From the human T2T-CHM13v2.0 reference genome, Homo sapiens, in the NCBI RefSeq assembly GCF_009914755.1, contig NC_060933.1: a stretch of DNA of 64,000 nt; one strand, given 5' to 3'. The notes under the pieces are model-generated. The model did not search any database, was not told the origin of the DNA, and was given only the letters and a program-made list of their open reading frames with translations. The stretch's first letter is position 1, and every line of letters starts with the position of its first letter. Position numbers and translations under genes: made by a program. This document shows positions 1 to 64,000 of the stretch, piece after piece.

Positions 1-895
1 ATATTCCTAATCTGGGTTTATTCTATGAAAGAAAAAGGAATTAATCTTTGTTTTTAATCTACACAGCATTCAAACTGGAAAGGCAAATTTCTATTTTCTA
101 ATGCTGGGTTATTAAAATGTATTTCAGATGACAGGCATAAAATACTTATTTCCATACAAACGACAAGACAGCAAAATGAATAGAATCATCATGCTCATGG
201 AAAATGCCAGCACCTCAGAGAGAGGGAGATCCAATCAGAAAAATGCTGTAGCTTTTACCTTTCAGAATAACGATTTACTAAGATTACTTTTAACCAGCTA
301 ATGGCTTTTGGTCTGACAAAATACAACAAATATTGGCATAGCATCTTACAGTATACGCTATATGCTGATAATTATCCCCATTTGGTGTTTATGGAAAATG
401 AAGCCTAGAGGTCTTAATAACAGCGAGTACGTGATGAAGCCAGAGGCCCGGAGGCCTGTGTCTCATCCCCAGTGGCCACGTGACAGGTTATACAAGTGCC
501 AACAAATTGCTGCTCATGAGACTTTTTTGCCCAGCTCTCATTTCATACCATAGTTGCCTTCAGGCTTCCAGAAGCTGTTCACCTCCAGAGCTGCCTCTTT
601 GGCCCAGCCTTCTCCTTGGGGATGGGCGCTCCCCTCACCTTCCATGGCTGCCTTACTCCTGCTCCCATCTCTCCACTGTTGCGTCTTCCCGTCTAGGCCG
701 GTCCCTTCAGACCTGCCTTTCCCTCCTGGAGATATGACACCTGACTCTGATTCAGATAGTCTAGGACCCTGGAAAGGTAAAGAGGAGTTTCCCTCTTCTG
801 AAAAGAGACCCCTGATCTTGCTCCGCACATGGAAATAGCAGAAATATGTCTCCAGTACACTGGCCCCATGCTCTGGTTTACGGGACGGGTCATTA

Positions 896-978
896 CTCCA
901 AGAGAGTCTATCACGGACATTCTGCTCCAAGAGAGTCTATCACGGACATTCTGCTCCAAGAGAGGCTATCACAGACAT
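896..978 (+). repeat. 29-bp tandem repeat, ~2.8 copies (CTCCAAGAGAGTCTATCACGGACATTCTG)
   Basis: Units at 896-924 and 925-953 are identical; the third (954-978) is partial and diverged. Confidence 0.95.
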
Positions 979-1341
979 CCTGGAATGGGAAGGATGCCTT
1001 CACACCGGTTGTGAAAAAGTCACTGGAAGTGGGATAAATTGAAGGCAGGGGCTTTTCCTTTTGCTCTCGAGTTATTTCCTTGGGTCTCCGCTCAGGGTGT
1101 CTGCACTAATCTTCAGTCCATCCCAGGTGGTGGCAACTGGTGAAACCAAGTGCTGCCCTGCATATACCATGTGCATCTGCAGTGGGTTCATCGAAGTTAC
1201 CAGAGCCTGAATGTATGTGAAAGGCCACATTCTCCAGGGGGCCCTCTAACATATTCAGCAAGAGGGTGGCAACTTGAGGGGCCCGATAACTTTCAGGATG
1301 TACTAGATCAAACTGCCTCAGAGTTATCTCAGGAGGGCTGC

Positions 1342-1647
1342 TTTTTTTTTTTTTTTTTTTTTTTGAGACGGAGTCTTGCTCTGTAGCCCAGGGTGGTGGA
1401 GCGCAGTGGCGCAATCTCAGCTCACTGCAACCTCTGCCTCTCAGCTTCAAGCAATTCTCCTGTCTCAGCCTCCCAGGTAGCTAGGATTACAGGCATGTGC
1501 CCCCACACTCGGCTAATTTTTATATTTTTAGTAGAGATGGGATTTCGCCATGTTGGCAAGGCTGGTCTTGAACTTCTGACCTCATGATCCACCCGTCTCC
1601 GCCTCCCAAAGTGTTGGGATTATAGGCATGAACCACCGCGCCTGGCC
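1342..1647 (-). mobile_element. Alu (AluS-type) with 12-bp TSD
   Basis: Poly-T then reverse Alu; TSD AGGGCTGCTTTT at 1334-1345 and 1649-1660, followed by AA (L1 endonuclease TTTT/AA site). Confidence 0.95.
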
Positions 1648-4518
1648 AAGGGCTGCTTTTAACAGAACTCTGCACACAACTGTTCTGACCGCCTCTTGGT
1701 ACACTCCCCATCAGTCTCTCCTTCTGTTCTTGTAGTGGCATGTCTCCATTCATTTTTATTGTTAATATCAATCTGGGGGGACCTTAAAGCAAACGCTGTA
1801 TTGTCTGATTCCTTTCTCCATCCATTGGAGCTGTCGCTGTCGCAGGGGGCTGTACGTTGACCTTCAGGCAGCCTCTGGATGGGGTCGTCACCTCTGCAGT
1901 TGTCAACCGGCCATCCTGCTATGGCACCCTTGGGCGTCCCTGCAGGCTGTACTCTGAACTCTGCCCTGACATCCTCTCCCAGGGGCGTGTCTCCAGGACA
2001 GGAAACACTACTTTCCAGCAGAGTGATTTCTGGTACCAGTGTGCTACCCCTTGTGGGAGATAAGAAAATTCCTGGAAACTCTCTGCATTTCCTGCCTAGA
2101 ACACCCCTTCTGAGAGTTCTCTTCCCTCCCCCAGGTTCCTCTAAAAGTTCCTCCTCTGAGCTGTCTGTCAGTGGACTCCAGAAGTAACCATTTCTGGGTG
2201 GGCTCTGCCCAGTCTCCTCTAAAACCTTACTATCTACATAGGTGTGTCTGAGTTGTGGCTGAACCCCAACCTCTCAGGAAACATCTCATCCTCACTGGAG
2301 TTCTGAATATGTCTATTTCCTGTTCTGTCATATTGTTGTTCAGCAGACTCCTCCTGCTTAAGACTTTTAGCAGGGGGCATGGCACCTCCTCCCTCCCTCT
2401 CATTCCTAACTGTAGTTTCTTGCCGCCCACAAGACCGATAGCCAGGAAAATTCTCCAGGAAGGAATTTGAAAATTCCAAAGACAAGGCCATTTCTGACAA
2501 GTTGTTCTGGGAGCTTAAAGGGAAGCTATGAATATCCATTTGGGTACCAGACTGGTCTCTGAGCAGAGGGGGAGGATCAGATGATCTCAGATAACCCTTT
2601 TTCTTATTTCCTAGAGCATTTGAACTTTGGCAAAGGTTAGACCAAGGGAGTCCTACAGAAGTTTGGGGACTTTTCAACTTGTGCTTTTTGGGAGAGCTGC
2701 ACAAGAACTTCTGGGCCCAATTTATAACATGACTCAGCTTCTGTGCCTCAGGGACAAAGGCATCAGCCACCATATGGAGATGCCATTCAGTTGGGCAGCA
2801 ATTTCTCTTGGGCCCCCACTGGGCTCTCTGGTCCCAGTATTGCTCTGCTTCTCCGGGAGTCACTTTGGACACTTCAAGGAGCAGAGGTTTCTTTCCATTT
2901 GCTAAATAATGAGGTAACGCCTGAAGGCCCCTCAGCCTGAAGGTCTGATGTTCTGTGGGGTTCACTTGGATGTCTTGGGAAGCCATCAACACTGATTGGC
3001 TGCCATTTCTGGAAGAATCACCCTTGAGGATCCCAATGCTTTCACAGTAAGTTACACACTTGGCTCGTGAGAGCTTTAGGCCATGGGATTGAGGAATGTC
3101 TGCTTCATTCTGTGGAGAATGTGCAGTCTGTATGGGAGGTAATGGATTCATCTGCAAATTTTTTAAAAAGAGACATTTTTTAAATACATGCTGTTTCAGG
3201 CAGAAGCAACAGCATGTGTGAAGGCTTCCAGATGAGCAAATTTGGCCAGAAGAAACTGGCCCAGGCCAAGGGCTGCAGACCCCTGGGGTGGAGCGAGTCA
3301 CAGTTGCTGCAAGTCATTGGAGAATCCATATGTGAGCTAAAAAATGCCTGAATAATAAACAAATAACACTGCAATTCATGAAATACATATTCATATGCAA
3401 ATGACTTCTGAACTCAGAGAAGCCTTTTGACATTGTGTATTTTCTTAATCCTTATACTAAAAGTATAATGACGAAAAGTATAATGACTGTCATGTCACTT
3501 TTGGAGAAAAAATTTCAGGATGAAACCATGACTTTATATTAAAAAAGTCATGGTCCATGTTGGCCTAGACTTAGCCTGTGCCCTCCCGCTTCCCTGACCC
3601 CTGTTTAGTGTTCTCAGGCTGCATTTGACTCTATGCCCAATAGGAAATCAATCTCATAAATAAATGCATGTTTAGGTGTTGCTAAGTTACAAGAAGTTAT
3701 AATCTTATACACATAATGTTGATACTAAATAACACTAAATAGACACTTTGAAATATGTATTTATGCACTTTGACAAATAATTTCTGAAGACATCATGTCT
3801 GTTCTGGAAGTAACAGATATTTGCGTCATGGAATTTTCCACGAGAAAAAGGAGCCATCTATCTTAGAAGGCAAAGGAGTGATTATACATGAAAAATCCTT
3901 TCTAGCCCAGTGGCTTTTGCAATGCATTCTGCAGAGCTCCATATTTGCAAGGAAAATCAGAGATCATGACAGAAGGGGTTTGGAGGGGGCCAAGGGGACT
4001 GCAGGATTTGAAACCCTTCATGCACTTCAACTAGAGCAATTCTAGTACATTTTAAATGGCAAGACTTCCTTTAAGGAAAGGATTCAACTGCCATGAAAAA
4101 GCATTTGAAATCTTCTGTACAATATTCTTACTTTGCAGAATAGGGGACCGAGGCTTAGAATGATGAAGTGACTTCTTCAAGGTCAGCCTGGTTGAGAACA
4201 GCAAGGTCATGCATGATAAGGGCCCTGTCTCCATTGCACCACAGTAGTGGGACATCCTCAGACTGGCAGCACGCCTGCAATCTCTCATGTAGTATCATCT
4301 ACCATATCTGACCATTCCAGCTCACCATGAATGACACCTTCTACAAACGATACCACTTAGTGTCTGTACATTGCTTAGAAACTATCATGTATTGCTTCTT
4401 TACTCATGCTTATTATATTGGTCATTTTAATTTTTGTTTCTTGAGTTATCTAATGTTTTACAAAAACATTTATTTTGAAACAACTCAAATTTACAAAATG
4501 TTATAGGTATAGTATAAA

Positions 4519-4630
4519 TAGGGTAACCAACCATCCCTGTTTGCCTGGAACTGAGGGGTTTCCCCGACACATGGCCATCAATGCTAAAACTGAGACTATC
4601 CCAGACAAACGAAGCTGGTCAGTCACCCCA
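4519..4630. mobile_element. MER81-like hAT-Blackjack MITE
   Basis: Termini tagggtaaccaacc...ggtcagtcacccca resemble the TAGGGTGACC TIR; recognised from memory of the consensus. Confidence 0.6.
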
Positions 4631-6861
4631 AGTAAAAAGTCATTTTATCCCCTTGAGAGTAAGTTGCCAACCTAATAGTCCATCATCCCTGAATAATTTA
4701 GTGTAGATTTTCTACAAACAAGGACATTATCTTTCATACTTTACAACATAGCCAGCAAAAACAGGAAAGTAACATTGATACATTATGACCATCTTATCCT
4801 CATACTCCATTCAATATTCACCAGTTGTTCCAGTAATGTCCTTTCTAGCAAAGGATTCAATTCAAAATCATGCATTGCATTTAGTTGCCATGCCTCTTTA
4901 GTCTCCTTCAATCTGGACAGATCCTCAGTCTTTCCTTGACTTAATGATGTATCTAATTTTTAAGGTAGCCACATCTAGTCTCTCTGATTTAGGGCACATA
5001 TAGTAGGTTATGGGTTTTTTTTTCTTTTATATTTTTAGAGCACCAATAACATTTTTTAACCATGTAGAATGTGCTTCATAAATAACTGATCAACAAGCAT
5101 GAAGTCAGCCAGACTCCATAACTGAAGGTAGCCATGATTCTGCTGGGATATTGAACTGGTTGTTCTCAGCAACAACTTGAACTCCCAAAGGGTCTGGTTT
5201 TCACACTGTAGCAAAGTCAAAGAACGAGAAGACTCTTTACTCTTCAGCTCTTCTTTGAAACCAAGAACATTTCATCTAGGCTGGCCCCAATCAATAATCT
5301 CAGCAGACTGGACTAGCTCATCAAAGAGTGAGATACTGGGACTGTGGAAGCTAGTCTGAAGACCATATGGTTTCAGCTTTTTACCCTTTTCTCATTACAT
5401 TGCACATTGCCTTGCACTAACCTTATTTTTTATCATGATGCATATAAGGGTGTCATTAGGGCCACAGTGGAGTAAAGATGACTTGGCTATTGTCTAGGCC
5501 ACTTGTGCCTGTCACTTATTAGAGATGGACACTCAGATCCAGAAAGTAGGACCACAGCTATGCCCACAAGAAGTAAGTAGCCAACTTATAAAGGAACCCG
5601 TGGCTTTTGGAAGCCCAGCGCTCTTTCCACAGCTTTCTCACTGTAAACAATAACAGCATGAAGACCCATTGTCAGGAAATTGTACTCATGTATAATTAGT
5701 ATCACTGTATACTTAGGACCTCAGAAACCCAGAAACTAGTACTTGAATTGAAAAAAATAAACCCTTAGTGTGTGGGTGTATGTGTGTGTGTGTGTACATA
5801 TATTTATATGTATGTATATATGTATATAAAATCAGGGTCCAGTGAGAGATATGAAAAATGTGTGATAACAATAACAACAAAATAATAACAGTAGCTGTTA
5901 ACACATAGCACTTAATGCTTTGAAAACAGAAGACAGATAGGTTAAGTAACTTGCCCAAGGTCACATAGCTGTAGATAGGAAAGCCAGAATTTCAGCCCAA
6001 GTCTACTGGTTTCAGAGTTCTTGTTTTTCTTAACTCTTGGATATATTACCTCTCACTTTTAATTATTTAGCTGGCTCTGCATTGTCATAACCAATGTATA
6101 GCTCAAGTTGTATTTTTAGAACCCAAATTCATAAGCCATTAATTCAAACACAAATAAACTGGTCTGCCCATGGAAAAGAAAATATCTGAAGCCAAACAGA
6201 AAAAAGAAAAAGTTTTACAATTATGATTTGCAATTACTTAAGAGCATTGTATACAACTGACAGTGTCGGTATATATAGATAAACAGATAGTTGCTTAATA
6301 AGCCTTTATTTCATTCCTTCTTGAATGACAGAATTTCTCTTTGGACCTCTGCGCTTCACTGTGTCCATAGCTGCTCCTTGCAAGTGACTGAAAACTTCCA
6401 AGAAATAAGCTTTGCCTCCCAGCTCCTCTGCAGGGTGCAGTCTGTACATGCCACCTATAGGCATGAAAAAGATGCTTGCTTTCTCCAGCATAGCCAGTGG
6501 GACTGCTTAGTGGGCTGTAAACCCCAAAGATTGTAGCAGGCAGAGCAGAAGTCAAGGGAGAGGCAAAGGGAATGGTTCACGCAAAACTTGTGACATTAAG
6601 AGAGAGAGTGGGGAGAAAAGCTGCAAGTGAATTTAAGGAAAGAAAACAGAAGCGTAACCACATTAAATTAAGGGCAGGGAAAACAAGGAGAATGATACAT
6701 CAGTTACAAACTGGAAACAGAGGTTGTCTTTTACCAAAAGCCAAACTACCTGCACAGTGATAAATTATTAGAACACAAAATAGTTTCTTCTTTTAGTACG
6801 ATAAACCGGGAAACAATGCACAATGCACACGTTTTAAAAAAAAAAAAAAGAAAGAAAACAA

Positions 6862-7157
<296 letters not shown>

Positions 7158-7679
7158 ATAAAAATAAAAAGTAAAACAAAATAACACTACATATTCTAAA
7201 AGAAGACTTTCCCTCCTCAAATCTAACAGACACCGTTGTTCTATTTCTGGTGCTTATACAATATCTGTCTCATTTAAAATAACCTGCAATTCCATCTCAG
7301 ACAAGTCTATAACGGAAGTAGCTGATGGATAAAACTCTCCTCATTTTCTCCACCCCTACTTTAAGGCTAAAGCTTCAGGATTCTCTAAGCCAGGACCCAG
7401 GTGAGAGAACAGTCTCCTCTAAATGAAGAACTCTCTCCCCAGCCTCAGGACTTTGTTATTTTACATATATTTATCTCTCCTCTCATGCCGAGTATATGGT
7501 AGAACCTCAACACACTCTTGTTAACTAGCTAAAGAATCAATCTAATTTGATCTAAACAATCAAATTTTCATTTTTAACTTTTCACTCAGGAAAAAAATAT
7601 TCTACTTTCCCCTTGGCCACTACTTCATCATTTTGGAAGCTCCAGCAGGTGGTACAGCACATTAAAAATACATGGATTC

Positions 7680-8143
7680 TGCCAGGCACAGTGGAACATG
7701 CCTGTAATCCCAGCTATTTGAGAGGCTGAGGTGGGAGGATCACTTGAGCCCAGGAGTTCAAGACTGTAGTGAGCCATGACTGCACCTGTGAAAAGCCTCT
7801 GCACTATAGTCTGAGCAACACAGTGAGACCTCATCCTTAAATATTAATTAATTAAGTCGGGCACAGTGGCTCACACCTGTAACCCAGCACTCTGGGAGGC
7901 TGAGGTGGGCTGATCACCTGAGTTCAAGGCCAGCCTGGCCAACGGGGAAACCCCATCTCTACTAAAAATACAAAAATTAGCCAGGCATGTTGGTGTGCAT
8001 CTGTAATCTCAGCTACTCAAGAGACTGAGGCATGAGAATTGCTTAAAACCCTAGAGGCAGAGGTTGGAATGAGTCAAGATCATGCCACTGCATTCCAGCC
8101 TGGGCAACAGAGCAAGACTCTGTCTCAAAAAATAAATAAATAA
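7680..8143 (+). mobile_element. Alu monomer (FLAM/FRAM-like, ~7680-7840) followed by a full Alu (~7856-8143)
   Basis: Two consecutive Alu-derived sequences; (TAAA)n tail. Confidence 0.85.
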
Positions 8144-8273
8144 ATATTAATTAATTTTTAAAAATATTTAAAGAATATGTGTGGATTCTAGAGTCAGGCA
8201 AACAATTTTGGGTTTAAATCCCAGGTCTACCATGAGCTATCAATGTCCCTTTAGGTAAATGACTCAACCTTGG

Positions 8274-11200
8274 TTATATGGTTTGGCTGGGTCCCCACCC
8301 AAATCTCATCTTGAATTGTAGCTCCAATAATCCCCATGTGTCATGGGAGGGACCCTGTGGGAGGTAATTGAATCATGGTGGTGGGTTTTCCCATGCTGTT
8401 CTCCTGATAGTGAATAAGTCTCAAAGATCTGATGGTTTTACAAAGCGCAGTTCCCCTGCACATAGTCTCTTGCCTGCTGCCATGTAAGACATGGCTTTGT
8501 TCCTCCTTCGCCTTCCACCATGATTGTGAGGCCTCCCCAGCCATGTAGAACTGATACAGACAGTAGACAGGGAAACACTGGGTAGAAAAGGGTGGTTCCC
8601 TGGCAAAGGCCCCACTCTCAAGCCTAAAGACCCACAGCCCTAAACAAGGATAGGCATTCCTGTTTTTGCACCCAAAAAGTTGCTTTTTGGACTACCATGC
8701 TCCCTATCCTGTACCCATATAAACCCTGAACCCCAGGCTCCAGAGCAGACCAGCAGACAAAGAGATGAGACAAGCAGAAAGACAGCAAATGATGTGGCAG
8801 AGAAAGAGAGAAGAGGAACGTCTGAACACCAAGAAGAGTTGGACTGGGGGTAGTTGGAGAGGAGTTAGGCCACTGGACAGCCCAACTCCAGGGGAAGATC
8901 ATCTTCCCATTCCATCCCCTCCTACCAGCTCCCCATCCATCCTGATGAGAGCCACCTCCACCACTCAATAAAACTTCACATTCATCCTTCAAGCCCATGT
9001 GTGACCCGATTCTTCTGGGATGCTGGGCAAGAGCTCAGGGTATTAAAAGCTATCACACTGGCCCTCTACCCTTGCAAAAAGGCAGAGGGTCCATTGAGCT
9101 GGTTAACACTCAAGCCATCTGTGGATGGCAAGGGTAAGAGAGCTTTGTAACACTGGGGCCACAGACACCCACCCCTAGACAGTAGACACTACCACAGGGC
9201 TGGAGCCTATAGTGCTCCCCTGGCTCCTGCCTGTCTGCGTGCTCCCCCTTGTCAGGGGCAAGCCACACTCCTGTCACACATCCTGCTAAGGGGATCAGGG
9301 AACTCTCCCATTTCAAAACTGTGAGTCCATTAAACCTCTTTTTCTTTATAAATTACCCAGTCTCAGGTATGTCTTTACTAGCAGTGTGAGAACGGACTAA
9401 TACAGTAAATTGATACTGCAGACAGTAGGGTGCTGCTGCAAAGGTACCTGAAAATGTGGAAGCAAATTTGGAACTTGGTAACAGGCAGAGGTTGGAATGG
9501 TTTGAGGAGCTCAGAAGAAGACAGGAAAATATGGGAAAGTTTGGAACTTCCTAGAGACTTCTAGGGCTCAGAAGACAGGAAGATATGGGAAAGTTTGGAA
9601 CTTCCTAGAGACTTATTGAATGCTTTTGGCCAAAATGTTGATAGTGATATAGACAATAATGTCCAGGCTAACGTGGTCTCAGATACAGATAAGGAACTTG
9701 TTGGAAACTAGAATAAAGGTCACTCTTGCTATGCAAAGAGACTGGCAGCATTTTGCCCCTGCCCCAGAGATCTGTGGAACTTTGAACTTGAGAGAGATGA
9801 TTTGGGGTATCTGGTGGAAGAAATTTCTAAGCAGCAAAGTGTTCAAGAGGAAGCAGAGCATAAAAGTTCAGAAAATTTGCAGCCTGACAATGTGATGGAA
9901 AAGAAAACCCCATTTTCTGGGGAGAAATTCAAGCTGGCTGCAGAAATTTGCATAGTAACGAGGAGCTAAATGTTAATCACCAAGACAATGGGGAAAATGT
10001 CTCCAGGTCATGTCAGACAGCTTTGTGGAAGCCCCTTCCATCACAGGCCCAGAGACCTAGGAGGAAAAAATGATTTCCTGAGCCAGGTCCCAGGCCCCCT
10101 TGCTGTGTGTAGCCTAGGGACTTGGTGCCCTGTGTCCCAGCTGCTCCAGCCATGGCTAACAGGGCCCAAGGTACAGCTCAGGCTGTGGCTTCAGAGGATG
10201 CAGGCCCCAATCCTTGGCAGCTTCCACGTGGTCTTGAGCCTGCGGGTACACAAAAGCCAAGAACCGAGGTTTGGAAACCACTGCCTATATTTCAGAGGAT
10301 GTATGGAAACACCTGAACGTCCACGCAGAAGTTTGCTGGAGGAGCAGGGCCCTCATGGAGAACCTCTGCTAGGGCAGTGCGAAAGGGAAATGTGGGGTTG
10401 AAGCCACTGAAGCCCCCACACAGAGTCCCCACTGGGGCACTGCCTAGTGGAGCTATGAGAAGAGGGCCTGTAAAATCACAAGCAAGTTAGTTAATTTCTA
10501 GATACAATGGGGGTAAAGGCATTGGATAAATATACCCTTTCCAAATGGGAGAAACTGGCCAAAACAAAGGGGCTATAGGCCCCATGTAAGTCTGAAATTC
10601 AATACTGTAGTCATTCTCCCCACCCCAGAATGGTAGATCCACTAACAGCTTACACCATGCACCTGGAAATGCTGCAAACACTCAACACCAGCTGTGAAAG
10701 CAGCTGGGAGGCAGTCTGTACCCTACAAAGCCACACAGGCAGAGTTGTCCAAGGTTGTGGGAGCCCACTTCTTGCATCAGCATGACCTGGATGTGAGGCA
10801 TAAAGTCAAAGGAGATCATTTTGGAACTTTAAAGTTTAATGACTTCCCTATTGGGTTTCAGACTTACATGGTGCCTATAGCCCCTTTGTTTTGGCCAGTT
10901 TCTCCCATTTGGAAAGGGGGTATTTATCCGATGCTTTTACCCCCCATTGTATCTAGAAATTAACTAACTTGCTTGTGATTTTACAGGCTCATTGGTGGAA
11001 GGGATTTGCCTTGTCTCAGATGAGACTTTGGACTGTGGACTTTTGAGTTAATGCTGAAATGAATTAAGACTTTGGGAGACTGTTGGGAAGGCATGATTGG
11101 TTTCAGAATGTGAGGACATGAGATTTGGGAGAAGCCAGGGGCAGAATGATATGGTTTGGCTTTGTCCCCACCCAAATATCATTTTGAATTATAGCTCCCA

Positions 11201-11506
11201 TAATCCCCACGTCATGGGAGGGACCCAGAGGGAGGTAATTGAATCATGGGGGCAGTTTCCCGCATACTGTTCTCATGGTAGTGAATAAGTTTCTCACTAC
11301 CATGGTTTTATAAAGGCCAGTTCCCTTGCACACACTCTCTTGCCTGCTGCCATGTAAGACATGCCTTTGCTCCTCCTTCGCCTTCCGCCATGATTGTGAG
11401 GCCTCCCCAGCCACGTGGAACTGTGAGTCCATTAAACCTATTTTTCTTTATAAATGACCCAGTCTCAGGTATGTCTTTATCAGCAATGTGAGAACAGACT
11501 AATACA
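8274..11506 (+). mobile_element. THE1 (ERVL-MaLR) provirus: 5' LTR 8274-9404 (interrupted), internal 9405-11146, 3' LTR 11147-11506
   Basis: Both LTRs start t(g/t)atatggtttggct and end gactaataca; THE1-type internal sequence lies between; inserted in a MIR-like flank. Confidence 0.9.
8552..9315 (+). mobile_element. ERV1 solo LTR (MER50-like) nested in the THE1 5' LTR
   Basis: TG...CA termini (tgatacagacag...ctcccatttca), near-identical 4-bp flanks gaac/aaac; the THE1 LTR resumes exactly after it. Confidence 0.75.
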
Positions 11507-12623
11507 TTCGGTTTCCTCATTCATAAAAATAGAGTTGGGGGGTGGGGAAGTGGGTCTTAAACTTTTCCTATCTCACGGTACAGGAATAAAGGGGGATAAA
11601 ATATCTTAGGTGTCTGGTCCAGAAAAGGTAATTATAAATGTTACTTATGTTTCCTTCTCCTCCTAATTTATCCAATAAATGCAAAAACTCTGAGGCACTC
11701 ACTGTCTTTTGCTCTTTATCCATTCATCAAACTTTCCTTGGAGCCTAATTGCATGCCAGATACATAACTTCATAAAACACATGTGGTTGTCTCTGGTCCT
11801 GTGGAACTACAGTGACAGGGGAGGGGGCAGAAATGAAACAGCTTACTGATAAATGAGTGAATGAATTTGGCTAGATTAATAGGAGTGGGTGAAAGGTAGC
11901 ATGAATAAACACTCCATTAGGGAAAAAGAAAATTAAGCTAAATTCAAAGTACCAAGTGTGCACGTGGAAGCCAGATCCTGGGAGTTTCTGAAATTCTCTG
12001 CGCCTCCCTTTCCTCTTCTACAAAATGGAGATAGTAATAGATGGTAACTCTTTTGGGTTACTGTGAAAAGTAAAACAACACTCCCCTCCCTCATCCTCAC
12101 TAACCCAGCATATCAACCAGTTTTCTGAGATGTCTAGATTTCCATTTGGCCTCCAGCCAGCTTGAACAGCCAAACTGCCCCCAAGAAAGCACCCTGAATG
12201 TGAGGTCATCCAGGGTCCTAGGACTCCATCATACCCACTCCAAAACTAAAAGCCCACAGACCGTGGGGGTAGGACCTGACTAGCTGAAACATGCTGACCA
12301 AGCTACCTGAAGCACCTCTGAGGTATGCCCAGGCCTCAGGGTTGTCAAGCAGAAAAACCAGCACCTCCAGCCAGGTGTGTCTCTCTCATAAAGAAAGCTG
12401 AAACAGTTTTCCCTGCTTCTGAGTGGCAAGCTCGCCCCCAGATGTTTCTGAGAGCACCGCCCTTGCATTCCCACCAGGCCACCTGAGAACCTGGCCTCCC
12501 ACATCTGGATTCGGCTGAAGCAGCAGTGTTTGAGAGAAAGGTGAGACTGGACAGTCAAGAAAGGGACAGAAAGTCGACGGTCTGGGAACTATCCCAGCGT
12601 GGACATTTACAGAAGCCACATAC

Positions 12624-12736
12624 CTGTGTGTCCTCACTCCTCACAGGAGGACCGTGCAAAGGCAAATTGCTAGGCAGGTAGACCTCACAGATTCTCTCAG
12701 CCGGGCAGTCGGTGAGTCTGTCCAAAGCATTTGAAT
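12624..12736 (-). pseudogene. Putative exon 2 of the lost gene (113 nt, open frame)
   Basis: Acceptor ttcttaacattttatcttcag|ATT; donor CAG|GTATGT; phase 1 to phase 0; reads (D)SNALDRLTDCPAERICEVYLPSNLPLHG...SEDTQ with no stop. Confidence 0.55.
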
Positions 12737-12899
12737 CTGAAGATAAAATGTTAAGAAGAAAATCCTAGAAAAACATGTCACATATATTCTACCCACCGAA
12801 CCAAACAAAAACAAAAAAGAAACACTTAATTTTTAATAATGGGCGCAAGAAGTACTCAAAGTAATAAATAATAATAATAATAAAAGTTACTTCTTAGCC

Positions 12900-13640
12900 T
12901 GACTGTCCTGGACGAGAATTCCGTCCCCACTTGCAGGTCGGGCACTGAGTGCCTGGACAGAGAGTTAGGTCCCCCGCTTACCCCGCCCTAAGGCTGCGGA
13001 AGGCGGCGCCATCGGTCGCCATGGAAATCGCGGCGGATGGGCGGATCCTGGGCAGGTTGGCTGGGTCGGGCTGCCCGGGCGACGCCGGAGTTGCAGTTGG
13101 AGGCTGCGGGAATACAAAGGTAAGAGAGCAACTCCTGGGTTCCCTTGACTCGCAAGGGCTTGACCCCTGCCCGGGTTCTGGGAAAGTGAAGCAGAAAGTC
13201 GCCTCCCAGCGCAGAATATTCAAATTTGCCAGATGATCAGAATTACGCTGATTTAAAACCCAAACCCTCCCTAGTTTCCCACTCCTGCCCTGCTAAATCA
13301 AAATCTCCCAGCCAGGATCCGGAATCTGGATTTAACCAGGGGCCGTTTATAGAGTTGGGAGATTGGTAGATACGAGGTTCGCCTATTCTTATTTCTCAAC
13401 GCCATACCACTACCCCGTAATGGTAAAAGAATTTGCACCCCAAAATCCTCCCCAGCGGCTCTGAAATGGAGTGCTTGGAGCTGGAAATGCGGAGCCCATT
13501 CCTCTCCTTGCAATACTGAAAGTTGTGAGCTGATTGGAAGCGTCGCTGCTTCTTGTGGGTTTCCCACTGGGGGGCAGCCTCGTCCTTCGCTCCTATTCCT
13601 TCCGCAAAGCAGAGCCGACAGTGTGGTTTCTGGCTAATTC
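12900..13640. promoter_or_regulatory. CpG-rich, GC-rich promoter-like island with two RFX X-box-like motifs
   Basis: Dense CpG in unique sequence; GTCGCCATGGAAAT (13015-13028), GCTGCCCGGGCGAC (13070-13083) and GC boxes. Confidence 0.7.
12982..13022 (-). pseudogene. Putative first coding exon of the lost gene
   Basis: ATGs at 13022 and 13012; donor GG|GTAAGC at 12981. The ATG at 13012 gives MAPPSAALGR+1 nt, in phase with the 12736 exon. Confidence 0.5.
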
Positions 13641-14184
13641 CGGCTGCAGCCTGGTTAATAATATAAGCAGCACTTCTAGGAAGCGGAGCTTGGATGCAGA
13701 GCAGAGCCTAGGGCTGTAAATGGAAGAAGCTCTCAGCCCCAATTCCTAGTTTACAGTTAGGGTTCAGAACAAAGAATCCACGCTTGTAAAGCAATAATGT
13801 TCCCCTTGAGGGGAACATTACACTGCCCTTCAGTTCACGTGTATTATTTCTCAGCCCCCCCGAGCTTTATCTTTCATTGGGCAATCAGGTGGGACTTCAG
13901 GATTGATGGAGCCAAGCGTTAGCCTTGGCTGCACACTGAGTAACTATGAGCCTCACCTGACCACCTTCAGGAGGCAGCGTGGTGGTGAGAGAGGACTCGC
14001 TTCTGCGCTAATGGGGATCGCCATAGCTTCAATGACTATAAAATCAGGACCTGTCGTATCTGCATAGCCTGTCTTAGAGGTTTACGGGACGCTCAGCTCA
14101 ATAGAGTGGGATAATCTATGGGTCTCTAGTACCTCATGCATTTACTGTACCTTATTTTGATAACCTGTTTATAGGTCTGACTTC

Positions 14185-14929
14185 TGTTATTTCATGTATA
14201 GGCATTGTCAGCTTAAAATCATGAGATCTTAAATTTGGAGAGGAGACTTTATTTCTTATAACGAGTTGCAGCTTGCAGGGTGGCCATCATGACAGGTAGA
14301 AGCTAGCCTCTGGCAGAGACCAATAGCAGGCACTTCAGAGGATAAAAGGGAGAGGTTGAGATTTATGCCCAAGGAAATTAGCTATACATACATATTCAGT
14401 AGGTTATAGGAGAATCTTATGAATATTTATGAGTCAATACATATGCACAGAATGAACATGTATGTAACATACAACACATGTTCACTTTGGGGTGGAGACA
14501 ACATTAAGATACAGTCAAATTTAGGCCACACACATTAAAAGGTGAAGCAGGGACATGAAAGTAATCAACGCTCAGCCTCTATGAATCAGCCAGAACCGGT
14601 CTGTGGTCTCTTAGAAGAAAGTTACTGAAATCAGTCTCTTGTCCAGTCAGAGCTGTAGTTATGCCTTGTGGAGCACGAGGTCAGTTAGTCAGTGTTTGGT
14701 GGTTAGTGAGCTGCAATTGTTTCAATATTGCTTATCTGGAGACCAGTGCTTGTTTTGCTGATAGAGAAAAAGAAAAACCTTGAGGCAGTTAGAAAATAGT
14801 TTATTCTTTAACTGTAGGGGCTGTAGGACTTAACCCTTGCCTACTACCACCTTAGGTCTTGTTTATAATTTGGTATCTTATTACCACAAAGAGTCCATTC
14901 TGTCAGCTTATGACCTCTATTTTAGCAAC
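14185..14929 (-). mobile_element. ERV1 (MER4-group-like) solo LTR
   Basis: LTR-like sequence recognised by eye (ggagactttatttcttata...; ...ttattctttaactgtagggg...); subfamily and ends approximate. Confidence 0.55.
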
Positions 14930-16648
14930 ATAAAATAAGAGCAGCTTTTTCTACATCACGTAGAATGCACTTCCTCCAATTCAAACTTCCAAATCATGAA
15001 TTATTGCTAAAAGGAGGTGAAAGGGCTGAGAAGGTTAGGGCCAAGTGAGCAGACCACAGTATATCCTTTGGGATAATAAATGTCATTTTACATAAGAAAG
15101 AGACCCATGGTCAAATAAGTGTGTAAAATACTTGATTAAATGTATTTCTTTACTGCAGGACTTTTTTTCAGAAATTTTAGAAAGCAAATATATATTGTGA
15201 CTCTTCAAGTTAAAGTTATACTTACAGCATTTCTCACATTTATTTCCTGTGAAACTTTTTTGTACAATGACTTGCAGAGCAACTATTCCACAGAACATAC
15301 TTTGGAAAACACTAAACTGGAACACCAATGACCTCCCCAAGAGGTCTCCGTAAGGTAGAATGGTAGACAGCTGTTGGACACGTCTGGTTTTTCAAAGTGG
15401 CAAAATAGTTTTGGGCTGTCTTCCTCAAGAGGGGGATGGGAGAAGCCTTTTGAAACAGAGTAGATAAAGAATTAATTTGGCAGGGAGGACAAACTTACAT
15501 TATGTTTCAGATGCTCAACATTATTTAATTCTCAAAATTGCTGTCTCAAATGGATACGGTTATCCCCACTTTACAAGCAACAAAACTGACATTCATGAAT
15601 TAGTCAAATGCCACCTTCAAGCTCACATAGCCAGGAAGTGATAGCACTGGTATTTGGAGCCAAATCTTTAGTATAGTACAGTGAAGAACCCAAGCCCAGT
15701 AGCAGGGCAGCCAGCAGGGGCTCTGGAAGAACTGATTTTGTTTTCATGGTCACTTGAGTAATTCATGAAGAGTGAGAGTAGTGGGTAGTCTGCTCTCAAA
15801 TAGTGAGCAGAAGAAAGTCCCCAGTATCGTCTTCTGATGATGGGCAGGGGATAATCCTTCTTTGAAAGATATATGGTCAGGAAAAATTGTGAAATTCGTT
15901 TTGCTAGAAGTTCAGTTGCAAATACAGACATATCTCAAAGATGTTGTGGGTTCAGGTTCCAGACCACTGCAATAAAGTGACCGTCACAATAAAGCAAGTC
16001 ACACAAATGTTATGGTTCCCCAGTGCATATAAAAGTTACATTTACATGATACTGTAGTTTTTTTAAGTGTGCAATAGCATTATGTCTTAAAAAAAGTACA
16101 TACTTTAATTTAAAGGTAATTTCTTGCTAAAAAATGCTAATGATCATCTGAGCTTTCAGTGAGTCATAATCTTTTTGCTGGTGGAGGGTCTTGCCACAAT
16201 ATTGATGGCTAACTAATTATCAGAGTGGTGGTTGCTAGAAGTTGGAGCAGCTGTGGCAATTTCTTAAAATAAGACAACAATGAAGTTTGTTTCAGCTATT
16301 GACTCTTCCTTTTATGAAAGATTTCTCTGTTTGATAGCATTTTGCCCACAGTATAACTTCTTTAAAATTGGAGTCGGTCCTCCCAAATCGTGCCACTGAC
16401 GGATCAATTAGGTTTGTTGTCATTTCAACAATGTTCACAGCACCTTCACCAGGATTCCATCTCAACAAACCATTTCCTTTGCTTCTACATAAGAAGCAAC
16501 TCCTCATCTGTTCAAGTTTTATCATGAGATAGCCACAATGCAGTGGCACCTTCAGGTTCCGCTTGTCATTCTAGTTTCCTCGCTATTTCTTTTTTTTTTT
16601 TCTAGTCGCAAAATTGAATATTTTATTTTGAGATGTTAATTTTCTTTT

Positions 16649-16689
<41 letters not shown>

Positions 16690-16783
16690 TTATACTTTAA
16701 GTTTTAGGGTACATGTGCACATTGTGCAGGTTAGTCACATATGTATACATGTGCCATGCTGGTGCACTGCACCCACTAACTCA

Positions 16784-20731
<3,948 letters not shown>

Positions 20732-20779
20732 TTATTTTGCTTGTTAGTTGATGCAGTTTCTTCCTAGTCTCGATGGTCT

Positions 20780-21796
20780 TTACATTTTGGCATGATTTTG
20801 CAGTGGCTGATACTGGTTGTTCCTTTCCATGTTTAGAGCTTCCTTCAGCAACTCTTTTAGGGCAGGCCTGGTGGTGACAAAATCTCTCAGCATTTGCTTG
20901 TCTGTAAAGTATTTTATTTCTCCTTCACTTATGAAGCTTAGTTTGGCTGGATATGAAATTCTGGGGTGAAAATTCTTGTCTTTAAGAATGTTGAATATTG
21001 GCCCCCACTCTCTTCTGGCTTGTAGGGTTTCTGCTGAGAGATCCGCTGTTAGTCTGATGGGCTTCCCTTTGAGGGTAATCCGACCTTTCTCTCTGGCTGC
21101 CCTTAACATTTTTTCCTTCATTTCTACTTTGGTGAATCTGACAATTATGTGTCTTGGAGTTGCTCTTCTCAAGGAGTATCTTTGTGGTGTTCTCTGTATT
21201 TCCTGAATCTGAACATTGGCCTGCCTTGCTAGATTGGGGAAGTTCTCCTGGATAATATCCTGCAGAGTGTTTTCCAACTTGGTTCCATTCTCCCCATCAC
21301 TTTCAGGTACACCAATCAGACGTAGATTTGGTCTTTTCACATAGTCCCATATTTCTTGGAGGCTTTGCTCATTTCTTTTTATTCTTTTTTCTCTAAACTT
21401 CCCTTCTCGCTTCATTTCATTCATTTCATCTTCCATTGCTGGTACCCTTTCTTCCAGTTGATCGCATCAGCTCCTGAGGCTTCTGCATTCTTCACATAGT
21501 TCTCGAGCCTCGGTTTTCAGCTCCATCAGCTCCTTTAAGCACTTCTCTGTATTGGTTATTCTAGTTATACATTCTTCTAGATTTTTTTCAAAGTTGTCAA
21601 CTTCTTTGCCTTTGGTCTGAATGTCCTCCCGTAGCTCAGAGTAATTTGATCGTCTGAAGCCTTCTTCTCTCAGCTCGTCCAAGTCATTCTCCATCCAGCT
21701 TTGTTCCCTTGCTGGTGAGGAACTGCGTTCCTTTGGAGGAGGAGAGGTGCTCTGCTTTTTAGAGTTTCCAGTTTTTCTGTTCTGTTTTTTCCCCAT
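20780..21796 (-). pseudogene. L1 ORF1p, broken by a premature stop at 21467-21469
   Basis: ORFs 21467..21796 and 20780..21436 are in the same frame; MGKKQNRKTGNSK... / ...ERNNQYQPLQNHAKM. Confidence 0.95.
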
Positions 21797-22251
21797 CTTT
21801 GCGGTTTTATCTACTTTTGGTCTTTGATGATGGTGATGTACAGATGGGTTTTCGGTGTGGATGTCCTTTCTGTTTGTTAGTTTTCCTTCTAACAGACAGG
21901 ACCCTCAGCTGCAGGTCTGTTGGAATACCCTGCCCTGTGAGGTGTCAGTGTGCCCCTGCTGGGGGGTGCCTCCCAGTTAGGCTGCTCGGGGGTCAGGGGT
22001 CAGGGACCCACTTGAGGAGGCAGTCTGCCGGTTCTCAGATCTCCAGCTGCGTGCTGGGAGACCCATGGCTCTCTTCAAAGCTGTCAGACAGGGACATTTA
22101 AGTCTGCAGAGGTTACTGCTGTCTTTTTGTTTGTCTGTGCCCTGCCCCCAGAGGTGGAGCCTACAGAGGGAGGCAGGCCTCCTTGAGCTGTGGTGGGCTC
22201 CACCCAGTTCCAGCTTCCCAGCTGCTTTGTTTACCTGAGCAAGCCTGGGCA

Positions 22252-22560
22252 ATGGCAGGCGCCCCTCCCCCAGCCTCGCTGCCACCTTGCAGTTTGATCT
22301 CAGACTGCTGTGCTAGCAATCAGCGAGACTCCGTGGGCGTAGGACCCTCCGAGCCAGGTGCCGGATATAATCTCATGGTGCGCTGTTTTTTAAGCCGGTC
22401 AGAAAAGCACAGTATTCAGGTGGGAGCGACCCGATTTTCCAGGTGCCGTCCGTCACCCCTTTCTTTGACTCGGAAAGGGAACTCCCTGACCCCTTGCGCT
22501 TCCCAAGTGAGGCAATGCCTCGCCCTGCTTCGGCTCACGCACGGTGCGCGCACCCACTGA
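22252..22560 (+). CDS. L1 antisense ORF0, open and C-terminally extended (102 aa)
   Basis: MAGAPPPASLPPCSLISDCCASNQRDSVGVGPSEPG... in the L1 5'UTR, antisense to L1. Confidence 0.55.
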   Translation: MAGAPPPASLPPCSLISDCCASNQRDSVGVGPSEPGAGYNLMVRCFLSRSEKHSIQVGATRFSRCRPSPLSLTRKGNSLTPCASQVRQCLALLRLTHGARTH

Positions 22561-22837
22561 CCTGCGCCCACTGTCTGGCACTCCCTAGTGAGATGAACCC
22601 GGTACCTCAGATGGAAATGCAGAAATCACCCTTCTTCTGCGTCGCTCACGCTGGGAGCTGTAGACCGGAGCTGTTCCTATTCGGCCATCTTCATTTCCTC
22701 GCTATTTCTAACGCATCTGCAGTGCTTGTCCCCGCTGAAGTCTTGAACTCAAAGTCATTCAGGATGATTGGAATCCACGTCTTCCAAATTTATGTTAATG
22801 TTGACAATTTGATCTCCTTTCATGAGTCACAATGTTC

Positions 22838-23297
22838 ATTTTTGTTATTATTTTTATTTTAGATTCAGGGGTACATGTGTAGGTTTGTTACATGGATATA
22901 TTGTATAATGGTGAAGTTTGGGCTTCAAGTGAACAAATCACCCAAATATTGAACATTCTACTCAATAGGTATAACCCATGAAATCAACCCTCACCAACCC
23001 CTCTTCCACCCTCCCCCATTTTGGAAACCCTAGTGTTTGTTGTTTCCAAATTTATGTGCATGTGTACCCATTGTTTAGCTCCCACTTGTAAGTGAGAAGA
23101 CACAGTATTTGATTTTCTGTTTCTGAGTTATTTCACCTAGGATAATGGCCTCCAGCTCCATCCATGTTGCTGCAAAGGGCATAAGTTCATTCTTTTAGAA
23201 AGCTGTATAGTATTCCATGGTTTCTATATACCACATTTTCTTTATCCAATCAAACATTGATGGACACTTAGGTTGATTCCATGACTTTGCTATTGAT
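22838..23297 (-). mobile_element. Old L1 3' fragment (L1PB/L1MA-like) inserted in Tigger1
   Basis: T-rich tail then reverse L1 3'UTR (gggtacatgtgtaggtttgttacatgg...); Tigger1 resumes afterwards. Confidence 0.8.
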
Positions 23298-24931
23298 GAA
23301 CATAAATATTCTCAGTGGCATCTAGAATGGTAAATCCTTTCCAGAAGCTTTTCCATTTATCCAGATCCATCAGTGGAATCACTATCCATGGAAACTATAG
23401 CCTTCCAAAGTTTATTTATTAAATAATAAGACTTGGAATTCAAAATTACTCCTTAATCAATGGGCTACAGAATGGATGTGATGTTAGCAGGCAAGAAAAC
23501 AACACTGATCTCCTTGTACATCTCCATCAGAGCTCTTGGGCGACCAAGTGCATTGTCAATTAACAGTAATATTTTTTAAAGAAATCTTCTTTTCTGAGCA
23601 GTAGGTCTCAACCGTGTGCTTAAAATATTCAGTGAGACATGATGAAAACAGATGTGCTCTCATCCAGGCTTTGTTGTTCCATTTATAAAGCACAGGCAGA
23701 GCAAATTTAGCATAATTCTTAAGGGCTCTAAGGATTTTCTAAATGGTAAACAGACATTGGATTCAACTTAAGGTCACCAGCTGCATTAGCCCCTAACAAG
23801 AGAGTCAGCCTGTCCTCTGAAGGTTTGAAATCAGGTATTGATTTCTCCTCTCTACCTGTGAAAGTTCTAGATGGCATCTTCTTCCAATAGATGACTGTTT
23901 TGTCTACATTGAAAATTGGTTGTTTAGTGTAGCCACCTTCATCAATGACCTTAGCTAGAGATCAATAACACTTGCTGCTTCACCTTGCACATTTATGTTA
24001 TGGAGGCGGCTTCTTCAACTTCATGAATCAAACCATTGTTAGTTTTCAACTTTTCTTCTTCAGCTTCTGCGCCCCTCTCAGCCTTCATAGACTTGAAGAT
24101 CTAGGTCCTTGCTCTGGATCAGGTTTTGGCTTAAGGGAATGTTGTGGCTGGTTTGACCTTCTATCCAAAACACTAAAACTTTTTCCATCTCAGCAGTAAG
24201 GCTGTTTTGCTTTCTTATCATTAGTATGTTCACTGGAGTAGCACTTGCAATTTTCTTTAAGAACTTTTTCTGTGCATTCACAACTTGGCTAACTGGTGCA
24301 AGAGGCCTAGCTATTGGCCTATCTCAGTTTTCAACATGTCTTCACCACTAGGCCTAATCATTTCTAGCTTTTGTTTTAAAGTGAGAGATGTGTAACTCTT
24401 CCTTACACTTGAACACTTAGAGAGGCCATTGTAGGGTAATTACTTGGCCTAATTTCAATATTGCTGTATCTCAGGGAATAGGGAGGCCTGGGGCAAAGGA
24501 GAAAGATGGGGGAACAGCTGGCAGCTGGTCAGTGAGGCAGTCAAGACACATACAACATTTACTAATTAAGTTCACTGTCTTCTGGGGGTTTGGTTCGTGG
24601 TTCCCCAAAACAACTACAATGGAACATCGAAGATCATCGATCACAGACAACCATAACAGATACAATACTAATGAGAAAATTTGAAATATTGTGAGAATTA
24701 CCAAAATGTGACACAAAGACACCAAGTGAGCACATGCTATTGGAAAAATGGCGCCGACAGACTTATTGACGCAGGGTGTGCCTTCAAAGTAAAAAACAAC
24801 AATATCTGCAAAGCACAATAAAGCAGAGCACAGTGGAATGAAGCATGTCTGTAAAGGAAACCTGTATGCAAGCAAAGAGGCAGAGATCAAAGGGAGCCAG
24901 TCCTACTTAAATAGAAAGTAATGTCTAAGAA

Positions 24932-25054
24932 GAAGATAGGGCACATGCCTTTCTCTTGTCCTTGGAGCTATTTATGGAGCTCCCCCTGGAGGAAGATAGG
25001 GCACATGCCTTTCTCTTGTCCTTGGAGCTATTTATGGAGCTCCCCCTGGAGGAA
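24932..25054 (+). repeat. Perfect 60-bp tandem duplication
   Basis: 24932-24991 is identical to 24992-25051; trailing gaa microhomology. Confidence 0.97.
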
Positions 25055-25910
25055 CGTAGACTCTTTCCTTCAAGCTAGAATTAGCATGTCTGCAAAAGGA
25101 TTTAGATGATCTGCTGCTGGTGGAGGAGTAGAGCAGTCCATGTGGACTCCCATGAAGGGAGCAATTTGCACCCAACTTAAATTTGATCTGGACACAACAA
25201 GCCAAACTTTTGGAAACTTAATCCTTTGGCAGGACCTGTGGGCTAGGGGCCCAAGACATGATGGGCATGCTGTTTAGAGAAGCCAAAAATCAGCAGTTGA
25301 AAAGAGAAACTGACTTTTGTTGCAGTTGGAACTAAAGCAACGGGCCACACCAAGAGGCCAATGGGATGGCCAACAGCTGGGTCCCAGGGACAAGATTCTG
25401 AGGCTGTGCGTCAGAAGAATTGGATGCTTGCAGCCAACTAGGATACATAAAATAGTAGAATGGAGAAGTCATGTGCCAGAGTAAATAGGGTCTTCCTAAA
25501 ATGAGAGCCTCTCCTGCCATAGGGGATGTTAGAGGTAGGCATTTGGTAGCAGCAGAAAGCCTGGGATCAAGACAGATAGGTGTATTTTCATTGTGAAAAA
25601 CTATAAAGCAGAACACTCTGAGAGACCCTCTGCTTAGTCCTTCTGCCCCACATTGAAGGACTTAGCATTATTCCAATTCTGAAAAATTAAAATCCAAAGT
25701 TAGCATTGGTTATTCCTGGGGAGTAAGATTATGGGTGGTTTTTATTTTGCTCTTTGTAACTTTCTTTACCAATTCTTTATCAAGCCTACTGCCATGGATC
25801 TGGATTCTTTTCATCATCAATTGTTTTAATTGGAAAGAAGGCAGAGCCTTTTTTGTAATGAAAGACCCAAATGAAGTGAATTTTAGAGAATAAGTTATAG
25901 AAATGTCTGG

Positions 25911-25915
<5 letters not shown>

Positions 25916-25950
<35 letters not shown>
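25916..25950. repeat. (TG)n microsatellite
   Basis: Seen directly. Confidence 0.98.
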
Positions 25951-25952
<2 letters not shown>

Positions 25953-27342
25953 CTGTACACACATACATAGAAAGAGAGAAAAACAGAAAGGCAAAGAACA
26001 TTCCACTTCAGGAAGACTTAGCACAGTCCGGAGAAACTATCCCATGGAAGAGGAAGGAAGTTTTAGGGCTGATTGAACCCTCTGAAAAAGTGCCAATAGG
26101 GAAAAATATTTGAAGATGGCCTTGGCTATGTTTTCTATTCTATGGTCTTCTATATCACTTCTCCAACTCATGGGAACCAACTCACACTGGAAGACACAGA
26201 AGCTAAATTTGACTATGCTCTCTATCCCCCTAAATTCCCTCCTTTGGTACATTCCCTTTTCCAAAACCTTCCCTATAATTCCTTCTGCTTAAAATCACTT
26301 CCTCCACCGAAGAATATGTTTACCAAGCTCCTTGTTCAAGGCAGGGACACCTTTATAGAATATCTTTCCTAGGCCCCATAGTTGACTGAATCTCTGAGAC
26401 CCAGGTTAGCCTTCTACCAACAATCCTGACCACATGCTCAGCAGCATGGCGGCCACTGGAATAGGAATCACTGGTATGTCCCTGCCCCACTACTGCCCTA
26501 GCTTGGGCCTTCCTCCCCTCCTTCAGATAGCTCTGCCACCCCCACTCCCCCTCTCCTCTGCAGCTCAATTTAAAGGCCAGAGCAGGTAAGGTCTGCAGCA
26601 GCGTCCCAGTGGATAGATCTGAAAACTGGAGGGCACAAGGCTTCTCTGCCCCCCTACCCACATAATCCACTACCTAATTGACCCTTACTCTGTGGACAGA
26701 AGGCCTATCTGGCTATTGCAGCTTCCCCAGTACCACCGATGTCCATTCTGCCTCTGTTAGGGCTCCCTCCTGCTGTTCCATACTCTGTGCCCAGGAGGGC
26801 TGTCCTGTGCGTTCGGTCCACAATGGCCCCTTTCTGTTCTTCAGGCATTCCATCATGCTCCCCCTCAACCCTGGATGCCAATCCTCCACATGCCCACACA
26901 GTTAACTCCCGCACCCCCAAGGTTATTTTTCAACCCTCACCCCTGACTTCTGGCATCCCCCATTTTGGAATCCCCAGTGTCTATTGTTTACAACTTTATG
27001 TCCATATGTACCCATTGTTTAGCTCCCATTTACAAATGAGAACATACAGTATTTGATTTTCTGTTTCTGAGTTATTTTACTTAGAATCATGGTCTCTACC
27101 TCACTGAAAAAGAGAGGCCTCCCCAATCACATGCCCCAGCACTTCTTTTCCCCATCCTCACTTATTATTTCTCTTTTGCATTTATCACTATCTGATACTT
27201 TTCTTGTGTATTTTTTATGTAATGCTTTTCTTAGGAATTTCTTATTTAGTTACTGTCTGTATCCTCCCACTAGAATTTAAGCTCCATGATAGCTAGGATT
27301 TTTATCTGCTTATTCACTGTTACATGTTTTACACCCAATGGG

Positions 27343-27449
<107 letters not shown>

Positions 27450-27754
27450 TCAGTAGCCCAGCTTCTGATCTGTTTTGTTTGTACTTTTCACTCATTTTCA
27501 CACAGTGACACTGACTGCCGGGTAACTGTCTCTCAGGACATTTGTGCTTTGAGTCTCTGCAACTCTGGACCATCTCTGCAGGCTAAAAGATGTGCCTGTT
27601 GCTAAGAGGAGGAGCCCTGCAGCAGGAATCCGGTGCCAGCTGACCTGGAACAACCTGATCTCCAGAAAGCATCCCTGTTATACTCAAATGGGCCTTCCAG
27701 ATGAGCCCTGTAAGGATATGCATGATAGCAAAAGCTCAGGACAGCCTTTTTATG

Positions 27755-27852
27755 TTACTGTTGTTCTTAACTTTTGACTTACTCCCTTTAGGGATCCAGC
27801 CTTTACTGTTGTTCTTAACTTTTGACTTATTCTCTTTAGGGATCCAGCCTTT
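27755..27852 (+). repeat. 48-bp tandem duplication (2 mismatches)
   Basis: ttactgttgttcttaacttttgactta...gggatccagcct repeated twice. Confidence 0.92.
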
Positions 27853-29009
27853 CTTTGACTATGAACCTAAACGTAAGAAAGAGAAGTTTCTTGACTCCCT
27901 AAAAACGAGTCATAATGCTTTCTGAAACTGAGTCTCTTCTGCTTCTGGAAACTGAGTCTTAGTGCAAAGAAATCCCTCTGTATTTTCTTGATTTCCATCT
28001 TGATTCTCTATTTTAAAGATAAAATAGCTGTTGCTTTGTGTCTGTGTAGAGTGTGGCAAAAAGAGAGGAAACAGAAAAAGATAAAAGGACCATCTCTCTC
28101 ACTTTTAAAATCTCTTTTCCTTAAGGTATCCTTGAATATCTCTCTTCATTATGCCCTAAAACATTTTCCCTGCAATTGATGCTATCCAGCCAGTGTTTTT
28201 TTAGTAGCACCTATAATTCAAATGCATATAATCCAGAATCCAGCCCTAACTTCACACCTGAGTTTCTAGACCAACTAAACATCCCACAGGTACTTCAGGC
28301 TCACTAGATCCAAGTCTAACTCATTATCTTTGTACCAAAACAGTATTTTTTAATTAAAATTTTAAAAAAAATAATTATAAATAAAAAACACTGGCTCTAT
28401 TGGAACTGAGCCTGGCTAATGACATTGTCTTTTCCCACTCACCCAAACTAGGCATTTAAAAATCAAACTTGACTCCCCCACTCTGACTCTATGCCAATTC
28501 TATCAGTCGCTGAGTCACTGTTTGACCCTACTCCAAGCTTTCCAATCTTCTCAGGAACCATGCTGATATCAAGACTGTGTCCTGTGGAATATCTAATATA
28601 TGTGACACCCGGAGGAGTCATTTTTTAACACCTCCCTTCTCTATACAACAAAATTATTTTCAATAATGGCCATGAGTATGATGATAATTATGTCTTTATA
28701 ATACGTGTAATTGACAATATCATACATAATTATGGATTATATATATACACAAATAATGCTCAGAAAAACAAAGCAGTGAAAATGTTCTATTAAACTATGT
28801 ATAATCTTATATATAATTATATAAGTTTCTAAAATAAAAGGAAATGCCTACAACTATTTTTTATTAATTTTTATATCCACCTAAATGGCTGAACTTTGAT
28901 CCTTTGGTTACAGTCTGATATATTAATATTTACGTAAATGACAGTCCAATAACTAGGTTTAAATAAAACTAAAATGTCTGCAGAAGTATAGTTTAGGCAA
29001 TTACATTTT

Positions 29010-29138
29010 AAATTTTTTTAAATGAGATGGACTCTTGCTATGATGCGCAGGCTGATCTCAAACTCCTGAGCTCAAGCCATGCTCCCACCTCGGCCTCCAA
29101 AAGTGCTGGGATTACAGGCATGAGCCACTGCGCCCGAC
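29010..29138 (-). mobile_element. Alu left monomer (FLAM-like)
   Basis: Reverse Alu left arm; flanks share tttaggcaattac (probable TSD). Confidence 0.85.
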
Positions 29139-31278
29139 CTAATTTAGGCAATTACTAATGTGAGATTTTGTTTTCTTATTTGTTCTTTTGTTTGAAGACA
29201 AATAATTAACAATTAAAAAGAATACATTGCAATTTTAAAATGTTATCATATTCAGAAAATATGTATGAAATAAAATTTGCACTTATAAAACAAAAATATT
29301 ACACTTCATAGTTGGCAAACATTTTAAATTTTAAATTAAAAAATTTTTAAATTGTGATTGAGTCACACTGAATGGTGAAATTAAATGAATTCAAATCCTG
29401 TTTCTTCATCTTTGCAATCACTGTGCTATCATTGTTTCTTTCTAATCTACATAGAAATAGGTCTCACCACAGGGGTTGAAGATTCAACTGCACCCAAAGC
29501 AAGATCCAGTGTTTCCAAACTGTTAGGAGCTCTTGAAATGGATGTGGGTAACCAAGGCTATTGTGCCAAGGGTTCTGAGAATCAACTTCCACATCGAACA
29601 TTTATCAAAAGGTAAATAGCACAGGACAGAGGACCAGAAAAAAGAAAGTCACGCAGAGAAAGAAATCAGGAGACCTTGCATTTGTAACTTGACTATACAT
29701 TTGCAATATACTCCCTACTTTGAACAACTTAGAAAAAAACATTTCTTTCTTACAAACACAGTTTCCTCCTGAAAGGAATTTTGATGTATTCTATTTTCTG
29801 ATGTCTTACTATTTTGGATGTGTATCCACGTTATAGGCAACGAGATGTTTTGTTTATAAATAAATGTAGAAGAAAAATAGATGTTTTTTAGAAGCAAATT
29901 CTGGTTCTTGTTATATCTTCTGAAACTTCCAAATCCAATTTTGTTATGCATTGCCACCATGATGCTATTACTTCAGTAGAACAGGATGTCCTCAAAGAGT
30001 GAAATGGTTACGATGAGTCTAGAATGACCTGGAGGTGCCAGATTATGGGCCTTAACTCCTAGCATTTCTCAAGTAGTTACTACATGTCCAAGACTTTGCT
30101 AAGGGATTTGCAAATTCTAACTTATTTTTAAATTCCATAACAGCTCTGAGATAAGTGCTGTAGTTAAACATAATTTTAAAGATGAGGATGCCAAGAATTC
30201 AAGAGATCAAATGAGTTACCTAAAGTTACACCTAAGAAGAGCAGGAAAGCTGAGACCAGAGCTGAGGCCATCTGGCTGGAGAGCCTGAGCTCTTAGCCAT
30301 CATATTACACCGACTTTCTGTTCCAGATATGCCAGCTACTTCTATCTTTATATCAGTATCTCCTAGGCAGCAATTTTATACTCTGGCCTTTTGTCATTTT
30401 TACAGAAGCACTAATAATGATGCACAAAATTATTTTGTGTAAAAAAATTAAAATTTTTGTTTTTAATAGTTTTTGTAGAATCTATTAAAATATTAATATT
30501 CATAGTTCATAAGAAAATATTAATAGTTATTTCATAATAGCTTAAGTAACTATTGAACAAAAGTTAAAAATTTATTAGAAGTAAATATCAATGGTATAAA
30601 TCAAATTATTTAATCTTTATGCACAAATATTACTTATCGCTAAAATGAAACTGGGTTCAGCATTATCTATTTTTCATTTTGATAGAATTAAGTACTGACA
30701 AAACTTGCTGACAAATAGAAATGGAAAGGTTCTTGGTTATAATAAAGCTACTCAACTCGTACTCCTCACAAAATATGTTAAAAAATAACATAGTGAACCA
30801 CAACAAATATAATTTTTGCTAACAGCTTTGTTGAGCTATAATTAACATACCATAAATAATGCATAAAATTCATTGGTCTTTGTTCACAGAGTCATGCGAC
30901 CATCGCAACTACATAATTCAAAGAAAAATTTTATCACCCAAAAAAGAAACTCTGTACCTATTAGCAGTCATTCTTCATTCTCCCTACCCGTGGAAATCAC
31001 TAATCTACTTTCTGTCTCTATAGATTTGCCTATTCTGGACATTTTATATAAATCAAATCATGCAATAGATGGCCTTTTGCTTTTGGCTTCTTTTACTTAG
31101 CATAATGTTTTCAAAGTTCATCCATGGTGTAGCGTGTACCAATACTTCATTCATTTTTATGGAATGGATACACTACATTTGTTTATGCAATTTACGAACC
31201 GATGGACATACGGGTTGTTTCCACTTCTGTGCTATTATGCAAAGTGCTGCTATGAAAATTACCCATTTTTTTGTGTAA

Positions 31279-31690
<412 letters not shown>

Positions 31691-32786
31691 TAGTAGCTGC
31701 ACAATTTTACATTTTTACCAGGAATATATGAGGGTTTCAATTTATCCACATCCTCAGCAACACTTCGTGGCCTGTCTTTTTATTATAGCCATTCTTGTGG
31801 GTGTAAAGTAGAATCTCAATGTGGCACTGATTTGCATTTCTTTAATGACTAATGATATTGGACATCTTTTCGTGTGCTTACTATCCATTTGCATATTTCC
31901 TTTACCAAAATGTCTATTGTGATAACATTTCCTACTTTAAAAATTGGTTATGTTTTTTATTACTGAGTTGTAAGTATTCTTTATGTATTATGGGTACAAA
32001 TTCATTATCGGATGTATGATTTAAAAATATTTTCATCCCTTCAGTGTTTTGTCTTTTCACTTTTCTTGACAGTGTCTTTTAAAGCACAAAAGTTTTTAAA
32101 TTTATCTATTACTATCTAATTTACCTATTTTTTATTTTGTCTCTAGTGCTTTTGCTGTCCTTAGAAACCATCCTCTCTAATCAAAGGTTACAAAGATCTG
32201 ATCTTATGTTTCTTCTAAAAGTTTTGTAAATTTTATTAAACACAAGGTCTCTGATTTATTTTGTGCTAATTTGTGTATACAGTGTGAGAAATTGGTCCAA
32301 TTTTATGATTTTGCTGTTAGATATCAGTTGTTGAAAAGACTATTCTTTCCCCTTAGAATTGTCTTGTCATCTTGTTCACAATCAATTTTTCACAAATGCA
32401 TAGTTTTGTTTCTGGACTCTCAGTTCTATTTTACGGATGTATATGTCTATCCTGATGTTGGTACCACACTGTCATGATTACTGCAGCTTTGCATTAGGTT
32501 CTGAAATTGGGAAGTGCGAGTCCTTCAACTTTGTTCTTTTTCAATATTATTTTGGTTAGTCTGTACCTTTTACATTTCCATATAAAATTTTAGGACCAAT
32601 TTGTCAATTTCCACAAAACAGGAAGCTGACATCTGCTAGGGATTGCCTTGAATCTGAAAATCAATTTCAGGAGTATTGCTATCTTAACAATATTAAGTTT
32701 TCCATCCACGAACATGTGATGTCTTTTCATTTGTTTAGGTCTTCTTTTTTTCAGTGAAGTTTTGTTGATCACAATGTACAAGTCTT

Positions 32787-33387
32787 GTTACAGTCAGTAG
32801 CTAGTCAGACATGAACAGGGCAGGAAACACCAGGAATGTCAGGCGAACATCAGGTGATGGTCAGGCGGTTCTTAACTGTCTTTCTAAAATAATCGGTCAC
32901 AGCCAGCACCAGGGAGAGACAATCTCCCAATAGAGAGAAAAAACCTGAAACTGGCTATCAGCAGCTTCCCAAAAAGATCTCAGGAGTTGGACAAATGGGC
33001 TCAATCATGCACAATAAGAGACAAAATGGTGGAGTTTAACTGGTACATGACCTTCCTCTACAAACTGGTAAGGGAATGCCTCAAGTGAGCATGTGTGCAA
33101 TTTCAGTGAACATATTGCACATGCAGCCACATTGTGCATGCAGATAGCTCAGCCCAAGGGAAGACCCAGGGGAGAAGTAATGCAAGACCCTGGAAGCATG
33201 CCAATGTATAAAACCCCAAGTTAAAAGGTCAAACAGTGCACTTGATTTCTCAAGTCCCCTGCTTGGCCCTCTTCCAAGTGTACTTTACTTCCTGTCATTC
33301 CTGCTGTAAAGCTTTTAAATAAACTGTCACTCCTGCTCTAAATCTTGCTCAGTCTCGCACTCTGTCTTACGCCCCTCAGTTGAATTC
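32787..33387 (+). mobile_element. MER41-family ERV1 LTR (3' end truncated)
   Basis: Starts tgttacagtcagtagctagtcagacatga; LTR TATA (gtataaaa) and AATAAA present. Confidence 0.7.
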
Positions 33388-34239
33388 AAGTATGATAGCT
33401 GTGGAGTTTTCAGTCTTTACTAGATTGAGGATATTTTTTTCTATTCATTGTTCATTTTTTTTTAATTGTGAAAGAGTGTTGGATTTTGTCAAGTGCATTC
33501 TCTGCGTCTGTTGAGAGGATCATGCAATTTCTGTCCTTTATTCTACTAACATGGTATATTTCACTGATTGACTTTCATGTGTTAAACAACCTTGCATTCC
33601 TGGGATAAATCCCACTTGATCAAGGTATATAATCCTTCCCATATGTTGCTGGATTCAGTTCAATTGTAATTTTTTTGTTGTTAGGGATTTTTTTCATCTA
33701 TAGTCATAGGATACATTTGTCAGCACTTTTGTTTTCTTGTAATGTCTTTGGTTTTGGCATCAGAATGATACTGACCTCAGAGCATGGGGAATTGCCCCCT
33801 CCCTTCTGTTTTTTGGCAGTTTGTGAAGTGCTGTTTGTTTTTTAAGAGTTTGGTATGATTGACCAGTGTAGCTATCATCACCTGCACTTTTCATTGAAGA
33901 AATAATTTTTTATTACTAATTCAATCTTTTACTTGTTATAGATCTATTGCAATTTTCCATCTCTTTGTAAGTTAGTTTGTGTCCCTCAAGAAGTTTTTCT
34001 GTTTTGTCTAGGTTAGATAAATTGTTAATACACAACTTTTCATAGTGTTTCCTTATATTCCTTTTTATTTCTGGAAGGTCCATAATGACATCCTCTATTT
34101 CATTCCTGGTTTTAGTAATTTTAATACTGTCTTTTTACCTTGGTTAATCTAGCTAAAGGCTTGTTCATTTTATTGGCATTTTTCATTTTAAAGAACGAAC
34201 TTTTGGTTTTATAGATTTTACCTATTGTTTTTCTATTCT

Positions 34240-34623
34240 CTTAATCCCCAATGTAACAAAATTGAGAGGTGGAACCTTTAAAATGTGATTTGGTCCTGAG
34301 GGCTCTGTTCTCAGGAATATAATCATGTTGTTATCAAAGGAGTGGTTTCCTGATAAAAAGATGATTTTGGCCCTGTTCCCTTCTCTGTCTCTCATCTGTG
34401 TGATGCCTTCAACCATGCTATGATGCAGCAAGAAGGCCCTCAACAGATGTGTCCCCTCAATATTGAACTTCCCATTTGATCATAGTATATAATCCTTCCC
34501 ACGTGTTTCTGGATTCAGTTTGCTGAGTTCAGCCTCTGGAACCATGAGCCAATAAATTTCTGTTCTTTATACATTACCCAGTCTCAGGTATTCTGTTATA
34601 GCAACGCAAAACGGACTAAGACA
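34240..34623 (+). mobile_element. MST/MLT1A-type MaLR solo LTR
   Basis: aatccccaatgt...gaggtgg... to ...cccagtctcaggtattctgttatagcaacgcaaaacggactaagaca. Confidence 0.8.
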
Positions 34624-35363
34624 AGTAAGTGCTCTGCTCCACAGAGTCATTCAAGGTTCTAAGTTTCTGGCAGCTTTGACATCCTCGACTGGGAGCTTAA
34701 AGGTCACTTTAAGTGTGGACATTTAGTGACAGATGGAGGCTGACAACTAGCCAAAGGCTTGGAAGCAATATAATTACTTATTCAAATTCTATTGGCCAAG
34801 ACTCAGGGATATAGCCACATTGAACTAAATAGGGTAGGGGAGAACTAGGAAATGTAGTCTAATCTTATGGCAGGAAGAAGAGGAAATGGTTTTGATGATT
34901 AGCTGCCAGCCTCTGCCATAAGAAATTTGCAAAAGTGGGGGATTTGGAGTAAAATGTGTACAATGTATCTCCGGGCCTCTTGAGACAGGCAGAGATGTGG
35001 GAACATCTGGCCTGTTGGGGCAGACTTTCTGAAAGGCAGCTTTTTAGGTGTGATTCCTTGTACTCATTGATAGTGTTTGGTTTACATTACAGCTTATGTT
35101 CTGGGAAGAGTGTGTATGGAACATTTGGCTTCAAACAAATGCCCAGAAAACTGACACTTCTCATTATAAATGATCAAGTTGGCTTTCTGTGAAACTAAGT
35201 CTTCAGTGTATTTAGTGTGAGTCAGTTGCTCACAGTTAAACTGATCGTTAGTGTTCTGAATGTGCAGATCATAAATGTTAAATTGAGCAGTATGAACGTA
35301 AAAACAGCATTGAGATTATTCTGTCTTCCTACCTCACATTAAACAAGAAATTAAGTAATATTA

Positions 35364-35696
<333 letters not shown>

Positions 35697-36779
35697 TGGG
35701 TATGTAGCATTAATGCCAGAAGGTCACATAAAATGATCTTCTCTGTAATTTATACTCTCACATCAAAACACGATGTAATGAATTTTGGTGAATTTTAATC
35801 TGACTCTTGATGGGAAGTAGAACAACTATAGAGCAACAATTCTTCCCTATTTTATTTTGTCAACACTATAGAGAAACATACTGCAGGAGTTTTTGAGAGA
35901 AGGCATCTAGTTAATCAGGCAAAGTCTTACAGGTCGAGTGCCTGGAACAGTCCTAGTAACACCTGTTGCTATGACATCATCATTAAAAACATCCCCTTTT
36001 ACTCCCAAAGGAGTTCAGGTTTGAATGATAAATTATATGGTAACCCTATGAGCTGGGAGCAGTGCCTTTGTGTGGCCACCCCTCTTCAGGGTCTGGTTCA
36101 CAACCTTGCAGAACCAGAAAATCAGGGTGTTAGGAAACTCAGGCTGATTGAGGAGAGGATGGGAGTTGATTCAAACCAAGGAAATTCCAAGAGACGGATG
36201 CTTAAATCAGAACACTAACTTCCTAACTTATGAAGAATGTAGCTGCCAAGGGAAGTAGAAACTAATGTTAGTTTGTGTGTTCTCACCCTTGAAGGGTGGT
36301 CTCCGTGGAAAGACAATGATCATAATCATAAGTCTGTGGGTGAGAGGAATCAGGCAATGGGTGTTTTTTCTGGAGAAGCTGCTGGAATTTGCAAGCCATG
36401 TTTCAGTACTTGGTACCCAAAGAAAGCATACTTTTGTCCTACTAAGAGTTTTCCTTTATAACATTGAAAATGGCCTCAGTTCCCTTTCCAGAGAGAAATT
36501 TGGAATAAGCATCAACTAAAGGTAAAGAATAGGGATGTGTGATTCCAACCAACCTTCTGTTCTTTACTGATAATAACGGATAAGCTCTCTCACCCATTGG
36601 CAAGAACTCTCAGGGCTGATGTCAGTGGCAGACCATCCCCTGATGCCTGAGGTTCAGCCAGGAGCATCCTTCTCCACTCTCTCCTTGCTTGTAACATTGG
36701 AGGTTGCCGAGATCCAAAATATTCACCACCATCCCTGCCGCCACCCCAGTTCCCAGTAGATAATAGATACAATGGCCAG

Positions 36780-37005
36780 GAGAGGGTTAAAAGCAGCTTT
36801 ATTAATGGATTGGAGAGCACAGCTGGGATCTGAGGCCTAAGCAAGGTTCCTTTCTTCTTCTGTGAAGTGACGGCTGCCGAGCCCACTGGGTGGGGCCCAC
36901 CGAACTTACCCACCCAGTCACAGACGGAGGCTGGAACATGGAGAGCCAAGTCTTGGCTGAGCTCACCACGGGCAGGTTCTGCTGGGTCTGTTTACTGCAT
37001 GGAGA
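36780..37005 (-). CDS. FRMD3: FRMD3 alternative distal terminal exon (coding part 37005-36992: VSMQ*)
   Basis: Long polypyrimidine tract plus cttccag|TCTCCATGCAGTAA; AATAAA at 36803-36798; joins in frame to the internal donor TCAG|GTATTG at 41845. The exon 3' end (36780) is estimated from the poly(A) signal. Confidence 0.7.
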
Positions 37006-37716
37006 CTGGAAGCCCAGATGCAGGTCCAAGAGAAAAGGAGAGAGGGAGAGAGAAAAGAAGCAGGAGGACAAGTAAGCAGCGACCTTCAGCACATTGTCTC
37101 CACCCTGTAGAGAGTGGCCCAGAGGGACTCAAGCCCTGTCAACCACAACCATCCCAGAAGTCACCCCAGGGGTGGAAGACTCTCCCCAGTACTTTTTCTC
37201 CAGGGTGGGAATGTTGGTGGGAGAGTCTTCCTCTATTTGGCTAAGGAGAAAATGTAGGAATAAAGCAAGAGTTTCCTCCAGGCAGTGACAATGGGTCAGG
37301 AGTTCAATGAACTGCTCAGTGAGTAAGTGGCCAACCGCCATTTTGTGTGAGCCTTTTGGGTCAGCAGACACTAACCCAAAGGCACTGGCTTGAGATGCTG
37401 GAGTCAGAACTATAGGTCCGTAAGCTTCCTCACATCTGAATGCTAATCACTGAATTCCTTTTCTTGCCTGTAGTCTAGAGCCTGTACTTCTAAGGACTGC
37501 TGAATAAGGCATGAGGCCACCATAGCTAAGGGCCAATTCTGCTTGACTTCTATTGTATTCCTGCAATTAAGAGAACTCCCCTACCCCTTTTGTTTCATTC
37601 CAAGTAACACCTTTTGGTTTAACTGTTAGGTATGGAGTTGTTAGCTTTGCGCCAAACCTAAGCAGAAGACCTGTCAAGGCTACGCTGGGCAGAGGGGAGG
37701 ATAGAAGTGGAATCAT

Positions 37717-37936
<220 letters not shown>

Positions 37937-40157
37937 GTGGAATCGTGAGATTCCTCCAAGGTGCGTGAACAGATAGAGAAGTTTAATGGCAAGTGTCACA
38001 GAGTTGAGTCTCATGCAGCTCTCTCTGGCGTGGGAAGGCACCCTTTTCTGGCCAGTGATGATAACATATTAATTTCTAGCACTCTGAAATCCATGCTCCT
38101 ATCTGTCAGTCAGAATACCCCTCTTCTATTATTTTTTCTGTGCTTTTCTATTTCTCTGGTTAACTTAATATCATGAATTAGATCAAGGTTTATTTTATGT
38201 TTGAGCATATTTTCAGTGCTAGTATTCCTGCTTTGGGCCTGGATGACTTCTGCAAAGGGTTAATCTAATCTATTACCTGGGATTTTTTTTTTTAATACTA
38301 TCACCATTATATGTTGACCTCATTTCATGGTCCTAGAGGGAATCCTTTTATAGTTTCCAACAACCTGACTATACAACTTTACTTTAAATAAAACTGAATG
38401 ATTGCAAAAAATTTTACCCCAGAGTATTTTTATTAGGGATTCCTGCCACCATATTAACATATAAAACAATCTGGATGTTGACATAGAAATGCAAATTTCA
38501 CTATACAAAGGTAAGGCTCCAATCACAGTAACATGGCCCCCATATCTCTAGTATTTCAATGAAATAAACTCATTGTGAATTCACCCCGAGTTGTGTTTAT
38601 AAATATTAGACAAACCACAAAATATATTCCAAATACATAACATTTTACAATATTTTTCAAGCACAGACAAATACATACTTTACTTTACCTACATTGTTTT
38701 CATGATCCAACTTGCATTAGCACTAAAGGCAATATTGTGTGTGTATATGTATTTGCCATATGTGTGTGTGTATTATATATATTTATTTATATCCACAAAT
38801 GTACACTCAGTGGCATTTATGGAAAATTTAACCCTTTCAGGCTGTGGGTTTTACCCACCATAGTATCTGAGAGGGAGAAGAACCAATAATACATCTCAAA
38901 TTCCTCAATTAGGGCAAAATAAGCACAATTATGCATGAGGGGCATATATGTTGTGTCTATTCAAAGACACACATATATACAGATTCATATATAAACACAC
39001 ATATACCAATAATATGGAATATACATATACTCACACACTTGCTTTAAACTCTATATCTCACTCTATAATATACTGTCCATCTCTGGAAGCAGGCTTTTCC
39101 TCATTCGATTCAGGCAACTGGTGACTATCTTCTAACAAAACTTAAATGGATGTTTCTAAAAGGCTCTGATTCTATGCCGAGCAAATGGCATTTCAAGATT
39201 CCAGTTTAACTTTTGATGGCTGTTTAAATTCAGCAGACCCTATTCTGTCAACTTCTTCACTTAAAAACATTTCTATTCAACAATGAAGTTTCCACCTAAG
39301 AGAAAAGAGATGTTAGCTGGAAATGTTAAAATAATATATTTATTACTCCTTAAGATAAATCTGCATCGTTGGATTACATGTGATATTTATACTATCATAT
39401 TTTTTAAGTATTTTACAATGGAAAATATATTAGTTCCATAATTTAAAAAATATTATATAATATTATTTTGAAAGACTGAGGGCCAGATGATTTGTCATAG
39501 TCAGAACTTTAGAGAAAATTATATGACGCATGATCAGAAGGGGACTAATTTTGTGCAGACTACACTAAAGTTGCCTTATGTCAGAAAGGATGACTTAGAA
39601 GTCGTATGAGAAAAGAAGGAGAAAAACACAAATTTCAATTTCAAACCTAGCCATCTGCAAGCTTCCAAAATAAATTGTTGAGGATTCCAATCACAGAAAA
39701 TATATTCCTAAATCAGTATCAACTTTCAGGTAATAAACAAACAATCTTTATTTAAAAAGCAAAATAAATCACTGAAAGCATATAGGAAAGGAAACCCCTC
39801 AAACTTAATGGCAAATATATAGTCATTTGCTCGACTGCAGGCTTCACGAACTGAGTTTCAAAACTCATTTCCAAAATTAAATGTCCAGTGAAGTACTCAG
39901 AGCTCCACTGAGTGAGTGGAAATGTATTGCCCAATTTAGAAATCATGCTAATGATAGGGTTGGAATGTCATTAGCTAGAGAGAGCGATTCCAAGTGGGCC
40001 CTGTAACTTTGTACATTAGGGCAGTGGAATGTTTTCAATCCACAGAGAAGCTCTATGCTCCATGGCATAAGTTCTAGACTCTTATCTTTCTCCCACATAA
40101 CACAGTATCAGCAGGTAGTCTGCATGGGAAGGCATCAGTACGTTGCTGATGGTACAA

Positions 40158-40246
40158 TGCTCTAGTACCTTCCTTGATACCATTAAATTGTTGGATTAAA
40201 TCCTTTCCATCATGGATTTAATGGTATCAAGGAAGGTACTAGAGCA
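40158..40246. repeat. Perfect 31-bp inverted repeat with 27-nt loop
   Basis: TGCTCTAGTACCTTCCTTGATACCATTAAAT (40158-40188) is the exact reverse complement of 40216-40246. Confidence 0.97.
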
Positions 40247-40425
40247 CTGGTCCCCTCTACAGTCTGGTTAGGGTCATGTCACTACTTTACCCAGGCTGAA
40301 CTGGTATGTCATCTCATGAGGCCTCTCCAGTTTCTCTATGGAAGTCAAATTTTAAAACAACTGGGAAAGGAAAGGAGTATAATGACCACCGCAAAACATG
40401 ATCATGGACATGTATCAAAAAGCCA

Positions 40426-40432
<7 letters not shown>

Positions 40433-40474
<42 letters not shown>

Positions 40475-40482
40475 GCACACTC
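40433..40482. repeat. (CT)n(CA)n compound microsatellite in the 3'UTR
   Basis: Seen directly. Confidence 0.95.
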
Positions 40483-41707
40483 ACATACAAACACATTTTT
40501 GAAGTTTCTTCTACAGAATCACAACAAATGGCATGAGGGATCAAAATATTTACCTTAAAGTTTCTCCACTTTTATTTAGATCCACTTAAACATGTTCATG
40601 TTAACTCAGACAGCGACTGCACTGCTCTTCACATCATCGAACGCTGGCATCACCATCACTTTCATAAAATAGACCATTCGCCTGTCACCATTTGCCTGCC
40701 AGCCTCACCAGAACTCATTTTTGCCACTTTCCATTTCTCCAGTTCCTATCTGCCTTCACTCTTGGGTTAATGTACATTGATATGCAACTGACTAGCACAT
40801 CTGTTACCTTTTTTCCTTTAAACTCTCACTTTCTTTTTAAAACATCTGCTTCTCCAGCCAAAATATACGGACAGAATACAAATGAAAATAACAAGTCCTC
40901 TTGTCCAAATACTTTGAAAAATGGACCACCCTGAGTCCACTTGATGCTCTCAGTTTCTACATCCTCCAGTTCCATCCTCTGTTTTAGCAGCTTACTTACT
41001 ATAGTGTCTTTCTACCCATTTTCTATCTCCTATGCAGATCATAACAAATTATGGTATTGTTCAGCCAAAAATATTTTTAAAAACAAAGTAGCGCCAAAAC
41101 ATTAAAAAAATTCTGATATACCTTTTGTGCATTAGTCTTACAATCTGTACATGTAAATAACTCCAGGAGGCTTCTTTTTTTTTTTTGCTAAAAATTTACC
41201 AAAATAGTTTGAACACATAAAAATATTTTTAAAAAAACAGAACCAAAAACCCAGCATAAATTTAGTTGTATAGGCATTGGTTAGAGGACACTGTTTTCAC
41301 TAAGGATTATATTCAACAACTTTCTCTTGAGTTGTTACTAAAATTCTGATTCTGAACCTTATAGCTTATAATGGTGCCAACTATTAGAAATGGGAAAATC
41401 TAATTCAGTCCAATGTAACATGTATTATGATATAATAGATGAAGGGTATGTCTACACTATAATAAAAAATAAACATATTTTTGGTTATTTAAAGACCATC
41501 TTCCTAACCTGTAACTAAAATAACTGTATTTGATTTAAACTTATTTAAGTGCAGTGAATTATGGAAAGCTAACTTAAAGGTTTGAATAATCAATTATGAG
41601 TAAGGAACACCTGTTGACAGCCCCGTGACCCTTCAGAACCAGGCATTTGCTGAAAAAAAGAAATCACTAGCATTGAATATAGCCCTTAGTCACGTGAGAG
41701 ATTAACT

Positions 41708-42328
<621 letters not shown>

Positions 42329-43424
42329 CTAAATTTAAAATTTCAGATTTTCCCACAAAAATCTGCAGGAAGAAACAGAAAAACAAAAAACTAATGGGAT
42401 TCAAGCAATCTATGAAATTATTCTGTGGTATCCTAAGTTGTAACAAAGTCGTATTATAGTAAAAGACCCTGTACCATAAGTTCAAAGGTCAACATGCTAA
42501 ACTCAAACTAACCAACACTTCTCAAATGGTTGGCAATATTTACAACATTTAGGTGTGCAATTTTGATCTGCAAACCTTGAACCTTGGCCATGTTTGCTTG
42601 AATAAAATGACAATAAATTCACTATTATAATTATGAGCACTGTTTTTTTAGAGGTCAACAATATCACCCGATATATTATAGTAAAACAACAGAATCTGTC
42701 ATTCAATGACAATCTCTTTATTATTCTGATGTATTGCTTTCTAGTCTTCATTCTAGACACAATTTTGTGTTCTAGTTTTATATATTTGCAATCATATTAT
42801 ATACCCAAGCTTAAATCATGCTCCTTGCATTTAAAATTTTAACATAAATATTTTCTATGTTTAAACAAATTCCCATTGGTATTATTTATAAAAGCTGCCA
42901 AATTTTTTATTTAGTTATGCAATAAATTAGTTGCCTATTGTCAAACATTTAGATTGCTTTGCAGTTGTAAGGAGAAAATGCTATGAGACATCTTTACATA
43001 TAAAGCTTTTTTTCCCCTCTTGTTTTAGTTCATTTGCTATAGATAGATGCTAGAAGGGAAATTGCTTAATCAAAGGGTAAGAACTTTTTCTAATGTTTAT
43101 TGAGAGAGAGGTGTTTCTCAATGCCTCATTTTACTGATGGGAAATCGAGTTACCTATGGTCAGACCTAGGGCTAACTCTGCTAATTTTGAGTCTTGGATC
43201 CATAGTGGGAAATAAAGTTAGCATCAAAGAAGTGTCCTCCAGGATGGATCTACCATACAATCAAAATGGCAGCCAGGTGCATTTCGGGAACCATAAACCA
43301 GCTTTTAATGAATCTATTATGTGATTTTTCTCTCTTCAAGGTGTACAGGCATAACTTACTGGTTTTAGCATTCAAAAATCAACAGATATTTCATGATAGC
43401 TCTAGTCTGATAGCACTGAGAAGT

Positions 43425-43772
43425 CCAAATGAAAAATACCATAAAAATACAAGAAATATACAAAAGGTCAACAAGCACATGAAAGTATGCTGAACATCAT
43501 TAATCATTAGGGAAATGCAAGTCAAAACCACAATAAGATGCTACTTTATGCCTACTCAGATGGCAACAGCTTTTTTAAAAACTGAAAATAACAAGTGTTG
43601 GTGAGGATGTGAAGACATTAGAACCCTGCATATTGCCAGTGAAACTATAATTGGTTCTGGCCATTGTGAGAAAAAAATTGACAGTTCCTCAAAAAATCAA
43701 ACATAAAGTTATCAGATGACCCAGCAATACCACTCCCAGGTACATACTCCAAAGACTTAAAAACAGGTACTC
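43425..43772 (+). mobile_element. L1M ORF2/3' fragment
   Basis: caacaagcacatgaaa...tcattagggaaatgcaagtcaaaaccaca... degenerate L1. Confidence 0.75.
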
Positions 43773-43779
43773 AGAACGC

Positions 43780-51323
<7,544 letters not shown>

Positions 51324-54300
51324 TCTTGAGTGTAAATTGTAAAACACAAGCCTTGCAAGTATTTTGAAATTAAAATGTCTTCTTTTTATATTTTCTGGTT
51401 GCTAATTCTGTATAAATTAATTAAAGCCAAACTTCTCTCTTTCTCTAAAAAAAAAAGGAATTTCCAAAGACACCAAAATACTAAATTAGTAAGATTGTCT
51501 ACACTGCTTCACTAAATTTAATTTACTTCATCCACATCTGAGAAGCCTCCTGAATATATTCAGAAAGCTCAGTTAATAAGTTTAATAATTTTTTGTTTTA
51601 GAAGTGAAATGACAATGATTTAGAAAAAGGAAATTGCTTTCAAATTTATATAATTACACAGCCCAATTAAAATAGATAATAGCTATAAAGTTTCTCACCC
51701 ATAGAAAACACTCAATAATGTTAACTAATATTACCTTTTAGTGTAGCAATATAACTATGTTTTTATACCATTGTTGGCATTATTTAATTTGAAGAAATAC
51801 TGTATAAAATGAAACTGCAATAATCAAAAAATACTGATGGAAAAGACTGCCCGTTGATGACAGAGTGCCTGCCATGTACAGTCAAGCAGGTTGGACACTG
51901 CTCATTCCCATCTGCACCACTCATGAAAACCCCAATACAACAGCATGCCCTAAAGATATGTCAGGCATCACAACACAACCTACTCAGCAGCTACTGATAG
52001 ATGCTATTACTAGAAAAGCTGTTCTTCATCTCATTACTGAAGCAAAATATAGAGACCTTTTCAGTGCACAGTAAAATTAATTGTAACTGAAAATGGAAGG
52101 AGCAGCACTCACATTCACATTCAGAAACCAGCCTCTCTGTTAACTCTGAGCATATTTGCAACAGAATCCAAATGCTACAGCTGAGGTTTCCAGCAACTTG
52201 TACGTGCACAAAACAGCTAAAGAGCCTGGCTAACAGCCCTTGTCTAGTTTGCCTGTGGGTGATGATCTCTAATGATGGAAGCAATGCAATATTGGGCGTC
52301 AGCAGAACAAATGCCTTAAAATGAGGATACTAATGACACTTAACTATCTCACAAGGCTGTGGATAGGATCGAACTGAGAGAAAGCACTTTGGGGACAATA
52401 TGGTGACATCAGAATATAATGAATCATCTGCAATTTGCACTTAACTTTGCTAACCTCCTAAGTAAAGACTGGAGTCTGGGTGCCTTGGAGTAACTCTAAA
52501 CCCACATGGCAATGTCTTTCCTATGTGAAATCTGCCACTGTCATTGCTGTCATCTGGCTGAAAACAAACTGGTTCACTTTGCAGCAGACATTTCTTCAGC
52601 CTTACTTCCTGCTCTCTCCCCCGTGAGCATGAAGCCTATCTTCAGGCTAGGAGGCTTTGGTGGGTGGCATCATTAGGAACCACCATACTAGTTCCCTTGG
52701 AGGCACCCTGAGACAGCCCATGCTGGCATCCAACTATGGAATGCCCATTAAAACAACTATGGAATACCCATTAAACCTCCAGAGCAGTGGTATAAAGAAA
52801 GCACCACCATTCAGCTGGGAGGAAGGTGTTTTAGAACATAATAGAGGCTTTTATAGATGCCACAATGATTGGAGGGGCTAGTGTCATTTGATGGGTAGGG
52901 GTCGGGGATGCCAGACATGCTGAAATGTGTAGGAGAATTTCACAAAATGAAGAATTATTTTGTATACCACACAACTTTCAAATGTCAAATATCAGATATT
53001 ATCCATACAGATGGAACACCTATTTATAATGATCTGTTTTACATTTAAACAAAAAGCATTTGGGGTGTAATTTTAACATATTTTAAGTTTTTCAGGAATA
53101 CAACCTCTGGGTAAATTCAGGGAAGATCTTTGCTGAGGATTTAGCAGTTCAGAATATCACATCATCATCAGGGATGCTAAGGAGTTGAGTTGCCTACCTC
53201 ATGGCACATGTCACCACCCTGCGTCTGTTGGGTGGTTCCCTTGATGCCCATTTTCCCCTTATTCAAAGTATCTCACACTTTGATTCTGCCTTCTAGTGAG
53301 TCATGCTTGAGAAAAACCTTTGGAAATTCTTATTACAAATAATTTTCTCCTAATTTCTCCTTATATTACAGTTAGAGCATTATTTTGACTTAGTTAAGTG
53401 TAGGTAGACTGTGTTTTCTAAAAGTTACACCTCAGGATGGTAGCGAGAACATTACAAGGTTTTTGTTTTTTAGGGGGACACTGGACCTGAAAGTATGACA
53501 ACCACAGCTCAAGCACATGTGAAACTGTCAGGTCTCTATAGATGTCTCATAGTTGTTACTAACCAGACCCATTCCTCCTGAGGTGGGCTAAACTGAGTGA
53601 TCTAATGTTGATCATCTTGGCAATACTTGCTCTGGGAGGCATGCTGTACTCTTGAATTCAGGGTAAAAAGGAGAAAGGTGAAGGAAGAGTGGGAGAGGAA
53701 AAAAGAGCAGATCACCACTCCACTTCTGGAAAATATGATGGAGTGAAAAGAGCAGTGGCCTAAGACACCTGGACTCAGGTTCCCAGCTAAGCCACGGCTA
53801 TCTGAACAACATTAGGCATGCCACTTCAGTTCTATAGTCTTGGACTTTTTACCTGCAAAATGGACCAGACCCTCCCCAGTCCAGCATTCTGTGGCTCCAT
53901 CTTAGACTATGTCTGTCCATAAACTGTCCTACTTAAAGTTATATGTAGAAAGAGAAAAGGAGACAGGGGCACTAAGATTTTTAATAAATGTCTACTCGGC
54001 TGGATACTTTAAATATATGAGCACGTGATATTCATAAGTCATGAGAAAAATGAGGCATAGGCAAGTTAAGGTCACAAAATTAGGAAGCAACAGAGCGGAG
54101 GTTTGTATCCATGCCTGTCTGATTCCAAAGCCCATGCTTTCTCCAAACTTACCATGTTGGCTGAAGAGAAGGAGATCTGAGAAGCCCAGAGAGACTCTCA
54201 CTTCTTAACTAAGGGGGAAGAAGCTTCTCTGTTACTGGCCCCATTTCATCTGCTGAACCCATGGTGTCCTTACATGTAGGGTGCCCATTCATCCCCATTT

Positions 54301-54891
54301 GCCTGGAACAGTCCCACTCTATGTCTGTCATAGTGTCAGTATGGCAGTATTGTTAAAATTCCCTTTTCACTCTCAAATAAATTTTATGATAACTTAATTA
54401 TAAGTAAGCTCTCCTGTGATGGTATCATAGCCACGATAGAAGCCACACACATACACAAAAACCACTGGCTGTTGCGGGACTTAATGACTTAGGTTAGAAA
54501 TAAAATAAACTTTATTACTATACTCTCTACATGTTCTATCAGTCCCTCAAATGTTTTCTATTCACAATAAGCAGCATGCAGACTTCTAAAATTTAGTAAG
54601 ATAGTATACCATTAACCTCACATGTGACTCCTTTATCGCTCCTTTTTGGAGGATAAAGTTTAATACTTCAAGCGAAACTCCTGTCCCATGGGTTTAAAGA
54701 AAAATCCTAAGAATGACATTTACTTTTCCAGATGAGAGTTTTTACTTTCAGCAATGGACACTGCAGAAGATCTAATACTACAAATGTTCCTGGTGCCTCT
54801 GAATATCTTTGGGAGTCACCAATTCATTCTATTAAAAACCTATGAAGAGTCATTCCAGTGACTCAGGAAAGTATCCACAAAAGGAAACTTA

Positions 54892-54892
<1 letters not shown>

Positions 54893-54947
<55 letters not shown>
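54893..54947. repeat. (CA)n microsatellite
   Basis: Seen directly. Confidence 0.98.
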
Positions 54948-54948
<1 letters not shown>

Positions 54949-57239
54949 CAGATCCTAATACTCTCCCATCGCTGCTCCCCAGCTGAAATCTGGAACACTG
55001 CCTCTCATGTAAACATCTTCTCCTGGGACTCAGGGCTGCCAGCATAGGCTGGCATTCTTCTTGTTCTTCTTTCCCCATCCTTAGGCTTCATCCTTGCAGA
55101 CTAAACTCTCTCTTCTCCAAGTAGCCATCATTTGCCAGCCTCTTGGTTATGCCTCTACTTTTGCTGACCATCTTGACACCATGGTCAGTTGCTCTCCGCA
55201 CCTGCTGAAATGGCTCTCACAAAGTCTCCAATGATCACCATATTGCTAAAGCCAATGAGTGTTTTCTTCTGTCCTCCTACAGATCACTCAACCTCTGAGG
55301 TTCCATACTCTCTTGGTTTCCATCCAATGATTCTAAGCTACCTCTGTCTTCACAGTCTCTTCACTACTTGTGAGGGCCTAAACTCTCTGCTCTTCTTGCT
55401 CTGTACCCTCTTTCTTGGTGTTTCAACCATATTTATGGCTCCAATATGCTACTACAGTATTGTTCAACCTGGTACTACAGGTCACCAGTGTCCCTTAAGG
55501 TTCTGCCAGCTGTCCCTTGAAAAGAGTGTTCCATGGTCAGCTAAGTTTGGGAAACTGCACACTCTATCACTCTTTTGGATATTACCATCAAGGTTAAAAA
55601 TCCAAACTCTGAAGTCACCTTTCTGGGTTCGAATCCTGGCTTTGTACTAATTGCCACCGACAGTTTCTTAATTACCTAATTGTGCTATTCCCAGTTTCCT
55701 CATCTGTAAAATGGGGAAAATTTCAGCACATACTGCATGCAGATATTGTGTGGAGAGGAATACCTGAGTTAATACATGCAAAGTGCCTGACACTGGTAAG
55801 CACTCAATAATATTACTACTAGTATATAAAAATGTCTGCAAGGTCCTGAATAGAAGAAATCAGTTTCATGTAACTCAATATTTCTCAAATTAATTCTCCC
55901 AGAGAACATAGAACACAACTTAGTTTGGAAAATCCATGTTGCTGAATCTCTGGTCTATCTCAACTCAGAACCCTCCAATGAGATTTACCAGGCAACTGTA
56001 CATAGGAACATCGACTTCAATACATCCAAACCCAAATGCATCATCTCCCTCCCAACTCTTTACCTCCAATAACACACACTATGTAGTAAATGACACCATA
56101 TTTTCTTCAGTTTCTTATATCAGCAATCCAAGGATTGGCCAAAATTACTTGTTTTCATGCACTGCTCACATCTGTCATTAACTTCTGCAAACTCTGCCAC
56201 CTTCTTCATTTTCAAAGTTATCCCTGCCTCTCCATTCTTATCACTTCTTAACTGGATGATAGCAATGGCTTCCTAACTGGTTTCCTTGATTTCAGTCCAG
56301 CTTCTTGTAAGTTGTTTCCAGAATAATCATTTTTAAATGCCTAATTATTTATATCAGTCCTCTTCTTAAAAGGTTTCTCAGCCTTTCAGGTTAAATATTA
56401 AATTAAACTCTTTAGCCTGGTACAAAAAGCATTACTCTACCACATACGCTTCCTCCCTGCCCACCTATTGAGGGGTTCCCATATGTGTCATGCTATGTCA
56501 TGCCTCTGTGTCTTTGCACAGACTGCTACTTCTTCCTGGAATGTCCTCTGCACCCAGATAGCTCTTACTCATCCTCTAAGACCCTATGTGTTATGTCCTC
56601 TGGGAAGGCTCTCCTATCCCCCACTCCCGGACTGAGATATATGCTACTTATCTGGTACTTTTCATGGTTGACTCCTTATGGCCCATTTCTCTCCAAATGA
56701 TTAGTCTAAGCCAGTCGTGGTAATTCCAGTCTCTTGGTCACATTTGGTTTTAAAACGGGCATATGGGCCAACCCTGAAAATAAAAATCAAAGGGGAAGAG
56801 GGGAGGGGGCCTGAGGGGATGGATTTTTGAGAAAGGTTTTTACTTCTAAGAAGATCATCCTGGAATGGTACAGACTCCTTATCTGTTGACATTGTTGTAA
56901 CTGAAAGAAACAGCAGAAACTGGCAGCCGTCCTATGGTGCTGACAGCAACGGCATGAGGGGAAGCTTGGCTGACTGAGAAGAGTGATGTAGAGATAAAAT
57001 GAAACTGGTCCTCAACCCTGGAATCCTCTCTGACTCTGGACTTGTCTTGGATAATAAATCACCTTATTATTTAAACCAGTGCTAATTAGAATTCCTCATT
57101 ACTTGCTGATGATGGCATCCTAAGTGATGCAGCTGTCATACCATCTTCTGGATCTCTTTATCTTCACAGTCAGTCATTACACTGTGCTGCAGATTTATTA
57201 TGGGTTTTTCCACTAAAATTTTATCTCCTGAAAGGAAGG

Positions 57240-60050
<2,811 letters not shown>

Positions 60051-60816
60051 AACACATCATGTATTATGTCATTATACAAATATAATCAATTTCATCTCAA
60101 TTCACTTAGAAGTCAGTTTCACACATGTGCATGAGATATAGCCAATTACAGACATTTTCCAGGTTGTATTTTGTGTTAATCAATTGGTAAAAACCACATT
60201 TATACATATAGCCACAGCTTCTTTCTTGCTGTAAGCTCTAACTTTTTAAGTTCCTATTTCAATTCCTATTTCCCTCAAGGACCATAAAATAACAAAATAT
60301 ATTTACAATGAAAAGGAAATTGGCAGAAGGTCAGTTCCAATTCTTTGGCCAATATTTTGAGTAAAGCTCTGCCTTGAGGATAAAAGTGGTGCTCTGCCTC
60401 ACCCCAGCAAGCAAGCAGATCTGAGCTCTGACCCTTTCAACAATGAAAGGAGGGGGAGCGTGTTGTGATCATCCATTCTGCCTTCTCCCTAATCTTCTCA
60501 TGTTATGGAACAATCTGGAGGTACACACCACCACTGCCTCCCTCTCCCTCCTGACTCACTGCTGACTAGGGTGTAATTTGTATTTATGACAACTTTATAT
60601 CATTTGGAACACACCCTCCTGTTTCCCCTTTGCACTGGCTTGCTCACCCTCCTTCCCACTCGTCTCTGCTTTTCTCCCTTCCTCTCTCTCTTTTCATCCT
60701 TATCAAAAACCTCTGACACCAAATTCACCCTGGGCCTCTCTCCACCAGCAGTGAGCAGGAAGCTGGAAGCCCGCACACTTCAGGAACAGGATGACAGCCC
60801 AGGGCACCACACATAC

Positions 60817-60982
60817 CAGTGTTACGAGCTGTGACCTTGGAGCCGAGTCTCAGCAGACGAACAAACACATTACTGTTGCAGTGGTTCACCATGTGCAATT
60901 GGAGGCTTCGTCGAGTCTGGATCTTGACCAAGCATTTTGCCATACTGGTTATTCCAATCCCCTTGGTCTCCTCGGCCTGCAT
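60817..60982 (-). CDS. FRMD3: FRMD3 internal alternative first coding exon (short FERM-less isoform)
   Basis: ATG at 60982, 55 codons (MQAEETKG...KVTARNT), donor ACTG|GTATGT phase 1, matching the phase-1 acceptor at 42306; gives a continuous 254-aa ORF. Confidence 0.75.
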
Positions 60983-61130
60983 GGCCCAGGGCAGCCTTTC
61001 CCTAACAGTCCATTCTGTTTTAAAGGACCTAGGCAGGACCCACTGAATGAATCAAATGTCAGGTTCCTAATGCGGCCAACAGAAATAACTCATGAGGGAT
61101 CAGCATTGGGAGGGGAGGAGGGAGGGGACG

Positions 61131-61140
61131 CTATTTTTAA
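61131..61140 (-). promoter_or_regulatory. MEF2/TATA-like site TTAAAAATAG ~150 bp upstream of the alternative first exon ATG
   Basis: Matches YTA(W)4TAR; G-rich tract at 61108-61127 adjacent. Confidence 0.5.
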
Positions 61141-61367
61141 ACTCTCCACTCACCCCTCTAACAAACAATGAAAGATTATGCATCATCCCTACTCTAGCCT
61201 TTCTAAACCTTCCGGACCAAAACAGAGGACCCTGTCCAAATGCCTCATCATTTCCTAAGAATCAAATGTCCCCAAAAGATAAGATGACAACTGGATAATT
61301 CCATAATGGAGAAATAACCCACTTTTTCTTCTAAAAATTGCTCCTCCAGCCTTTATTATATTCTACA

Positions 61368-61690
61368 GCAGTACTGTCCAGTAAGATTATAACACAAGCC
61401 ACTTCAAAGAGGGAAAAAAAGCATTTAAAAAGCAAAATAAATGTATTACAATTAATTTTAATAATGTGTTTTATTTGAAATCGAGATATTCAAATAGTAT
61501 CTCAACAGGTAATGATATCAAAATTTATTAATAATTAATCAACTCTTTTATTAATAAAGAGTTTGCATTCTTTTTTGGGACTAAGCCTTTGGAATTAGTG
61601 TGTGTTGCACACTGCACATGTATAGCACATCTCAATTCGAACCAGCTCCATTTCAAGTGTTCAGTAGCTATATATGGTTGCTGTCATGGT
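61368..61690. mobile_element. MER33-like hAT-Charlie element
   Basis: cagtactgtccagtaag...gcacatctcaattcgaaccagctccatttcaagtgttcagtagc; recognised from memory of the consensus. Confidence 0.6.
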
Positions 61691-63266
61691 AAGCTCAGCT
61701 CTTTTCAAAGTGCTGGATTCCTCACATGCCTTATCTCCATCTCATAACAATGCTAATCTTTTCTTCACTTTACAGATAAGGAAACGACAACTTAGAGAGA
61801 GTAACTGACCTGACCACAATCACGAAGTTAGTAAGTGGCAAAGCCATGATTTGAACCTAGGCTTCCAATTAATATCGGCTGACTAAAGTTAGTGTTCTAA
61901 ATGCAGGTGCCATGCAACCACTACATTCTGACTTTTCATGAAAAGGATGAGAAGAAAAAATTTTCCTCACACAATTTCAACACGCCTGCATACATTCTTC
62001 TACTTTAAATATCTGTCACCAAAAGATGATTTTCTAATAATCCTCTATGAAACAAAGGTTTATTCAGAGCAGGAATTGAAATTCCATGTTGTTATGCATC
62101 AATATAAAATTGATTTAGCATTTCTGGAAAGAAAATTAGCAAAATACATGGAGTTTTATAGCTGTGGTATTCTTTGAACCAGAAATTCCACTTTTAAGAA
62201 TTAACCCTGAGAAAATAATCAGAAATGCTGACAAAAACCTTAAGACAAAGATGTTCATCAGAGTATCATTTATTATAGCCAAAAATGTTTTTTAAGTCAA
62301 CCTATATTTCCAGTGGGAAAATGGTTAAATACATGTGATGAAATATTGCACAGACATTAAAATTCATGTTTAGAAGAATTTAATGATGTGAGAAAATGCT
62401 TGCAATATACTACTAACTGAAAAAAGCATCTTTATATAAATGGTGTGGCATCGACTATGTAAAACTGCACACAGGATAAATGTAAGACCAGACAGTAAAT
62501 CCCAGAAGGGAAAAAGGGTGTTGCCAGCCATGCACTGTGGCTGAGGTGGGGCAGGCCATTTCCAGGGACCTCAATGGGCCCCCCACTCCCCTCTCCTGGG
62601 TGAGCAGCCTCCAGTGTGGCAGAGGAGTTCCTACTCTCACAGGAGTTAGTTAATTTTCAACCCTGAAGCTTGAAAGGAAAATATCCCTAAAAGTTCTCAA
62701 AATCTTCAACCCTTTGCAATTCCCCCTGATTATATAATTCTGAGCAGAATCCCCAGGTTTAAAACAGACAGACTGACGCAAAGGTGGGGCCCAGGACTAG
62801 TACCTACTACACCTCCCTCACTAGTCACCAACAATGGTTCTTGAAGAACTACTAAAAATCTTTAGGACACTGAAGAACAAATCTGAAAATCACTGTTCAC
62901 AATAAATCACTACTTTGCAGTAACACACGATGAATTTCATAGATTAACCGGGGCTCATTTGCATGGCAGTAGGCCATGGCTCAATACTGAGGAAATCTCC
63001 CTTTGGCCTGTCTGAAGGGAATATAGATAAATCTTTATGTTTATCATCATGTTAAAACAACATATGACCTGACAGCTCACTTGAAACAAACAGACCTTCC
63101 AAAGACAAAAGAGAAAACAAGTAAAAAACCTGAAACAAAACTATCACCATATTTTATTTCTGTTTTTTTCTACCAGGATAGTTATTCTCCATAATTCTCA
63201 AGCTTAACATCTCACCATTGTTTCAAATGCCTCCTTCCTACCTTTCATTTTAAAAGTATTATTATC

Positions 63267-63527
<261 letters not shown>

Positions 63528-64000
63528 TTATTATTATTTTACTATAAACAAACAAACAAAAGTATTATTATTATTTTAACTATAGCCAGTCATAATATTT
63601 AGCATTTCACATGTTTTTCACTTTTTCCCCTCTTAAACCTGCTCTCACTCTTTACGCTACTTTTCAGAGATCGTAAGTAGATTCCTTTACTCTTGCTTTT
63701 TATGGATCTTCTCCTTTCATGGAGAAAGATAAGCTAGCAAGACAAGCATTCTATATTGCCTCAGCCATTTCTCTCTACCTTGTCTGACTCTGCCCACAGG
63801 GGTGTCTACCTTTCAAGAGGAACAAGAAAAGAGAGGTGGGAATATGGAACCAAGCCAAAGATTCTGCAGGATCCTGCACAGTGAGCATTGTTCTGGTTCA
63901 GGCCACTGTGCTCAACTGAACAGTATCAGTAGCACAACATTTGGATGCCCTTGAATACTGTTCCTGTTTCAATTCATTTGTTTGTCTGAGAATTGGGAAT

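What the first reader, a model, noticed from the sequence alone, without database searches (positions are those of the whole stretch)
259..13100. Reconstructable lost protein-coding gene (candidate unitary pseudogene) downstream of FRMD3
Seen: a minus-strand architecture of CpG-rich promoter, exon 1 (ATG 13012, donor 12981), exon 2 (12736-12624, strong splice sites, open) and a giant exon from acceptor 3347. Splice phases agree (1 to 1, 0 to 0). The giant exon is a chain of long stop-free frames in unique DNA: 355 codons, an overlapping 204-codon frame (…NGYFWSPLTDSSEEELLEE…), ~120 codons across the Alu, ~50 more after one TAG, and 130 more. About three frameshifts, one stop, one Alu and one repeat expansion explain all the breaks over ~800 codons. 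A possible donor AAG|GTAAAA at 259 suggests the gene continues left of the window. Inference: an ancestral vertebrate gene inactivated in primates. CxxC-like remnants (TCSNCDS, CVTYCES) hint weakly at zinc ribbons.
Basis: partly seen in the sequence, partly recalled or inferred. Interest (0 to 1): 0.9.

Follow-up and report, generated by a model that had tools for sequence, protein, structure and literature searches.

The report
Decaying orphan gene beside FRMD3
Next to FRMD3 the human genome carries an unannotated, single-copy reading frame of about 300 codons that is also open in a leopard.

Summary
The core observation is real. On the minus strand, 3313-2237 is stop-free for 359 codons; 0 of 1000 composition-matched simulations reached that length. 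The DNA is unmasked and single-copy.

Two public predicted proteins match it. A leopard protein of 326 aa is 60% identical over 299 positions in one frame. A macaque model of 365 aa is 87% identical. Neutral drift to 60% identity left the frame open in 0 of 2000 simulations, so this was a coding frame in the common ancestor of primates and carnivores.

With that acceptor the human model (ATG 13012, exon 2, exon 3) is an unbroken 353-codon ORF.

Signs of decay:
- Human and macaque differ at 13 of 111 residues, the neutral expectation.
- The macaque model ends where human has TGG.
- Human and leopard change frame relative to each other at 2266-2261.

Not supported: about 800 codons, vertebrate age, zinc ribbons, and continuation to the left. 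The 204-codon second frame is borderline (32 of 1000) and has no homologue.

The protein is predicted to be disordered, with no known family.

The parts
13001..13200 (.). Small CpG-rich patch. It is the likely promoter shared head-to-head with FRMD3-AS1, whose annotated start is 13087 on the plus strand.
   Evidence: GC 0.64 and CpG o/e 0.82 in this 200-bp bin; the flanking bins are 0.35-0.74. RefSeq annotation supplied with the finding. A promoter role for the minus strand is inferred.
12982..13012 (-). Candidate exon 1 coding part: ATG 13012, 31 nt, ending in phase 1, with donor GGG|GTAAGC at 12981. An out-of-frame ATG lies upstream at 13022.
   Evidence: Read from the sequence. The spliced model is open. 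The macaque model reads this region in another frame and through this donor, so the human exon 1 is the least supported part.
12624..12736 (-). Exon 2: 113 nt, phase 1 to phase 0, with consensus splice sites.
   Evidence: Sequence. Macaque model residues about 217-254 map here; 34 of 38 exon-2 residues are identical by my count from the tblastn alignment.
2234..3151 (-). Exon 3 reading frame: 305 codons from ATG 3151 to TAG 2236-2234, directly after acceptor TTTGCAG| at 3153-3152. This is the conserved core.
   Evidence: The leopard protein starts at this ATG and aligns in a single frame from 3151 to 2264, with 179 of 299 positions identical and 4 gap positions. The macaque model joins exon 2 to this ATG.
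2816..2818 (-). Human TGG codon at the position where the macaque predicted protein ends, which implies a macaque stop.
2261..2266 (-). Place where human and leopard reading frames part. Human has two bases where leopard has one codon, a net difference of one base. Which species carries the change is unknown.
   Evidence: The tblastn alignment ends at 2264. The leopard C-terminus continues in the human second frame, 16 of 30 identical, E 9e-06. Sequence.
1659..2273 (-). Second open frame: 204 codons plus TAA 1661-1659. It may be the former C-terminal half of the protein, but this is unproven.
   Evidence: A run of this length arose in 32 of 1000 simulations. No protein hit. Codon frame-contrast 0.021, the 68th percentile of chance ORFs. 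The leopard model stops opposite human TGG 2180-2178.
1755..1760 (-). AATAAA on the minus strand, the only canonical poly(A) signal between the ORF and window position 58. If it is used, the mRNA ends before the second frame does.
   Evidence: Its use is not shown.
1333..1653 (-). Alu insertion, sense on the minus strand, with a 23-base A tail and a 12-base target-site duplication. It sits just after the TAA that ends the second frame.
   Evidence: Masked interval; sequence and duplication; T run at 1342-1364.
896..982 (.). Tandem repeat, 29 bp x 3, 94% matches. It lies outside any supported coding part.
3152..3347 (-). By the macaque model it is intron. The frame entered from exon 2 stops at 3182-3180.

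Best explanation
A three-exon minus-strand gene starts at the small CpG patch shared with FRMD3-AS1. It runs through exon 2 (12736-12624) into a last exon that begins at ATG 3151.

Its frame of about 300 codons is an old coding sequence, present at least in the common ancestor of primates and carnivores. It is single-copy and belongs to no known family. It encodes a fast-evolving protein predicted to be intrinsically disordered, with at most a few short helices.

In Old World primates the frame now evolves at the neutral rate. The macaque copy carries a premature stop. The human copy still reads open for 353 codons, but its C-terminus is in a different frame from leopard's.

The most likely reading is a gene in the course of being lost, a young or candidate unitary pseudogene. 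It is not a demonstrably dead 800-codon gene.

Shown: the open frames, the splice-site sequences, the homology, the single-frame alignment and the neutral-like primate divergence. Inferred: transcription in human, the ancestral length, and loss of function.
For: - The 359-codon run exceeded every one of 1000 simulations.
- No second copy in the human genome at E<=10 other than one 17-bit chance hit. The DNA is unmasked.
- The leopard protein aligns in one frame over 299 positions at 60% identity, with 4 single-residue gaps. In 2000 substitution-only neutral simulations to 60% identity, a mean of 7.9 stops arose and none stayed open.
- The macaque model independently gives exon 2 and the 3151 acceptor.
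- The human spliced model is 353 codons with no internal stop.
- Human and macaque differ at 13 of 111 residues. The simulation gives 14.1 +/- 2.2 of 112 at 6.5% neutral divergence; that divergence figure is recalled.
- The macaque model ends opposite a human TGG.
- The model of the protein is disordered: the Atlas model has pLDDT 0.32 and AlphaFold2 on the 3-row alignment has mean pLDDT 37.5, with low-confidence helices at 103-109, 122-131, 135-149 and 226-233.
Against: - The human frame is intact over 353 codons, and its end lies within about 20 codons of the leopard end, so inactivation in human is not shown.
- Changes polarised with leopard are 3 human-derived, 7 macaque-derived and 3 unresolved (binomial p 0.34). 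This allows some remaining constraint on the human branch.
- Only 2 predicted proteins were found in named public sources, each the sole member of its 90% cluster. Both are automatic 'uncharacterized LOC' models, and the macaque one is listed under UniRef and nr only.
- The codon frame-contrast of the core ORF is 0.053. That is the 83rd percentile of chance ORFs, and 15% of real 200-codon coding chunks score lower. It is intermediate and not decisive.
- I had no human RNA, ribosome or peptide evidence, and no DNA from other mammals. dN/dS, synteny and the timing of the lesions are therefore untested.
Confidence: 0.5

Rival explanations
1. This is a live, unannotated human protein-coding gene of 353 aa (from ATG 13012) or 305 aa (from ATG 3151). 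It encodes a rapidly evolving disordered protein. The macaque stop is then a lineage-specific loss or a variable C-terminus.
For: - The spliced human frame has no internal stop.
- It uses the same start ATG as the leopard model, and the ends lie within about 20 codons.
- Fewer human-derived than macaque-derived replacements, 3 against 7.
- Real fast-evolving giant-exon genes on chr9 (SPATA31D1, SPATA31G1, TOPORS, BRD10) give similarly low codon frame-contrast, with chunk values of 0.01-0.16.
Against: - Human-macaque protein divergence equals the neutral expectation.
- RefSeq has no gene here (and the supplied annotation).
- No human protein was returned by three database searches.
- The start contexts are weak and an out-of-frame ATG lies upstream at 13022.
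- The 3-versus-7 split is not significant (p 0.34).
Confidence: 0.25
2. An ancestral vertebrate gene with a giant exon of about 800 codons starts at acceptor 3347, is broken by about three frameshifts, one stop, an Alu and a repeat expansion, and continues left of the window through a donor at 259.
For: - The open runs exist.
- The 204-codon run is longer than in 968 of 1000 simulations and follows directly on the core frame.
- The leopard C-terminus runs 30 residues into it.
- Acceptor-like and donor-like sequences exist at 3347 and 259.
Against: - The frame entered at 3347 stops at 3182-3180, and the macaque model uses 3151.
- The 204-codon frame ends at a TAA that lies at the start of the Alu target-site duplication, so it predates the insertion.
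- The runs beyond it (124 and 132 codons) are below the simulated mean longest run of 139.
- The second frame has no homologue and no Atlas look-alike, and its codon contrast is at the 68th null percentile.
- The left flank holds only an antisense-Alu run and AT-rich runs.
- The cysteines are not conserved.
- No non-mammalian hit was found.
Confidence: 0.05
3. This is a non-coding RNA exon or plain intergenic DNA. Its long ORF is a chance feature that two automatic pipelines happened to call as protein.
For: - Only 2 automatic models exist, each alone in its 90% cluster. No other cat-family species has one, so annotation is erratic.
- The model is disordered and there is no domain.
- The codon pattern is not clearly coding.
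- Primate divergence is neutral.
Against: - Chance does not give 359 open codons (0 of 1000).
- Chance does not keep the same frame open across about 22% nucleotide divergence (0 of 2000, mean 7.9 stops, before counting any indels).
- Even after allowing for a few hundred annotated mammals from which the one open copy could have been picked (a recalled number), the expected count stays below about 0.1.
Confidence: 0.07

Closest known systems
Unitary pseudogenes: single-copy genes lost in a lineage with no functional paralogue. GULOP in primates is an example recalled from general knowledge.
   Same: The locus is single-copy with no parent in the genome. The same frame is open in another mammalian order. 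A primate copy has a stop, and primate divergence is at the neutral rate.
   Different: No orthologue with a known function exists. The human frame is not clearly disabled (353 open codons). Synteny of the leopard gene could not be checked.
Orphan 'uncharacterized LOC' proteins and long ORFs carried by divergent transcripts from bidirectional promoters.
   Same: Head-to-head arrangement with the lncRNA FRMD3-AS1. There is no domain, the model is disordered, and annotation across species is patchy.
   Different: The ORF is unusually long at 305-353 codons. The frame is conserved between primates and a carnivore, which typical lncRNA ORFs are not.
SPATA31 (FAM75) family of chromosome 9 genes with giant last exons.
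   Same: The architecture is similar: small 5' exons followed by one large coding exon for a disordered, fast-evolving protein. The chromosome arm is the same (SPATA31D1 and SPATA31E1 coordinates). Codon frame-contrast is similarly low.
   Different: There is no sequence similarity. tblastn of the 359-aa piece against the whole genome found nothing but itself, and there is no Pfam match at E<=1. It is not a member.

Membership tests
Unitary pseudogene | No functional parent or paralogue in the same genome | tested here: met
   tblastn of the 359-aa piece against the whole reference found only the locus itself (E 1.3e-249) and one chance hit (E 3.4). Closed regions of the reference are not shown.
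Unitary pseudogene | Intact, functional orthologue at the syntenic place in another species | tested here: inconclusive
   A leopard predicted protein of 326 aa is 60% identical. Its function is unknown. Synteny could not be tested because no vertebrate genomes are available here. Its contig of 93.8 Mb is chromosome-sized and tells nothing more.
Unitary pseudogene | Disabling mutation in the human copy | tested here: inconclusive
   There is one frame difference from leopard at 2266-2261 near the C-terminus, of unknown polarity. Otherwise the human frame is open for 353 codons.
Unitary pseudogene | Loss of selective constraint in the lineage | tested here: met
   Human and macaque differ at 13 of 111 residues, against a simulated neutral 14.1 +/- 2.2 of 112. 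The macaque model is truncated at human codon 112. This is protein-level only; dN/dS was not computed.
Processed or duplicated pseudogene | A parent gene elsewhere in the genome | tested here: not met
   none.
Transposon- or virus-derived ORF | Repeat-masked, multi-copy, or carrying transposase, reverse-transcriptase, gag or env domains | tested here: not met
   1654-6827 is unmasked. The sequence is single-copy. No Pfam family at E<=1 for any of the four pieces.
SPATA31 / FAM75 | Sequence similarity to family members or family Pfam domains | tested here: not met
Zinc-ribbon / CxxC protein | Conserved paired cysteines | tested here: not met
   C33 and C36 of the ORF are R and Y in leopard and C and Y in macaque. 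TCSNCDS lies in the 3413-3183 frame upstream of the supported acceptor. No Pfam zinc-ribbon match for the ORF.
Live protein-coding gene | Open frame, cross-order frame conservation, purifying selection, and expression or translation | tested here: inconclusive
   Open frame: met. Frame conservation: met. Constraint in primates: not seen. Codon pattern: intermediate. Human expression and translation cannot be tested with these tools.
Known RNA family | Match to an Rfam model at its gathering score | tested here: not met
   0 matches in 1-14500 on both strands.

The most novel reading that the evidence does not exclude
The human genome still makes a functional, unannotated protein of about 353 residues from this locus. 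It would be an intrinsically disordered orphan protein, kept since before the primate-carnivore split and driven from the promoter shared with FRMD3-AS1. A variant of this reading: the ancestral protein was about 500-545 residues, running on to the TAA at 1661, and human, macaque and leopard each shortened it independently.
Probability: 0.22. Interest if true: 0.7.

Novelty: new member of a known kind. Interest (0 to 1): 0.4.

Why it matters
Human gene catalogues are close to saturated, so an unannotated reading frame of more than 300 codons that is also kept open in a carnivore is uncommon.

If it is a gene being lost, it adds a datable case of gene death in Old World primates. It has three different C-terminal outcomes in three species.

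If it is still functional, it is a missing human protein-coding gene lying about 33 kb beyond the annotated 3' end of FRMD3 (36782), a locus I recall from kidney-disease association studies. Variant interpretation in that interval would then need to take it into account.

Either way the claim is testable in an afternoon with public genome alignments and RNA-seq.

Tried and rejected
- **Domain, structure and family searches found nothing.** Pfam on four pieces at E<=1. PDB sequences at E<=1. The Atlas on the 305-aa ORF gave a best feature score of 0.79 and TM<=0.27, which is below any usable level. The Atlas on the 204-aa frame gave no usable hit. Rfam found nothing.
- **Protein database searches have length limits.**
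  - could see only proteins of about 197-628 aa, about 112-357 aa, and about 179-570 aa.
  - They left out 1100, 123 and 3145 candidates of unnamed source.
  - A longer intact orthologue, or one known from samples alone, would have been invisible. A blank beyond the two hits is therefore weak.
- **A plain codon-usage log-odds score was dropped.** It mostly tracked G+C: the top scorers were both strands of the CpG patch. I replaced it with a frame-contrast score. That score separates real exons (0.105 +/- 0.053, n=172 chunks from 40 chr9 exons) from chance ORFs (0.001 +/- 0.049, n=139). The null set excluded the locus itself, the LINE-1 interval and the FRMD3 exon neighbourhoods. The candidate fell in between.
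- **The left flank showed no coding-like runs.** In the 20 kb fetched as L003 and L004, the longest run (223 codons) is antisense Alu.
- **Rejected readings:** processed pseudogene, transposon ORF, SPATA31 member and zinc ribbon (see the membership tests).
- **Literature.**
  - I saw search listings only and read no paper.
  - 'unitary pseudogene' + FRMD3 gave 0 papers.
  - The two LOC identifiers gave 0.
  - FRMD3-AS1 gave 1 unrelated paper on a sarcoidosis blood transcriptome, of which I saw the listing and abstract start only.
  - RASEF + FRMD3 + uncharacterized gave 0.
  - Supplementary tables of unitary-pseudogene, PhyloCSF or Ribo-seq ORF catalogues may list this locus. They were closed and I did not see them.
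- **Figures recalled rather than taken from a call:** human-macaque divergence of 6.5%, the number of annotated mammals, and the examples GULOP and the FRMD3 association studies.
Full report
**What is in the sequence**

On the minus strand, window 3313-2237 is free of stops for 359 codons. The ORF listing gives 355 aa from a GTG. An overlapping second frame, 2273-1662, is open for 204 codons. The DNA between 1654 and 6827 is not masked as repeat, and RefSeq has no minus-strand gene here.

I simulated 541-3313 one thousand times with a first-order Markov model and took the longest stop-free run in any of six frames. It reached 359 codons 0 times and 204 codons 32 times. The mean longest run was 139 codons.

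The 359-codon frame is therefore far beyond chance. The 204-codon frame is borderline.

**What it is not**

- tblastn of the 359-aa piece against the whole reference found only the locus itself and one 17-bit chance hit. It is therefore not a processed or duplicated pseudogene and not a SPATA31-type family member.
- Pfam at E<=1, the PDB at E<=1, Rfam and the Atlas gave nothing usable.
- The Atlas's own model has pLDDT 0.32. AlphaFold2 on the three-row alignment has mean pLDDT 37.5 with no residue above 70 and only short low-confidence helices, notably residues 122-149. The product is predicted to be intrinsically disordered.

**Relatives**

Three searches of named public proteins returned the same two entries:

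- leopard 'uncharacterized protein LOC128778677', 326 aa;
- macaque 'uncharacterized protein LOC114672648', 365 aa.

Each is alone in its 90% cluster.

The leopard protein starts at the residue matching human ATG 3151. It aligns in a single frame down to 2264, with 179 of 299 positions identical and 4 single-residue gaps. I mutated the human ORF at random, with transition and CpG bias, until protein identity fell to 60%. This produced a mean of 7.9 stops, and no simulation out of 2000 stayed open. Indels were not included, so the test is conservative.

The frame was therefore maintained by selection for much of the time since primates and carnivores diverged. There is an ascertainment caveat, because the one open copy may have been picked from a few hundred annotated mammals (a recalled number). 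That does not rescue chance.

**Gene model**

The macaque model maps to window 14054-13956 and to 13612-12905 (where the human sequence has stops and frame changes).

The sequence shows these sites:

- donor GGG|GTAAGC at 12981;
- acceptor TTTTATCTTCAG| before 12736;
- donor CAG|GTATGT after 12624;
- acceptor TTTGCAG| before 3151.

Joining ATG 13012-12982, 12736-12624 and 3151-2234 gives 353 codons with no internal stop. It feeds the frame 3413-3183, however, which stops at 3182-3180. It would need a frameshift that the 3151 route does not need. An out-of-frame ATG at 13022 and weak start contexts make the true start uncertain. The leopard model starts at the exon-3 ATG.

**Signs of decay**

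- The macaque model ends where human has TGG 2818-2816, which is codon 112 of the exon-3 frame.
- Over the 111 shared residues, human and macaque differ at 13. Neutral simulation at 6.5% nucleotide divergence (a recalled figure) gives 14.1 +/- 2.2 of 112. Exon 2 differs at 4 of 38 residues by my count.
- Polarised with leopard, 3 changes are human-derived, 7 are macaque-derived and 3 are unresolved (p 0.34).
- Human and leopard frames part at 2266-2261, where human has two bases against one leopard codon. Human then ends 10 codons later at TAG 2236-2234. Leopard runs 28 more residues in what is the human second frame and stops opposite human TGG 2180-2178. Without a third sequence the direction of this change is unknown.

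**How far did the ancestral frame go?**

The 204-codon frame ends at TAA 1661-1659. That TAA sits at the start of the 12-base target-site duplication of the Alu at 1333-1653. It therefore predates the insertion, and the Alu did not break the frame.

A frame running from ATG 3151 to that TAA would be about 500 codons. A protein of that size was within the length range, and none was found.

- The second frame has no protein hit.
- Its codon frame-contrast is 0.021, the 68th percentile of 139 chance ORFs; only 4% of 172 real coding chunks score lower.
- The core ORF scores 0.053, the 83rd percentile of chance ORFs; 15% of real chunks score lower. The FRMD3 exon in this window scores 0.146.
- An AATAAA at 1760 lies inside the second frame.

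The extension is possible but unproven. Everything beyond 1659 is at chance level.

- The CpG-rich promoter is a patch of about 200 bp at 13001-13200 that coincides with the FRMD3-AS1 start.
- The repeat expansion is a 29-bp x 3 array at 896-982.
- The donor-like AAG|GTAAAA at 259 exists. The 20 kb to the left, however, holds only an antisense-Alu run of 223 codons and AT-rich runs.
- The cysteines of CVTYCES are not conserved, and TCSNCDS lies in intron by the macaque model.

**Verdict**

This is a real, unannotated, single-copy coding frame of about 300 codons that was conserved across mammalian orders. It now drifts at the neutral rate in Old World primates.

- Most likely it is a gene on its way out (0.5).
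- Possibly it is still a live human gene (0.25).

I found nothing in print about it (search listings only, with supplements closed).

The decisive data could not be reached here. These are genome alignments of other mammals, human RNA-seq junctions, ribosome footprints and population variants.

Noticed in passing
window 16787-21466, minus strand: Long open runs of 730, 394, 229 and 228 codons lie in fully masked DNA. The 730-codon piece matches reverse transcriptase (RVT_1, E 1.7e-31). The 394-codon piece matches the endonuclease family (Exo_endo_phos, E 1.5e-20). This is a LINE-1 ORF2 in several pieces, lying in the first intron of FRMD3-AS1.
   Followed up: partly
window 12905-14054, minus strand: The first 250 residues of the macaque model map upstream of exon 2 across the promoter region. 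In human this region has several stops and frame changes. That part of the macaque 'protein' looks like a 5' leader read as the longest ORF, not conserved coding sequence.
   Followed up: partly
window 2237-3151, minus strand: The Atlas holds the 305-aa human ORF letter for letter, yet the named-source protein searches did not return a human entry. The Atlas record may come from human DNA in a sample. I did not pursue it.
   Followed up: no
L004 3613-4281, minus strand (chr9:95,349,613-95,350,281): A 223-codon stop-free run that is mostly antisense Alu. It shows how repeats can give long open frames near this locus.
   Followed up: yes
window 896-982: A 29-bp unit repeated three times with 94% matches. 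It lies outside any supported coding part.
   Followed up: partly
window 12949-13292, both strands: Several runs of 82-104 codons on both strands of the CpG patch score highest on plain codon log-odds, purely because of G+C content. This is a caution against GC-driven 'coding potential' at promoters.
   Followed up: yes
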